The translations under genes were made by a program, and so were the position numbers. A stretch of DNA of 64,000 nt, from contig CAWEWF010000007.1 of NCBI GenBank assembly GCA_963812605.1, forward strand, positions 32,001-96,000, given 5' to 3'. This document shows positions 1 to 64,000 of the stretch, piece by piece (the stretch's first letter is position 1; each line of letters begins with the position of its first letter). A model generated the notes under the pieces. That model did not search any database and had not been told where the DNA came from. It saw only the letters and a program-made list of their open reading frames with translations. The stretch is from an uncultured Verrucomicrobiae bacterium (GTDB lineage Bacteria > Verrucomicrobiota > Verrucomicrobiia > Palsa-1439).

Positions 1-279
1 ATCTGGGCGATCACGGTCGGTTCGAACATGGCAAAGGCCACCCCGCTGATGGGCGCGGGCGGGCCGTTCGCGGACTTCTTGCAAATTGGCGGCGTGCCGC
101 TGGTGCATCCGGGGGATGATGCGCGGTTCATGCTGATTGGCGCCAAGGAGCTTGGCGGCACCACATTGTTGCGATTTTACGTGTTGCACTGCGTCGGCAT
201 CCCGCTGATTGCGGCGGTGTTGATGGCGGTGCACTTTTGGCGCATCCGCAAGGATGGCGGCATCTCCGGGCCGCTCTAG
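1..279 (+). CDS. petB: Cytochrome b6-like subunit of a Rieske/cytochrome b complex (5'-truncated by window edge)
   Basis: Open frame from base 1; LLRFYVLH...HFWRIRKDGGISGPL is the cytochrome b6 C-terminus with heme-ligand His. Confidence 0.9.
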   Translation: MWAITVGSNMAKATPLMGAGGPFADFLQIGGVPLVHPGDDARFMLIGAKELGGTTLLRFYVLHCVGIPLIAAVLMAVHFWRIRKDGGISGPL

Positions 280-309
280 GCGCCAACAGGGAGGCAAGCA
301 GGGTTTTCA

Positions 310-1524
310 ATGGAACAAGCAGCGGCAAGTCATGGCGTTTTATTCGAGGCGTTCAAGGCGGTGGCCAATGTGCTGGCCACCCCGTGGCTGAGCTTTTCAC
401 TCACGACCATCGGGCTGTTGCTCCTGTTGCGCTTCCGCCGGTATGTCTTCAACTGGTGGATTGGCATCCTGGCCCTCGCGATCGAGGGCGGGGTGGTCAT
501 CTGGGGGATGAAGGACCCGAATTTTTTGCTCATCGTCGGCAAACCGGACAACGTGCCGATCACCGCGATGTTGTTCATCTCCACTTTCGTGCTCTGGCTC
601 GCCATGACGCAGGCCGTGAACAACGATCGGCGTGTGGAACAAAAACTGCCGCCGGACGAGAAAGAGACTTCCAACCAAAAAACCTGGGTCTGGCCCGACC
701 TGCTTTACATCGAGTTCATCGCGTTGATCATCTGCTCCATCGTCCTGATCCTTTGGGCGATTTACCTGCGCGCGCCGCTCGAGCAGCCCGCCAATCCCGC
801 CGCCACGCCCAATCCATCGAAGGCGCCATGGTACTTCCTCGGGTTGCAGGAAATGCTCGTGTACTACGATCCGTGGTACGCGGGCGTGGTGTTGCCGAGC
901 ATCATCGTCGTCGGGCTGATGGCGATTCCGTACATTGACGTTAACCCGAAAGGCAGCGGCTACTTCACGTTCACGGAACGAAAGTTCTCAATCGGGATAT
1001 TTTTGTTCGGTTACCTGGCGCTGTGGGTCTTCATGATCATCACCGGGACCTTCCTGCGCGGCCCGGGCTGGAATTTCTTCGGGCCGTTTGAGTACTGGGA
1101 CCCGCACAAAATCGTCGCGCTCAACAACGTGAACCTTTCCGACTATGTCTGGGTGAAATGGTTCCAATGGATTTACCAGAAGACGCACATCGAGTGGTTT
1201 AACCAGGGTCTGCCGCAGGTGCGGAATGCGATCCCGCAATTGCTTCCGCCGGATCCCACATCGATTCGCTTGTTCCTGGTGGAGGTCGGTCACGCCATCA
1301 AGCGCGAATTCGCCGGCATCCTCTTCTTGGCGTTCTATTTCCTCGCCCTGCCCGGTATCCTGGCCAAGACGATTTTGAAAAAGTTTTATGAGGAATTGGA
1401 TTTTGCGCGCTACAGCGTGTTGGTGATGTTGTTCCTCACAATGTTCACCTTGCCGTTGAAGATGGTCCTGCGCTGGACGATGACGCTGAAATATTTCGTG
1501 GACACCCCGTGGATCAAGTTCTGA
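310..1524 (+). CDS. petD: Cytochrome b6 subunit IV-like protein with extra membrane helices
   Basis: WVWPDLL...APLEQPANPAATPNPSKAPWYFLGLQE (PEWY-equivalent APWY); directly follows petB. Confidence 0.85.
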   Translation: MEQAAASHGVLFEAFKAVANVLATPWLSFSLTTIGLLLLLRFRRYVFNWWIGILALAIEGGVVIWGMKDPNFLLIVGKPDNVPITAMLFISTFVLWLAMTQAVNNDRRVEQKLPPDEKETSNQKTWVWPDLLYIEFIALIICSIVLILWAIYLRAPLEQPANPAATPNPSKAPWYFLGLQEMLVYYDPWYAGVVLPSIIVVGLMAIPYIDVNPKGSGYFTFTERKFSIGIFLFGYLALWVFMIITGTFLRGPGWNFFGPFEYWDPHKIVALNNVNLSDYVWVKWFQWIYQKTHIEWFNQGLPQVRNAIPQLLPPDPTSIRLFLVEVGHAIKREFAGILFLAFYFLALPGILAKTILKKFYEELDFARYSVLVMLFLTMFTLPLKMVLRWTMTLKYFVDTPWIKF

Positions 1525-1528
1525 GGCG

Positions 1529-4500
1529 ATGAGAAACCAACCCGAGACGCTCCACGAATACAATATCCCGCGCCTGAACTGGTGGTTCCTGCTCAGCGGC
1601 CTCGTGTTCCTCTTGAGCCTCGTGCTGATGATTTGGGTCGATTATTCCGGCGGCTATATTCCCTGGCTTGCTCTGCATGGCGATCGTGAGTGGAAAAACT
1701 ACCAACATCAATTCTACGCACTCGATATGAAGCGCCTGGCGGCCGACGCCAAGGCCGCCGAACTCAAGGCCAACGAGGCGGGCCTGTCCAAGATGCAGGA
1801 AGACCTGGATAAAACGAAGCAAGAGTTGGAGGGGAAAAAGCCCGAGGAGGCGAAATTGCAGGCTGCCGTGGATCAAGCGCGGGTGGAAGATGACCTGATC
1901 ACGCGCCAGTTCACCATGGAAAAGGCGGTGCGCGACCAGTACCGGTCCTTGTACGAAGAAGCGCTCGAGGCCAACAACATGAATCAGGACTCACCAGTGG
2001 TCCGTGATGCAAGGGACAAAGCCGAGTCGCAAAACGAACTCGTGAACCGGCTCGATCTTCGCAAACAGGATGCCGACGCCCGGCTCCAGGCCGCGAAAGA
2101 CAATCAGGCCGCGCTGATGGGTCACGAAGTAGAGTTGCAACACAGCATCAAGCGGATGGACGACGGTATCAAGCTTCTGACCACTCGGTACAAGCAACTC
2201 GATAGCGCGCTCGTCCAGGACGTAGTCAATGCGCCCGTCATCGAATTCGCCGCCGGGACCATCAAGGTCGAGCAGATCATCGCCGACAATCATCACACCG
2301 ATGTGAACTTCGCGACAGTCCCGCGCGTGGATCGTTGCATCATGTGCCACAAGGGCATCGACCGGAAGGACCCGACACCCGAAGACCGCGCCTGGCGTGC
2401 CAAGCACAAGATCGAGTTCATTGAGTGGTCGAAGCAGCCACAGCCGCTCCGCAACCATCCGCAAATGGATTTGTTCGTCGGCGACACCTCGCCGCACCCG
2501 GCCAGCACCTATGGTTGCACCGTTTGCCATTGGGGTTGGGACCGCGAAACAACGTTTACGCGCACCGGCCATACACCGGATGCCGAAGAGAAGCAGCCGT
2601 ACATTTTTGATGCTTCGACGAAACAGTGGGTGAACGTTCCGAAGAGTGAGGATGACGATGATGACGATGCGAAGGCGCAGAAGGTGTCGTTGCAAAAAAC
2701 CAATGTCGTCGAAATGACCCAGAAAGTTGCGTGGCAGAAGAATCACAACTGGGAAGAGGAAGAGTTCCTCATGCAGCCGATGCGCGCTGCCAGGTATGTC
2801 CAGGCCAGTTGCTTGAAATGCCACAATAACCAAACCAATCTGAAGGGCGGCGAGAAACTGGACCATGGTCGCCGTCTCATCGAGCAGTTGGGTTGCTGGT
2901 CGTGCCATAAGATGAAGCAATTGGAGACGTACACAACCCATCACGTGGCCGCCGGCGAGGATTTTGACAGTCTTTGCAAATTCTACGACGTAAATGCCGA
3001 CGATGTGCGCCGGCTGAACAGTTTCCCGGAGGAAGTTTCGCTGACGATTGGGCAGGAAGTGAACATCCCAATCCGCACGCTGCGCAAGCCGGGCCCGAGC
3101 CTGTACAAGGTGGCCAGTAAGACGAACAAGGAGTGGATGCGCAAGTGGCTCGCCAATCCGGTGGCTTTCCGCCCGAACACCTACATGCCGCGCTTCTGGG
3201 GACTCGACAATAACGCGGGCACGCCCGACCGCAATGCCGTCGAAATCAATGCAATCGCGGAATATCTTTTCGCCGTAAGCCAAGCGCGGCGCAAGGCACG
3301 AATGCACAGGGCAGCAATATGCTCGTCAATGACGGGGGCATTACGTGGGCAAATTCTCTGCCCAGTTCCGTATATCCCGCGCCGGTCCAGGGCGACGCCG
3401 ACAACGGCAAGAAGCTCCTCGGCCAACTCGGTTGCATGGGATGCCACGTCGTCGATGAGAAGTTGATGGACATCAAGGTGCCCGCGTCGCTCAAGCAATA
3501 CATGGACGACTGGCAATACCGGCGGTTGCGCTCGCAAGGGCCGCAATTGGCAGGCGTGGGCAGCAAGACCGGGGTCAACTGGCTCTTCGCGTGGCTGAAG
3601 GATCCGAAGCAGTATCATCCGAGGACGAAGATGCCGAACCTGCGATTGAGCGACCAGGAAGCGGCGGATGTCGCGACGTACCTTGCCAGTCTTCACAACG
3701 AGAAGACCGACCAGGAAACGTTGCCCGAGACCAAGGCGGATCTTCTCGATAAGGAAACCGTCGAGTACCTCCAGGTGACGCTGCCGATGGAAGAAGCGCG
3801 GCAAAAGATCAACAACCTCGACGACCTGATCGAGATGTATTTCGTCGACGAAGAGACGATGAAGTACTACCAGGACCCCGCGCGGCTCGCCCGCGAAGAA
3901 GCCCAGCTCAAGGCCCTGCAGAAAGAATTTGAGGAGACGTTCGACGACGCCGTGGACCGCAAAGCGAAGAGGTTGGCCGCGCAGATCGAGCAGGTAAAGG
4001 CGAAAATGCAGGCGGCGAAGCAGACGGTCGCCGCGATGCAGTTCACCGACAAGAAGAATGTGTACCTGGGCAGCAAATTGATTTCGCGTTACGGTTGCTA
4101 TGCCTGCCACGACATCCATGGATTCGAAACCGCCAAGCCCATCGGCACCGAATTAAGTGAGTGGGGCAGCAAGCCGGTCGATAAACTGGATTTCGGCCTG
4201 GTGGACATCGAGAAGGCCCGCCTCCCGTGGTTGAAGCAGAAACTCCATGCGCCGCGCTCGTTTGACAACGGGCGCATCAACGTCACGCGCATGCCGCAGG
4301 AGTTGCTGAAGATGCCGAAGTTCAACCTGACCGACGAACAGATCGACCAGATCGTCACCGTCATCTCGGGCATGACCGACGAGAAATTGACGCCGAACGA
4401 GGCGCGGCAATTGACGCCCGCGGAATTCCAGATCGAGCGCGGCCGCTGGACGGTGAAGGAATTGAACTGCATCGGCTGTCACATCGTGGAAGCGCAAGGC

Positions 4501-5163
4501 GGCGCGGTTCGCGCGACGGGCCTGCCGACGGGGATGGAGCCGCCGCTATTGAGCGGCACGCCAACACAATTGCACCAGGGGCAACGCACCCAGCCCGATT
4601 GGCTGTTCCAATTCATCAAGGCGCCGCAAACCGGCCAGATTCGCCCGTGGCTGCATGTGCGGATGCCGACCTTTGGATTGACCGATGGCGAAGCCAACGT
4701 GCTCGTGAAGTATTTCGCGCTGCAAGGCGAGGCGCAATTCCCGTATCAATCGCCGAAGATTGACATGTCGCCAGAGCACCTGGCCGCCGGCAAGCAGTTG
4801 TTCGAGCAATTGAAGTGCGCGTTGTGTCATATCGTCGACGGCAAGGCGCTGGGCAAACCACTTTCGGAGATCGCCGAGGAAGATATGCCGCGTTTGGCGC
4901 CCAATCTTTCGCAGGCGCACCTGCGTCTGCAGCGCGACTGGCTGGTGAACAAATGGCTCGTGGAGCCATTGGCGCAACAGCCGGGGACGCGCATGCCGCA
5001 GTTCGAATACGGTACGGCCGTCGCGCCGAACATCCTCGGCGGCGATGGACGCAAACAAATCGAAGCGCTGGTGGATTACGTGCTGACATTGGGCACGCAC
5101 GAGCAAGTTGCGGAAGCAGCGCCGCCCCCCGCGCCGGTGGCGGCGCCGCCAGCACAACCGTAA
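1529..5163 (+). CDS. Large membrane-anchored octaheme cytochrome c with coiled coils and an internal LysM domain; frameshift near 3280 joins ORFs 1529-3466 and 3319-5163
   Basis: N-terminal TM; 8 CxxCH (CIMCH, CTVCH, CLKCH, CWSCH, CMGCH, CYACH, CIGCH, CALCH); last five followed by class-I GPxL..WL..P..MP-like patterns; the second frame is open upstream of 3319. Confidence 0.85.
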
Positions 5164-5283
5164 CGTGAATTTTCGTGTACAACGGAAGCGTCTTAAGGGG
5201 TAGCGACAAAACGAATCAACTTTGGCCTTGAAAAAGGTTGGTTCCGATAGAAAACTGGTCAATTATCGACTGAAGGAGAAATC

Positions 5284-6012
5284 ATGAGAGTATCCAAAGT
5301 TTTGAAAGTGGCAATGGCGGTGCTGTTGACGGGAGCGACCTGCTATGCGGCAGATACCGCGTCAATATCCGGCAAGGCGATTCTGGACGGCACGCCTCCG
5401 AAACCCAAGAAGATCAAGAATCTGGAAGGCACCGATCCCAAGTGCGCCGAGATGCATGCCGATAACCCCCTGATGAGCGAAGAGGTGGTTGCGAGTGCGG
5501 ACGGCGCGCTGAAAAATGTATTCGTTTATGTGAAAAGCGGCCTCGGGGACAAGACGTTTGATGTGCCCAAGGATCCGGTCACAATCACGCAGACGGGTTG
5601 CCATTACGTCCCTCACGTATTCGGCATGATGGCCAAGCAACCGCTGAAGATCGTCAACGACGATGACACGCTGCATAACATCCACGCCATGCCCAACAAT
5701 CCCGATAACAAGGAGTTCAACAAGGGACAGCCGAATAAAGGCATGGTGTCCACGGTTACCTTCGCTGTTCCGGAGGTCATGGTGCACTTCAAGTGCGATG
5801 TGCATCCCTGGATGTCGGCGTACGTGGGCGTGCTGAACAATCCCTTCTACAGTGTGAGCAGCGATGACGGCACGTTCTCGCTGAAGGGTCTACCGGCGGG
5901 TGAGTATACAATCGCCGCCTGGCATGAGAAGTACGGCGAACAGGTCCAAAAGGTCAAAATCGGCGACGGCGAAACCAAGACCGTCGAATTCAAGTTTAAG
6001 CCGGCCGAATAA
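5284..6012 (+). CDS. Secreted cupredoxin-like / carboxypeptidase-regulatory-like domain protein
   Basis: SD AAGGAG; signal peptide; HNIH and CDVHPWM motifs; C-terminal DGTFSLKGLPAGEYTIAAWHE beta-sandwich. Confidence 0.8.
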   Translation: MRVSKVLKVAMAVLLTGATCYAADTASISGKAILDGTPPKPKKIKNLEGTDPKCAEMHADNPLMSEEVVASADGALKNVFVYVKSGLGDKTFDVPKDPVTITQTGCHYVPHVFGMMAKQPLKIVNDDDTLHNIHAMPNNPDNKEFNKGQPNKGMVSTVTFAVPEVMVHFKCDVHPWMSAYVGVLNNPFYSVSSDDGTFSLKGLPAGEYTIAAWHEKYGEQVQKVKIGDGETKTVEFKFKPAE

Positions 6013-6035
6013 AGCGGGTCTGGTGCGGCAGTTTT

Positions 6036-6088
6036 CCGTTGCGGGCGTTGTTGGAGTCACCCACGGCGCCCGCAAACGGTTTGTTTTT
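6036..6088 (+). terminator. GC-rich hairpin plus T-tract upstream of oxidase subunit I
   Basis: CCGTTGCGGGCG...CGCCCGCAAACGG followed by TTTGTTTTT. Confidence 0.5.
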
Positions 6089-6105
6089 GAAGGGGACGCG
6101 GATCA

Positions 6106-7908
6106 ATGACAGAAGCGCAGCATCACGAAGAGCATCACGATAAGTTGCCGTTTTGGCGGCACTACATTTTCTCGACCGATCATAAGATGATCGGCATGCA
6201 GTACGGCCTGACCGCGCTGGTGTTTTTGCTTTTCGGCTTTTGCCTGATGCTGCTGATGCGCTGGCAACTGGCCTATCCCGGCCAGCCGCTGCCGATTGCC
6301 TTTTTGGCAAAGCTGCTTGGAGAATCCCGCATGCCCGGCGGGGTGATGGCGCCGGAGTTTTACAACCAGCTCGGCGCGATGCACGGCACGATCATGGTCT
6401 TTCTCGGCGTCGTGCCGCTGGCGGTGGGCGCGTTCGGGAATTATCTGGTGCCCCTGCAAATCGGCGCGCAGGACATGGCGTTCCCCAAGCTCAACATGTC
6501 CAGCTACTGGGTGTATTTTATCGGCGGCGTGGTCATGTTTGGCAGTTTCTTCGTGTCCGGCGGCTCGGCCCAGTCCGGTTGGACTTCATATCCGCCGCTT
6601 TCGGATGTTACCCCTCTTAGCCATTCGCTATTCACGGGCCAGTCCCTGTGGCTAACGGGCATGGTGTTCCTGATTACTTCGTCGCTTCTGGGTTCGGTCA
6701 ACACTATCACCACCATCATCCAGTTGCGGGCGAAGGGCCTGACGTGGATGCGGCTGCCATTTTTTGTGTGGGCGCAATTGGTCACGGGTTTCCTGCTGCT
6801 CCTCGCATTCCCGGCGCTGGAAGCCGCGGGTGTGATGCAATTGATGGATCGCATGGCGGGCACGAGCTTTTTCCTGCCCACCGGCCTGGTGATCAGCGGC
6901 AGGCCCCTCAACGTGAGCGGCGGCGGCAGCGCGTTGCTCTGGCAGCACCTCTTCTGGTTTCTGGCGCATCCCGAAGTGTACGTCTTAATCCTGCCCGCCA
7001 TGGGGATCGTCGCCGAGATCATCGCCAACAACACTCGCAAACCGCTGTGGGGCTACAAATCCCTGGTGTATTCGGTGGTTTTCCTCGGGTTCATGTCCTT
7101 CGTCGTCTGGGCCCATCACATGTTCCTGACGGGCATGGGCACGGCCATCAACGCCTTCTTCCAGACGACCACGATGATCATCTCCATCCCGTCGATCGTC
7201 ATCCTGACGGCGCTGATCCTCTCCCTGTGGGGCGGTTCCATCCGGTTCAACGTGCCGATGTTGTTCGCCCTCGCGTTCCTGCCGATGTTCGGCATTGGCG
7301 GCCTGACGGGCCTGCCGCTCGGGCTGGCGAGCGCGGATATTCATCTGCACGACACCTATTACGTCATTGGCCATTTCCACTACGTGGTCGCGCCGGGGAC
7401 GCTCTTCGCGCTCTTTGCGGGCATTTATTACTGGTTCCCGAAGGTCAGCGGCAAACAGATGAATGAGTTCCTCGGCAAATTCCATTTCTGGGGCTCGCTC
7501 ATCTTTATGAACGGCATCTTCATGCCGATGTTCATCGTTGGCATGGCAGGTGTGTCGCGCCGTCTATACGACGGCGGCAGCTCTTATCTCCACGCTCAGA
7601 ACATTCTTTTCCTGAACAAGGTCATGTCGCACTCGGCGTGGGGCCTGGCAGTCATTCAACTTTTCTTCATCGTGAACTTCTTCTGGAGTCTTTTTGCCGG
7701 ACGGAAGGTGACCAACGACAATCCGTGGGAGGCCACGACCCTCGAATGGGCCACCCCGACTCCGCCGCCACACGGGAATTTCCTCACGGTCCCCGAAGTC
7801 TTCCGCGGACCCTACGAGTACAGCGTGCCCGGTGAGGAAAGGGATTTTCTCCCGCAGAATGAACCCGACAAGAAGCCGGACGACCCGAATAACCGAGGAA
7901 AGAAATAG
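6106..7908 (+). CDS. ctaD: Cytochrome c oxidase subunit I (A-type)
   Basis: STDHK, MHG, HLFWFLAHPEVY, VWAHHM, HDTYYVIGHFHY, RR motifs. Confidence 0.97.
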   Translation: MTEAQHHEEHHDKLPFWRHYIFSTDHKMIGMQYGLTALVFLLFGFCLMLLMRWQLAYPGQPLPIAFLAKLLGESRMPGGVMAPEFYNQLGAMHGTIMVFLGVVPLAVGAFGNYLVPLQIGAQDMAFPKLNMSSYWVYFIGGVVMFGSFFVSGGSAQSGWTSYPPLSDVTPLSHSLFTGQSLWLTGMVFLITSSLLGSVNTITTIIQLRAKGLTWMRLPFFVWAQLVTGFLLLLAFPALEAAGVMQLMDRMAGTSFFLPTGLVISGRPLNVSGGGSALLWQHLFWFLAHPEVYVLILPAMGIVAEIIANNTRKPLWGYKSLVYSVVFLGFMSFVVWAHHMFLTGMGTAINAFFQTTTMIISIPSIVILTALILSLWGGSIRFNVPMLFALAFLPMFGIGGLTGLPLGLASADIHLHDTYYVIGHFHYVVAPGTLFALFAGIYYWFPKVSGKQMNEFLGKFHFWGSLIFMNGIFMPMFIVGMAGVSRRLYDGGSSYLHAQNILFLNKVMSHSAWGLAVIQLFFIVNFFWSLFAGRKVTNDNPWEATTLEWATPTPPPHGNFLTVPEVFRGPYEYSVPGEERDFLPQNEPDKKPDDPNNRGKK

Positions 7909-8523
7909 ATGTCTACTGCCATTGAGATTCCTTATAACTCGACCGAGCGACCGGATACCGGCCTCTACAACGCCAAGCTGGGCATCTGGCTCTTTCTCGC
8001 CTCGGAAGTGATGCTGTTCGGCGCGTTATTCTCGACGTATGTGCTGCTGCGCACCGGCGCGGAAACGTGGGAAAACGGCGCCAAAATCGGCCTGAATATT
8101 CCCCTGGCCACCATCAATACGCTGGTGCTGATCATCTCCAGCGTGACGATGGTCATGAGTTGGGCCTCCCTCAAGATGAAAAACCTGGGCCGGTATAAAC
8201 TCTTCATGGGCGTGACGATCCTTTGCGGCGTGGTCTTTCTGGTCATCAAGGGTTTTGAGTACGCGCATAAATTCGAGCACGGGATCTGGCCCGCGACGAG
8301 CACCTTCATGGCAATCTACTTTACGATGACCGGACTGCACGGATTGCACGTCATTGGAGGGATGATTGTCAATTCCTACCTCTGGGGACCCGGCACCAAG
8401 ATGTGGCAGACCGACCCCGAGCGCTTCACCAATCGCATCGAAGTCGCCGGCCTGTACTGGCACTTCGTCGACCTCGTATGGATTTTCCTGTTTCCCGTGC
8501 TTTACCTTTTGCCGGGGAAATAA
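7909..8523 (+). CDS. ctaE: Cytochrome c oxidase subunit III
   Basis: WLFLASEVMLF, TGLHGLHV, LYWHFVDLVWIFLF. Confidence 0.95.
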   Translation: MSTAIEIPYNSTERPDTGLYNAKLGIWLFLASEVMLFGALFSTYVLLRTGAETWENGAKIGLNIPLATINTLVLIISSVTMVMSWASLKMKNLGRYKLFMGVTILCGVVFLVIKGFEYAHKFEHGIWPATSTFMAIYFTMTGLHGLHVIGGMIVNSYLWGPGTKMWQTDPERFTNRIEVAGLYWHFVDLVWIFLFPVLYLLPGK

Positions 8524-8895
8524 ATGGATCGAGAACCCATGAGCGATACACATCACGAAAACGTTCAAAGTCACGTGAAGACCTACATTAGGGTCTTCGT
8601 TGCGCTGGCGGTTGGCACGGTTGTCACGGTGTTGGCCTCCTACACCCACTTGGGCATCATCCTCGGCATTGTCGTGGCGTTGATCATTGCTACAGTCAAA
8701 GGCTCGCTCGTGGCAGCTTTTTTCATGCACTTGTCTGCCGAGCGAAAAATGATCTACTGGGTGCTCGTGCTCACGGCGACATTTATTGTGGTGATGATCG
8801 GGTTGATCATGTTTGCCCGCGAGGACCAACAGGGACGCCAACAGGGGATTTTCGCCGTGCCGCAGCGACACGTGCCGGCGGCAACGGCGGAGTAA
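8524..8895 (+). CDS. ctaF: Cytochrome c oxidase subunit IV family protein
   Basis: Three TMs; K..LV..FFMHL motif; operon position. Confidence 0.85.
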   Translation: MDREPMSDTHHENVQSHVKTYIRVFVALAVGTVVTVLASYTHLGIILGIVVALIIATVKGSLVAAFFMHLSAERKMIYWVLVLTATFIVVMIGLIMFAREDQQGRQQGIFAVPQRHVPAATAE

Positions 8896-8897
8896 AC

Positions 8898-9098
8898 ATG
8901 TCACTGAAAACATTCCATATTATCTTCGTTACGATGGCCGTTTTGTTGTGCCTGGTTTTTGGCGGTTGGTGCCTCAGTTCGGATTACGCAAAGGGACGCA
9001 CGGGCTATGCGATTACCGGATACGTCTCCTTTGGCTTTGGCGTGTTGCTGGTGCTGTACGAGATCGTGTTTCTCAAGAGTTTGAAGGAGAAGAAATAG
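8898..9098 (+). CDS. Small two-TM membrane protein (66 aa)
   Basis: MSLKTFHIIF start, two hydrophobic helices, tightly packed in the operon. Confidence 0.7.
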   Translation: MSLKTFHIIFVTMAVLLCLVFGGWCLSSDYAKGRTGYAITGYVSFGFGVLLVLYEIVFLKSLKEKK

Positions 9099-9102
9099 GA
9101 CG

Positions 9103-9351
9103 ATGAACATCTTTTGCCGCGCCAGGAAATTGATGGTGCTCGCGCTGGTCGGCGCAATGGCTTTGGCGCCACGCCTGTTGCTGGCGTGCGCTGTCTGTTA
9201 CGGGGCGCCCGGAGCGCCGCAGACGCGTGGCATGAATTTCGGCGTTTTCACCATGCTGGGTGTCACGGGGGTGGTGCTGGGTGGTTTTGGCGGCCTGTTT
9301 TTTAGTTTCGCGCGACGGGCGCGCCGTCACAGCGCGGAATTGACGCCATAA
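9103..9351 (+). CDS. Small membrane protein with ACAVC motif
   Basis: Signal-like N-terminus, CxxC, one C-terminal TM; lies between ctaF and ctaC. Confidence 0.7.
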   Translation: MNIFCRARKLMVLALVGAMALAPRLLLACAVCYGAPGAPQTRGMNFGVFTMLGVTGVVLGGFGGLFFSFARRARRHSAELTP

Positions 9352-9376
9352 CGATTCAAGCGAAAAGGACTGAACC

Positions 9377-10324
9377 ATGTTGCAGAAGTTTTTAGGATTA
9401 CCGATCAACGCCTCCGAACAGGGGGCGCAGATGGACTGGCTGATTCTCTACGTACACATCCTGATGCTGGTCCTGTTCGTGGGCTGGATTATCTTTTTCT
9501 TCTATACGCTCTTTCGCTTCAGCAAGGGTCGCAACCCCAGGGCGGATTATACCGGCGTCAAGACGCACGCTTCTTCGTATCTGGAGGTGGCCATCGCCGC
9601 GATCGAAGTCGTCTTGTTGGTTGGCATCTCGATTCCCTTCTGGTCGTGGAAAGTCAGCGCGTTCCCGACCGAACCGAATACGGTGCACGTGCGCGTGGTC
9701 GCCCAGCAGTTCGCGTGGAACATCCACTATCCCGGTCCCGACGGCATTTTCGGCCACACGGACATCAAATTGGTCAACGAGGAGTCGAACCCCATCGGGC
9801 TCGATCGCAAAGGTGATCCGCACGCGAAGGACGACATCGTGACCCTGAACCAGCTTCATCTTCCCGTGAACCGCCCCGCGGTCATCGAGATCACGACCAA
9901 GGATGTGATCCACAGCTTTTTCCTGCCCGTCATGCGCGTGAAGCAGGACGCCATCCCGGGCATGCTGATTCCCATTCACTTTGTCCCGACCAAGACTTCC
10001 GATGAGATGCGCGAGGAATTGGCGATGACCCTCACGCTTCCCACAACGAAGAACCTGGATATTTACGTATCGATGGAAGAATACAAGGCGGCGGACGGCA
10101 CGGTCCTAGTGAAAAAGGGCCGTTCCATTAACGGCGAAACGGCCGCCAAGCTGGTGGCCAACGGCATTACCACGGTCCGTATCGCGCCGCACTACCCGGC
10201 GGAAATTGCCTGCGCCCAACTCTGCGGCCTGAGCCACTATCGCATGCGGGGTTACCTCACGATCGACAGCGAGAAGGATTACGCGGCGTGGTTGAAAGAC
10301 CAGGAGGATTCAATCGAGGAGTAG
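9377..10324 (+). CDS. ctaC: Cytochrome c oxidase subunit II (CuA), no fused cytochrome c
   Basis: Two TMs, AQQFAW, DVIHSF, VKQDAIPG, CAQLCGLSHYRM. Confidence 0.95.
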   Translation: MLQKFLGLPINASEQGAQMDWLILYVHILMLVLFVGWIIFFFYTLFRFSKGRNPRADYTGVKTHASSYLEVAIAAIEVVLLVGISIPFWSWKVSAFPTEPNTVHVRVVAQQFAWNIHYPGPDGIFGHTDIKLVNEESNPIGLDRKGDPHAKDDIVTLNQLHLPVNRPAVIEITTKDVIHSFFLPVMRVKQDAIPGMLIPIHFVPTKTSDEMREELAMTLTLPTTKNLDIYVSMEEYKAADGTVLVKKGRSINGETAAKLVANGITTVRIAPHYPAEIACAQLCGLSHYRMRGYLTIDSEKDYAAWLKDQEDSIEE

Positions 10325-10355
10325 CCCCGGCGACCCAGGGCTTGCGCTGATCGAG

Positions 10356-11282
10356 ATGAATAATCACTTTAACCATTGGCTGCACCGCTTCGCCTGTCTG
10401 CTGGCTTTCGCGACGTTTCTCCTCATTGTTGCGGGCGCGAACGTGACCAGCCACCGCGCGGGCCTGTCGGTCCCCGATTGGCCGACCACGTACGGCAGGT
10501 TCATGTTCTCTTTCCCGATATCGAAGTGGGTCGGCAACATCCGCTACGAACACGTGCATCGGCTGATCGCCAGCGTGGTCGGAATGTTGACTGTCGCCCT
10601 CGCATTTTGGCTGGTGCGGAAGGAGCCGCGCCGCTGGGTGCGCCGGCTGGGTATCACCGCGCTGGGTGTGGTGATTGCCCAGGGAGTGTTGGGCGGGTTG
10701 ACGGTCAAATTGATGCTCCCACCACCGATTTCCATCGCCCACGCGAGCCTCGCGGAAGCCTTTCTCTGCATCACGATGGCTTTGGCGCTGGTCACTTCCG
10801 AACGCTGGATGCAAGCGTCACCGGCCATCGAAACTGTCAATGCCAGGTTGATTCGAAGATTTGCACTGGCCTCGACGATCGCCATCTATTTGCAGATCAT
10901 CCTCGGGGCGACGATTCGTCATTCGGAATCAGGTGTTCTCGCGCATATCGTCGGCGCCGTCGTGATCTTTGGCTTTGTCATTATCAGCGTGGTGGTCGCT
11001 CTGCTCACTTGGAAACAAAGGGAATTCCTGCGACACTCGGTTCTATTGCTCGGCCTGGTCACCGCGCAGATCGCGTTGGGTTTGGTGACGTTGATGGTAC
11101 GCGTGCCGAAGAATGTCGATGGTCAATTGTCGGCGGTCCAGATGCTGGTGCCGACACTGCATCTTGCGCTGGGAGCGCTGGTTTTGGCGGTAAGTCTGGC
11201 GATCACCTTGAAGACCTACCGCTTCCTGGCTATGCCGAGGGAAGAAGCGGCACTGCCCTTTGCCGCAGGGGCGCTCTCATGA
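10356..11282 (+). CDS. ctaA: Heme A synthase (COX15/CtaA)
   Basis: GLSVPDWP, EHVHR, QGVLGG..V, conserved His in TMs. Confidence 0.9.
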   Translation: MNNHFNHWLHRFACLLAFATFLLIVAGANVTSHRAGLSVPDWPTTYGRFMFSFPISKWVGNIRYEHVHRLIASVVGMLTVALAFWLVRKEPRRWVRRLGITALGVVIAQGVLGGLTVKLMLPPPISIAHASLAEAFLCITMALALVTSERWMQASPAIETVNARLIRRFALASTIAIYLQIILGATIRHSESGVLAHIVGAVVIFGFVIISVVVALLTWKQREFLRHSVLLLGLVTAQIALGLVTLMVRVPKNVDGQLSAVQMLVPTLHLALGALVLAVSLAITLKTYRFLAMPREEAALPFAAGALS

Positions 11283-12136
11283 AGAGTCTTTCCCCCTACA
11301 TCGAATTGGCCAAGCCGCGCATCCTTTCGATGGTGCTGGTGACAACAACCATCGGTTATTTTCTCGCGGCGAAGGGCATCCACCCGCTGGGGACACTTTT
11401 CCTGACATTGCTCGGAGTGGGTCTTGCGGTGGGCGGTTCGGCGGCGTTGAACAATTATCTGGAGCGCGATGTAGACGGCAAGATGGTGCGCACCCGTGAT
11501 CGCGCTTTGCCGGCGGGCTTGATCCAGCCGGCGAATGCCCTCGCTTACGGGATCAGTCTCGTGCTGCTCGGATTATTTATCCTGGTTTGGGCGGTCAATT
11601 TACTCACGGGCTTTCTCGTTCTGCTGGCGGCGTTTCTTTACGTGCTGGTTTACACGCCGATGAAGCGGCTGACGTGGTTGAACACGACGTTTGGCGCGAT
11701 TCCTGGCGCGATTCCGCCGCTCTGCGGTTGGGCCGCCGCCACGGGCCGACTCGACGCCGGCGCGTGGGTGCTTTTCCTGATTCTCTTTGCGTGGCAACAC
11801 CCGCATTTCTACGCGATTGCCTGGATGTTCAAGGACGACTACCGTGACGCGGGTTTCAAAATGCTGCCCGTCGTCGATCCGAGCGGCGTCAGTACGTTTC
11901 GCCAGACGATTTTGTTTGCCATCCTCTTGCTGGGCGTATCGGTGCTTCCCACCATGATCGGCATGACGGGAAGGGTTTACTGCGTTGGGGCGCTCATGAT
12001 GGGGCTGTCGCTGCTGGTGGTCGGCGTATTGTTCACCCGCTCGAAATCATTTCTCGACGCGCGTCGGTTGCTCAAGGCTTCGGTCATTTACCTTCCACTA
12101 CTACTACTACTCATCATCATCGACGCCGGCTTTTAG
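11279..12136 (+). CDS. ctaB: Protoheme IX farnesyltransferase (heme O synthase)
   Basis: ATGA overlap with ctaA; KPRI, NNYLERDVDGKMVRTRDR, YTPMKR, WQHPHF. Confidence 0.95.
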   Translation: MKSLSPYIELAKPRILSMVLVTTTIGYFLAAKGIHPLGTLFLTLLGVGLAVGGSAALNNYLERDVDGKMVRTRDRALPAGLIQPANALAYGISLVLLGLFILVWAVNLLTGFLVLLAAFLYVLVYTPMKRLTWLNTTFGAIPGAIPPLCGWAAATGRLDAGAWVLFLILFAWQHPHFYAIAWMFKDDYRDAGFKMLPVVDPSGVSTFRQTILFAILLLGVSVLPTMIGMTGRVYCVGALMMGLSLLVVGVLFTRSKSFLDARRLLKASVIYLPLLLLLIIIDAGF

Positions 12137-12148
12137 GAGTTGATCCAG

Positions 12149-13081
12149 ATGAGCGACTCTCTTCTCGTGGTCGAAGCGCTGACACACCGCTACGGCGAGC
12201 GTACGGCCCTCAAGAACGTCAGTTTTCAGGTCGCCAAGGGTGAAATCTTCGGTCTGCTCGGCCCGAACGGTGGCGGCAAGACCACGCTCTTTCGCATCCT
12301 CAGCACCTTGGCTGCGCCCAGCGAGGGAAGCGTGCGCATGTTCGGTGTTGACGTGGTCCGCGAGCAGGGCGAAATTCGCCGCCGCATCGGCGTGGTCTTT
12401 CAATCACCGAGCCTGGACCGCAAATTGACCGTGCTCGAGAACCTCCGCCATCAGGGTCATCTCTACAATCTTCGGGGCCAGGGATTGCAGTCGCGGATCG
12501 ATCAGTTGCTCTCACGGTTCGGAATGGCGGATCGCAAAGGTGATCTCGTGGAAACGCTTTCGGGCGGGCAGCGGCGGCGGGTGGAATTGGCGAAGGGTTT
12601 GTTGCACAAGCCGCAGGTGCTTTTGCTCGACGAACCGAGCACCGGGCTCGATCCCCGCGTGCGGCGCGAATTGTCGGATTATCTCGAACGCTTGCGCGAT
12701 GAAGACGGCATGACCATTTTGTTGACGACGCATTTGATGGAGGAAGCGGATCGGTGCGACCGTCTTGCCATTCTGGACCGCGGCGAACTCGTGGCGCTCA
12801 GCACACCGCGCGAATTGAAAGAACAGATCGGCGGCGACGTGATTTCGGTGGAGACCCGGCAACCGCAGCCGTTGGCCGAACAAATCAGCCAGCGGTTTGG
12901 CATCGAGGCGCGGGTCCTGGATGGCAGCGTGCGCGTCGAGCGTGCCAACGGCCACAAATTCATCACGGAACTGGTCGAGGCGTTCCCCGGTCAGATTGAC
13001 GCCATCAGCATTCACAAGCCGACGCTGGAAGATGTGTTCGTTCGTCGCACTGGTCGTCGATTCGAGGAGGCGCCGGCGTGA
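12149..13081 (+). CDS. ABC transporter ATP-binding protein (DrrA/NodI type)
   Basis: GPNGGGKTT, LSGGQ, LLLDEP, TTH; SD AGGAG before ATG 12149. Confidence 0.95.
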   Translation: MSDSLLVVEALTHRYGERTALKNVSFQVAKGEIFGLLGPNGGGKTTLFRILSTLAAPSEGSVRMFGVDVVREQGEIRRRIGVVFQSPSLDRKLTVLENLRHQGHLYNLRGQGLQSRIDQLLSRFGMADRKGDLVETLSGGQRRRVELAKGLLHKPQVLLLDEPSTGLDPRVRRELSDYLERLRDEDGMTILLTTHLMEEADRCDRLAILDRGELVALSTPRELKEQIGGDVISVETRQPQPLAEQISQRFGIEARVLDGSVRVERANGHKFITELVEAFPGQIDAISIHKPTLEDVFVRRTGRRFEEAPA

Positions 13082-13890
13082 GCACCAAAGCGGAGAGTAA
13101 TTATTTCCTCTTGCCCGCGCTCACGCTCTGGTGGCGGGAAATGGTGCGGTTCTTCCGCCAGGGGAACCGGGTCGTCGGCGCCCTCGGCACCCCGTTGGTG
13201 TTCTGGCTGTTGCTCGGGTCGGGACTCGGCAAGTCTTTTAGCGCGCCCTCAGCGCCCGAGGGACATGGCTATTTGGAATATTTTTTCGGGGGCACGATTG
13301 TGCTGGTGCTGTTGTTCACGGCGATATTTTCGACGATTTCGATCATTGAAGACCGACGCGAAGGATTCCTACAAGGGGTGCTCGTGGCGCCAGTGGGGCG
13401 ATTTGCGCTGGTATTGGGAAAGATCCTCGGCGGGACAACATTGGCGCTCGTGCAGGGATTGATGTTTCTGTTGCTGGCGCCCTTCGTGGGCATTTCCTTC
13501 AGCGTCGCGTCGGTGATTTGGCTGGTTGTGGTGATGTTTTTGCTGTCATTTGCGTTGACTGGCCTCGGATTTCTGCTGGCCTGGCGGATGGACTCTACCC
13601 AGGGGTTCCACGCCATCATGAACCTGTTTCTGATTCCGCTGTGGCTTTTGTCCGGTGCGGTGTTCCCGCCTTCCGGCGCGCCGGCATTCATGCGCTGGAT
13701 CATGGTTTGCAATCCGGTTTCCTATGGCGTGGTTGCAATCCGTCACGGACTCTACTGGAACACGCCGCTCGCTACGGCTGGGATGCCGTCGCGTGAACTG
13801 AGTTTGATTGTGACTGTGGCGTTCGCGGCCGTCATGTTTCTGTTGTCGCTGTTGGCGGCACAGCGGACGACCCGGGGGGATTTGCAATGA
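13078..13890 (+). CDS. ABC-2 type permease
   Basis: Six TMs, EDRREGFL..VLVAP, LSGAVFP, NPVSY; GTGA overlap. Confidence 0.92.
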   Translation: MSTKAESNYFLLPALTLWWREMVRFFRQGNRVVGALGTPLVFWLLLGSGLGKSFSAPSAPEGHGYLEYFFGGTIVLVLLFTAIFSTISIIEDRREGFLQGVLVAPVGRFALVLGKILGGTTLALVQGLMFLLLAPFVGISFSVASVIWLVVVMFLLSFALTGLGFLLAWRMDSTQGFHAIMNLFLIPLWLLSGAVFPPSGAPAFMRWIMVCNPVSYGVVAIRHGLYWNTPLATAGMPSRELSLIVTVAFAAVMFLLSLLAAQRTTRGDLQ

Positions 13891-14510
13891 AAGTGAAGAC
13901 CATTTTGAATATCGGGGTGATCAGCACTTTTGTCATCGTGGTGGGATCGGTCATGATGATCGTGATGCGTGGGGCGCCCACGCGGGCCTCGGCGATGGAT
14001 GTGCCCGTGCTGGGTTCGGTGCCGGAGTTTTCGCTGACGGAGGCGAACGGCACGGCGTTGCGACGGGCGGATTTGCTTGGGAAGGTTTGGGTTGCCAGCT
14101 TTCTCTTTACGCGCTGCGGCGAAGCCTGTCCACTCATGATGCAACATGAAGCACGGTTGCAACCCGACCTGCCGTTGCGCGATGACTTGCGGCTCGTGAG
14201 TTTTTCAGTTGATCCCGACTGGGACACGCCGAAAGTGCTGACGGAGTATGCGCACACGTTTGGCGCGGACCGGAACCGCTGGTTGTTTCTTACCGGCGAC
14301 AAGAAGCAGGTCTATTACCTGGCCAGCGACGGGTTTCACCTGGCCGCGCAGCCCGCAGACCCGGCCAAGGACATGCCGATCCTGCACAGCACGAAGCTCG
14401 TATTGGTGGACCGCGGCGGGGCGATTCGCGGTTATTACGACAGCTCGGATCCCGCCGAGATGGAGAAACTCATCCGTGATGTGCGGCAGGTGCTGGCCGA
14501 GCGGTCATGA
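13887..14510 (+). CDS. SCO1/SenC copper chaperone
   Basis: FTRCGEACP (CxxxC), VDPDWDTP, downstream HS..LVLVD. Confidence 0.93.
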   Translation: MKVKTILNIGVISTFVIVVGSVMMIVMRGAPTRASAMDVPVLGSVPEFSLTEANGTALRRADLLGKVWVASFLFTRCGEACPLMMQHEARLQPDLPLRDDLRLVSFSVDPDWDTPKVLTEYAHTFGADRNRWLFLTGDKKQVYYLASDGFHLAAQPADPAKDMPILHSTKLVLVDRGGAIRGYYDSSDPAEMEKLIRDVRQVLAERS

Positions 14511-14938
14511 TCAGCACGTCTCAACTACCGGTCTTGAACGCCACTTTGAACGCGACCAGCGCCGTATTTCTTGCGTTTGGTTACGGCTTCATTCGCCAGA
14601 AGCGTGTGGCGGCGCATCGCGCCTGTATGTTGGTGGCGGTGGTGGTGTCGGTAGTATTCCTAGTTTCGTATGTAACCTATCACGTGCAAGTGGGCAGCAA
14701 GCATTTCCCCGGACAGGGACTGGCAAGGCCCGTGTACTTCACCATCCTGTTCACGCATACCGTGCTCGCGATGGCCGTGGCGCTTTTTCTAGCGCCCGTG
14801 ACGCTGGTCCGCGCCTTGCGCGAACGATTCGATCAACACAAGCGGATCGCGCGCTGGACGCTACCGATTTGGTTTTACGTCTCGGTGACCGGTGTGATTA
14901 TCTACTTCATGCTCTACCACTGGTATGCGCCTGCGTAA
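14507..14938 (+). CDS. DUF420 family membrane protein
   Basis: LNATLN, H..CM, HTVLA, HKRIARWTLPIWFYVSVTGV. Confidence 0.9.
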   Translation: MISTSQLPVLNATLNATSAVFLAFGYGFIRQKRVAAHRACMLVAVVVSVVFLVSYVTYHVQVGSKHFPGQGLARPVYFTILFTHTVLAMAVALFLAPVTLVRALRERFDQHKRIARWTLPIWFYVSVTGVIIYFMLYHWYAPA

Positions 14939-15668
14939 GCCGATTTTCTGGTTGATGCTGGCGGCGCTCCTGGCCGGGACTGCGATCCTGGCGGACGCGG
15001 AAAACGGGCAGGGCATTATTTCGGGCACGGTTCGCCTGGTGGGTCCTCCTCCGAGCATCCCCACCGTGCTGCCCCAAATGGATTTCGATATGTGCGGCTC
15101 CGCGGCACGACCAATGCAGTCGCTATTATTGGGGTCGAACCAGGTCGTCCGCAATGTCATCGTCTACCTGGCCGGTTACCCGCAAAGCAGTGTCGAGAGC
15201 GGGACCAACGACGCAATTATCGTCGATCAACGCGACTGTGAGTTTGTCCCTCGCATCCAGATCGCCCGCAGTGGCGTGCCGTTGATCCTGAAGAACAGTG
15301 ATCCGATCCTGCACGTCGTGCGCATTGATTTGATGAGCAGCACCAATGGGCCGCGAACGCTCTTAAAAGCTGCCACGCCTTACGCCGGTTATCAAAAAGT
15401 CTATCAACTCGCCAATTTTCACGAACCAACCCTGCTGCAGGTGACTTCCGTCAACGGCCACGAGTGGATGGCCGCTTACATCGCCGTTATGCCGCACCCC
15501 TGGGCCGCGCTTACCGACGAGAACGGGCGGTTTACGCTGCGCAATGTGCCAGTGGGAACGCACAAAATCTACGCCTGGCACGAAGCCCTGGGCACGCTGG
15601 TGCACGACGTGCGCGTCAATGGTGCAGGCAGTACCACGGCGGAGTTTCGTTTTTCAGCCTCACGCTAG
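14925..15668 (+). CDS. Second secreted cupredoxin-like / carboxypeptidase-regulatory-like paralog
   Basis: QRDCEFVPR, NSDPILH, GHEWMAAYI, TDENGRFTLRNVPVGTHKIYAWHE; similar to 5284-6012. Confidence 0.75.
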   Translation: MRLRKPIFWLMLAALLAGTAILADAENGQGIISGTVRLVGPPPSIPTVLPQMDFDMCGSAARPMQSLLLGSNQVVRNVIVYLAGYPQSSVESGTNDAIIVDQRDCEFVPRIQIARSGVPLILKNSDPILHVVRIDLMSSTNGPRTLLKAATPYAGYQKVYQLANFHEPTLLQVTSVNGHEWMAAYIAVMPHPWAALTDENGRFTLRNVPVGTHKIYAWHEALGTLVHDVRVNGAGSTTAEFRFSASR

Positions 15669-15691
15669 CGGTCAGTTGCCGAACGCAGATG

Positions 15692-17239
15692 CTACCTACT
15701 GCGCGACATCCGCATTTCCGCCAGCCGGGCATTCTTTTCATCCCCGAGAGCGGTGAAGCATTCCTGCAGCGTCCGCCAAACGGCACGATCATCAATTCCG
15801 TGATCGATCGCGGGCTGCAACGCCTTGATCGCCTCGCGATAGCGCCCGGCCTGGACGAACGCGGAGGCAAGGCCTTTGCGGCCGACGAGTCCGTTGGGCG
15901 CGACGGCGACGGCCCGCGTTCCGCAAGCGATGGCTTCATCAAGTTGTTTCGTGCCGGTGTAATAGACCGTGAGATTGACGAGCGCCGGGTAGCACTGCGG
16001 ATCTTCAACCAACGCGTTCTGAAAGAGCGTTTCAGTATTCGCCCATACTGCCGAACGTTTCGCGCTCAGAATTGCCAGCCCGATCAGCAACGAGATGACC
16101 ACGGGGACAAGGAAGGGCTGAACCTGCCGCCAATTGTTCGCTAAAGCAACGATACCCACACTTAATGGCAGCGCCAGTCCAATGAGCGGTATATACAGGA
16201 AGCGATCCGCTACGACATGCGCACCGACGGGAACCAACCCGATCGTTGGCGAAAGTGTTATCAGGTAAAACAACCAGGACGGCAAGACGACCGGTGCGCG
16301 GCTGCGGAGAGCGAAGGCTCCCGCAAGAAGTACGACGAACAACAGCAGGTAGCCGGCGGCATGTAGCGGCATCCAACCGAAATCCTCAAACGACGGGTAC
16401 ACCGCGGACAGGTGAAACGGCCAAAGAAACTTTCTTACATAAAACCACGTACAGTAGCCAACCAATCCCGGCCGCGCCCCGAGCGGAATGACTTTCGTGC
16501 CCACGACCGTTTCGCCGTCGCCGCTGGCCTGGGCGACGAACGTGGCGGCGCCGATGATCAGGCTCACAATGAAGAACGGGATTTTCTCCCATACCGCGGT
16601 GCGCCGCTTCCAAAATACGTCGAGAAGAACCAACACGAGGGGAAGCGTAACGGCCGTTGATTTGGCGAGCGCGGAACAAACGAACAATAGCAGGCATCCC
16701 CAATAATCGCGCCGGTTTTCGCGGACAACCCAACGCAGGTACGCGAGGATGGCGAGCAAGTAAAAGAAAGCGAAGAGCAGGTCCTTGCGCTCCGTCACCC
16801 AGGCGACGGATTCGACACGGAGCGGATGCACGCCGAAGATGGCCGCCGTCAGGACTGCTGCCGCGGGTGCGTGTTCGAAACGGCCCCGGAGAAGTTGGAA
16901 CACCAGCCGTAACACAAGCACCGTATTCGCCGCGTGCAACAGCAGATTGGTAAGGTGGTAGCCAAATGGTTTGTGACCCCAGACCTGATAATCGATGGCC
17001 AACGACAGCCACGTGAGGGGAACGTACAACTTGGCAGCCGGTTCGGTGAACATCGCCCACAGATTTGCCGGTGAAAGTGAACGAATCACCGGGTTTTGCG
17101 TGACATGACCGTAATCGTCCCATTCGAGAAATTGGCCCTGCAAGCCTCGCGCGTGCGCGGCGATTGTCAGCAGAACAACAAACAGACCGCCCGTCCACAG
17201 CCAGCGGTCAGTTCGCCAGGAAGTGGAGGGCGTTCTCAT
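15692..17239 (-). CDS. TMTC-like (GT-C) protein O-mannosyltransferase with C-terminal TPRs
   Basis: FLEWDD, YVPLTWLS, YHLTNLLLH, HPLRVESVAW..ERKD, ADRFLY; ATGA overlap with upstream paralog. Confidence 0.85.
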   Translation of the reverse strand: MRTPSTSWRTDRWLWTGGLFVVLLTIAAHARGLQGQFLEWDDYGHVTQNPVIRSLSPANLWAMFTEPAAKLYVPLTWLSLAIDYQVWGHKPFGYHLTNLLLHAANTVLVLRLVFQLLRGRFEHAPAAAVLTAAIFGVHPLRVESVAWVTERKDLLFAFFYLLAILAYLRWVVRENRRDYWGCLLLFVCSALAKSTAVTLPLVLVLLDVFWKRRTAVWEKIPFFIVSLIIGAATFVAQASGDGETVVGTKVIPLGARPGLVGYCTWFYVRKFLWPFHLSAVYPSFEDFGWMPLHAAGYLLLFVVLLAGAFALRSRAPVVLPSWLFYLITLSPTIGLVPVGAHVVADRFLYIPLIGLALPLSVGIVALANNWRQVQPFLVPVVISLLIGLAILSAKRSAVWANTETLFQNALVEDPQCYPALVNLTVYYTGTKQLDEAIACGTRAVAVAPNGLVGRKGLASAFVQAGRYREAIKALQPAIDHGIDDRAVWRTLQECFTALGDEKNARLAEMRMSRSR

Positions 17240-18795
17240 AGTTTGCCCTCGCAACGGCGTTCAGATTCCCGGGCCAGTTTCGCGTTGTTGGTGTCTCCCA
17301 AAGTCTCGAAACAGTCCGCCAGTATGGACCACACTTCCGCGTCCTGAACATCCTGCTGGGCCAACGGACGCAGGGTGCCCACGGCTTCGCGCCGCTCGCC
17401 CTTGTCGATCAGGGCATAGGCGAGAATCTTGCGGCCGCGAATATTGTTGGGCGCGAGCTTGACGGCTTGCTGGGCGTGGTCGATCGCCTCATCGAATTCT
17501 TTGCGGTTCGGATTCATATACCAGACCGCGAGATTGAGGTGTGCGGGCAGGCAATCAGGGTTTTCCTGCAAAGCGTTGTCGAAGAGAGTTTTGGTATTGC
17601 TCCAAACGGCCCCGCGCCGATCCGTCAGGAAAGCCAGCGCCACCACCACGGCGATGACGGGCAGGCTGACGGCAAAACGCGCCGCTGGGTTTGGCAATGA
17701 AAAAATCACCCAGACCACGGCCAGGCTCACTGGCAATGCCAGCCCAATCAGGGGCACGTACGAAAAGCGGTCGGCGACAACATGGACACCAACGGGAATC
17801 AGCCCAATCGTGGGGGCAAGCGTGGCGAGGTAAAAGAGCCACGCGGGCAACAACGCCGGCCAGCGACGTTGGGCAGCGATGATCAGTGCCGTCACGGCGG
17901 AAAACGCCGCAAGGTATCCGACGCTGGTGAAAAACGTCCAACCCATTTGATCGAAGTTCAGATAGACCGCTGAAAGATGGAATGGCCAGAAAAACTTCTT
18001 TACGTAAAACAGCGCGCAGTAACCGACCAATCCCAGGCGCCCCCAGAAAGGGACGACTTCAGGAGTCGCCACGGTTTCCACCAGCCCGCCGGCCTGGACG
18101 ATGAAGGTGATCGTGGTGATGATCAGGCTGACGGCAAAAAACGGGGCCTTTTCCCCCCAGGCTTTTCGCCTGGCGAGCCAGTGGTCGATGATCAGGAGTA
18201 CGATGGGAAAGCTGACGGCGGTGGACTTGGAGAGCGCCGATGCGACAAAGAGGCCGAAGCAGGCCCAGTAGGTTCGCCATTTGTGGGTGGCGAGCCAGCG
18301 CCAGTAGGTGAGCAGCGCGCCAAGGTAGAAGAAAGCGAATAACACATCTTTGCGCTCGGTCGCCCAGGCGACTGATTCCACGCGCAACGGATGAACGCCA
18401 AAAATCGCCGCGGTAAGAAGCGCCGCCGCAGCCGCGTGTTGAAATCGGTCGCGCAGGATTTCCCGCACGAGCACCAGTACGAGCAGGGTATTTGCGAGGT
18501 GCAACAGGAGATTGGTGAGGTGATACCCAAAGGGCCTTTGGCCCCAAACCTGATAATCGACGGCGAACGAAAGCCACGTGAGCGGGCAATATAACTTGGC
18601 AGTCGGGTGCGCAAACATCAGGCATAAATTGTCCAGTGTGAAACCCCGGATGGCGGCGTTGCGCGTGATGTGGATGGTGTCGTCCCACTCGACGAACTGG
18701 CCCTGTAAGGCCCGGAAGTGCGCGGCGAAGGTGAGCGCGAGAACCAGGATGGCGCCCAGCCAGAAGAATTTGTTGGACTCGGAACGCTCGTTCAT
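17236..18795 (-). CDS. TMTC-like protein O-mannosyltransferase with TPRs (tandem paralog)
   Basis: FVEWDD, YCPLTWLS, HPLRVESVAWATERKD, ADRFSY. Confidence 0.85.
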   Translation of the reverse strand: MNERSESNKFFWLGAILVLALTFAAHFRALQGQFVEWDDTIHITRNAAIRGFTLDNLCLMFAHPTAKLYCPLTWLSFAVDYQVWGQRPFGYHLTNLLLHLANTLLVLVLVREILRDRFQHAAAAALLTAAIFGVHPLRVESVAWATERKDVLFAFFYLGALLTYWRWLATHKWRTYWACFGLFVASALSKSTAVSFPIVLLIIDHWLARRKAWGEKAPFFAVSLIITTITFIVQAGGLVETVATPEVVPFWGRLGLVGYCALFYVKKFFWPFHLSAVYLNFDQMGWTFFTSVGYLAAFSAVTALIIAAQRRWPALLPAWLFYLATLAPTIGLIPVGVHVVADRFSYVPLIGLALPVSLAVVWVIFSLPNPAARFAVSLPVIAVVVALAFLTDRRGAVWSNTKTLFDNALQENPDCLPAHLNLAVWYMNPNRKEFDEAIDHAQQAVKLAPNNIRGRKILAYALIDKGERREAVGTLRPLAQQDVQDAEVWSILADCFETLGDTNNAKLARESERRCEGKL

Positions 18796-18813
18796 GCCCG
18801 TTGGGCGCCGGCG

Positions 18814-19257
18814 TCAGGCGAGACTGGCGGAAACCAGTTGGCTGACCAGACGGTTGTCGGCGCGGCCCGCCAGTTTGGCCTGGACGGCTTTCATCACCTT
18901 GCCCATGTCGGTCTTGGTGGCGGCGCCCAGTTCGGCAATCGTCGCTTTGACGACCTCTTCCACCTGCGCGGGCGAAAGCTCTTCGGGCAGATAGGATTTC
19001 AGCACCACCAACTCCGCCTTCTCCTTCTCGACCAAATCCGCGCGGCCGCCTTTCTCGAAACTTTCGATGGAATCCTGCCGCTGCTTGATTTGCTTCTTGA
19101 TGACGGCGGTAACATCGGCGTCCGTAAGTTGTTCCTGCTTCTTCTCGATCTTGTGGTATTCGACCGCGGATTTGAGCAGGCGCAGGGTGGCGAGGCGGGG
19201 GGCATCCCTGGCGCGCATCGCCTCCTTCATGTCGGCTGCGATTTTGTCCGTCAACAT
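18814..19257 (-). CDS. GatB/YqeY domain protein
   Basis: DMKEAMRA..RLATLRLLKS, KQRQDSIESF..GGR, YLP, DMGKVM. Confidence 0.93.
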   Translation of the reverse strand: MLTDKIAADMKEAMRARDAPRLATLRLLKSAVEYHKIEKKQEQLTDADVTAVIKKQIKQRQDSIESFEKGGRADLVEKEKAELVVLKSYLPEELSPAQVEEVVKATIAELGAATKTDMGKVMKAVQAKLAGRADNRLVSQLVSASLA

Positions 19258-19295
19258 GCGACGAAGACTAGGCGGGCGGCGCGCGGCTTGTCAAC

Positions 19296-19715
19296 TCATT
19301 CGACCACGGCGAGAGAGACGACGAGCACCGTATTGCCCACCTCGGGGCCTTTGACGAGCAGTTCACCATGACCGACGCGGACACTCGATTTCACCAGCGC
19401 GGCCCGGCCGGAATACATTTCAAAATCCACCATCCGTCCCTTTTTGTCGACGGCCCGGGGAGTGACGAAGACGACAATGCCTTCACCCAGGTCCAGCCGG
19501 AGCTGGCCGTTCTCCTTGAAGGATCCCTGTTGCAGGCCGAGTTGCCGATAATGCCGGTAACCAAAGACCTTTTTCAGTTTGGGCTCCAGCCTGGCGAGTT
19601 GCTCGTCCGGCTTGTCGGCCTCGTTGGACGCGCGGATCAGCCGCACCTCAATCGAGGCGGCCTGAGCGCTGGCACTCAGAACAACGCCCAGTAAGGCAGC
19701 CACGAGCCAGCGCAT
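19296..19715 (-). CDS. Hypothetical exported protein, third gene of the ECF unit
   Basis: Signal peptide MRWLVAALLGVVLSASAQA; ATG 1 nt after the reconstructed anti-sigma stop. Confidence 0.7.
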   Translation of the reverse strand: MRWLVAALLGVVLSASAQAASIEVRLIRASNEADKPDEQLARLEPKLKKVFGYRHYRQLGLQQGSFKENGQLRLDLGEGIVVFVTPRAVDKKGRMVDFEMYSGRAALVKSSVRVGHGELLVKGPEVGNTVLVVSLAVVE

Positions 19716-19716
19716 A

Positions 19717-20351
19717 TCAGGTGTCCAGGTTCGCAAAGGCGGTCTTCATTTCATTCATGTCGGGTGTCCAGGGCAGGCCCGTGACCCAGATCACCGTTAC
19801 ACCGGCGTCTTCGGAATCAAATGCCGTTGCGGCCGAATGAGGGACGGGGGTCTTCAACTGCTCGATCTGGGCAAAACCTCCGGGGCGGGCACGGCAGCCG
19901 TTACTTCAGGCGCGCGACGAACTTCTACCTCTACGCGCTGAAAGACTGGTCCAGGCACGCCAGCCGTTACTTCGGGCGCGCGGTGAACTGTCTGCATGAA
20001 CCAAACCGCCCCAAAAGCCGCGACGACCAAAGCTGCAGCGGTCGCCATCGCGAATTGATGTTGCCGCAACCACTCAGTCAACACCAGCCGGGGCAGCGGA
20101 ACCTCGACGGACTCGCTGCCTCGCCGCTGGATTTCTGTTTTCACTTTTGACCAGAAGAATTCGGGTGAATCACTCATCGCCGCCGCGGGAGGGTTCGCCT
20201 GCAATAGACGGCGCACATGCTGCTGGTGCCGATACTCCAGCGCGCACAACAGGCAAGTGTTGAGGTGGCGTTTCGCGAGCCGAAGGCGCCGGCCTTTCAG
20301 TTCGCCATCCAGCAATCCGGTAACGGCTTCGGTGTTATGGCGGCGGTTCAT
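19717..20351 (-). CDS. Zinc-binding (ZAS) membrane anti-sigma factor; frameshift near 19880
   Basis: LLDGEL...HLNTCLLC, one TM; the frame continues as QIEQLKTP..AGVTVIWVTGLPW..LDT to TGA 19717. Confidence 0.75.
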
Positions 20352-20992
20352 ATCACTTCCTTCAACAATTTCTGCAAGTGTTTCCTGGCATAGTGCAGTC
20401 GTGACATGACCGTGCCAACCGTGCAGCCGGTGACCTTCGCAATGGCCGCGTAATCCAAGCCGTCAAACTCACGGAGTTGAACCACCGCGCGATGTTCGGG
20501 CGACAACTCGCGCAGCGCGGCATCGATCTGCTCGCGCAATTCCCGTCGTTCGGCCTCGTCCACGGGCGAGGGGTTGGTGGAAGGCGGTTCCTGGACGCTG
20601 GCGTCCGTGTCGGGACTGATTCCCTCCTCGAACGGGGTGGTCGGGCGCCGGTCGCGGCGGCGCACGAAATCAATGGCGAGATTGGTCGTGATCCGATAAA
20701 TCCACGTATAAAACGAGGCGCTCTTGCGGAATTTGCGGATCGCCTGCCAGCCGCGGACAAACGCTTCCTGGCAGAGGTCGGTCGCATCCTGCTCGTTGCG
20801 CAGCATGCTAAAGGCGAGTCCGTAGACCTTGCCGCGGTAGCGGCCCACCAACGCCTCATAGGCCTCCAGTTCGCCCCGCTGGCAGCGCTCGACGAGTTCA
20901 CGGTCGTTGAATTCAGGCTGAGAGACTTCATGCGCCGGATTCGACGCATCCGCCACCGAAATATTCACGGGTATTTTGGCCGCGTTTTCCAT
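20348..20992 (-). CDS. ECF RNA polymerase sigma factor
   Basis: DATDLCQEAF, FYTWIYRI, LREFDGLDY..IA, GTVMSRLHYAR. Confidence 0.93.
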   Translation of the reverse strand: MENAAKIPVNISVADASNPAHEVSQPEFNDRELVERCQRGELEAYEALVGRYRGKVYGLAFSMLRNEQDATDLCQEAFVRGWQAIRKFRKSASFYTWIYRITTNLAIDFVRRRDRRPTTPFEEGISPDTDASVQEPPSTNPSPVDEAERRELREQIDAALRELSPEHRAVVQLREFDGLDYAAIAKVTGCTVGTVMSRLHYARKHLQKLLKEVI

Positions 20993-21038
20993 TAGCTATT
21001 GAACACCCCATGGGCCGCAACCGCGCTCGCCTAGCGCG

Positions 21039-21056
21039 ATGACAGGATTATGACAA
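21039..21056 (-). promoter_or_regulatory. Pho-box-like direct repeat upstream of ECF sigma
   Basis: Coding strand TTGTCATAATCCTGTCAT, i.e. TGTCAT repeated at 11 bp, 46 nt before the ATG. Confidence 0.5.
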
Positions 21057-21238
21057 ATGTCTGGTATATTTTCCATGTCTTTTGTGCGTCCGCAATACCA
21101 CCTTCAAGGAATAGGAGTGCGGCATCCTTACCCTGATGGCCCCGCGACCGTCGAATTCCCAAACCATTCATAACGCGCTACTTGGCTGGGGGGTTCGTTT
21201 CGCAGAAACGCATGTTTTCGAGGCCCTCCCTGTCCGCT

Positions 21239-21341
21239 AGTGGCGCGGGCGTCTCGCCCGTGATCTCCCACATCCGAGTTGAACAGGCGTCCCGCCTGTG
21301 GCCCCCGCCATCGGGTCCGCCAAAGCCTTGGCGACGGCGGA
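21239..21341. repeat. Cluster of REP-like palindromes
   Basis: GTGGCGCGGGCGTCTCGCCCGTG (21240), GTTGAACAGGCGTCCCGCCTGTG (21278), GTCCGCCAAAGCCTTGGCGACGGCGGA (about 21316). Confidence 0.6.
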
Positions 21342-21506
21342 TGAAAATTGGGCGTTAAGTGTTTCATGTTGAACAGCCCGCCCCGAATTCTTTTCGGGGT
21401 TCATTTGTTTCCCCGAACCTACCCCACGCCATCACCCGTGTCCAGCAGAATTATCGATTAACGATATTTGCGGACTTGGCTGCGTGGCCAGAAGGGTGCG
21501 CTTGAG

Positions 21507-21587
21507 GGGAGTGTGTAGGTTGATTGGTCTAAAGCCCTGCCGCTGTCACGGCAGAGGTTGCGGGTTCGAGCCCCGTCACTCCCGCCA
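21507..21587 (+). tRNA. tRNA-Asp(GTC) with irregular 5' half
   Basis: Acceptor GGGAGTG/CACTCCC-G-CCA, T arm GCGGG-TTCGAGC-CCCGT, anticodon stem CTGCC/GGCAG around CTGTCAC; extra bases in D region and anticodon loop. Confidence 0.8.
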
Positions 21588-21654
21588 ATTTCCTTTTCAG
21601 GATGTTCGGTGTCAGCCTGTGATAAATCCCACCTAGTTTACTCAAATCCCTTTG

Positions 21655-22203
21655 TTAAGCCTGTCCAACGCGTGAAAGAATGTCCCACTTTGTCATGTTA
21701 AATTCAGACTGGCTCAATGCCCCGGTCTGGTATGCGCGATAGAGCTTTGCGACCCGTTCGATTGCGTCGGCTTGTCTGTCCTTCGGTTTACCCAAAATCG
21801 CGATCTTTGCGCGTTCCCACTCTTCCGCTGTCAAAGCGCCTAGCTGAACCAACCGGGCCAACTTCTCCAGTTCGTCTGCGATTCCTGATGGTGGGACAGC
21901 GCCCTCCAGCCTTTGAACCAAGGTGTTTGCTGCTTCGTGTGCCGTGCGAATCCGTTCTTCCGCGCTGGCAGAGCCGTGATACATTTCCATAAGCTCTCTG
22001 CCGCGAGGGGTATCTATCGGCACAAGTTGGGAATGAGAACAAGCCGAGCACAAGTCTCTGACCGTACTGCTTGGTGCGTTGAATGATTTTCTAACCGAGC
22101 CGCAATTACCGCAAATGTAACGGTATTCGGTGATATCAATACGATAATACCAGCCTGCCAAGAGCAGTAAACACGCCACAGCGATAACGATAGTCAGTAG
22201 CAC
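21655..22203 (-). CDS. Membrane-anchored zinc-ribbon protein with two SHOCT-like domains
   Basis: N-terminal TM, CGNC..CSAC, DELEKLARLVQLGALTAEEWERAK and KLYRAYQTGALSQSEFNMTK. Confidence 0.7.
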   Translation of the reverse strand: MLLTIVIAVACLLLLAGWYYRIDITEYRYICGNCGSVRKSFNAPSSTVRDLCSACSHSQLVPIDTPRGRELMEMYHGSASAEERIRTAHEAANTLVQRLEGAVPPSGIADELEKLARLVQLGALTAEEWERAKIAILGKPKDRQADAIERVAKLYRAYQTGALSQSEFNMTKWDILSRVGQA

Positions 22204-22420
22204 GAGCGCCTTTCAGCTTCCTGATGATAGAAGCTCCGAGGTTCGTAAACAATCCCGAATTCTCCCGAACACCCGACGAGGCCATACGACAATAATGAAA
22301 ACCGTCCGAAGTTGATAAATTTTTAAGAGTATGGGGGTACCGTTTTTTCATTTTATACGGCGTGGTTGATTTTCGCTGCCGTATCTTGGAGAATCCGTTA
22401 CGAGACAAAGAGAGCACCCG

Positions 22421-22986
22421 ATGGATATTTCGTTCAGTTGTGGCACTTGTGGCAAACACCTTGTTGTCGATGAAGCGGGAGCAGGAATCACGATCGACTG
22501 CCCCGGATGCGGGAAACCGGTTTTTGTACCGAGCACTTCGTCGCAGGACGGACCAGTTCGAGTTGAAGTTAAATCAACCGGGTATAAAGCAAGTGCGGTT
22601 CCAGCGATGCACAGCCACCCCCTTGTTCCATCGTTCTCAAGCCAAACGCAACCTGATGTTCATCCCTCAATTGATGGGGGCATCTACTGCCTAATTATTC
22701 TGACTATGATTCAGATTGTTGGATTCGTGGTGGTACGGCAAAATTTTCTGTGGTCGGGGGTATTCATGGCTGCAGACATGCCTTTTGTAGCTGCGCCTTT
22801 ATTATGCGCTGTTTATGGCATGTGCATCGGACACGTTCGACACGGACTTCTTCTCGTACCGGGCTGGCGTTGATTCTAGGCCTTTCATACTGGTTAATGT
22901 TCCAGCCGCTGGTACAGCCTAGTGGTGCTGATATTCAAAGGCAGATGGAAAACATGCAGAAGCAAATACAGAACATGTTCAAGTAA
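22421..22986 (+). CDS. Zinc-ribbon membrane protein; frameshift near 22860
   Basis: MDISFSCGTCGKHL..CPGCG..VFVP then TMs; continues as GLALILGLSYWLMF..KQIQNMFK. Confidence 0.6.
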
Positions 22987-23110
22987 AGCTCGCAGTCGAG
23001 GCGCTACGCTCTGCGAATTCGGGCAGGCCTTGTAGACCCGCACCGATTGTGGTACGAGGGGAATATTTCCTGCTGATGGGGTCAGACCGGTATTCGTGAC
23101 ATTCTTGCGC

Positions 23111-23130
23111 GGACTCATTCGCGTCCCTAC
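23111..23130 (-). repeat. Degenerate GTAG-type REP-like hairpin
   Basis: Minus strand GTAGGGACGCGAATGAGTCC, between convergent genes. Confidence 0.35.
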
Positions 23131-23136
23131 CGAGTG

Positions 23137-25260
23137 TCAACTTACGGAAGGCGGGGTGGCGGGGCGCTGGGGGACGAAGGTTTGGTAGCGATCTTTCTGC
23201 GCCTGCTTGGCGGCTTCGCGGGCTTCCTCGAAGAAGATTTGCTGGGAACGGGCCGCCTTCGCCGGGCTGGAGGGCTGCAATCTTTCATGGCGACCATCCG
23301 ACAGGAGCTCGCGCGCTTTGACGTTGTCCTGGAAGGTCATTCGCAAGATGGAAATCAGCCGGGCCTGGGACGTGGGCTCCTCGACCGGCACGAGCAGTTC
23401 GACGCGGCGGTCGAGGTTGCGCGGCATCCAGTCGGCGCTGGAAATAAAAACGAGCGGTTCGCCGCCATGATGGAAATACAGGATGCGGCTGTGTTCGAGG
23501 AAGCGGTCCACGATGCTGACCACGCGGATGTTCTCGCTGAGTTTCGGCACGCCGGGCCGCAGGCAGCAGATGCCGCGAACGTTGAGTTGGATCTGCACGC
23601 CCTGTTGCGACGCGCGGTACAGGGCCTGGATGATATCCTCGTCCACGAGCGAGTTGAGCTTGGCCATGATGTGGCCCTGTTGACCTTCCTTGCGGCGCTG
23701 CGCTTCGCTCTCGATCAGGGCCAGCAGCCGCGCGCGCAATCCCAGCGGCGCCGCTTCGATGCGCTGGTATTTGATCGGCTGCGAGTAGGCGGTGATTGTA
23801 TTGAAAAACTGCGTCGCGTCCGCGCCAAAGTCCTCGCTACACGTCATCAAGCTCACGTCACTGTACAGCCGCGCCGTGACTTCGTTGTAGTTCCCGGTCC
23901 CGAAATGCACATAGCGGCGAATGCCGCTCGGCTCGCGGCGGACGACGATGCAGATTTTGGCGTGCACCTTCAGCCCGCGCAGCCCGTAGATGATCTGGAC
24001 CCCGGACTGCTCCAGCGCCTGCGCCCAATCGATGTTGCGGGCCTCGTCGAAGCGGGCCTTCAATTCCACAACGACGGTGACGTGCTTGCCTTTGTCAGCC
24101 GCCCGCGCCAGCGCGGCGACAATCGGGCTGCTGCCGCTGGTGCGATAAAGGATTTGCTTGATCGCCAGCACGTCAGGATCGTCCGCCGCCTGTTCCAACA
24201 GGCGCACGACGGGCTCGAAACTCTCGTACGGATGAAAGAGCAGGATGTCGCGGCGTGTGATGGCCTCGAACATCGATTCGCCCGGTGCGATCAGGGGAGA
24301 CGGTTGCGGCGGCCACGGTTCGTACTTCAGTTTTTCGAAGCCGGCCCTTCCCGCCAGTTCGCGATACGCCGCCAGGTCGAGGGGCCCCGCGATCTCATAA
24401 ATCTGGTCGTCATTGACCTGGAGCGCCTGCTTGAGGAAAGACAAAGCGGTCGGCGAGATGTTGCGGCCAACTTCCAGGCGCACGCAACCGCTGCGCTTGC
24501 GCGCATCCAGCACCTCGCGCATTTGCGAGAGAAGATCACCGGCCAGGTCTTCGCGGACGAGGAGGTCCGCGTTACGGGTAATGCGGAACGGCACGCATTC
24601 ACTGATGAATTCGCCGGGAAAGAGTTTTTCCCGGAACATCGAAACGACATCCTCCAGCAGCGTGTAGTCGTAGCCCTCCTGGTTCACCGGCACCGTGATG
24701 AAGCGGCTGAGGCGTTTCGGCAGCGTGACGACGGCGAAGCGGGGTTTGCGCGAGCGGGCCGTCGTGGGATTGAGTTGCACCAGCAGATCCAGGCCGAGAC
24801 CGAGCAACAGCGGGAAATCCGTTGCGTCAACCGCCCGGGGTGTGAGGATCGGGTAAATCTCGCGCTCGAAAAGCCGTTCCAGGTACTCGGCGTATTCCGG
24901 TCCGATCTGGTCAGGCAATAGGCGACGAATTCCTGCATCCGCAAGCTTGGGTTCGATGTCCTGCGAAAAACACGCGCACTGTTCGGCCACGAGTTGGTGT
25001 GTCCGCTGGCTGATTTCGAGGAGTTGCTCGCGCGTGGTCAGCCCGGCGGGATCGAACAGCCGCTTCCCTTCGTTGAGCAGATGCTGCAGGCCACCTACGC
25101 GCACCATGAAGAACTCGTCCAGGTTCGTGCTGGTGATCGAAAGGAATTTCAGTCGTTCGAGCAAGGGGACGGATGAGTCAATGGCTTCTTCGAGCACCCG
25201 TCGATTAAACTCAAGCCAGCTCAACTCGCGGTTGAGGAAGAGATCGCTGCCCTTAGCCAT
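23137..25260 (-). CDS. ppk1: Polyphosphate kinase 1
   Basis: NRELSWLEFN, NLDEFFMVRV, HPYESF, ELKARFDE, KVHAK, GTGNYN, DRFLEHSR, SADWMPRNLDRRVE. Confidence 0.97.
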   Translation of the reverse strand: MAKGSDLFLNRELSWLEFNRRVLEEAIDSSVPLLERLKFLSITSTNLDEFFMVRVGGLQHLLNEGKRLFDPAGLTTREQLLEISQRTHQLVAEQCACFSQDIEPKLADAGIRRLLPDQIGPEYAEYLERLFEREIYPILTPRAVDATDFPLLLGLGLDLLVQLNPTTARSRKPRFAVVTLPKRLSRFITVPVNQEGYDYTLLEDVVSMFREKLFPGEFISECVPFRITRNADLLVREDLAGDLLSQMREVLDARKRSGCVRLEVGRNISPTALSFLKQALQVNDDQIYEIAGPLDLAAYRELAGRAGFEKLKYEPWPPQPSPLIAPGESMFEAITRRDILLFHPYESFEPVVRLLEQAADDPDVLAIKQILYRTSGSSPIVAALARAADKGKHVTVVVELKARFDEARNIDWAQALEQSGVQIIYGLRGLKVHAKICIVVRREPSGIRRYVHFGTGNYNEVTARLYSDVSLMTCSEDFGADATQFFNTITAYSQPIKYQRIEAAPLGLRARLLALIESEAQRRKEGQQGHIMAKLNSLVDEDIIQALYRASQQGVQIQLNVRGICCLRPGVPKLSENIRVVSIVDRFLEHSRILYFHHGGEPLVFISSADWMPRNLDRRVELLVPVEEPTSQARLISILRMTFQDNVKARELLSDGRHERLQPSSPAKAARSQQIFFEEAREAAKQAQKDRYQTFVPQRPATPPSVS

Positions 25261-26873
25261 CGGCCACCAGCCCCTTGGTCGATTCCGCGTTGCGGACGAC
25301 GGCTTTCATTCCAAAAACCTCCTCGAACAAGTTGCCCTTTTCCTTCAGCGCGAGCCGCTCCAGCGTGAGGTCCACGGCATCACTGATGGAAATGACAAAC
25401 TGGCCGGGCTCACGGGAGAATGTCAGCGCGCGCTTCTGTTGCATGTGGTCGCGATCCAGCGCGTCGGCCACCCGGAGGATGGCCGCCATTTTCGCCACTG
25501 CGATACGGCTGTCGCGGTCGAGTGTCGTATATTCCTCGTGGTAGGGGCGCGGCGTGGCGCGGCGGTGATAACGGGCCACCAGCGCGATGAGTGCGATATC
25601 TTTCCGGGTCAGCCCAAACAACTCGCTGTTCATGATGATATACATGGAGTGCTTGTGATGGCTGCGATCGCCGATGAACATTCCCACTTCATGCAGCAGC
25701 GCCGCGATCTTCAGCAGCAGTTCAAAGCGTTTCTCGAGGCGATGCTCCGGCTGCAGTTCATGGAACAGGCGAATGCTCAATTCAGCGACCTGCTGCGAAT
25801 GTTTTTCATCGAAGGCGTATTTTGCGCCCAGCGCGAGCGCGGATTGGACCGCCTGCTCGGAAAAGCCCTCGGTCCAGGTGCCGCCGGCCGCCATTTCCTT
25901 CAGCAAACCCTCGCGCAGGCTCGATTTCGGCACGAGGATTTGCTTCACATGGAATGCGTCCGCCAAATGCGAGTAGGCCAGAAGCGCGGGGCCGACGGTT
26001 TCCGCTTCCTGGTAGGGGATGCGGTATTTGCGCACGAGTTCGTCAACGGTGGTCGGGACGAGTTGTTCGGTGAGCGCGGAAAATGTTTTCACGTTCACGG
26101 AACTGATTCGCACGTCGGCCCAGTTGGGAGAAAGGAGCGAGGCGGCGAACTGCGCATCGCCCGAAATCGCGACCATGTAGCGGACCTTGTCAACGGGCAC
26201 ATTGCGATGCAACTGGTCGACCATGCGGTTAATGTGCTGGTCGAGAATCGTGCGCACGCGCTCGGCCGGCGCGCGAAACGTCTCCAGTGTCTCGCGCATG
26301 CGGAGCGAGCCAAGACGATAACTGTTGGCGAACGTGACGCTGCCCTTTTGCGTCAACACCAGTTCGGTGCTCCCACCGCCCACGTCGACAATGATGGCGT
26401 CCGCATTTTTCAAGGAGCCATCCTGTTGCAGCACGTCCTGCACGGCGATATACGTCAGGCGGTTCTCCTCGGTGCCCTCGATAACTTCCACATTGATCTG
26501 GGTGGACATATAGAGGCGATCGACAAAGGCGTAACGGTTTTCCGCCTCGCGCACGGCGCTGGTGGCCACGGCGCGAATCTGGTCGTCGCGCGTGACACCG
26601 TACTCGGCCATCACATCGCCGGAACCCCAGCAACACTTTGATGCAATCCTCAATGGTCGAGGCCTGGATGCGGCCAGTGCTGAACGTGTCCTTGCCGAGC
26701 CGCAGCGCTTGCTGGAGGGAATCGAGGTTGCGAACCTCACCATGCGGGCCGATCTCGGCAATGCGCATGCGGATGGCGCTTGCCCCGATGTCGATGACCG
26801 CGACGGGCCGCGCGCCGGGGGTCGTGCGCGTCATCGTACTGGATCGTGCTGTTTTGTCCTTGGGATCGTTCAT
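25253..26873 (-). CDS. ppx: Exopolyphosphatase Ppx/GppA with HD domain; frameshift near 26618
   Basis: VIDIGASAIR, ATSAVREAEN, DVGGGSTE, SLREG, LLHEVG..HHKHS. Confidence 0.9.
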
Positions 26874-26881
26874 GGCGGGCG

Positions 26882-27874
26882 TCAATCCCGCGGGTTTCGT
26901 TTGTACTCGGCGGCGAGAGCCGCGGCGCCCATCACCACCGCGTTATCGCCGAGTTTCGCGACGACCACTTTCAATGATTTTGTGAAGGGACGCATTGCCT
27001 GTTTTTTGATCGAAGCACGAACCTGCTGGACGTACAGGCCCGGCATGGCTTCCACGAGACCACCGCCGAGAACAACCATATCAGGTGCGAGCAAATTCAC
27101 AACACTGCCAATGGCAATTCCGAGGTCTTTTGCGGAATGGCTGACGATTTCTTCGATGGCGAGGTCGCCCGCCTTGATCGCGGAAGCCACCGCCCCGCTG
27201 CGAATCCCTGCCATGTCGGTGCCGGCGAGTTCCAACAGATGCGGGGCTTCCCCACGGTACGCGGCCGCCCCCGCTTCCGCGGCAATCGCCAGGCGGCTGG
27301 CAACAGTCTCGAGACAACCACGCCGGCCGCACCCGCACAGGCGGCCTTTCGGCTGCATATGGATGTGGCCGATTTCCATGCAGGAACCCGTGCGACCACG
27401 AAAGAGTTTGCCCTCGTATACGAGTCCGCCGCCGATGCCGGTGCCGGGAAACACGCCGAGCAGGCAGCGCACGCCCTGGCCCGCGCCAAAGTGGTATTCA
27501 CCGTACGTGCCCGCATCCACGTCGTTAGCGACGATGACGGGGCAGCCAAAATCCTTGGTCAGTTCTTTCTTCAGCGGCAAGTTGCGCAAGCCAAGGTTCG
27601 GCGCGAGGAGAACGACGCCGCGGTCCAGGTCGAGCCAACCCGGGCAGCCGATGCCGATCGCGCCAAGTTGTCGGTGGTCGAGGTGCGCAGCCTGCAACGC
27701 TTCCTCGACCGTTTCAACAATGCGCCCAAGCACGCCTTTGGAACCCTTGCCATCCTTGGTTTTCTTGCGTCGGTAGGCAACGATGTTGAAGTCCTTGTCA
27801 AACACCGTGGCCATCATCTTGGTCCCGCCCAGGTCGAAGCCCAACCAGTAGCGGTTCTTGGAAGACGATTTCAT
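26882..27874 (-). CDS. ROK family sugar kinase (glucokinase-like)
   Basis: DLGGTK, NDVDAG, GTGIGGG, EIGH, CGCGRRGCLE. Confidence 0.9.
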   Translation of the reverse strand: MKSSSKNRYWLGFDLGGTKMMATVFDKDFNIVAYRRKKTKDGKGSKGVLGRIVETVEEALQAAHLDHRQLGAIGIGCPGWLDLDRGVVLLAPNLGLRNLPLKKELTKDFGCPVIVANDVDAGTYGEYHFGAGQGVRCLLGVFPGTGIGGGLVYEGKLFRGRTGSCMEIGHIHMQPKGRLCGCGRRGCLETVASRLAIAAEAGAAAYRGEAPHLLELAGTDMAGIRSGAVASAIKAGDLAIEEIVSHSAKDLGIAIGSVVNLLAPDMVVLGGGLVEAMPGLYVQQVRASIKKQAMRPFTKSLKVVVAKLGDNAVVMGAAALAAEYKRNPRD

Positions 27875-27946
27875 CCGTTCTCCTTATTTGTCGTAAAAAT
27901 GGTCCACGCCGGCCGACCGGGCGGCCAGCGACGGTTGCGGCGCCGG

Positions 27947-28603
27947 CTATTCGTTCTGGTGACGAATATCGCGCCCTTCGTAGAGATAGACAATATCTTC
28001 CGCAATATTTGTGGCGTGGTCGGCGATGCGCTCCAGGTTGTGGGCGACACTCATCAAATTCAGGCAGCGGGTAATGGTGTGTGGATCTTCAATCATGAAA
28101 CTGGTCAACTCGCGATGGAGCTGGCGATTGAGGAGGTCAACCTTCTCATCGCGCTTGATAATCGCGCGCGCCAAATCCGGTTTCGCGTAAACAAACGCGT
28201 CGAGCGAATCGTGAATCATGCCCTGCGCATGATCGGCCATGCGCGGAATATCCACCAGCGGTTTCAAGAGCGGTTCACGGTTCAACTCTTCGGCCCGGTG
28301 GGCGATGTTCACAGCCTGGTCGCCGATGCGTTCCAACTCTCCGGAAAGTCTCATGGCCATCGTGATAAAGCGCAGATCGGTCGCTGTGGGCTGGCCAAGC
28401 CCAAGGAGTTTGATCGAATGGCCATCGATATCAATCTCCAGTTTGTCGAGCACGGCATCGTCGGCGTCAACCTTTTTTGCCAGTGCGTCATCGCGGTGGA
28501 CGAGCGCCTTAAGCGCTTGGGCGACGCTTTGTTCGGTGAAACCCGCCATGCGCAGCAGATTTTCCTTCAAGTCCGCGAGTTCTTGATCGAAGTTGCGGTT
28601 CAT
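27947..28603 (-). CDS. phoU: Phosphate signalling protein PhoU
   Basis: QPTATDLR, ELERIGDQA.NIA, LERIADHATNIAE. Confidence 0.95.
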   Translation of the reverse strand: MNRNFDQELADLKENLLRMAGFTEQSVAQALKALVHRDDALAKKVDADDAVLDKLEIDIDGHSIKLLGLGQPTATDLRFITMAMRLSGELERIGDQAVNIAHRAEELNREPLLKPLVDIPRMADHAQGMIHDSLDAFVYAKPDLARAIIKRDEKVDLLNRQLHRELTSFMIEDPHTITRCLNLMSVAHNLERIADHATNIAEDIVYLYEGRDIRHQNE

Positions 28604-28612
28604 AATCAGCGA

Positions 28613-28642
28613 AATCTTCCGTTTGTGTAATCTTCCGTTTGT
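28613..28642. repeat. Tandem 14-nt direct repeat in the phoU leader
   Basis: AATCTTCCGTTTGT twice, period 16. Confidence 0.8.
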
Positions 28643-28705
28643 TTATTCGAGGAATTGGTGAAGAGCCTGACCGTTTTTTTCGATCGTGACTACTATCCAC
28701 TGTCG

Positions 28706-28743
28706 GTTACGTTTGTGTTACGGTTTTGTTTCGGGCCCGTCAT
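28706..28743 (-). promoter_or_regulatory. Pho-box-like 11-bp periodic array upstream of phoU
   Basis: + strand GTTAC/GTTAC/GTTTC/GTCAT at 28706, 28717, 28728, 28739. Confidence 0.6.
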
Positions 28744-28794
28744 ATCGGCGTCGATGGCCCTTCCGAACTGGCAAAGATGCAGTCGGGACACGGA

Positions 28795-29208
28795 CTACGG
28801 AGTCGAAGGCCCACGAACACGCATAGGTCGCAACAACGATTCGACGCGCGCCAGCAGTTCGGGCATCGCGAACGGTTTGGTCATATAGTCGTTCGCGCCG
28901 AGCTTGAAGCCCTGCACCTTGTTTTCGGTTGAGGCTGCGGCGGTCAACATAAACACCGAGATGTGTCGGGTCGATGGACTGGTCTTCAACATTCGGCAGA
29001 CTTCGAACCCATGGACCTTCGGCAGCATCAAGTCGAGGATCACCAGGTCAGGACGACGTTCAAAGCTAAGGTTCAGCGTGCTCGCACCGTCCGATGCAAC
29101 GGTGGTATGATACCCGCGTCGTTGCAAGTGAAACTGCAACAGATTCGCCGTATCCGGCTCATCTTCAGCAATAAGTATCGATTTGAGCTTTGGCACTGGG
29201 TCACACAC
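28795..29208 (-). CDS. Single-domain response regulator (PhoB-like receiver only)
   Basis: ILIAEDE, LDLMLP, LTA, GANDYMTKPF; no output domain. Confidence 0.85.
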   Translation of the reverse strand: MCDPVPKLKSILIAEDEPDTANLLQFHLQRRGYHTTVASDGASTLNLSFERRPDLVILDLMLPKVHGFEVCRMLKTSPSTRHISVFMLTAAASTENKVQGFKLGANDYMTKPFAMPELLARVESLLRPMRVRGPSTP

Positions 29209-29286
29209 AACTTAGGATGCAGCCAGCGGCAGACGACAACGCGACGATCAGGTTACGGCCAGGTTAAATCGACCACCCGGGGAGGG

Positions 29287-31107
29287 TTACCCTGCGCGGG
29301 GCAATGTGAAATAGAACGTACTCCCCTTCTCAAGCTCGCTCTCAGCCCAAACACGTCCGGTATGGGACTGGACGATGTGTTTGACAATGGAGAGCCCGAG
29401 GCCCGTGCCGCCGAGTTCGCGGCTGCGCGCCCTATCGACTCGATAGAAGCGTTCAAAGACATGGGGTAGGTGTTCCGACGCGATGCCCGGGCCGTCATCC
29501 GCCACAGTGGTTTCAATGAACCCGTTTTTCTCTTCCGCGCGGATCGTCACATGGCCGCCGGACGGTGTGTATTTGATCGCGTTATCCAGCAGGTTAAAGA
29601 GCACCTGATGCAGTCGTTGCGCATCCGCGCGAACGGCCGGAAGCTGTTCGGGGATCTCCAGCAAGACAGCAACGAATTTCTCAAAGGCTTGTCGCGCCAG
29701 TTCGTCGACCACGGATTGGGCGGCCGCGTGCAGGGAGACGGGCTCGAAGTTGAGGCGGGCCTGCTGGGATTCGAGCGCGGAAATGCTTAGCAAATCGGCA
29801 ATGAGCGCCTCGAGGCGGCGTGAGTGGCGCTGGATGGTTTGGAGAAACTGGCGAGCCGTCTCTTCGTCGGGCGGCTGCTCATCCAGCAGGGTCTCGACGT
29901 ATCCTTTGATGATTGACAGCGGGGTGCGCAACTCGTGGCTGACATTGGCCACGAATTCCTTGCGCGTGTTTTCGAACTGCCGCATGCGGGTAATGTCGTG
30001 GAAGACCACGATTACGCCCGTGAGTGCACCCTGATGGTTTTGCAAACGCGTGGCGCTGAGTTCGTAGGCGCGTTCGTTCGGTGTCAGGAAGGTCAATTCG
30101 CGAGCGGCCACATCGCCTTTCTGAATGACTTCGTTGACCAGTTCGTGCAGCGGAACATTGCGAAATGCCTCCAGCACGGTTTTTCCAACAGCTTCCTCGC
30201 TGATGGCAAATGGACTTCGCAGCGCCTCGTTTGTCAGGCGAATTCGGCCATCGGGGCGCACGACCAGTACGCCTTCGGTCATGCCGGCGAGGATCGCACC
30301 AAGGTCAGCCTTCTCCTCGCTGAGTTCGCGGATGCGCGCGGCCAACTGTGACGACATGTCATTGAGCGCGGTGGCCAGGTCACCAAGTTCGCCACTGACC
30401 CTCGGGGGAGCCTTCTCACTGAAATCCCCGCGCGCCACGCGTTCCGCCACTTCACGCATCTGGAGGATGGGACGGGTCACGCGCCGCGACAACCAGTACA
30501 GAATCGGCGCGGTGGCAAGACCGACCAACGCACTGGCCACGGCCACGGTGTGGAGCACGCGCGCGGTTGTGCGTTGAATCTCCACCAGCGGCATGGCCAC
30601 GCGGACGATTCCCACGAGGTTGTCGTTCCGAACCGGCACCGCCACGTACAGCAGGTCGACACCAATCGTGTCACTGTGACGCATCGCGCTGCCGATGTCT
30701 TCACGCAGTGCTTGCTGGACTTCGGGGCGTTGCAGATGATTCTCGATGTCCTTCAGTTCGCTTTCTGGCTTGTCCGATTCGCCGATAACCGTCCCGCCGG
30801 GGCCGATCACGGTGATGCGGAGGCCGGTTTTCCCCGCGAGGTCATGGCTGAGACGGTTCATTTCCGCCGCATCCGCGTGTCCTGTCTTGAGCTGGGATTC
30901 GAATACTTCGCGAACCACGACCGCATCCCGTCTCAAGTCCGCCTCGATTTGGCGCACCAGGTACGGGGGCAGCGTGAGGCGCAGGGCGAGGTAGACGACG
31001 AGCAACAGATCGGCGAGGAGAATCGTCAGGCCAAGGAAGTATTTTGATGGCAATGAAAGTTTCAAGTTCTGGCACCACACGATAGCGGACGCGAAGCGCC
31101 GATTCAA
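29287..31107 (-). CDS. phoR: Sensor histidine kinase PhoR (start may be TTG 31065)
   Basis: Two TMs, ENHLQRPEV Cache domain, HAMP, PAS, FVANVSHELRTPL, NLLDNAIKY, GGTGLGL. Confidence 0.92.
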   Translation of the reverse strand: MNRRFASAIVWCQNLKLSLPSKYFLGLTILLADLLLVVYLALRLTLPPYLVRQIEADLRRDAVVVREVFESQLKTGHADAAEMNRLSHDLAGKTGLRITVIGPGGTVIGESDKPESELKDIENHLQRPEVQQALREDIGSAMRHSDTIGVDLLYVAVPVRNDNLVGIVRVAMPLVEIQRTTARVLHTVAVASALVGLATAPILYWLSRRVTRPILQMREVAERVARGDFSEKAPPRVSGELGDLATALNDMSSQLAARIRELSEEKADLGAILAGMTEGVLVVRPDGRIRLTNEALRSPFAISEEAVGKTVLEAFRNVPLHELVNEVIQKGDVAARELTFLTPNERAYELSATRLQNHQGALTGVIVVFHDITRMRQFENTRKEFVANVSHELRTPLSIIKGYVETLLDEQPPDEETARQFLQTIQRHSRRLEALIADLLSISALESQQARLNFEPVSLHAAAQSVVDELARQAFEKFVAVLLEIPEQLPAVRADAQRLHQVLFNLLDNAIKYTPSGGHVTIRAEEKNGFIETTVADDGPGIASEHLPHVFERFYRVDRARSRELGGTGLGLSIVKHIVQSHTGRVWAESELEKGSTFYFTLPRAG

Positions 31108-31167
31108 TGAAATCGGGGCGAAAAAGGGGAAGGGCCGAGCAACTTGTTGCTATTCCGTATGAATTTC

Positions 31168-31183
31168 GTTACACAATTGTCAT
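31168..31183 (+). promoter_or_regulatory. Pho-box-like repeat upstream of DUF47-pit
   Basis: GTTAC-N6-GTCAT, with weaker GT units at 31146 and 31157 in the same 11-bp phase. Confidence 0.5.
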
Positions 31184-31204
31184 CGGTCATCAGGAGAATA
31201 GCCC

Positions 31205-31831
31205 ATGCTGAGGCAACTCATTCCACAGGAATATGATTTCTTCGAATCGTTCGACCTGGCCGCCGCGCAGGCGGTCATAGCGGCTCGTCTACTATTGAAG
31301 TTGACCGAGAATTATGCGGATGCCGACCCCATCGCGCGCGAGCTGAACGAGGTCGAGCACGCCTGCGACAACGTCGCGCATCGCACGATGGATCAATTGA
31401 ACAAGTCGTTCATCACGCCGCTCGATCGGGAGGACATCCACGTGATGATTCTGCGCATTGATGACGTCGTCGATCTGATCAACGCCGCCGCCAATCGCAT
31501 CGCCTTTTTCGGCATCCAGAAACCCACCCAGCATGCAATCAATCTCGCCAAGCAGATTGTCCGCGGCTGCGAGAAGCTCGCGGAAGCGGTTCGCGGGATG
31601 CGCTCGGCCAAACACTACGAGCAGGTCATGCGGGATTGCATCACCGTGCATGAAGTCGAGAATGCGGCCGACGACATTCTCCATACGGCGCTGGCCGAGT
31701 TGTTCGCGAAGGAAAAAAACGCCATCGAAGTCATCAAATGGAAGGACATTTACGAGACGATGGAGAAGGTCACCGACCGCCTGGAAGACGTCGCGAATGT
31801 TCTTCAGGGCGTCATTGTCAAGATGAGCTGA
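31205..31831 (+). CDS. DUF47 phosphate transport regulator (PhoU-like)
   Basis: EHACD, FITPLDREDI, IDDVVD, ENAADD, DRLEDVA; SD AGGAG. Confidence 0.92.
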   Translation: MLRQLIPQEYDFFESFDLAAAQAVIAARLLLKLTENYADADPIARELNEVEHACDNVAHRTMDQLNKSFITPLDREDIHVMILRIDDVVDLINAAANRIAFFGIQKPTQHAINLAKQIVRGCEKLAEAVRGMRSAKHYEQVMRDCITVHEVENAADDILHTALAELFAKEKNAIEVIKWKDIYETMEKVTDRLEDVANVLQGVIVKMS

Positions 31832-31856
31832 ACACCGGCCACGACTGGAGACCTGA

Positions 31857-32912
31857 ATGTCCGCGTTCTTCACCGACCTGCTGCATATCTTCCAGAATCC
31901 GTACATCGCCCTGATTTTTTTCACGGCGCTGGTGTTTGATTTTATCAACGGATTTCACGACGCGGCCAATTCCATCGCCACGATTGTCAGTACACGCGTA
32001 TTGCGGCCATTTCAGGCCGTTCTCTGGGCCGCGTGGTGGAATTTCGCGGCGGCGTGGTTTTTTGGCGTCCACGTCGCCAACGCGGTGGCAACCTGGGTGC
32101 ATGCGGATTACGTCACAATCGAGGTTATCTTCGCCGGCCTTTTCGGGGCCATCGTCTGGAACCTGATTACCTGGTACGGGGGGATACCGTCGAGCTCATC
32201 GCACGCGCTGCTCGGCGGGTTTGGCGGCGCTGCTATTGTACACGCCGGGAAATGGGAAGGCGTTTTACAGACAAGCAAAGTGTTGTTGACGGTCGAGTTT
32301 ATCGTTATTGCCCCGCTGGTTGGCTTGCTACTGGGTCTCTTCTTCACGTTCATCGTGATGTGGGTCTTTCGCAAGGCTTCACCAATCAAGATGGATCACT
32401 GGTTTCGGCGCATACAACTCTGGTCGGCCGCAGCCTATAGTTTGGGTCACGGCACCAACGACGCGCAGAAAACCATGGGGATTATCGCGGCGCTGTTGTA
32501 CGCCAGCATTTGGAGAGGACAGCAGGAGGCGTTTGCCACGGGAAAGGTCGCGTTTCCGTTTTGGATTGTACTGGTTTGCCATTTTGCCATCGCGCTCGGC
32601 ACGATGTGTGGTGGCTGGCGAATCGTCAAAACGATGGGCATGAGGATCACGAAACTGCGGCCCTACGATGGTGCGTGCGCGGAACTCGCGGCGGCGACGT
32701 CGTTGTTTACAGCGGCATCTCTGGGTGTGCCGGTCAGCACCACACATACCATCACGGGCGCAATTATCGGGGTCGGCGCCGTGCACCGATTGTCCGCCGT
32801 GCGCTGGGGTGTGGCGCGGCAGGTGGTGTGGGCGTGGGTATTGACCATCCCCTGTTCGGCGGTGGTAGCGGCCGGGGCTTATTGGCTGCTGGCGCTTTGC
32901 CGACACCGTTGA
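31857..32912 (+). CDS. pit: Inorganic phosphate transporter, PiT family
   Basis: GFHDAANSIAT, PSSSSHA, HGTNDAQK, PVSTTH. Confidence 0.95.
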   Translation: MSAFFTDLLHIFQNPYIALIFFTALVFDFINGFHDAANSIATIVSTRVLRPFQAVLWAAWWNFAAAWFFGVHVANAVATWVHADYVTIEVIFAGLFGAIVWNLITWYGGIPSSSSHALLGGFGGAAIVHAGKWEGVLQTSKVLLTVEFIVIAPLVGLLLGLFFTFIVMWVFRKASPIKMDHWFRRIQLWSAAAYSLGHGTNDAQKTMGIIAALLYASIWRGQQEAFATGKVAFPFWIVLVCHFAIALGTMCGGWRIVKTMGMRITKLRPYDGACAELAAATSLFTAASLGVPVSTTHTITGAIIGVGAVHRLSAVRWGVARQVVWAWVLTIPCSAVVAAGAYWLLALCRHR

Positions 32913-32915
32913 CGA

Positions 32916-33602
32916 TTACGGTGCGTCGGCGAAACGGTACCCGACACCGCGGACCGTCTCGACATAGTCGGAAACCTTGCCCAGCTTCTCGCGCAGCCGG
33001 CGCATGTGCGTGTCCACGGTCCGCGTGTCCACGTCCCCTTCGTAGCCCCAGACATCGGTCAACAACCGGTCCCGCGATTGGACGCGCCCGCGCCGCTCCA
33101 ATAACGTGGCCAGCAGCTTGAACTCCGTGGCCGTCAAGTCAACGATTTTGTCTTTCAGCGTGACTTCATGTTTGGCGATATCGATCGTGAGGTCGCCGAA
33201 CTTGAGGACCTCGGCGGGCGCGGTTTTCCCGCTGGCGCGCCGCAGTACACTTTTCACTCGGAGCGCGATTTCGCGCGGACTGAACGGTTTCGTCACGTAA
33301 TCATCCGCACCCAATTCGAGGCCGACGACGCGATCCACTTCCTCGGCCTTCGCCGTGAGCATGATGATCGGGATGTGGGCGGTTTTCGAGTCGGCCTTCA
33401 AATGGCGGCACACTTCAGTGCCTTCCATTTGCGGCAACATGAGATCCAGGACGATCAGGGACGGCACCTCATCGCGCGCTTTTTGCAGCGCCACGTTGCC
33501 GTCGCGGGCGGTGACGGTTTTGTAGCCCGCCTTTTGGAGGTTGTATACGAGCAGGTCGCTCACGTCCGGCTCGTCGTCCACAATAAGAATCGTTTCAGTC
33601 AT
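32916..33602 (-). CDS. phoB: Response regulator PhoB (OmpR family)
   Basis: Receiver plus winged helix: LTATEFKLL, RTVDTHMRRLREKL, TVRGVGYRF; phosphate context. Confidence 0.9.
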   Translation of the reverse strand: MTETILIVDDEPDVSDLLVYNLQKAGYKTVTARDGNVALQKARDEVPSLIVLDLMLPQMEGTEVCRHLKADSKTAHIPIIMLTAKAEEVDRVVGLELGADDYVTKPFSPREIALRVKSVLRRASGKTAPAEVLKFGDLTIDIAKHEVTLKDKIVDLTATEFKLLATLLERRGRVQSRDRLLTDVWGYEGDVDTRTVDTHMRRLREKLGKVSDYVETVRGVGYRFADAP

Positions 33603-33613
33603 GACGGCACCCT

Positions 33614-33662
33614 GTAACGAACACGTCACGCCGCGGCGGCACTAACGTTACAAATCAGTGAC
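33614..33662 (-). promoter_or_regulatory. Pho-box-like array upstream of phoB
   Basis: GTNAC at 33614, 33625, 33647, 33658 (11-bp phase). Confidence 0.6.
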
Positions 33663-33667
33663 GAGCC

Positions 33668-35353
33668 TCACTGGGTAATGGCCCCTTCCGAGGCCGAGGA
33701 CACCAGTTTGGCGTATTTCGCCAGCGCGCCCGTTTTGTAACGCGGCACGGGAGGCTTCCATTCCTTCAATCGGCGCTGGATTTCCTCGTCGCTCAATTCT
33801 ACATCCAATCGGCGCGTCGCCACGTCGAACGAAATCATATCACCGTCACGCACGATGGCGATGGGTCCGCCTTTCGACGCCTCCGGGGCAACATGCCCCG
33901 CGGTAAAACCGTACGTTGCACCCGAGAAACGTCCGTCGGTCATCAAGGCCACTTGATCGCTGATTCCCTGTCCGACGATTGCCGCGGTGACCGTCAGCAT
34001 CTCGCGCATGCCGGGGCCGCCGTGCGGTCCTTCGTAACGAATGACAACCACATCACCGGGTTTGATCTGCTTTGCCTGGACTGCGGCAAACGAGTCCTCT
34101 TCACAATCGAAGACACGCGCCGGACCGCGATGGCTCGTGCGTTTGTGACCGACGACCTTCAGGACGCAACCCTCGGGAGCGAGGTTGCCCTTCAAAATTA
34201 CAAGTCCGCCCGTCGCCTTGATGGGGTCGGTCAGCGGTCGGATGACTGGTTGGCCCGGGGCTTCCTTCGCAGCCCGGGCTTCCTCGCCGATCGTGCGGCC
34301 CGAGACGGTGATTTCGTCGGGGTTGAGCAGCCCCGCATCGAGCAGGCGTTTCGCCACGACCGCCGTCCCGCCGGCGGCATAGACATCGGTGGCAACGAAC
34401 TTGCCGCCCGGCTTTAAATCACAAAGTAGCGGGGTCTTCGCGCTGATGCGGTCAAAATCATCGATGTTCAGCGGCACGCCCGCTTCGTGCGCAATCGCCA
34501 GCAAATGCAGCACGAGATTGGTTGACCCGCCGGACATGACGCCGGCGGCAATGGCGTTTTCCAGCGCCTTTCGCGTAATGACTTTGCGGGGGGTAAGTTT
34601 TTGCCGAAGCAATTCAACGATTTGTTTTCCCGTCTCAAACGCGACCTGATCCTTGCGCGGATCTTCGGCGGGCACGCTATTGGCGCCCATGAGCGAGATG
34701 CCGAGCATCTCCATCGCCATGGACATGGTGTTGGCGGTGAATTGGCCGCCGCACGCGCCCATGCCGGGGCAGGCGGCAATCTCCAGGTCGCGCAGATCTT
34801 CCGGGGTGATCTTGCCGGCGGCACAGGAGCCCACGCCTTCAAATACATCCTGGATCGTCACGTCCTTGCCGTGCCATTTGCCGGGCGCGATCGATCCGCC
34901 ATAGAGCATCAGGCCCGGCAAATCCAGCCGCGCCAACGCCATGACCGTGCCGGGGATTGTCTTGTCGCAGCCCGACAGCGCGACAACGGCGTCGAACAGA
35001 TAGCCGCGCGCGAACAGCTCAATCGAGTCCGCGATAATCTCGCGGCTGATGAGCGAGCATTTCATGCCTTCGGTGCCCATCGAAATGCCGTCGGAAATCG
35101 CGATGGTATTGCATTCAAGCGGCACGCCGCCCGCCGCGCGCACGCCTTCCTTGATTTTCGCGGCCAGTCGCTGCAAGTGCGCGTTACACGGCATTGCATC
35201 GGTCCAGGTGTTGGCGACGGCAACCAGCGGCTTGTTGTGCAAATCCTCGTCGGTAAGCCCGACGGAGCGCAGGTACGAACGCGCCGCGGCGCGCCCGAGT
35301 CCATCGGTGACCGTGCTCGATCGATGCTTAAGGGACTTCAAATCCATGTTCAT
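33668..35353 (-). CDS. ilvD: Dihydroxy-acid dehydratase
   Basis: PCN, SDGISMG, CDKT, CGGQFTANTM, GGSTN, GGPGMREML, TDGRFSG. Confidence 0.97.
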   Translation of the reverse strand: MNMDLKSLKHRSSTVTDGLGRAAARSYLRSVGLTDEDLHNKPLVAVANTWTDAMPCNAHLQRLAAKIKEGVRAAGGVPLECNTIAISDGISMGTEGMKCSLISREIIADSIELFARGYLFDAVVALSGCDKTIPGTVMALARLDLPGLMLYGGSIAPGKWHGKDVTIQDVFEGVGSCAAGKITPEDLRDLEIAACPGMGACGGQFTANTMSMAMEMLGISLMGANSVPAEDPRKDQVAFETGKQIVELLRQKLTPRKVITRKALENAIAAGVMSGGSTNLVLHLLAIAHEAGVPLNIDDFDRISAKTPLLCDLKPGGKFVATDVYAAGGTAVVAKRLLDAGLLNPDEITVSGRTIGEEARAAKEAPGQPVIRPLTDPIKATGGLVILKGNLAPEGCVLKVVGHKRTSHRGPARVFDCEEDSFAAVQAKQIKPGDVVVIRYEGPHGGPGMREMLTVTAAIVGQGISDQVALMTDGRFSGATYGFTAGHVAPEASKGGPIAIVRDGDMISFDVATRRLDVELSDEEIQRRLKEWKPPVPRYKTGALAKYAKLVSSASEGAITQ

Positions 35354-35384
35354 CTACCCGCTTTCGCAGAACGGTGAGACTTTA

Positions 35385-35780
35385 TCACAGCTTGAAGGCG
35401 TGGGGAAGTAATTCTGAGAGCAGGTGGACGCGCAAGCGACGGGGGTTGCGCGAATCAGCGCAGATGACGACACATTCGCCGAATTCCGCCAGTACCTGGC
35501 GGCAGGCGCCGCACGGGCTGAGCGCCGCGCTGGGCGCGACGACCGCAATCGCCTGGAACTTGCGATGCCCTTCGCTGACCGCCTTGCCGACGGCAACACG
35601 CTCGGCGCAATTGGTCAGTCCATAACTGGCGTTCTCGACATTGACGCCAGTGTACACCTTGCCGCTCTTCGTCAGCAGCGCGGCGCCGACACGGAATTTT
35701 GAGTAGGGAGCATGGGCGTTTCGCTGGGCGGCTTTGGCGGCAGCGAGCAATCTCCGAATTTTAAGCGTCCGAGCCTTCAT
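35385..35780 (-). CDS. cdd: Cytidine deaminase
   Basis: APYSKFRVGAA, NVENASY, CAER, PCGACRQ. Confidence 0.96.
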   Translation of the reverse strand: MKARTLKIRRLLAAAKAAQRNAHAPYSKFRVGAALLTKSGKVYTGVNVENASYGLTNCAERVAVGKAVSEGHRKFQAIAVVAPSAALSPCGACRQVLAEFGECVVICADSRNPRRLRVHLLSELLPHAFKL

Positions 35781-36592
35781 AGCGCCCCGAGGAATTCGCT
35801 GAGCAGCCTGGCGAGTTTTCCCTGGGCCGCGCGGCCCACTTCGAGAACTTCGTCATGCGACAATTTCTTGCTGGAAATGCCGGCGGCCAGGTTGGTGATG
35901 CAGGAAACACCAACGACTTCGATGTTGTGGTAGCGCGCCATGATGACTTCCGGCACGGTGCTCATTCCCACCGCGTCGGCGCCGATCCACGCGAACGCCT
36001 TGATTTCGGCGGGGGTCTCGTAGCTCGGTCCGGTCGTGGCCAGGTAAACGCCGCGCCAGACGGGGATCTGCTGTTTTTCGGCCGCGGTATCGAGTTTTTC
36101 GCGCAGCCGAGGGGAATAGGCCTGGCTCATATCGATGAATTTGACGCCGCCATCGCTATTGACGCCGCCGATGAGCGGGTTGATGCCCAAATGATTGATG
36201 TGATCTTCGATTACCATGAGATCGCCCGGCTTGTACTGCGGATTGATGCCGCCAGCCGCGTTCGTGACGATGAGCACTTTCACGCCGAGCGCGTCGACCA
36301 CGTGGATCGGGTAGGTGATCTCCGCGGGAGTGCGCCCTTCGTAGCAGTGAAAACGTCCACTCAACACCAGCAGTTTCTTTCCCGCCAGTTCGCCGAAGAT
36401 CATCTGGCCGGCGTGTCCCGCGACCGTGGGCTTCGGGAAATGGGGAATATCGGTGTAAGGGATGACGAACGGCTTCGTGACGCCCTGAGTGATGCCGCCC
36501 AGGCCGGAGCCCACTACCAGTGCCACGTCCGGCTTGAAGCCGGCCAACTTCGACTCCAGGAAATCCTTGGTCTCTTTTACATTCGCCATCAT
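35777..36592 (-). CDS. punA: Purine-nucleoside phosphorylase (trimeric type)
   Basis: GSGLG, GHAG, GRFH.YEG, TNAAGG, GPSYETPAE, VGMSTVPE. Confidence 0.95.
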   Translation of the reverse strand: MMANVKETKDFLESKLAGFKPDVALVVGSGLGGITQGVTKPFVIPYTDIPHFPKPTVAGHAGQMIFGELAGKKLLVLSGRFHCYEGRTPAEITYPIHVVDALGVKVLIVTNAAGGINPQYKPGDLMVIEDHINHLGINPLIGGVNSDGGVKFIDMSQAYSPRLREKLDTAAEKQQIPVWRGVYLATTGPSYETPAEIKAFAWIGADAVGMSTVPEVIMARYHNIEVVGVSCITNLAAGISSKKLSHDEVLEVGRAAQGKLARLLSEFLGAL

Positions 36593-36605
36593 CTGAATCA
36601 GGTCC

Positions 36606-37958
36606 TCACTCGATCTTTTGCACGATCAGCGGAGATCGTATATTCACCGGTTTGTCTTCGATCTTATAGGCGGCGCGCACCATACGGGTCGCCTCGGCAG
36701 CACGCGTCTCATCGTTGTAATGCATGATCATCAACGGTTCGCCCGCCTTCACCGCGTCACCAATCTTCTTTGGTTCCTCGAAACCGACCGCGAAATCAAT
36801 CTTGTCCGCCGCCACTTGCCGACCACCACCGAGCGCGATGACGGCGTACCCGATTTGGTCGCACTCGATGGACTGGACGAATCCCGACTTTGGCGCGGCG
36901 ATTGGCTTCGTCTGTTTTGCGGACGGCAATCGCTTCCAATCCTCGCAAACTTTCGCATCGCCACCCTGGGCCCCGATCATTTCGGCAAACTTGCGAAGGG
37001 CTTCGCCATTCGCGAGTTTCTTTTGCAGGATTTCCCTTGCGGCTGCAACATTTTTCGCAACGCCCGCCAGCAGCAACATCTCTACGGAAAGCGCGAGTGT
37101 GACCTCGAGCAGGTCGTCGGCCCGGGTGGAACCATTCATGATCTCGATGCATTCGCGAACTTCCAGGGCGTTGCCGATCTTCTGTCCGAGCGGCTGGTTC
37201 ATGTCGGTCTGCAGCGCGCAGACTTTTTTCCCGTAACGTTTGCCGACCTCGACCAGCGCCTTCGCCAGGTCGCTTGATGTCTCTCGCGTCCGCATGAACG
37301 CGCCGCTGCCCCATTTCACATCGAGCACGAGGCCATCCACGTTCTCCGCCAGTTTCTTGCTCATGATGCTCGCCACGATGAGGGGCAGGCATGAGACCGT
37401 CGCCGTCACGTCTCGTAACGCGTACAGTTTCTTATCAGCGGGAGCAATCTCGGCGGTCTGACCGATCAGGCAACAACCGACTCTGTCGGTGATCCGCTTG
37501 AACTCGTCGAGCGACAGATTCACGTCGTAACCGGAAATGCTTTCGAGTTTATCCAGCGTGCCGCCGGTCGGGCCGAGCCCGCGTCCGGAAATCATCGGTA
37601 CTTTCACGCCGCAACAGGCGACAAGCGGCGCGAGAATCAGCGACACTTTATCACCGATGCCGCCCGTGCTGTGTTTGTCAGCGTAGAACGCGGATGGTGG
37701 CACAGGCGTCCCTGCCTGTGGGGCGGATTGCCCGGCACGTCTCCATTCGACGACCTTGCCGCTCTCCACCATGGCGCGCGTGAGCCACATCGTTTCGTCG
37801 AAATTCATTCCTTGGAAACAAATCGCCATGGCCAGCGCCGCCATTTGATATTCCGGCAACTCGCCGCTGGTGAACCCGTTTATGAAAAAGCGAATTTCTT
37901 CTTCGGTCAGCACATTTCCGTCGCGCTTCTTCTGGATGATTTTGGCGGGTAAGAGCAT
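36606..37958 (-). CDS. pdp: Pyrimidine-nucleoside/thymidine phosphorylase
   Basis: KKRDG, DKHSTGGIGDK, SGRGLGPTGGTLDKLE, ADKKLYALRDVT, SIMSKK. Confidence 0.95.
   Translation of the reverse strand: MLLPAKIIQKKRDGNVLTEEEIRFFINGFTSGELPEYQMAALAMAICFQGMNFDETMWLTRAMVESGKVVEWRRAGQSAPQAGTPVPPSAFYADKHSTGGIGDKVSLILAPLVACCGVKVPMISGRGLGPTGGTLDKLESISGYDVNLSLDEFKRITDRVGCCLIGQTAEIAPADKKLYALRDVTATVSCLPLIVASIMSKKLAENVDGLVLDVKWGSGAFMRTRETSSDLAKALVEVGKRYGKKVCALQTDMNQPLGQKIGNALEVRECIEIMNGSTRADDLLEVTLALSVEMLLLAGVAKNVAAAREILQKKLANGEALRKFAEMIGAQGGDAKVCEDWKRLPSAKQTKPIAAPKSGFVQSIECDQIGYAVIALGGGRQVAADKIDFAVGFEEPKKIGDAVKAGEPLMIMHYNDETRAAEATRMVRAAYKIEDKPVNIRSPLIVQKIE
37696..37720 (+). repeat. REP-like palindrome inside the pdp coding sequence
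   Basis: GGTGGCACAGGCGTCCCTGCCTGTG, closely matching intergenic copies at 21240 and 21278. Confidence 0.65.
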
Positions 37959-37965
37959 GGTTTCG

Positions 37966-40201
37966 TCACTTCCATTTCAGGAGGGAAATGATGTCTGAAA
38001 AATCGTCCGTCCACAAGCCGAAGCTGGGCCGAGCCTCCAGCAGCTGCCATCGCCGGTCTGACGGCAGCGCGCGCAAATCCTCTTTGGCGCGCGCCAGGAC
38101 GACCCATTGGGACGCTTCCTTGCCCTGGGCCGACTCGCTGGCACTGATGGCGAGGTCGTCGCGATAGTAGCAAACCAAACGGGCATCCCTCGCGAGATTG
38201 GCGACGACCGGCTTGAGATCGAGCCGCCGGTTGGAAATGTGCAAGGCGATTAACCCGCCATCGGCCAGTTTCTCGAGATAGAGGCGCATGGCTTCACGCG
38301 TCAGCAGATGGACGGGGATCGCATCCGAACTGAAAGCATCGAGGATCAGCAAACCATACTGCCGTTCGGGAGCTTCGCGGAGCCGCAGTCGCGCGTCTCC
38401 CAGGATCACATTCAATTTCCCGGCGGAACTGCGCTTCAGAAAAGTAAAATACCGCGGGTCATCGGCGATGCGCTGGACGGCGGGGTCGATTTCGTAGAAT
38501 GTCCAATCCTGTCCTGGCTGCGCGTAGCAAGCCAGCGTGCCCGCTCCCAAACCAACGATGGCCACGCGCGGCGCGACGGGGGCGGCATTGAACACGTCAA
38601 ACACCTGCCCGACAGGCCCGGTGCGATGGTAATAGGCCAACGGTTCGGTCGCACGCGCTGGATCGACGCTTTGGCGACCATGAACCGTGTTGCCCTGCAC
38701 AATCTGGTGAAACTTTCCCAGCGGATCGGTCGTGACGCGCAACACCCCGAAGAAATCCCGTTCGATATGCAGGATTCGGCCCTGCGAGGACGCATACAGA
38801 CTGGTGGCGGTGAGCATCGCGACAAGACTCAGGGCAAATTGAGCCGGGCGTTTGACGAGCCGGTAGGCCAGCAATGCCGGCACGCCAAAAATGGCAAGGG
38901 TGCCCAGGAGCGCCGGGGTTGCGCTGGAAGTCTGCAGTGACAGGATGAGCCCGGCCATTAGTAAGCCAATGCCCAGCGGCCACAAGGATTTTTGCCAGGG
39001 CTGTCTGCGTGGGGACAATTGGAGTTGTAACCACGGGACGCACGGCACAGGCCAATATCATTCCCAAGGGATATTCCCATACCCGATGAAAAATCACGGG
39101 CGCAAGCAGCGCGTTCATGATCCCACCCAGCACGCCGCCCACGGACAGGCAGAGATAAAAATCCGTCAGGCGCGCTGCCGGTGGACGATCCCTGACCAGT
39201 TCGCTGTGGCAAATCATCGCGGCGGCAAAGAACATCAGCAAATGCAGAGTGACGATGAGCCAGGCGGGCTCGGTTACTTCCACGGTTATGATGATGATCG
39301 ACACCACGGTGAGGAAACACAGGATGCGACCCAGCCAGAATGGCGCGAGAAGTGGCCGTCGCGCAAATACGAGGATGAATGTCAGGAGGTAAAGTCCCAG
39401 CGGCAACACCCACAGGAGCGGAATGGGTGCCACGTCGGTTGTGATATAGGTGGTCACGCCCAGCATCAAGCTTGATGGCACGAACGCCAGCAGCATCCAA
39501 CGCAACCGTCGCCGCCATGCCACCGGCCCGCTGCTTTCAAGGCTATCGCTGGTGCGCGGTTCAGGGATTCTTCGACGCCACATCGTCGCCGCACAGCCCA
39601 ACACCAGCACGACAAGAATTCCGTAGCCCACGGTCCAAAACCGGCTCTGTTGCGCTAACCGTAACCGGGGTTCGATCAGGATTGGATAGCCGAGAAGTCC
39701 CAACAGACTGCCGGCGTTGCTGGCGGCATAGAGAAAGTACGGATTGCCAGCGTCGGGATGCGTGGTGGATGCGAACCATTTTTGCAGCAATGGCGCGGTG
39801 GCCGATACTACCAGCAGGGGAAGACCGGCGGTCAATGCCAGAAAGCCCAACAGCCAGGGGATGGGATTTGTGTCGACAGGCACCGAGCCGAGCATTCGTT
39901 GCGAGAGGCTGATGGGAAGCACCACCGCGGGCAGCAGCATCAAACCCAGATGGGTCAATGCCTGGTATCGCGACCCGATCCAGCGCGCAGACCAGTGCGC
40001 ATACGCGTAGCCCAACAGGAGGGTCGATTGAAAGAACACCATGCAGGTGTTCCAGACGGCGGGCACGCCGCCCAACAATGGCAAAACCATTTTCCCGATC
40101 ATGGGCTGGACCCCGAACGACAAGGCCGCGCTCAGGAAGAGTGTTGTGGAAAACAAAAGCGCCGTGCGTTCCCCATTCCGCGGGTCAGAACGCATTTCCA
40201 T
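37966..40201 (-). CDS. Fused membrane / spermidine-synthase-like SAM-binding protein; frameshift near 39015
   Basis: QPMIGK..LGG.PAVW..FFQ, PYFLYAASNAGS, WVLPL; C-terminal VGLGAG, FYEIDP, GDAR, DAFSSDAIPVHL, WTDD. Confidence 0.85.
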
Positions 40202-40326
40202 CGCGCTTCTTCTGGATGGTTTGGGCGGGTGGAAGCATCTTGCGATTTGGAGCCTGATTTGACATGCTTCGTTTCAGAAGCCGATTCTAGGGCGAGTGGG
40301 GAAAATGGCAATGGAATTAGACTTAA

Positions 40327-40758
40327 ATGACTGATTTACCGCCGCTACTCCGGGATCAAAGGAAGGTGGATGCCGACCATTTGAAGATGTTGGCCATTTT
40401 CCATTTTGTGGGGGTGGGTCTGGCGTTGCTGGGCATTGGATTTCTGTTTCTGCATTACACCGTGATGCACATGGTCATGTCCAATGCCAAGGTGTGGGAG
40501 GGGCAAAAGAATGCACTGCCACCGCAGGAATTCTTCGCAATCTTCAAGTGGTTTTATCTGGTGTTGGGCGTGTTTCTGGTTGCGAGCGGCATCGGCAACC
40601 TGCTCTCAGGCCTGTGGATCCTCGCCAGGAAAAATCGCATGTTTTCGCTGGTGGTTGCCGGGTTAAACTGTCTTCATGTTCCGCTCGGCACGGTCCTCGG
40701 CGTTTTTACCATGATCGTTTTGTTGCGAGACTCTGTTCGCGAACTATATGAGGATTAA
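40327..40758 (+). CDS. Hypothetical membrane protein
   Basis: DADHLKMLAIFHF, several TMs, PLGTVLGVFT..VL.R.SV. Confidence 0.75.
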   Translation: MTDLPPLLRDQRKVDADHLKMLAIFHFVGVGLALLGIGFLFLHYTVMHMVMSNAKVWEGQKNALPPQEFFAIFKWFYLVLGVFLVASGIGNLLSGLWILARKNRMFSLVVAGLNCLHVPLGTVLGVFTMIVLLRDSVRELYED

Positions 40759-40808
40759 GCCGGGGCTGCGGTGAACCCGGCGTTAAGCGGCGGCATTGCG
40801 CAGGGTGG

Positions 40809-42919
40809 TCAGCCAAAGAGTCCAGGACCTTGGTCGTCGGCTGAACCGCGGGCGGGCGTCGAATCACCGGTCAACATCTCGGCAAACTTCTTGTAGAGTG
40901 ACTTCAATTTGTCGAGGTAGTAGTCGATGTTTTCGTCGCGACGGGCGGGATTGAAGTCCGATGGCGAGTTTGCAGTTGTCGTAAACGCTGACGCGTTTGC
41001 TGTCGCCGGTGACGTAGTAGGTGATCTGGTCGCCCGGTTGGTAGGTGCTTCCCCGATTTGAAGGCCAGCTCATACACGGCACTGCGGTTGCGGGCGCTCT
41101 TGGCGATCTTTTGTTGATAAGCATCCAGTGTGTCCTGCAGCGTCTCCGTTTTGGCGAGCATTTCGATGGGGAACTGGCCGCGTTCGATCTTCTGGCAGTA
41201 GTTCTCGTAGAGTTGCGGTATCTGTTTCGCTTCACCTGTGAGCGCGAGCCGGAGCGCGTCCTCGAGAAACCGGCGCTGGAACTTTTCCAAACCTCGCGAG
41301 CGAAGCGCGGAGCCGGTCACGTGCAGCTTGCCATCACTATCGAGCAGTGCGTAGTTCTTCATCTTGTAACTGAACATCGCAGGGAACTGTCCGTCGATCT
41401 CGACATCGAGGCCCTTGGGCAGCGCGGCCTGCAACTCGCTCTCGAGCGTTTTGGGATCGGTCTGGGGCGGGGGGACGAAGTACAGGCCGTCGGTATCGAT
41501 TTCGATGACGTTAGCGCCACGTTTCTGCAGCCAGTCGAGCATCGTCTTGAGCGTCTCGCGACCCCTGGCGGTGACTTCCTCCGCCGCCGTGAAATCGCCG
41601 AAGTGCGCCTGCGAAAAACCGAGGTACCCGTAAAAGGAGTTGATGAGGATCTTGAAGGTCTGCTGCAAGGCGTCCAGGTGCTGTCGCTGCCGATCATCCT
41701 TCGCGGCTTTGACGTCCGCTTTGGCGCGCAGGCGGAAGTGGCGGAGATCGCGCAGCAACGGGAGGAGCAGATTCAGCTCGTCGCGTTGCGATTTGATGTC
41801 AAACGCCAGCATCAGCGACGGATAGAGCGATTGCACATCGCAATGCCACACGTTGCGCAGGATGCCCTCGCGGAAAACATCCGTGTAACCGCCCGCGAAC
41901 GGACGCGGTTCGCTGAATTGCGGGACCGAATGCCGCTGGTACAGATACTCGCGTAGAAAAAGCGCGTCGATCTTCGTCGCGTTGCCGCGGACGACGACGT
42001 CCTGATAGTTGTACGGGAAAATTTGCGCCTGGACGAAATAACTCGGGCTGAGCAGGTCGCCAATTTTCCGCACCGCCGCCGCGTCGGTTTCCGGCACGCC
42101 AAAATGCCGGGCGACTTCGTCGAGGTCGAAGCCCTCCAATTCACGCGACGACACGTCGTAGTACACGCTGAGCAGAAACGTATCGACGACATGGCGACCG
42201 TGGATTTCGTATTTGGGGTATTGGATGGTGCGCTCGGCGATTTGCACGCGCGACTGGCGGGAGCGAAGGGGCGAGCCATCGCGGCCGAGTTTCAGCGGCA
42301 CGCGGACGACGCGCGCGCGAGCAGTGAGTTGCGCCAGGACGCCGCGGAAAACGTCGTGCCCCTCGATCACGTCCGGGTCACGCTCCTGGATTGTCTCGAC
42401 GAATTTCTTGAGGATTCGGGCCTCCGTCCCCGTGAGTTCCTCCTGCCAACCGCGATTATCACAAAGTTGCAAAGCCTGCAGGATGCCGTCGGCAGCGACG
42501 ACTGTCGCCAATTGCAGGCGATGAAGCTGGTCAAAGCGCAGGGCCTTGAACGACGTACGCCCCGTAGCCATTAAATACTGTTGTACGGGATCGTTGACGG
42601 CAAAGTAAGGGGCGGCGCCGAGAAATTTGCGCGCTTGCTGAAAATCCGTCCAGGATTGGAACCGTGCGAGAGACTTAAACGCGCCACCGCCTGCCAGCGG
42701 CACATACTCGACTTTGCGGTCGAAACCCTGCAGGAAGACTTGCTCGCCCAGCCAGAGGAATGGCTCGAACGACTGCGTTTCGGTCGTGAGCCTGCCGTCG
42801 ATTCGGCGGAAGACGGTAATTTCGGAGTCACCGGCGAGTTCCACGCCGACGATGCCCGAAGTCTCGTCACGGCCAAAAAGCAGTTGGTTCTCGGTGAAGG
42901 ACGCCGCGCTGGCTTTCAC
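40809..42919 (-). CDS. polB: Family B DNA polymerase with degenerate 3'-5' exonuclease; frameshifts near 41047 and 40962
   Basis: DVQSLYPS, KILINSFYGYLG, IDTDG, KNYA; reconstructed C-terminus ..DENIDYYLDKL..DDQGPGLFG ends at TGA 40809. Confidence 0.88.
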
Positions 42920-42930
42920 AGTGGCACTAT

Positions 42931-42970
42931 AACAAAAACGGCCTGTTCCGAAAGCTTTCGGAACAGGCCG
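42931..42970 (-). terminator. Rho-independent terminator of the PA2779-like gene
   Basis: Perfect 32-bp palindrome CGGCCTGTTCCGAAAGCTTTCGGAACAGGCCG followed on the minus strand by TTTTTGTT. Confidence 0.85.
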
Positions 42971-42988
42971 GGTGGTGGATAGAGAAAG

Positions 42989-43378
42989 TTACTTCAAGTC
43001 TGTCCAACTGAATAACAGACGGTAGACGTTGTCAAAAAAGCGGCAAAACTGATGGCCAATATAGCTGAGTGGGCCAAGCGGATGCACATTTCCACCTTGA
43101 ATCGTCCCACCGGCCTGAATCAGGTCCGCCTGCGCCGCCAATTCACCAAGTTGTCGTTCGCTAAGTTGCGAGAGACGGGCTCGTGCCTGCTCGCTGCTCA
43201 AGCCGACGGCCTGGAGTTGGGTCGCCACGATCTTCTCGCTGAGCAGCGCATCGGCCTTTTGATACGCCGTGGAAGCGCTGGCCGATGCAACGGACTCACA
43301 AGGAGCGGCGTAAATGGAGGATGCGCCGACGATGATTGCTGTGACCGCGGACAGGACAAATAAGCGTGCCATATTCAT
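42989..43378 (-). CDS. PA2779-family-like exported protein
   Basis: SD GGAGG; signal peptide; VATQLQAVGLSSEQARARLSQLS..QL..LA....AGG. Confidence 0.7.
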   Translation of the reverse strand: MNMARLFVLSAVTAIIVGASSIYAAPCESVASASASTAYQKADALLSEKIVATQLQAVGLSSEQARARLSQLSERQLGELAAQADLIQAGGTIQGGNVHPLGPLSYIGHQFCRFFDNVYRLLFSWTDLK

Positions 43379-43418
43379 GATGATCGCCTCCGAATATCTG
43401 TCCCAAGTATAACGCAAG

Positions 43419-44549
43419 TCATGCCCGGCACAAGGAAATTTTCTCGCGTACCCAGGCAATCTCGCGGCAAATGTTCTCGACGAGCCTTTCGCGCCCGCGC
43501 AGGTGTTCGGGCCACGTGTAGGTTTCGATGATCAGCGGTACGGCGAGGGCCACGGAGGGAAGTGCTGTCAAAAACCCTTCCACCTCGGCCAGCGTTGTCG
43601 CCACGGGAGAATTCATTTGGGGACAAACCGGCAGATGATAGTGCACCCGAAAACGCTCGATTCCCGCCGGCGGCGGTTCCGTTGGCCAATCCAGCGAGAA
43701 GAACGCCTTGCGGCCGTTTCCGTCCACACCACAAACCTGATGAAGGTAGATCGAGTCTTTGTAGAAGGGTTTGAGCTGGACCAACTCCGCTGCGTTCGAA
43801 ACGTGGATTTTCGCCACCGGCACGCCATGTTTCTCGAGAAGCCCGAGCGAGTCGGCGAGGTCTTCGAATTCAACCAGTTGATGCGAAAGGTCGAAGTTGA
43901 CGGCGAGATGTCTGCGGGATTCCATGGACACCGATTGTTCAAAGAACTCGATCACTTCAGCGGTTGTTTCCACCGTCAATCCCGGCTCGGGTTCGAGCGC
44001 AACGACACAGCGGACGCCGGTGCGTTGTTCCAACTTCGCGGCATGCTCGGCGCAACGCAGGATGTTCGGCGCAATGGTCGCCAACGACACCGGCTTCAGC
44101 GCGCCAAACGGGACGCTGACGGATACGAACTCGGAATCCTGCGGCGCGAGTTGGGACAGCAGGTCGAGGCAGGCGTTCGTAAAGCGGACGCGAGCATCGG
44201 ATTCGTGCCACGCGGGCAGATAGACCCGTTCCTTCACGGGCTGCCCGTGAAACGCGGGCATGACAAACCCATTCACGGTGACCAGCGCCAGATCGTGCGT
44301 GTCGAGAAAGTATTTGAGGCGCGCAACCTGGTCACAATCATTCTGCAAATCGCGGACGATTTGCGCCGAGAAGCGGAGTTCGATGGGAAAAACTTCGTTC
44401 GGGAAACCGCCCTCCTTGATTTGCAAAACCTCATCCTCGAGGCAGGTCCAGAGTTCCGCCAGCGAGTCGTACGGAAAGACGTTCAGCGCGTAGCCGACGG
44501 AGCGGGCTTGGCGGCGCTGGACGAAGTCGGCGATGTGATTTTCTGGCAT
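43419..44549 (-). CDS. eboE: EboE-like TIM-barrel protein
   Basis: Y..NVFP, TVNGF..FH..PVKERVY.P.W, LEPEPG, DLSH..VEFED, KIHVS, YLHQ, RVHYHLP, ETYTW. Confidence 0.85.
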   Translation of the reverse strand: MPENHIADFVQRRQARSVGYALNVFPYDSLAELWTCLEDEVLQIKEGGFPNEVFPIELRFSAQIVRDLQNDCDQVARLKYFLDTHDLALVTVNGFVMPAFHGQPVKERVYLPAWHESDARVRFTNACLDLLSQLAPQDSEFVSVSVPFGALKPVSLATIAPNILRCAEHAAKLEQRTGVRCVVALEPEPGLTVETTAEVIEFFEQSVSMESRRHLAVNFDLSHQLVEFEDLADSLGLLEKHGVPVAKIHVSNAAELVQLKPFYKDSIYLHQVCGVDGNGRKAFFSLDWPTEPPPAGIERFRVHYHLPVCPQMNSPVATTLAEVEGFLTALPSVALAVPLIIETYTWPEHLRGRERLVENICREIAWVREKISLCRA

Positions 44550-45367
44550 GCGGCGTTGAGGAATTCAATGGATGCGCGGGCAACTTCCGTGGCACGGTGG
44601 CTGTCGCGTGTAAGCTCCACATTGATCAGTCCGGTGTATTTGTTGTCGCTGAGCACGCGGAGGATGGCGACGAAATCCAGTTGGCCTTCGCCGAACATCC
44701 GGTGCTCGTGTTTGCGGTCGCGGATGTCCTCGATGTGAATATTGCGGACGAGGTTGGCAAACTTGCCATAAACCTGGCGGAACGGGGTGGTTTCGGTGCA
44801 GAACACATGGCCGATGTCCAGGGTCAGTCCAAAGCGCGCGCTGCTAATATGTTTCTTGAGCACTTCAAATTTCACCATGTCATCCACCAGCATTCCCGGT
44901 TCCGGCTCGAAGGCAAGTTGCACGCCACGGCGCTTGGAATGCTCCGCGAGCTGCAGGCAACCCGTGACGAGCCAGTCCCAGGCCTGATGTTCCGGGGTTT
45001 CGGGATCGGGTGCGCCCGACCAGAAGCTGACGCATTCGGCGTGCAAATCGGCGGCGATATCCACGGCCCGCCGCAGGAATTCCAGCCGAATCTGGCGGCC
45101 TTCGCCGCTCACAAGCGTGGGATGGTGCTTGCGCTGCGGATTGAGAAGGTAACGCGCTCCGGTTTCGATTACGACGCGGAGTTGCAGCTTGTCGAGCAGT
45201 TGGCGCAAGCGGCCAAGATCGGCGGGCTCGACCGTGAAGGGGTTGCAGTGGTAATTGTCCAGCGTCAACGCGACACCGCGATAGCCGCAATCGGCAATGA
45301 TCTCCAGCGCATCCTCGAGTTTGTGGTGCGCAAAGCCGTTCGTGTTGTAACCGAAACTCAGATTCAT
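44483..45367 (-). CDS. Sugar phosphate isomerase/epimerase (TIM barrel) typical of ebo-like clusters
   Basis: GYNTNGFAHH, GVALTLD, IETGARYLL, FEPEPGM, LDIGH, HIED, HEH..FGEG, VEL.R. Confidence 0.88.
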   Translation of the reverse strand: MNLSFGYNTNGFAHHKLEDALEIIADCGYRGVALTLDNYHCNPFTVEPADLGRLRQLLDKLQLRVVIETGARYLLNPQRKHHPTLVSGEGRQIRLEFLRRAVDIAADLHAECVSFWSGAPDPETPEHQAWDWLVTGCLQLAEHSKRRGVQLAFEPEPGMLVDDMVKFEVLKKHISSARFGLTLDIGHVFCTETTPFRQVYGKFANLVRNIHIEDIRDRKHEHRMFGEGQLDFVAILRVLSDNKYTGLINVELTRDSHRATEVARASIEFLNAACQKITSPTSSSAAKPAPSATR

Positions 45368-45506
45368 CTGTGTGTCTCGAACGACGACTCGCCCTGGTCA
45401 ATCCGGCTCGAAAAATAACGCGAGTCTGATAGATTTGCGAGAGCAAATGATTCCCCCGTCACGATTTAAGGCACGGCCGATATGCATTTTCACGGGCGCC
45501 GCCAGG

Positions 45507-46346
45507 ATGTTTGGCTGTATTCTTGTGGCGTGGTTGACGATGGCGGCCGTGTACGAACCGCCCGCGCGTTCCGACCCGGATGTTCTCAAGGACAACGGAC
45601 CCGCCGTTCCGGGGAGCGACCCGGCCCGCGCCGTCCTTTACCAGGGACGAGGCATCCAGCTTGTCAACGATGGCAAGCTGGAGCCGGCGCTGGACCAGTT
45701 TCGGCGCGCCGCCGCGTTCGATCCGTTGAATCCCAGCGTGCTTATCAATATCGCGTACGTGCTCGATAAGCTGGGACGGTATGAAGAAGCCATCGCCCAG
45801 TTGAAGGATGCCGAGAAAATCGATTCCCGCAACAGCATGATCTATCTGAACTGGGGCAACTCGCTCATTAATATGAAGAAGTTCGAGGAAGCCCTCCAGC
45901 CGCTCCAAAAAGCGGCGGATCTCGACCCCAGCAACGAACTTGTTTACGTGGAACTGGGCGCGGCCCTCAACAACCTCGGTCGTTTCCCGGAGGCCGCCGG
46001 CAAATTTGAGAAAGCGATCGAACTCAAACCAAAGGATGTCGCTTCCATCTTCAACCTTGCTGCCGTCTGGTCCAGGGCCGGCGAGACGGCGAAAGCCATC
46101 GAAAAATACGAGCGCGTCATCGAACTCGACCCGAAGAACCTCACGGCTTACTTCAACTGCGCCGCGCTCTACGAAAAGAACAACAACCTCGACGGCGCCA
46201 TCGATAAAATCCGCCAGGCGATCAAGGTTGATCCGGATAACGGGACCTTGCGTGAGGTCCTCTCGCGTTTGCTCGTCGCCAAGGCGAATCAGGTCCCCGC
46301 AGTCAAGGCGCCGGCCGGGTCACCCGAGCAAGAGGCGGCACACTAG
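45507..46346 (+). CDS. Exported TPR repeat protein
   Basis: About six 34-aa repeats (A..LDP.N..Y.N.G); start uncertain. Confidence 0.8.
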   Translation: MFGCILVAWLTMAAVYEPPARSDPDVLKDNGPAVPGSDPARAVLYQGRGIQLVNDGKLEPALDQFRRAAAFDPLNPSVLINIAYVLDKLGRYEEAIAQLKDAEKIDSRNSMIYLNWGNSLINMKKFEEALQPLQKAADLDPSNELVYVELGAALNNLGRFPEAAGKFEKAIELKPKDVASIFNLAAVWSRAGETAKAIEKYERVIELDPKNLTAYFNCAALYEKNNNLDGAIDKIRQAIKVDPDNGTLREVLSRLLVAKANQVPAVKAPAGSPEQEAAH

Positions 46347-47636
46347 CGGCGCGAGCTGGGTGGCGTCTACCCGGTCTTGAAGTTGGGCGACCTCCGCGAT
46401 TTTCTCATCCACCACCAACGTCGCCCAGTTATTTGGATCAGAATCGCCAGCGGGCACGCGGCCATGCGATCCCTTGACAAGGAACGGGTCGACGGCGGTC
46501 GCGGGCTTGAACGTGCGGGCCATGCGGCGCCAATCGAACCATAATTCGCACGGGTCGTACCCGGGCTTGCGGTGGATGTCCACGAAGCGGGCAAATTCGG
46601 GGGCTTTGTTCCAATCCATCCACCAGTAATAGGCAAACCACTTGTCGGGCGGAGCCACGGCGATCAACTCGCCCGCGCGCGGGTGGTCGATGATTGCCCA
46701 ATCCAGCGGATGCGCGCTGGCGAGCGCGTGCCGCGCGGCCTGGATGGCCTGTGGTTTGCAAAAGATATGAGCAACTTGGTGATCCGCCATGGCGAACGCA
46801 TCGCTCAATTCAAAATCCAGGTACTCTTTGCCGACGATTTCGCGGACATGCAGCAGACCGGCTTGTCGCAAGATACGGTTCGGACAAATCGCTTCGCGAA
46901 CCGGCGCGAGCGAGTATTCGGAACAAACGATCATTGCGGCCTGGCTGGAAAATTCTTCCAGCAACTCCCCGACAACGCCGTCGATCTCACGCAAGGCTTC
47001 GTGAACCTGGGTCGAGTCCGGCCCGAATTTCTGCGATGCATAGTCAAGGTGCGGCAGGTACACGAGCAGCAAATTCGGTTTGTGTTTCCCCCACGTTTCC
47101 AGCGCCGCGTTGGCAATCCAGCGGCTCGAGGCCAGTGACGCGATGGGGCCCCAGTAGGTCGGCAATTTGAAATCCCCGATTCGGGATTTCAGTTTTTCGT
47201 AGTAACCCGCGGGTTTCGAATAACACCATTGCACCAGGCCGCTGTCGAGATGCAACGGGCGCGGGGTGATGACAATATCGGAGTTGATGTACATCGAGTT
47301 TTGCCAGAACAACACGGCAGTCTTCAATTCGGGGCGCGGCCCCTTGAGTTGGTCCCACAATCGCGTCGCTTGGACGAGTTTGTCGGGCTGCTCCCAGAAC
47401 TTCACCTCGTGCGCGTCGCGGTCGTAATAGCCATTCGCGATGATGCCATGCTCGCTGGGCGGTTTGCCAGTGAGGAGGGTGGCTTGCATGGAGCAGGTCA
47501 CGGCGGGGAAAGTCGGCCGCATGGGGCGCACCAGGCCGCGTTGCGCAAATTTCGCGAGATGGGGAATCAACTCGGGTCGCTCGAAGTGGTGCGGCGACAG
47601 TCCGGCGACGTTTAGTACGACCACGTGTTCAGTCAT
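46320..47636 (-). CDS. eboF: EboF-like alkaline phosphatase / nucleotide pyrophosphatase family protein
   Basis: FPAVTC, HGIIANG, YLPHLDY..QKFGP, SEY, ADHQVAH, VDIHRKPGYDP.EL, VKGSHG. Confidence 0.88.
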   Translation of the reverse strand: MTEHVVVLNVAGLSPHHFERPELIPHLAKFAQRGLVRPMRPTFPAVTCSMQATLLTGKPPSEHGIIANGYYDRDAHEVKFWEQPDKLVQATRLWDQLKGPRPELKTAVLFWQNSMYINSDIVITPRPLHLDSGLVQWCYSKPAGYYEKLKSRIGDFKLPTYWGPIASLASSRWIANAALETWGKHKPNLLLVYLPHLDYASQKFGPDSTQVHEALREIDGVVGELLEEFSSQAAMIVCSEYSLAPVREAICPNRILRQAGLLHVREIVGKEYLDFELSDAFAMADHQVAHIFCKPQAIQAARHALASAHPLDWAIIDHPRAGELIAVAPPDKWFAYYWWMDWNKAPEFARFVDIHRKPGYDPCELWFDWRRMARTFKPATAVDPFLVKGSHGRVPAGDSDPNNWATLVVDEKIAEVAQLQDRVDATQLAPLVCRLLLG

Positions 47637-47639
47637 GTC

Positions 47640-48347
47640 TCACGTCATGGCGAAAACCCTGCCCAATACCAGGGCCGGGACCAACAATGACAGCACCAGC
47701 AGCGCGCCAATCCAATCTCCAAAGGGCGAAAACATGACAACCACCGCATCGACCACGATGATCCCCAGGAGCAACCGCTTGATGATCTGCTGCAGGGCCG
47801 GATTGTTGGCTTCGCGGCGCGACAGGAAGGTGATGATGCCAGCATAGATTCCGACCGCTGCGGGCATCCACCACATACGGACCGGCAGGCAACGCATCCC
47901 GAGCAGGAAATTCGCAAAACGGCAGGTGCCGAGCACGAGCGGACGCAACACAGCGAAGCGTCGCGCCCAGGCGTTGTAGAAAAAAATCATCGCGCCGAGG
48001 AAGACGCCCACGCCGAACGGAACCGGTCCCGCCAACGCCGCCAACGCCAATGCCGCGATCATCAGGGCTGATCCGAGCAACCACGCTGTTTTCAAAGTCA
48101 CCGCGCCACTGGGCAACGGGCGTTCCGGGCGTTCCAGGGAATCGAGGACGTAATCGAAACAATCGTTGAACACGATGCCGGAGGTGTAGAAGCAGGCCGA
48201 CGCGCCCACCAGCAAAGGCAATTGCCAGGCCGGTGCGCCGCCGCCCACGGCGAACCAGCCGGCCAGCGGATCGGCCATCGCCGTAAAGGTGTTTGGCAAC
48301 CGAAGCAATTGCACGTACGCGAGAAGTTTCGGGCGCTGGTTCGTCAT
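47640..48347 (-). CDS. eboC: EboC-like UbiA prenyltransferase
   Basis: LLRLPNTFTA..D, GIVFNDCFD..LD..ERPERPLPSG, G.CR..N. Confidence 0.85.
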   Translation of the reverse strand: MTNQRPKLLAYVQLLRLPNTFTAMADPLAGWFAVGGGAPAWQLPLLVGASACFYTSGIVFNDCFDYVLDSLERPERPLPSGAVTLKTAWLLGSALMIAALALAALAGPVPFGVGVFLGAMIFFYNAWARRFAVLRPLVLGTCRFANFLLGMRCLPVRMWWMPAAVGIYAGIITFLSRREANNPALQQIIKRLLLGIIVVDAVVVMFSPFGDWIGALLVLSLLVPALVLGRVFAMT

Positions 48348-48435
48348 AGCCGCGTGATTGTTGCGAATGCACGGGCGCATTTCCAGTGGAATCGGACTGG
48401 AAATCCGCGGGCAGCTTGGCGACAATGCCGCGCCC

Positions 48436-50637
48436 ATGCACGGGAAACTTCTCAAGGTACTCTACGCCGCGGTCGTGGTATTGGCGCTGGCATTCCCGTT
48501 CCTGTTGGCGCTGGAGAAAGTTTCTGAATCGGACACTTTTTGGCACCTCAAAACTGGCGAATGGATTTTCAGCCACGGAGCGATACCGCGTACCGATCCA
48601 TTCTCCGCGACCGTCTACGGGAAGCCATGGCTCGATTGGGAATGGCTGTTTCAAGCGGGCATTTATGCCGTGTACACGTGGGGAGGATTCAAGGCGCTCG
48701 TGATGGCCAAGGCCGTGATCGTTTTCCTGACAGGGCTGGTGCTTTTCCTGGCATGCCGTCGCAATGGGGCCGGCTCGCCGCTGGCGGCGTTGTTGGTGAT
48801 GGCGGCATTCGTCGCGGCGCGTGAACGGCTCGAAGTGCGGCCGGATGTGGTGATGCTGCTTTTCGCCGCTGTCACCGTCAGCTTGCTGGAAACAGCGCGG
48901 CGCGGGAAGCCGATGTGGTTGTGGGGGCTGCCGCTGGTGCAGTTGCTATGGGTCAACGTGCACGCGTCGTTTCCGCTCGGAATCGCACTGGCAGGAATCT
49001 ACGGGCTGGTGCAGGGGATTGATTCGGCGCTGCGCAAACAGTGGCATTGCCTGCTGCTGATCGCGGCGACGTTCCTGCTGGTGTGCGCCGCCTGCCTGGT
49101 GAATCCCTTTGGAATCGAGTTGGTGCGCCATGCCATCGAGCAGACGAGAGGTTCGAGTCCCTCGGGCGCGATCGGCGAATGGCAGCCAACACGCCGGCTG
49201 TTGCTTACGGAACCCAATTGGGCCCTGACGTTTTTTTGGTGGTTGCTCTGGCTGAATCCGGTCGTGCTGATTGCTGTATTGGCGACCAAACGACGCGAGT
49301 TTCCCTGGTCGCACGCGCTGGTGGTGGCCGGGATGAGCGTGCTGGCCTTGCGCTATAACCGATTCACGGCGCTTTACGCCATCGTGACCGCGCCGATTCT
49401 TGCGCAGGGGCTGGCGGTGATCCGCGCGAGGATTGCGGGGAAGCAACACTCGGAGTGGGGAGAAACAACCGCGCGGGTACTAACCGGTATTGCGGCCGCG
49501 TTCCTGATATTCGTGGTCGTAACGAATCGTTGGGCAGTGGCGGAGAATCGCCCTCCGAAATTTGGAGTGGGCGTGGATGAGTCGGTGGTGCCATTTCGGG
49601 CGCTGTCGATGATGGCAAAACTGCCGGCGGGATTGAACGTCTTCAATACCTTCCTCTCCGGCGGGCCGCTGCTGTGGAGGGATTACCCACAATGGCGGCC
49701 CTTCTGCGATGGACGCGCGAACCTATACGGGCGCGAATTTGTGGACCGCTACCGGCGGGCCATGTTCGATCCCGCGGACTGGGAGGCTTGGATGCAGGAG
49801 CGGTCGGTATCGGTGGCTTACCTGCAGTACGGCACGGCGGATGACCGCACCTTGCTGCAATACCTGGTGAAAAGCCATGTGTGGGACCTGCTCTATTTTG
49901 ATCACGCAGCCTGTATTTTTGTGCACCAGAGTTCGTGGGCCAAATTGCGCGCGGACGCGCAACTGGCGGATTACAAACCCGTGCATGTAACTGACACGAA
50001 CGCCCTTCTCGCGTACGCGCGCGAGCTGGCCGACGAAACGGCCGGCGGAAATTCATACCGCCGGGCGCGCGTGGTGGCGACGGTCGGAAATTTCCTCATG
50101 GCGATCGGCGCGGTCGATACGGCGGGGGCGTTGTTTGAGGATGCCGTGGCGATCAACCCGCGTCCTTCCGAGGCCTGGATGAACCTGGCGGTCATCAACC
50201 TCGACGAAGGCAAAACAACGGAGGCCTTGGGGTTTGCGGGAAAATTGCTGGCGCAAAACCCGCGCTACTTCTACGCGCGTTTGTTGGAAGCGCAGGTCAA
50301 GGCTACGGACGGCGACCTGGATGGCGCCGTGGCCGATGTGGACGCCGTGGTCAGCGAGCAACCACATTCCGCGCAGGCGTGGTTGCTGCGGGCGCAGTTG
50401 GCGGCGCGACAGGGGGACCGTCCTGCGGCAATCCGCGCGATCCAACATACGATCGCCGAGCAGGTTGAGGACGCGCATTTATTCCTGTTCCTCGGGCAAT
50501 TGCTGGTGGCCGAGGGACGGACCAATGAAGCGGTGAGCGCTTACGAAAAGTGCCTGCAACTCTGGAATGGCCCGCCGAAACAGCGAGCGCAGATCGAAAT
50601 AGATTTGGCGAAGCTGCATCCGCTCGTGACGAAATAA
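48436..50637 (+). CDS. Polytopic membrane protein of putative GT-C glycosyltransferase type with C-terminal TPRs
   Basis: DTFWHLKTGEWI, DPFS, W...EWL, RP, LWVNVH, NPFG, IGEWQP, DGRA.LYG; TPR tail. Confidence 0.7.
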   Translation: MHGKLLKVLYAAVVVLALAFPFLLALEKVSESDTFWHLKTGEWIFSHGAIPRTDPFSATVYGKPWLDWEWLFQAGIYAVYTWGGFKALVMAKAVIVFLTGLVLFLACRRNGAGSPLAALLVMAAFVAARERLEVRPDVVMLLFAAVTVSLLETARRGKPMWLWGLPLVQLLWVNVHASFPLGIALAGIYGLVQGIDSALRKQWHCLLLIAATFLLVCAACLVNPFGIELVRHAIEQTRGSSPSGAIGEWQPTRRLLLTEPNWALTFFWWLLWLNPVVLIAVLATKRREFPWSHALVVAGMSVLALRYNRFTALYAIVTAPILAQGLAVIRARIAGKQHSEWGETTARVLTGIAAAFLIFVVVTNRWAVAENRPPKFGVGVDESVVPFRALSMMAKLPAGLNVFNTFLSGGPLLWRDYPQWRPFCDGRANLYGREFVDRYRRAMFDPADWEAWMQERSVSVAYLQYGTADDRTLLQYLVKSHVWDLLYFDHAACIFVHQSSWAKLRADAQLADYKPVHVTDTNALLAYARELADETAGGNSYRRARVVATVGNFLMAIGAVDTAGALFEDAVAINPRPSEAWMNLAVINLDEGKTTEALGFAGKLLAQNPRYFYARLLEAQVKATDGDLDGAVADVDAVVSEQPHSAQAWLLRAQLAARQGDRPAAIRAIQHTIAEQVEDAHLFLFLGQLLVAEGRTNEAVSAYEKCLQLWNGPPKQRAQIEIDLAKLHPLVTK

Positions 50638-50716
50638 AATCGGAATGAGCGTTGTGGCCGTGGATCGGACCCGCAACCAAACGACCTTATACCATGGACT
50701 ATTCCCGCGATCTACG

Positions 50717-51748
50717 CTACTGCGCCTCGGGCGGAACATTGCTGGGGGCGGCCGCGGGGCTCGCCGATGGAGCCGGGGCCGCGCTGGCAGAGGACGGCGC
50801 AAGACTTGACGGATCTGCTGTCGCCAGCGAAGTATCGACCTTGATAAGGTCGCCCGTTTTCACCTGGAATGTGCCGTCGAGTCTGGCTTTGGCATATTTT
50901 TCCTGAACATCGGTGACCGTGACCGAACCGACTCGTTTCTGGTCTACGCCGAGCGATTCGCCGGTGTCGGGGTCCACCAGTGCTTCCCCGACGCTGAACA
51001 ACGCAAATCGGTCGCCAACGGAAGTCCCGGAGCGGGCCCCCGCATTCACAAAGACCCCGTCCATGGTGACCTTGATGACGTGCGCCTCGAATGGCACACT
51101 CCTCAGGCGGTCCGAGATCTTTTGCACCGCACTGTCGATGGCGATTTGCACGGCTTTGCCCATCGGCGTTTTGTTGAAACCTTTCTGACCAAAGCTGGCT
51201 ACGCCAACGTTCACACCGACACTCGTGCCGCCCGAGGCGACTTTCCCCTCGACGCGCTGCGAGTCCAACACCTGACCGCTGCTCGTATCGACCAGTTGAA
51301 TGATCAGGCCAACATGCGCCTCCGATTTATTATTGCCGAGACTGAGGGGGCCAAACCCAAAGCCGGAGCTGTTTCCAGCACTCTTGCTCTCAAATTCGGT
51401 GATGCTACCCTTCACGAGCGCCTGGGCGGCGATCAGTTTCCCGGTTTTCGCGGTCTTGGAGGCGGCTGATTGCCCGCTGGCGCTGAGTTTTTGCTCATCC
51501 TGGATGTCATCGAGCGTCTTGCGCTCCACAACGATGAACTCCCCACTCTGCACAAGGGCGTCGCTCAACTGGTCGGCCATGTTATCACCCAGCGCGCTCT
51601 CATTGTCGCCACTCTTGTTTTCAAACCGCGATACGGCGACGATTTTTTTCAGGCCTGCAGCGTTGGCATTGGGCACTGAGCATGGAATCGACGCGAACGC
51701 CGCCGCCAACCCGTATGCCACCGCTCTCCTGCGAAGTATTCTTTTCAT
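50717..51748 (-). CDS. CsgG/HfaB family protein with FlgT-like C-terminal domain
   Basis: VAVSRFEN, F.VVER..L..I..EQ, GSITEF, LVDTSSGQV; INAG-like motif and DPDTGESLG. Confidence 0.85.
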   Translation of the reverse strand: MKRILRRRAVAYGLAAAFASIPCSVPNANAAGLKKIVAVSRFENKSGDNESALGDNMADQLSDALVQSGEFIVVERKTLDDIQDEQKLSASGQSAASKTAKTGKLIAAQALVKGSITEFESKSAGNSSGFGFGPLSLGNNKSEAHVGLIIQLVDTSSGQVLDSQRVEGKVASGGTSVGVNVGVASFGQKGFNKTPMGKAVQIAIDSAVQKISDRLRSVPFEAHVIKVTMDGVFVNAGARSGTSVGDRFALFSVGEALVDPDTGESLGVDQKRVGSVTVTDVQEKYAKARLDGTFQVKTGDLIKVDTSLATADPSSLAPSSASAAPAPSASPAAAPSNVPPEAQ

Positions 51749-51793
51749 GGCTGCTTTCTCCTCCATTTGTTGAATTTGTTTTTTGCGCGCGAG

Positions 51794-53245
51794 TTAGGAA
51801 CTGGCCGTGCGTTTCAACTGGGCAACACGTTCGTCCTTGTTGGCGCTGGATTGCTTATCGTTCTTCTCTTTCTTATCGGCCTTATCCTTATCACCCTTAT
51901 CGTTCTTCTCTTTTCCTTCCGGCTTGCCCTCTTGCTGCCCTGGCTTTCCATGCTCGCCCGCCTCAGGATGTTCGCCCGGACGGGATTCGCCGGGGTGCTT
52001 GTCGTTGGAGCGGGAGTCGCCCGGGTGTTTTTCGTCCGAGCGAGATTCAGCGCGCCGTTCATTATCGCGAGCCTGATCGCGAGCCTGCGCAGCATGGACT
52101 TCCGCCGTATGAGCGTTCTGGCGCTCGGTCACTATCCGTTGATGATCCTCGCGCATTACCATGCGGTCATGAGCCCGGAGTTCATCATGGCGGAATTCTT
52201 CCACTTTGTGCTCCGTGAAACGTTCCAGGTGCTCCCGATCCATTCCTTCGTGGATGTATCGGCCATATTCATCCCTCCGAAACCGGTTGATTTCACTTCG
52301 GCCAAATTCGCGGCGAAACTCTTCGCCCCGCAAGATATAGCGGTGGTAATCGTGTTCCCAGAAGTGCTCGCGACCGACGAATACATAAAATGAGGCGGCG
52401 TAACCAAAGTCGTAGTCAGCCCCATAGCGACGGCCGCCATAGGTCCAGCCGCCATCGACAAATAGCGCGCCGGGCGGTAGCGGCGCCCAACCCATGTATC
52501 CTTCCGAATGCCGCCAGAAAACCCAAGACGGCGCGTATTGATAGCCCGGTACCCAGACCCAGCCATAGGCGCCCGCGTATGTCCACGAGCCATAATGGAA
52601 CACAACCGAACCCCAGGGATTATCCGACTGCCAATACATACCTGCGTCGCTATACACCCAGTGCCCGCCGTCATAATACGGACGCCAGCCGGACTCGACG
52701 GTCGGTTGCCAGCACTGGCCGTATCCCGGCACATCAACCCAGGAGCCGTAAGGAGAAAGTTGTCCCTGGACGTAGTCGAAGTTGACCACCGGTTCTGCGG
52801 ACGAAGGAGGAGCGGCGACAGAGCCGGATGATTGTTCGCCGCCGCCGGTCTCAGGAGCCGGAGGGGTCGAAGGCGCAGACGGCGGAGGAGGCAGGGACGC
52901 CGACGCAGAAGGAGGGGCGGGAGCAGGCGTCGGGGCGCTTGTGCCACTGGCTTGCAACAACGCCGTGATCACATTCTGGGAGACGCCCTGGTTCTTGAGG
53001 TAAATCATTTGTTCCGTGGTGAGGTCGTAAGACGCGCCAGCCTTTTTGACCTTGGCCAGGATGATATCTTCGCTCATTCCGGCTTTGGTAAGTTTCACAA
53101 CGTCGTCCACTCCGGCGGGGACATCGACCGCTCCCGACTGCGCCAGCGCCACGGTCGCCAGCATCCCGAAACGTCCGCTCAAGGCGATGCAGGTCACCCC
53201 AATAGCAAGTGTTACCATCACGTCTGCCAGTCTTGCTGTCTTCAT
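51794..53245 (-). CDS. Exported DUF6600-like protein with Pro-rich linker and charged low-complexity tail
   Basis: LSPYGSW..PGYG.CWQP, WRPY..G.W, WG...FHYG.W, WVPG, GWAPLPP; SD AGGAG. Confidence 0.8.
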   Translation of the reverse strand: MKTARLADVMVTLAIGVTCIALSGRFGMLATVALAQSGAVDVPAGVDDVVKLTKAGMSEDIILAKVKKAGASYDLTTEQMIYLKNQGVSQNVITALLQASGTSAPTPAPAPPSASASLPPPPSAPSTPPAPETGGGEQSSGSVAAPPSSAEPVVNFDYVQGQLSPYGSWVDVPGYGQCWQPTVESGWRPYYDGGHWVYSDAGMYWQSDNPWGSVVFHYGSWTYAGAYGWVWVPGYQYAPSWVFWRHSEGYMGWAPLPPGALFVDGGWTYGGRRYGADYDFGYAASFYVFVGREHFWEHDYHRYILRGEEFRREFGRSEINRFRRDEYGRYIHEGMDREHLERFTEHKVEEFRHDELRAHDRMVMREDHQRIVTERQNAHTAEVHAAQARDQARDNERRAESRSDEKHPGDSRSNDKHPGESRPGEHPEAGEHGKPGQQEGKPEGKEKNDKGDKDKADKKEKNDKQSSANKDERVAQLKRTASS

Positions 53246-53426
53246 AGTATCTCCTGAATTGGCTTTGATTCCGCTATCGTTTGGTTACCAGGGCGTGTTT
53301 CATTGCGCCCTCATCGCCTATACGGTTCCACTCGCCCGATCTTGCAGAAAAACACCAACCAGCAAGACCATGGAGCATATGTCGTTACCACCCTTGAGGT
53401 CAAGATTGGACTGGAACCTGAAGGTT

Positions 53427-55551
53427 CTAGGGGGGAACACCGATGCTGGTCGACTTCGAGGTCAAGGTGCTTACGGCGCCGGTTGGCGACATCCGGCGGA
53501 TCACTTGATTCCCCCTGTCCGCCACGTAGATATTATTCTGATCGTCCACCGCGATCCCTTGCGGATCATTGAACCGCGCATTGCCGCCAAGGCCATCAAC
53601 AATGCCGCGTTGTCCAACGGCCCCGGCCACCGTGGTCACGACGCCCGCGGGGGTGATTTTGCGTATCGTGTTATTGTACGTGTCCGCCACGTAGAAATTC
53701 CCTTCCTTGTCCATCCCAATTCCTTGGGGACGGTTAAACAACGCCTCTGCACCCAGGCCATCGGTGGCGCCCGCTTGCCCGGCCGTACCCGCCACCGTGG
53801 TCACGACACCTGCCGGGGTGATTTTGCGTATCGTGTTGTTGTAGGTGTCGGTCACGTAGACATTGCCTTCCTTATCGACCGCCAAGCCCTTGTTTTGGTC
53901 ACTGAATCGGGCGCTGGCACCCGTGCCGTCGGCGCTGCCGGCGTGCCGCGGCGTCCCCGCCAAGGTGCTGACGACGCCCGCCGGCGTGATCTTGCGAATC
54001 GTGTACATGTCGGCGACGTAAACATTACCGGCATCGTCCACGGCGACTCCTGACGGCACGCTAAATCGTGCCTCGCTGCCGGCCCCATCAACGGTCCCGG
54101 GGGTTCCAGCCTTTCCGGCCAGGGTGCTGACGCCGCCTGTGGGTGTGATCTTCCGGATGGTGTAAGAATCAGCCACGTAGATATTGCCGGCTTTGTCGAC
54201 GGCGATTCCCCGAAGAATGCTAAACCGCGCATCGCCGTGGTTGCCATTGAGGACGCCGGGAGTTCTGCGTTTTCCAGCCAGTTCCGCCATTATCCGCGCG
54301 GGCGTGATCTTCGAGACAAGGTTGTTGTCCTCGTCCGCGACATAAATGTTACCGGAGCTGTCCGCGGCAACCGCCCGAAGGTTTTGAAAGATCAACGGCT
54401 GTACGGGCTCGGTGGGTGCGGCCGGCGACAGCCGGGGCGGTCGATGTGATCGGTGTTGCGGGGACGATTGGCGCAGTTGATCGGCGCAGCAGGAAGACCT
54501 CCGCGACAAGGCCCACCAAGCCCACGAGAATCCAGACAGTCTTCGGAATTCGTCGAACCCCTTTCATGGTCTGGCGCACTTTGCGGCCCATGTCCCGATG
54601 CCCTACGAGTTCCTTGCTCTCTTTGATCCGCTCCAGGTCGGCGAGGACGTCCGTCATGTCGGCATATCGATTCCGGAGTTCGCGCGCCATCGCTCCTTCG
54701 GCCACCGTGACCAGCCGGGGATCGGCATTTGGATTCAGGATGGCAATGGATTTGGGCGGACCGGACAGGATTTGCTCCAGGATTTCCTTGGTGGTTTGGC
54801 CAGTATAAGGAGGCTGTCCGGTCAACATCTCGTAGAGCACCGCGCCGAACGCGTAGATGTCGCAACGCGTGTCTTCGGCATGACCGGCCGCAACCGCGGG
54901 CGACATATAGGGCGCGGTGCCTTCGCATTGCTGGCTCTCCACGTTCACGATCGAGTCGTTGAACAGGGTGCGCGCCAGGCCGAAGTCGGCCAGACAAGCC
55001 TTGTCATTGGCCGCCAGTAGAATGTTGGCCGGCTTGAGGTCGCGATGGATGATCCCGCGTTGGTGGGCAAATTGCAAGGCCTCGGCGACCTGGGAAGCGA
55101 TATCGAGAATCAACGACGACTCCAATCCCCGGCGAACCTCGATTCGTCTAGCAAGGCTCCCCCGCTCGAAAAAGGGCATGACCAGATAAGGGCCTTCGAC
55201 GCGGTTTGAAACCTCCAGCACGGGCACCACGTTGGTATGTCGCAAGCGCCGCATATGCCCGGCCTCCTTGACAAACAGGCGCACCGCCCGCGGATTCTCC
55301 GCCAAATCCGGTCGGACCATTTTGACCGCGACATCCAGGCCCGTGTTTGGATCCCGCGCCTGCAGTACGACGCCCATTCCACCGCCACCCAAAACTCGCA
55401 GGACTTCGAACCGATCCACCATGGCCAGCACACCTGGTCGCGAAGGCGGAGAAAGCATGCGCTGACCCACGAGCTCGGCGATCGGTCCGACGAATGACGA
55501 AGCCGGCCGGGTCGCTTGGTCAGGCTGCTCTCGTATGGTCTCTTCGTTCAT
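53427..55551 (-). CDS. Membrane Ser/Thr protein kinase with six NHL repeats; frameshift near 54425
   Basis: GGGGMG, VAVK, HRDLKPAN, DFG, one TM, Pro/Thr linker, six G.AVD..GN.YVAD..IRKI repeats. Confidence 0.85.
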
Positions 55552-55560
55552 GACAGCGCA

Positions 55561-56094
55561 TCACCGGTCGGCTTTCTTCGAAATTTTTTCCACGGCCGCG
55601 AGCAGCAAAGCCTTGGTTTCTTCATCGACCCAGGGCTGGTCTTTGGCCCACAGCAGGCCGCGCCGCAGGTCGGCGTCCTTGAGTTGTGAAATCCGCGTGT
55701 CGAGGCGGACGAGCGCGACGGCGATGCTGGTGTAGTAAAGCGCGCTCACGATTTCCGCCGGCAAACCGCTCTCGGGATGATCCAGGTTTGCCTTGGCAAA
55801 ATCCTTGGTGAGCTTCAGCAGTTCGACCGGCGGAGATGAATGATGAAAGAGGTCGGAAAAGCTTTTCAGGAGCAATCCCTGGGCATCGCTCAGCGTCTTC
55901 AACCTCACGGCGGTCCCGGGATCAAACCCGCCCAGATCCAACAATACGGGCGACCGCATTTGGTGTTGGAAGATGGCGGCCAATTCCTCCGGTAGCCAGA
56001 GTCTGGCGCCTTCAGCCCCCGCTTTCATCAACGCGGCGAGACGTTTGGGCCGGCTTTTGAATACAGCTTCCGATGAGTCAGATTCGGACATCAT
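55561..56094 (-). CDS. Hypothetical soluble helical protein between sigma and kinase
   Basis: Intact 177-aa ORF packed in the operon; PPVELLKLTKDFAK, LYYTSIAVALVR. Confidence 0.7.
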   Translation of the reverse strand: MMSESDSSEAVFKSRPKRLAALMKAGAEGARLWLPEELAAIFQHQMRSPVLLDLGGFDPGTAVRLKTLSDAQGLLLKSFSDLFHHSSPPVELLKLTKDFAKANLDHPESGLPAEIVSALYYTSIAVALVRLDTRISQLKDADLRRGLLWAKDQPWVDEETKALLLAAVEKISKKADR

Positions 56095-56146
56095 GATCCT
56101 ACTATCTATACGGGTTTCGTTGGTGAATCTTGCACGTCAGTTGATT

Positions 56147-56883
56147 TCAGCCCCGGTTCGCCATTCGTGATACAAACTCTTCCAGCGCTTTGACTTCCGC
56201 CGCTGTCGCCGCATCCTGCTCGGCGTATTCTTGGATAACTTTATTCAGGTGCATCTTGAATATGCGCTTGGCGCTCAACAACATGTTGGACGCGTCCGTC
56301 GGCGACCGCAGCCCGAAGCGCTCAATCAATTGATCATAGGGCGCTGGGCTCGCATCGTCAAAAATCGGCGCCAACAGGCGGATGCGGAACATCTCCCAGA
56401 TGTAACCGCGCCGCGGCTGGTCCCGGCGGAGCCCTGGCAATCGGTTTCCATCCGTCGCAGCGTCTCGGCGAGCACGGTACGAACCCAGGTCAGGTCGAAT
56501 TCTTCCGAAGCCGCCGCCTCGCTGGGCAATTCCTGCCCCAACTCTTCCAGCGACACGGGCGCATGCTTTACGTCGGCTCGACTCAAGCGATCGCGAACGA
56601 AATTCCGCAGACTGGTCTTCAGGAAATGGCGAAACTGCCCGCGGCTTCGGTCGGCCCGCTGCAGCCAGCCTTTTTTGAGGATCTTGTCCTCGGCAAATTC
56701 CTGGAGCACGACTTCCGCGTCGTCCCTCAGTGTGGGAAAGGTCGCGACCAGGAAAATCTTCAGTGGTGACCAATACAAACGGATGAGCCGATCAAGGCGC
56801 ACCTCATCTCCCTCGGCCGCCTTGCCCAACTCGGTCCAGTCGGTTCGAGGAAAGATGGAACTGGCTTGTGGTTCAGGAGACAT
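56147..56883 (-). CDS. Divergent ECF sigma factor (FPxTxW type); frameshift near 56430
   Basis: FPRTDWT, LYWSPL, DAE..LQEF, RGQFRHFL..SL.NF, FD..W. Confidence 0.75.
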
Positions 56884-56991
56884 CACCGTAACACACTTCA
56901 CCAGAATAGGTTGCCTTTTACAAGCCGTTTCGGGGTGTCCTGCGGGAGACTGTGGGCCAGGGCTTAATGTAGAATCGAATTACGGACCATG

Positions 56992-58807
56992 TTAGAGCTT
57001 CGATGGCGACGGGTACTGCCAGACCCAGTCGCCTTCGTTTTCATCGAATAACTGCTTTCCCGGAATGCCGCCATCGTCCTTTTCGTTCCAGCCGACAGAA
57101 TAAAGGACAAACTGGCCGTCGGCGGTACGACGGTATCGGTAGGGCTCGCCGGTTATTACATCATGAGGCAGTGAGGAAATGAATTGCGGCACGAGCGCGT
57201 CTAGTGTGTCGGGGAATTGGCCATTGGCCAGACGGTAGCGTTCCAACGCGCAGGCAAGCAGGGCTTGATCCGACGTGGTTTGTGCGACGGCCGCTTTGAT
57301 GGGAATTTTCGGCAACGCGGGCAGCAGGATTGTTGACATGAGCCGATGATGTACGAAAATCGTGTCAAACGGATATCGTCCGGCGAGCGCCCGGTCAAAC
57401 GCCTGGGCATCGGATTCAATTCGCTTCGGGTAAACTCGCTTGTTCGTTCCATCGAATGCTCCCGCCATCTGCAATACAGACAGACGGCAATAGTTGACCT
57501 GCTCCTGATCGAACCATCCCGACGGAACTATTCGACCAAAGAAATCGGCAACCTCTTTGTCAGATGGGGTTGGTTGTCCCGGGCCGACGAGTGTGATCAG
57601 CGTGCCGATCCCCCGTCTTTTGACGAATTCGATAATGGTGGTTCCCATCGCCCGTTCCGCATCGAGTGGGAACTTGAGATCCGCCACGAAATTATACGAT
57701 TGCAGGCGAGCTTGAAGCTCTTGCAGTTGGGTATCCGACCAGGCCTGTTCGGCCAAACCTTCCCAAATCGGTTGGATCGCCGTTTGCACACAGGCGATCC
57801 GAACCAGATACGAAATCAAAGTGGGTTCTTCCTTCAGCGAATCCGCCAGACGGAGGATCAGCGTCACATCTTTCAAGGCAGTCTCACTCCGGCCGGTGGT
57901 GAGTTCCGCGCAGGCTTTGAGTCCCAGCCGCCGACAGGCGCCCCTCACGTGGTTAAGATGCGGCAGCAGGATTTCCGCTGGATCTTCCAGGCTGTAATCG
58001 ATTGGATAGCGCGAGAAAGGCCGCTGGCTGGCGGCGCGGAGTTCCGCAAAAGCAGCATCATTGGTTTTCAATCCTTCCAGAACCGACGGAGCGGCTTTTG
58101 CCCGGGATTTGAAATCGAGTTTGTCCGACCTGAATTTTTGCGAGCCGGTCATTTTGCCGGCCTGAACCACCGCAAAAGCGTTACTCCAGGCTGCCAAATC
58201 AAGAAACTGCCTGGCGAACACACTTCGCCGCGCCTCGGGAACGGCCATGTGATCCTGCGCTTGCTCGTAGTTGTCTCCCTTTCGAATCCCCGGGGAATTG
58301 GTGCGGGCAAACCATGACTGGATTAACGGCGTTGCCGCGAAATTTTGGCCGTCGGGAATCGAATGCGGAATGAACGCGTTAAAGTCCAACTGCTCGCCGC
58401 GGGCTTCCGCTTCATGACGGTATCGTGTCCCACGCGTGTTTCCCGCGAATGTTTTCCTCGGTGCAATACAGCGCATAGACGGTGACGAGAACCGCAAGGC
58501 CAATCAGCGCGCGGCGTACGTTTCGCCACTTGAACGGTCGATGTAGCCAGCCAAACACCGGCAACAAGCTCGCCAAAAATATCACGGACACGGCCCCAAA
58601 GAAAACCATCGCCCCCTCCAAGAGGTGCCGCACCGACTCCTCTGTTCCGTCCGCGATGTTGAGCTTCCAGTCCCCAACCAACCCGGCGAAGATCGCCCAT
58701 TCGCAAGGGAGCAAGACGAGGATGATTACCAGGAGACGGAGAACCGCAGCGCGAGGTTTCGGCCAGGCCGGATTCCAAATGCTTTTCGGTTTTTCGTTCG
58801 TGTCCAT
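56992..58807 (-). CDS. Membrane protein with C-terminal GspG/pseudopilin-like domain; frameshift near 58428
   Basis: N-terminal TMs, EENIRGKHAW, LISYLVRIA, ACALERYRLANGQFPDTLDALVP..YSVGWNEKDDGG. Confidence 0.7.
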
Positions 58808-58813
58808 GGCCAA

Positions 58814-59242
58814 TCAAGCCTCCAGAAATTCGCGTCGCCGTTCGCTCTGCGAGCCGGGTGTTAGTGGCGCGGGTGGCCTGGCGTTGCGCGATTCGGGCAC
58901 GCCGATCAACTCGGCAAAGAAAACCTCCTGTTGGCGCAGTTCGGAGATCGCTTCCTGCGACAAGGAAGATCGCTTCGCAATCACGGGCGATTCATCGCGA
59001 GTGGCAAGATTCAGCGTGAGAATCAAAATCCACGCGCAGGCCAGGCCGGTCCAGATTCGCCGGCTCGGCAGGATCAATTCGCGCCACAATGTCCAGCCGA
59101 CGGCGAGGAAGAGATTGCGCTTTGAATCACGGCGGTCATAGACCGCCGCTACAGACGCGGCGAGTGATTTATCCCACATCCGATCCAGTTTCGGTTCGAC
59201 CGACCGATGTCGCTTCAACAAGATTTCGCGCGGTGTTTTCAT
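58814..59242 (-). CDS. Small single-TM putative anti-sigma factor
   Basis: ATGA overlap with the sigma gene; MKTPREILL, WRELILPSRRIW plus TM. Confidence 0.7.
   Translation of the reverse strand: MKTPREILLKRHRSVEPKLDRMWDKSLAASVAAVYDRRDSKRNLFLAVGWTLWRELILPSRRIWTGLACAWILILTLNLATRDESPVIAKRSSLSQEAISELRQQEVFFAELIGVPESRNARPPAPLTPGSQSERRREFLEA
59130..59153 (-). repeat. GTAG-type REP-like palindrome inside the coding sequence
   Basis: Minus strand TGTAGCGGCGGTCTATGACCGCCG (8-bp perfect stem), translated as VAAVYDRR. Confidence 0.7.
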
Positions 59243-59793
59243 GATGTTCGTGTCTCCAACAGTTTTCTCAGTGCCCGTTTGGCGTAATGCAGGCGGGATT
59301 TCACCGTGCCCACCTGCGTCTCGGTAATGCGGGCGATCTCTTCTAGGGAAAAGCCTTCGATGTAATGCAACAACAGCGCCGACCGCTGGGCCAACGGGAG
59401 TTTCTCCAGCAGTTTCATGAACTCCGCTTCTTGTTCCTCGCGGAGCAATACGTCGAGCGGATCGGGGCTGCCGGCTTTCGGGTCGGGCAGCAATTCCTCC
59501 CGCAACTCGGCTTCGCGGCCCTGCCGTCGCCATTGCTGGACGCATTTCTGATGGGCGATGCTGAAGAGCCAACCGCCGAATTTCTCGTCATCGCGCAGGG
59601 AAGCGATGTGCCGGAAGGCGCTGATGAAAGTCTCCTGCACAAGGTCGAGGCTGGCCTGTTCGTCGCGTAGCAGTTCAAAACCATAAACGTACAATGGCAG
59701 TCGGTAGCGCCGGAAGAGCGTCTTCCAGGCTTCGGCGTTCCCAGCCCGCGCGTCGGCCACGGGCAGTTGTTCGCGTTCAGGCACTACCAGCAT
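59239..59793 (-). CDS. ECF RNA polymerase sigma factor
   Basis: DLVQETF, FGGWLFSIA, FSLEEIA, GTVKSRLHYAK. Confidence 0.93.
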   Translation of the reverse strand: MLVVPEREQLPVADARAGNAEAWKTLFRRYRLPLYVYGFELLRDEQASLDLVQETFISAFRHIASLRDDEKFGGWLFSIAHQKCVQQWRRQGREAELREELLPDPKAGSPDPLDVLLREEQEAEFMKLLEKLPLAQRSALLLHYIEGFSLEEIARITETQVGTVKSRLHYAKRALRKLLETRTS

Positions 59794-59923
59794 TTACACC
59801 CAGTAGAATGTCGGGGGCGAGAAAAGGTTCAATCGAGATTATCCAGCGGAGTGCTTGCCCATTTGCAAAATCCGGTTTTTCCCGTAGGATGATGGCGCGG
59901 TCAATTTCAATGGGGGCATCGTT

Positions 59924-61645
59924 ATGAAACAGGGCAGGTTCAGTTTCGTGTTTTTTCTCGCGCTGTTGACGCCAGCGCTGGGCGGGACATATACGATCCA
60001 GAGCACGCGCATCCCGGTCCCCGCGACCGCTGATGGCACGACCAACGGTGATACGTCCGCATCTTCAACCAACGCCATTCACCTCGATGCCAATGTTTAC
60101 GTGCCCGACAGCGTGGTCGCGCCTGCCCCGGTGGTGGTCGTCGTCCACGGTTTCGGGGAAACGAAAAGCACCGCCACCATTGTGACGTTCGCCGAGGATT
60201 TCGCCGCCGCGGGCTATGTCGTGGTCACACCCTCCGTGCGCGGCTTTGGCAATTCCGACGGCTCGGTTTCATTGGTTGGACCCAATGAGGTCAACGACCT
60301 GAAAACCATCATCCTGGCAATGCAAACGGGTTCGATCGGGGACACACCGGCGGTGGCGATCCCCGTCACCGGCGCGAGCAAGTTCGGCGTGATGGGGCCA
60401 TCTTACGGCGGCGGGCATACTTTCGAGATCATGCGGACGCATGTGGCGGGCTTGACGGCGGTGATGCCGATCATCGGTTGGACGGACCTTTACCAGGCGC
60501 TGGCGCCCAACGACGTTCCCAAGCTGGCGTATTCGCTCGGCCTTTTCGCCAGCGGCTTTGATTTCACGAATCCAAACTATGCACCGGTCATGTTCGACTG
60601 GCTCCGCGACATTCTCAACGGCACGCCCGAGAAGACGCGCCAGGGTGATCCCGAGAACAACATCGATTGGCGTTCGGTAATCTTCAATCCGTCGGAGCTA
60701 ACCGTCCCCGCCTTTGTGGTCCAAGGCTGGCAGGACGATTTATTTCCCGCCGAGCAGGCCCTCCTACTTGCCCGAACGAATTCTTCCATCCCGTTCCTGA
60801 AACTTTACATCGGTGGGTTGGGGCATCCGCCCGCTTCGTCAAGCATCACGGGCGATGAAGGGATATATTTGCAGGCCCAGGCCGTCCGTTGGTTCGACCT
60901 ATGGCTCAAGGGTGTTGACACCGGCATCACCAACGAGTCACCCGTGACGTTGGCCCCGGAGAATACGGCAAACTGGTCAAGCAATGCCTTGATACAGGTC
61001 AACGGCCTCCCGCTGTCAGGTGCGGTCACAAACACGTACTTCCTGAACGGCGCGCTGCTTTCCGCCGTCAGCCCGGCCGCGAATGCCAAAGCGAAGAAAC
61101 TGTCGCCCTCAACCGGGTTCCTTTTTGTGCTGCGTCCGCTCCTGCGTGCCGTCGGCGCGGACGACATCACGTTGATCGAGTCCGTCGCTTCAGTGAACGC
61201 CATCCTGAATTCCGGCGCGACCAGCATCCTTGAGCCAAACATCTTTACAAAAACCGACGGGGGCGCGAACCGGGCCCGGTTCACCAGCGTCACGCTGCCC
61301 GCGGACCTCAACGTCGTCGGACCACCATTGTGCCATTTGATCGTTTCAGCCGGGCACGCCGATGCTTATTATTATGTGCAGATCCTTGAGCGTTCGGCTG
61401 ATGGCGTGACCCAACTCATCACGCGCGGCGCCTTCAAAGACCACACGGCCAATCCATCCACACCACACGCGATTGATTTTTCACCCTTCACGGTGAACCA
61501 CACCTTCCGGGCCGGCAGCCAAATTTTCTTCCAAATCACCAGCCGCGATTACCCGTTCTTCCTGCCCAACCTCAATCAGCCCACGGTAAAGATCTACCGC
61601 GACGCCGTGAACACCTCAACACTCTCCCTGCCCGTGACGCAATGA
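59924..61645 (+). CDS. Secreted CocE/NonD (peptidase S15) alpha/beta hydrolase
   Basis: Signal peptide, HGFG, RGFGNSDG, GPSYGG nucleophile elbow, QGWQDDLF, GH, RWFDLWLKG, C-terminal jelly-roll. Confidence 0.85.
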   Translation: MKQGRFSFVFFLALLTPALGGTYTIQSTRIPVPATADGTTNGDTSASSTNAIHLDANVYVPDSVVAPAPVVVVVHGFGETKSTATIVTFAEDFAAAGYVVVTPSVRGFGNSDGSVSLVGPNEVNDLKTIILAMQTGSIGDTPAVAIPVTGASKFGVMGPSYGGGHTFEIMRTHVAGLTAVMPIIGWTDLYQALAPNDVPKLAYSLGLFASGFDFTNPNYAPVMFDWLRDILNGTPEKTRQGDPENNIDWRSVIFNPSELTVPAFVVQGWQDDLFPAEQALLLARTNSSIPFLKLYIGGLGHPPASSSITGDEGIYLQAQAVRWFDLWLKGVDTGITNESPVTLAPENTANWSSNALIQVNGLPLSGAVTNTYFLNGALLSAVSPAANAKAKKLSPSTGFLFVLRPLLRAVGADDITLIESVASVNAILNSGATSILEPNIFTKTDGGANRARFTSVTLPADLNVVGPPLCHLIVSAGHADAYYYVQILERSADGVTQLITRGAFKDHTANPSTPHAIDFSPFTVNHTFRAGSQIFFQITSRDYPFFLPNLNQPTVKIYRDAVNTSTLSLPVTQ

Positions 61646-61653
61646 GATCGACC

Positions 61654-61676
61654 GTGGGGTGGGGCTACTGGCCCAC
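61654..61676. repeat. REP-like hairpin / terminator between convergent genes
   Basis: GTGGGGTGGGGCTACTGGCCCAC. Confidence 0.4.
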
Positions 61677-61677
61677 A

Positions 61678-62604
61678 TCATTTCTGGGCATTGAGCTTGT
61701 CATAGAAAACCTGTTGTCTTAGCCAGGCCCGATGATAAATGCGCTGACTGGTTCCGGAGGGGTAGGCGCGTGAGGGAATAATGCTGAACGCATTGCAGGT
61801 GTCGCTGCCGTCTGAATTGATGTCATTGCCTATGGAGCCGCTGTAGGCGTATCCGTCCAGTTTTTTGATCTGATCCTTCAGTTTGACGGAATCAGAACCC
61901 CCGCAGATGACGCCCACGAGGAAGGGATATTCCGAGTCCTCGATCACGACTTTTTTGACCGTGATGCCGGCGTTCCGGGCGGCGAGTTGGATGGCATTAA
62001 TCAGGCCTTCCTTGGTGTACCGGGCATCCAGGTTCGTCGGTGGTTCGACGGGGTTTCCCAGGTATTCGAGCAGGGCTTGATTGGGGCCGGATAACGAAGC
62101 CGGCTTCTCCGCGGAACCGCTGTTGCCAGAGTGCTCAAGGTAGTTCCATCCTTTATTGCGGAGAACCCACTTTCCCTGGCCGAAATACACTCCACCGAAC
62201 GCGTCGCCCGAATAGAAACTGACGTGAAGATAGCCGTCTTCATTCATTGTCTTGACCATGCGGAATAAACCAGCGCCTTTCTTGATCCTCACGTGTTGAT
62301 TCTCGTCAACCGGAGTAGGGCCACTGTTCGAAATGCTGGTGGCATAAAAGCCCAGGTCTGCTTCATCCCTGGAACTCAGGACATAGGTGCCCTCCACGCT
62401 ATAAGTCCCCCCCGTCGCGATCGTGCCGCTCGTTCCGCGCACTTGTTGGATCGTAATATTGTCACCGGGAGCGAATTCCTGGTCGCCCAGTTCATATTTG
62501 ACCGCGTAAGGTAAATCCCCGCTGGAGGATGCCAGCACACAGGAGGTGGTGATAACAAAGAGAATCGCCAAGACCCGGGTCAGGCGCGCGCGTTGTACTT
62601 TCAT
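61678..62604 (-). CDS. Hypothetical exported protein downstream of anti-sigma
   Basis: SD AAAGGA; signal peptide; beta-rich GDNITI..VRGT..Y.VEGTYVL, GYLHVSFY. Confidence 0.75.
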   Translation of the reverse strand: MKVQRARLTRVLAILFVITTSCVLASSSGDLPYAVKYELGDQEFAPGDNITIQQVRGTSGTIATGGTYSVEGTYVLSSRDEADLGFYATSISNSGPTPVDENQHVRIKKGAGLFRMVKTMNEDGYLHVSFYSGDAFGGVYFGQGKWVLRNKGWNYLEHSGNSGSAEKPASLSGPNQALLEYLGNPVEPPTNLDARYTKEGLINAIQLAARNAGITVKKVVIEDSEYPFLVGVICGGSDSVKLKDQIKKLDGYAYSGSIGNDINSDGSDTCNAFSIIPSRAYPSGTSQRIYHRAWLRQQVFYDKLNAQK

Positions 62605-62627
62605 AATGGCGAATTCCTTTCTGATTT

Positions 62628-63173
62628 CTATTGGGCAGGTTCCGGGTGACCGGGCCAAAGCGTTCCGCTGGCGACGATCGTCTCGTCGGACAGGGTGTCA
62701 ACGACGAGATTGCCTTCCTGGTGAAACTTGTAGGTTGGCACACGGTAGGAAACCTGGATGGAAACAGTGGAATCGCGGTCGCTGGATCGGGCCATTTCCG
62801 TTTCATGAATCCGTGCGCCGGAGGAATAGTTGATCAGCAGAAAGGTGGCGATCAGCAACAGGGAAGCGGCAATGGCCAGGGGCCACACGAGAGTGCTCCA
62901 TGCGCCAACGACGGACTCCTCATCCGCGAGCGGAGTGGACTGGTGCTCAAGAGCCGTCAGAATACGACGCTGAACCTCCGGTCCAAGCGCAAGGGTTTCG
63001 GTACCTTGACGAAGACGCTCGGACAGGAATTGCGCCAGTTGTTGTTCTTCGCGCACGACCTGTCGACAAACATTGCACCGTGCTAAATGCCTGTCCGCAG
63101 CGGACTGTGTTCTGGCAGAAAGAGTCCCCTCCAAATATTCGTACAACCGATTCTGGAAACGCCGGCAGTTCAT
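62628..63173 (-). CDS. zf-HC2 membrane anti-sigma factor
   Basis: MNC...YLEGTL...HLARCNVC, TM LAIAASLLL; ATGA overlap. Confidence 0.9.
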   Translation of the reverse strand: MNCRRFQNRLYEYLEGTLSARTQSAADRHLARCNVCRQVVREEQQLAQFLSERLRQGTETLALGPEVQRRILTALEHQSTPLADEESVVGAWSTLVWPLAIAASLLLIATFLLINYSSGARIHETEMARSSDRDSTVSIQVSYRVPTYKFHQEGNLVVDTLSDETIVASGTLWPGHPEPAQ

Positions 63174-63745
63174 CGTCTTCGTACTTCCTCTGTGCCGCAG
63201 GCGCCGAAAAGGTTCAATTCCTCGGGCAAGAGTTTCTGCATTTCCCTAATGGCATAATGGAGTCTCGATTTGACGGTCCCCTTGGAGATCCCCAAGTGCC
63301 GTGCGATTTCGTGGATTTTCATGTTCTCGTAGTAGCGGAGGACAAGGACCTCCCGGTGTGCGGCGGAAAGTCGGCGCAAGGCTTCGAGGAGGGCCAATGA
63401 AGCCGTCCCAGTATCCAATCGGTTTGGGTGTTCCTCCGGCAAAGAAACCTCCCGTCCGACCAACTCGTCATCATAGACGATCCGCTTGCGGTCTCGATGA
63501 TAGTGGCGGGTCAGGTTGAGAAGAATGGAATGGAGCCATGTGTAGACGGTCGAGCGACCCTGAAATCGGTGAACGGATCGAATCGCCTGGAGAAATGTCT
63601 CCTGAACGATGTCCTGCGCGTCGGTTTCATTACCGCAGAGCGAAAAAGCGGAACGAAGCAGCCGATCTCCATAAGCATTGACCAATTCCTGCGCCGCTCC
63701 GGGAATCCGGCCCTTCAGGGCCGAGATAAGCCGCTCCTCATCCAT
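63170..63745 (-). CDS. ECF RNA polymerase sigma factor
   Basis: DAQDIVQETF, FQGRSTVYTWL, EIARHLGISKGTVKSRLHYA. Confidence 0.93.
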   Translation of the reverse strand: MDEERLISALKGRIPGAAQELVNAYGDRLLRSAFSLCGNETDAQDIVQETFLQAIRSVHRFQGRSTVYTWLHSILLNLTRHYHRDRKRIVYDDELVGREVSLPEEHPNRLDTGTASLALLEALRRLSAAHREVLVLRYYENMKIHEIARHLGISKGTVKSRLHYAIREMQKLLPEELNLFGACGTEEVRRR

Positions 63746-63749
63746 GCTG

Positions 63750-63779
63750 CTTTGTGCCACCAAAGGCAAAAAGGTTCAA
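63750..63779 (-). promoter_or_regulatory. Putative ECF autoregulatory promoter TGAACC-N16-CACA
   Basis: Same motif and spacing recur at 63188-63217, upstream of the anti-sigma gene. Confidence 0.6.
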
Positions 63780-63815
63780 GGAATTGACGGCGGTCCGCGG
63801 TTGCCGGCGCGGTCT

Positions 63816-63944
63816 TTACCCGCGCTCCATGAGGAACAGGATTACGCAGGCGATCAGCCATGCCAACGCGATTACCCGTTTCTCTGCGGGGGTAACAACG
63901 ACTCCGTCGAAATTTCCTATCTTGGTTTCGCCAAGTTTGTTCAT
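63816..63944 (-). CDS. 42-aa single-TM small protein, absent from the ORF track
   Basis: SD AAGGAGG 9 nt before ATG; MNKLGETKIGNFDGVVVTPAEKRVIALAWLIACVILFLMERG then TAA. Confidence 0.6.
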   Translation of the reverse strand: MNKLGETKIGNFDGVVVTPAEKRVIALAWLIACVILFLMERG

Positions 63945-64000
63945 AAAAACGTCCTCCTTGTAGTTTTTCATCTAACGCCAAAACAAAGAACAATCCATTG

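Follow-up and report, generated by a model that had tools for sequence, protein, structure and literature searches.

The closest described LysM domains are those of peptidoglycan hydrolases, among them NlpC/P60 of T. thermophilus (P60_tth, 4uz2/4uz3), LytE of B. subtilis (8i2e), MltD of E. coli (1e0g) and AtlA of E. faecalis (2mkx), and they share both fold and family with the domain described here. Hydrolase LysMs, however, stand in terminal repeat arrays and carry the loop G-D-T/S-L-W/Y, whereas the present domain is a single copy nested within a heme domain of a respiratory cytochrome, reads G-E-D-F-D at that loop, carries a charge of -6 and scores far below the other LysMs of its own genome. 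Trypanosome uS10m (6sg9/7pub) is likewise a large protein outside the wall that contains a LysM fold, but it sits in the mitochondrial ribosome, where there is no peptidoglycan, while the nested LysM is predicted to lie in the periplasm, beside a real sacculus.

Respiratory complexes are normally viewed as freely diffusing membrane machines. Among other inner-membrane machines, MotB is anchored to peptidoglycan by an OmpA-like domain, and TagL of the type VI secretion system is reportedly anchored in the same way. The possible likeness to these two is that a wall-binding domain in the periplasm would fasten an energy-converting complex of the inner membrane to the sacculus; the differences are that the OmpA-like fold is another one and is terminal, and that MotB and TagL need a mechanical stator or anchor, a need not known for a bc complex. 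On the respiratory side, complexes III and IV can be wired together by multi-heme or diheme c subunits. One of these, actinobacterial QcrC, is likewise of c type, is anchored in the membrane and has several class-I domains, and its Rieske and cytochrome b genes also lie beside an aa3 oxidase. The cytochrome studied here gives a partial match to the NCBIfam family bc1_QcrC_actin (2.3e-11, below the cut-off) and is unlike QcrC in its eight hemes, its two long coiled-coil regions and its length of about 1200 aa; we know of no wall-binding domain in QcrC. The octaheme protein does not enter the discussion in the available part of PMC5600118, and the literature searched, in its main texts, describes no cytochrome or bc complex that contains a LysM, which agrees with a first-pass annotation of this DNA that knew of no characterised example.

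Gene cluster and octaheme cytochrome

The window (the whole stretch of DNA analysed, 64,000 nucleotides) opens within a respiratory gene cluster, whose features are as follows.

Upstream locus L112, 4892-5494: Rieske protein (PF00355), preceding the cytochrome b6-type gene
Upstream locus L112, 5501-6280: Cytochrome_B (PF00033)
1..279, + strand: 3' end of the cytochrome b6-type gene, which begins upstream of the window (frame open at the window start)
310..1524, + strand: subunit IV / PetD-like membrane subunit, 404 aa (PF00032 at 1.6e-05)
1529..3283, + strand: first 585 codons of the gene for the octaheme cytochrome c, hemes 1-4; frame lost just beyond
1577..1645, + strand: single N-terminal transmembrane anchor, residues 17-39 (Kyte-Doolittle above 1.6 solely at residues 15-44)
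1691..2227, + strand: long antiparallel coiled-coil hairpin, about residues 55-148 and 156-233 (AF2 model of an ortholog)
2336..2350, + strand: heme 1 motif, CIMCH
2516..2530, + strand: heme 2 motif, CTVCH
2810..2824, + strand: heme 3 motif, CLKCH
2894..2908, + strand: heme 4 motif, CWSCH, residues 456-460, opening the class-I domain that hosts the insert
3281..3379, + strand: linker from heme domain 4 to heme domain 5, variable among strains and with a 1-nt deletion (blastn against relatives)
3319..5163, + strand: C-terminal part of the octaheme cytochrome, hemes 5-8 (frame open from about 3211; PF00034 at 1.6e-32 in 4 stretches)
3433-3447, 4096-4110, 4468-4482 and 4816-4830, + strand: motifs of hemes 5, 6, 7 and 8
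5284..6012, + strand: exported protein with a C-x2-H-x2-M motif and a CarboxypepD_reg domain
6106..10324, + strand: aa3-type oxidase genes (COX1 6106-7908, COX3 7909-8523, COX4 8524-8895, COX2 9377-10324)

Pfam matches on the window and the upstream locus give the gene order Rieske, cytochrome b6, subunit IV, octaheme cytochrome and aa3 oxidase, the oxidase genes being assigned by PF00115, PF00510, PF03626 and PF00116. The first-pass annotation had assigned the cytochrome to a bc complex, and this order agrees with it: a predicted Rieske/cytochrome b complex of the b6/subunit IV type and a c-type subunit are encoded by adjacent genes. The subunit IV protein also matches the NCBIfam family cytb6_f_IV and an ExtQ-like family, both under the cut-off. 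Downstream of the oxidase, a second frameshift considered for the ctaA/ctaB region found no support, as ORF 10356-11282 looks like an intact CtaA and no family match occurs in the first 320 residues of the frame that overlaps it.

Judged by sequence, ORFs 1529..3466 and 3319..5163, which hold four CxxCH motifs each, belong to one gene, because relatives carry a single uninterrupted frame of 1176-1231 aa (1191 aa in the ortholog of genome G006). An apparent 1-nt deletion at about 3287-3289 splits the gene in this assembly (blastn against the relatives' loci L004 and L024), about 220 nt downstream of the LysM. At 3281-3379 the relatives' contigs have 22 nt in place, G006 representing this short form. 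At most 14% of the sampled words occur in any one sequencing run, and the contigs of these runs are those of relatives, without the window form of 3281-3379. A 100% match covers residues 1-585 of the N-terminal part. RNA contigs at the octaheme gene are short pieces, too small for a claim of expression.

The protein was earlier described as membrane-anchored, rich in coiled coil and octaheme, and each of these traits was recovered, by the Kyte-Doolittle peak, the AF2 hairpin and the eight CxxCH motifs, respectively. In the AF2 model of the G006 ortholog, which is 90% identical (mean pLDDT 79.1 at full length), the anchor is a helix at 13-40 and the hairpin comprises helices 55-83, 86-101, 104-148, 156-225 and 227-233 with a break at 149-155 (pLDDT 80-92). 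Foldseek matched this hairpin to the coiled-coil hairpins of SH3BP5, Smc arms, EmrA and HlyD. A PDB search with the whole protein returned no solved relative, the best match being an SCO1/cytochrome c fragment (E 0.0032).

A LysM domain nested in heme domain 4

Within ORF 1529..3466 (+ strand), the string T470-P514 (nt 2936-3070) stands between CWSCH and KPGPSL. The first-pass annotation had read this loop as a LysM inserted in a heme domain, taking its start as 2933, one codon before the string at T469, and had described the loop as much longer than those of the other class-I domains. The distance from CxxCH to GPxL is indeed 70 residues in heme domain 4 versus 39, 20, 28 and 31 in heme domains 5-8. 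The features of the insert and of the fold around it are the following.

2939..3070, + strand: nested LysM domain, H471-P514, 44 residues (PF01476 covers 471-514)
3086..3103, + strand: KPGPSL motif, residues 520-525, where the cytochrome fold resumes (G522, P523 and L525 invariant in 55 orthologs)
3173..3190, + strand: PNTYMP motif, its Met presumed to be the axial ligand of heme 4 (M553 and P554 invariant in 55 orthologs)

The predicted heme domain 4 combines an N-terminal CxxCH motif, a GPxL-type motif, a distal Met set in P-x-x-x-M-P and an all-alpha fold, as in class-I (mitochondrial-type) cytochrome c, and C456, C459 and H460 of its heme motif are invariant in the same 55 orthologs. Its PF00034 score is 20.4 bits against a cut-off of 21.3 bits; on the full-length model Foldseek retrieved SoxX and plant and Crithidia cytochrome c (TMt 0.55-0.60), and the segment past the insert aligns to CcoO-type class-I domains. 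His471, which is nearly invariant within the family, was considered as an extra heme ligand and dropped, since the domain has its own invariant Met553, the presumed ligand. Relative to orthologs without a LysM, the inserted stretch spans about residues 467-517 (nt 2927-3079), and all six such orthologs aligned have a gap at the LysM position. We take the insertion site to be the loop that, in mitochondrial-type cytochrome c, borders the exposed edge of the heme.

Four approaches, namely HMM search, profile-to-PDB comparison, predicted fold and fold search, confirmed that 2939-3070 encodes a true LysM domain. The proposed PF01476 scan succeeded on the family and fell just short on the window itself: each of the 20 orthologous inserts scanned reaches E<=0.1 (4.9e-12 for the best) and a precomputed match exists for 15 of 61 close homologs, whereas the window insert, aligned over the full profile (1-43 of 43), scores 15.8 bits in the whole ORF, 19.6 bits in a 67-aa piece and 20.8 bits at best in a 50-aa piece, just under the gathering cut-off of 20.9 bits. 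Searching the PDB with a profile of the inserts by hmmsearch retrieved LytE and P60_tth (both 1.3e-17), SleL (5.6e-12), Ecp6 (6e-09) and MltD (2e-05), as well as AtlA, and the window piece alone matched best to the LysM of T. thermophilus P60 (E 0.005). The predicted structure has the expected beta-alpha-alpha-beta order (strand 70-75, helix 82-88, helix 93-100, strand 113-118) at a pLDDT of about 90; of this 187-aa model the LysM part alone was used, as the cytochrome part was modelled poorly (mean pLDDT 62.8), and in the full-length ortholog model the LysM unit has a pLDDT of 81-88. The best Foldseek matches are nearly all LysM, for example 4uz3_C (TMt 0.86, rmsd 1.2 A), with TMt values up to 0.86 and rmsd values of 1.2-3 A. 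The fold-defining residues G476, N497, G508 and P514 are invariant. Because the ortholog matches, the PDB profile, the AF2 model and the Foldseek matches are decisive, we regard the insert as a LysM despite the sub-cut-off score of the window.

Against a library of 1.84 billion proteins the insert profile matched 43743 proteins at E<=0.001. The best 150 are multi-LysM proteins and CxxCH occurs in none of these 150, a set so swamped by multi-LysM repeats that it is uninformative on other LysM-cytochromes. A look-up in the ESM Atlas returned ordinary cytochrome c clusters only, with a LysM in none.

Distribution and selection

Homologs were aligned to map the insert, as had been proposed. The gene is present in 31 of 47 genomes of the Verrucomicrobial order and all 31 carry the insert, with the matches that reach it running through without a gap (28 full-length, 3 partial), while none of 52 non-Verrucomicrobial GTDB loci has a LysM at the heme-4 loop; on these sequences the insert is confined to one order of soil Verrucomicrobia. 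Across 114 measured orthologous segments the heme-4 loop is 67-93 aa long in 78 and 20-21 aa in 35. LysM-less orthologs (Acidobacteriota, Thermoanaerobaculia, Bdellovibrionota, Planctomycetota) keep the same eight-heme layout, anchor and coiled coil at 29-39% identity; their heme-4 loop has 20-24 residues and reads, for example, C-W-S-C-H-K-M-K-G-L-E-D-L-P-R-V-G-P-N-L in Thermoanaerobaculia. In one Planctomycetia ortholog an unrelated, helical segment occupies this loop, which therefore tolerates insertions.

By its dN/dS of about 0.22 the LysM insert is under purifying selection; the rest of the domain stands at 0.10, so that the LysM evolves approximately twice as fast as its host domain. 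The two loops that form the sugar groove of the LysM vary in length: L022 has 23 extra residues between beta1 and alpha1, the alpha2-beta2 loop of P0057 is longer by 20, and nine segments have a 3-aa deletion.

Glycan binding and its alternatives

We favour, at a probability of roughly 45%, the reading that a LysM inserted once, retained and still glycan-binding serves as a wall attachment for the heme arm between complexes III and IV. A complete LysM would have entered the surface loop between CxxCH and GPxL of the fourth heme domain (class-I, His/Met-type) a single time, before one Verrucomicrobial order diverged from its ancestor, and would have been kept since. Its host would be the c-type subunit of the b6/subunit-IV-type Rieske-cytochrome b complex encoded beside the aa3 oxidase, anchored in the inner membrane through a single N-terminal helix, with the coiled-coil hairpin and eight hemes predicted in the periplasm. 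There the LysM would most likely still bind a GlcNAc-containing glycan, namely the peptidoglycan sacculus, and the heme arm that the III-IV chain extends into the periplasm would thereby be attached to the wall at a fixed point. The genome encodes FtsW/RodA and two PBP transpeptidases, and by this gene content it makes peptidoglycan.

V473 and G476, at positions that line the groove in P60_tth, are kept, whereas the P60_tth side-chain contacts T26, Y28 and Q53 align with D478, D480 and T506 of the window LysM, in which the canonical sugar-contact loop and the Q/T side-chain contacts are both missing; G-D-[ST]-L-[WY] is replaced by G-E-D-F-[DE] in 52 of 69 distinct inserts. Most sugar contacts in the P60_tth groove are made by the main chain, according to the available part of PMC4356369, and because of this the side-chain changes leave glycan binding possible. 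Of the 69 distinct inserts, 68 carry a net negative charge; the mean is -3.8, and the insert of the window has -6. In the available text of PMC3210951 wall binding by LysM is favoured by positive charge, the acidic LysM of AcmD (pI 4.3) binding walls at pH 4 and at neither pH 6 nor pH 8. The peptidoglycan-tether reading is thus plausible and unproven, one of at least two live readings, because the contact side chains are changed, the domain is acidic and the groove loops are interrupted in two lineages.

The strongest rival, which we consider a genuine though lesser possibility in its own right, is that a real LysM has lost glycan binding and taken on a structural or protein-docking role, either as a brace for neighbouring heme domains or as an acidic docking surface near the heme-4 edge for a subunit or redox partner. 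The nested LysM is the most divergent of its genome (19.5 bits against 38-66 bits for the seven others, whose charges are +2 to +9 by manual count), its acidic residues are conserved exactly at the canonical sugar loop, and its groove loops tolerate insertions of 20-23 aa, all of which would fit such a change of role, as would the presumed position of the loop at the heme edge. LysM as a pure protein module also exists, uS10m being among the matches, and helices H1/H2 of P60_tth LysM1 pack against the catalytic domain (PMC4356369, available part). On the other side, every fold-defining LysM residue is retained, the predominance of main-chain contacts weakens the argument from altered side chains, and no partner was identified. 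The exported neighbour at 5284-6012 was rejected as a LysM-specific partner because a paralog also lies directly downstream of a LysM-less octaheme gene (G358).

Quite improbable, in our estimate, is a ligand other than the sacculus, in which case the LysM would act as a sensor or local recruiter for another GlcNAc-containing molecule (soluble muropeptides, turnover products, lipid-linked precursors or chitin oligomers entering the periplasm) and provide no mechanical tether. LysM domains do bind chitin oligomers as well as peptidoglycan (PMC4356369), and the changed, acidic groove could mirror a changed ligand, but single LysMs usually bind weakly and P60_tth needed the cooperation of several domains (PMC4356369, in the part available); moreover, the host is an electron-transfer protein without a regulatory output domain, and the gene neighbourhood shows nothing for chitin or muropeptide metabolism. 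That the resemblance is a chance pattern in an ordinary long loop, as the window's three sub-threshold Pfam scores might suggest, is hardly credible against the matches of all 20 ortholog inserts, the PDB profile match at 1.3e-17, the confident beta-alpha-alpha-beta fold and the LysM-dominated Foldseek result.

Returning to the glycan-binding wall attachment, the acidity of the domain means that binding, if any, would be stronger when the pH of the periplasm is low. An extension of it, which we hold to be unlikely, is that the acidic LysM acts as a pH-dependent latch, clamping heme domain 4 of the octaheme arm to the sacculus when periplasmic pH is low in Verrucomicrobia of acid peat and soil; if true, the III-IV chain would be mechanically fixed to the wall, at a defined periplasmic height or at defined membrane sites, and would be the first wall-anchored respiratory complex.

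The locus is a clean natural case of domain nesting, with a 44-residue fold placed in the exposed loop after a cytochrome c heme motif; the LysM-less orthologs serve as built-in controls, and the question can be tested with one small recombinant domain. The nested LysM hints at a bc-complex machine pinned to the cell wall. That a whole order has fixed a wall-binding module inside the electron carrier between complexes III and IV suggests one of two things: where the chain lies with respect to the sacculus can be important for respiration, or redox proteins can take up LysM folds as components.

A nested domain in a split octaheme gene

Four CxxCH motifs lie in ORF 1529..3466 (+), at residues 270, 330, 428 and 456, and four more in ORF 3319..5163, which together give an octaheme protein; judged from their sequences, the two frames are a single gene. 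In relatives the ortholog is one unbroken frame of 1176-1231 aa (1191 aa in genome G006), and by comparison with the related loci L004 and L024 one base is missing in the window near 3287-3289, within a GC-rich run. This break lies at the 5' end of a linker between heme domains 4 and 5 that varies among strains; it spans ~99 nt here (3281-3379), measures 22 nt in relatives' contigs, with the short form also in G006, and has a long form similar to that of the window in L004, L009 and L024. The 1-nt break reflects either a fault in the assembly or recent pseudogenization; at most 14% of the sampled words were present in any single public sequencing run. The LysM lies ~220 nt upstream and is unaffected. 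In a same-genus genome (G001; 84% completeness, 6% contamination), the ortholog at C140:3395-5145 (L017/L139) has four TGA and one TAG codons and loses its frame inside the LysM, being either a decayed copy or a product of poor assembly. The elements of heme domain 4 discussed here are:

2894-2908 (+), CWSCH, the fourth CxxCH of ORF 1529..3466
2936-3070 (+), the LysM string, T470-P514, after CWSCH
3086-3103 (+), KPGPSL, residues 520-525, after the LysM string

The first-pass annotation had placed a LysM between CWSCH and KPGPSL at 2933-3070, and the insert profile, predicted fold and Foldseek searches bear this out, with the end correct and the start one codon early relative to 2936 (T470). 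As it had also noted, this loop is shorter in the other class-I domains, the CxxCH-to-GPxL distance being 70 residues in heme domain 4 versus 39, 20, 28 and 31 in heme domains 5 to 8. Among 114 segments, taken from loci and from database proteins that partly represent the same genomes and so are not independent sets (the region is absent from four more proteins), the distance was 67-93 residues in 78 and 20-21 in 35, and one was frameshifted (L017). In an alignment of orthologs (A1), six LysM-less sequences lead directly from C-x-x-C-H-K-I/M-x-G-x-E into x-x-K-x-G-P-x-L, and the verrucomicrobial sequences have ~48 additional residues at the same point; the LysM is an insertion into heme domain 4. 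Residues C456, C459, H460, G522, P523, L525, M553 and P554 of this domain are invariant in 55 orthologs, and Foldseek with a full-length model matched SoxX and eukaryotic cytochrome c, so that sequence and model support a class-I cytochrome c domain. The insert site corresponds to the loop that joins CxxCH to G-P-N-L in mitochondrial cytochrome c and runs along the exposed edge of the heme. In an ortholog from a Planctomycetia MAG (L085:1654-1887), the same loop (CxxCH-to-GPxL stretch of 78 residues) contains ~58 inserted residues that are unrelated to the LysM and apparently helical, for which a LysM search gave no match, only coiled-coil-like noise. The heme-4 loop is thus an insertion-tolerant surface loop and a recurrent insertion site.

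The description of the protein as membrane-anchored and coiled-coil-rich also holds, with one hydrophobic helix at the N-terminus and a helical hairpin in the full-length model (H55-148, break at 149-155, H156-233) whose Foldseek matches are coiled-coil hairpins (SH3BP5, Smc arms, EmrA, HlyD). By an arithmetic estimate, an arm of ~90 residues would span ~13 nm. A further helical region lies at 763-832 of the model, and a PDB search found no solved structure related to the whole octaheme.

Identity of the insert

On the window sequence, the Pfam LysM profile PF01476 was covered over its full 43 positions at 15.8 bits (ORF), 19.6 bits (67-aa piece) and 20.8 bits (50-aa piece), against a gathering cut-off of 20.9 bits. 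The Pfam match sought in the first-pass annotation was thus borderline for the window alone, and held for all 20 orthologous inserts of alignment A2 (E<=0.1, best 4.9e-12), so that identity was settled through related sequences. A profile of these 20 inserts matched LytE (1.3e-17), Thermus thermophilus P60 (1.3e-17), SleL (5.6e-12), Ecp6 (6e-09) and MltD (2e-05) in the PDB, and 43743 proteins at E<=0.001 in a library of 1.84 billion, the best 150 being multi-LysM repeat proteins. The P60 LysM was also the best PDB match of the window's 187-aa piece alone (E 0.005). Precomputed PF01476 matches in a large protein collection covered 15 of 61 close homologs and none of 35 distant ones.

An AlphaFold2 domain model (window 2720-3280 plus 26 aligned sequences) is poor in its cytochrome part, with a mean pLDDT of 62.8, and folds the insert as the expected strand-helix-helix-strand unit (E70-75, H82-88, H93-100, E113-118) at pLDDT ~90. 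The full-length model of the G006 ortholog (90% identical; pLDDT 79.1, pTM 0.69) retains this unit, at pLDDT 81-88. The structures that Foldseek returned for the domain model were nearly all LysM, such as 4uz3_C (TMt 0.86, rmsd 1.2 A), 2mkx and 1e0g, with weak E-values because most of the 187-residue query is not LysM. By family, fold and profile the insert is a LysM, with a marginal HMM score of its own and a sugar loop that departs from the canonical one.

Distribution, selection and gene context

Homolog alignment had been proposed for mapping the insert's lineages. In a GTDB survey (one genome per species) that found 419 relatives, the best 80 include 28 Verrucomicrobiota-labelled loci, of which 26 have the insert, L049 is frame-broken and L051 meets a contig edge inside it; none of the 52 other loci has a LysM, 50 having loops of 20-24 residues, L098 no GP motif and L085 its other insert. 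Labels of the LysM-less loci include Acidobacteriota, Thermoanaerobaculia, Holophagales, Bdellovibrionota/Bacteriovoracia and Planctomycetes. At E<=1e-15 the octaheme gene was found in 31 of 47 genomes of the window's order, with the insert gap-free in every match reaching it (28 full-length, 3 partial), and in none of 300 sampled other genomes of the phylum. Since the other 16 genomes of the order lack it, some at 94-99% completeness, the bc-type cluster is patchy within the order; whole genera are without the octaheme (g3, 0/4; g5, 0/2) at 93-96% completeness. The order's two other families retain the insert, at only 27-48% identity. Many relatives' record titles indicate peat, palsa or soil MAGs, a statement on the relatives and not on the window's own habitat.

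Pairwise Nei-Gojobori dN/dS over 20 gap-free sequences (126 of 190 pairs, saturated or near-zero dS pairs being dropped) was 0.22 for the LysM versus 0.10 for the remaining domain, rough values with dS near 1, and amino-acid identity was 70% versus 82%. These ratios indicate that the insert is selected for, less tightly than its host domain.

Rieske and cytochrome b6 genes lie upstream of the window, in which subunit IV, the octaheme, an exported CarboxypepD_reg protein, COX1, COX3, COX4 and COX2 follow in order, and then CtaA, a UbiA-family (CtaB-like) gene, an ABC transporter and SCO1. Read from this context, the octaheme is the predicted c-subunit in a Rieske/cytochrome b complex of the b6 type. 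The exported proteins at 5284-6012 and 14925-15668 are paralogs with a CarboxypepD_reg-like C-terminal domain; the former also has a C-D-V-H-P-W-M motif (C-x2-H-x2-M), which we take to resemble a copper or metal site, and no cupredoxin Pfam match. Several paralogs of this family occur in genomes with LysM-less octahemes, one of them directly 3' of the octaheme in genome G358. Beyond the window, a 360-aa open frame (G000:C4:146519-147166) contains three canonical LysM repeats of 38-66 bits and stands directly upstream of the sole FtsW/RodA-family match (C4:145270-146325), both being on one strand.

Possible wall binding

While the observation of the first-pass annotation is confirmed, its interpretation, that the LysM pins the octaheme to peptidoglycan, is partly supported; weighing the points for and against, we give such a tether a probability of roughly 45%. 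In its favor, the invariant insert positions are the LysM hallmark residues G476, N497, G508 and P514. In the P60_tth (T. thermophilus NlpC/P60)-chitohexaose structure (PMC4356369), the beta1-alpha1 and alpha2-beta2 loops supply most contacts through their main chain, and a hydrophobic Val and Phe add to these; the groove equivalents V473 and G476 are kept in the insert. A sacculus is expected, as genes for two PBP transpeptidases and a SEDS protein are present in the genome.

On the other side, P60_tth makes side-chain contacts through T26, Y28 and Q53, whose counterparts in the insert are D478, D480 and T506. Of 69 distinct inserts, 52 have G-E-D-F-D/E as their sugar loop and 68 are acidic in net charge, which averages -3.8 and is -6 for the insert of the window. 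The genome's seven other LysMs score 38-66 bits versus 19.5 bits for the insert and carry charges, counted by hand, of +2 to +9. In a review (PMC3210951), LysM domains are reported to bind near their pI, with positive charge favoring binding, and the acidic AcmD LysM (pI 4.3) to bind only at pH 4. The groove loops also accept a 23-aa insertion between beta1 and alpha1 (L022, from one of the order's other families), a 20-aa insertion (database protein P0057) and a 3-aa deletion in nine segments.

These same departures leave room for a structural or docking role independent of glycans, a realistic prospect that ranks somewhat below the tether; mitoribosomal uS10m, among the PDB profile and Foldseek matches, is a LysM fold without a glycan role. 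Another GlcNAc ligand, which the altered, acidic groove could reflect, seems unlikely. Chance resemblance to LysM, for which the borderline Pfam score might speak, is extremely improbable beside the profile and fold matches.

By mechanism, the nearest systems to a tethered octaheme are the wall anchors of inner-membrane machines. MotB carries an OmpA-like wall-anchoring domain, as reportedly does TagL of the T6SS (PMC8253398); these domains differ in fold and are terminal. Full-text searches covering the main text of papers turned up no account of a LysM within a cytochrome or respiratory complex, in line with the first-pass statement that no characterised example is known. If the LysM does tether the octaheme to peptidoglycan, its acidity predicts that binding would occur mainly at low periplasmic pH.
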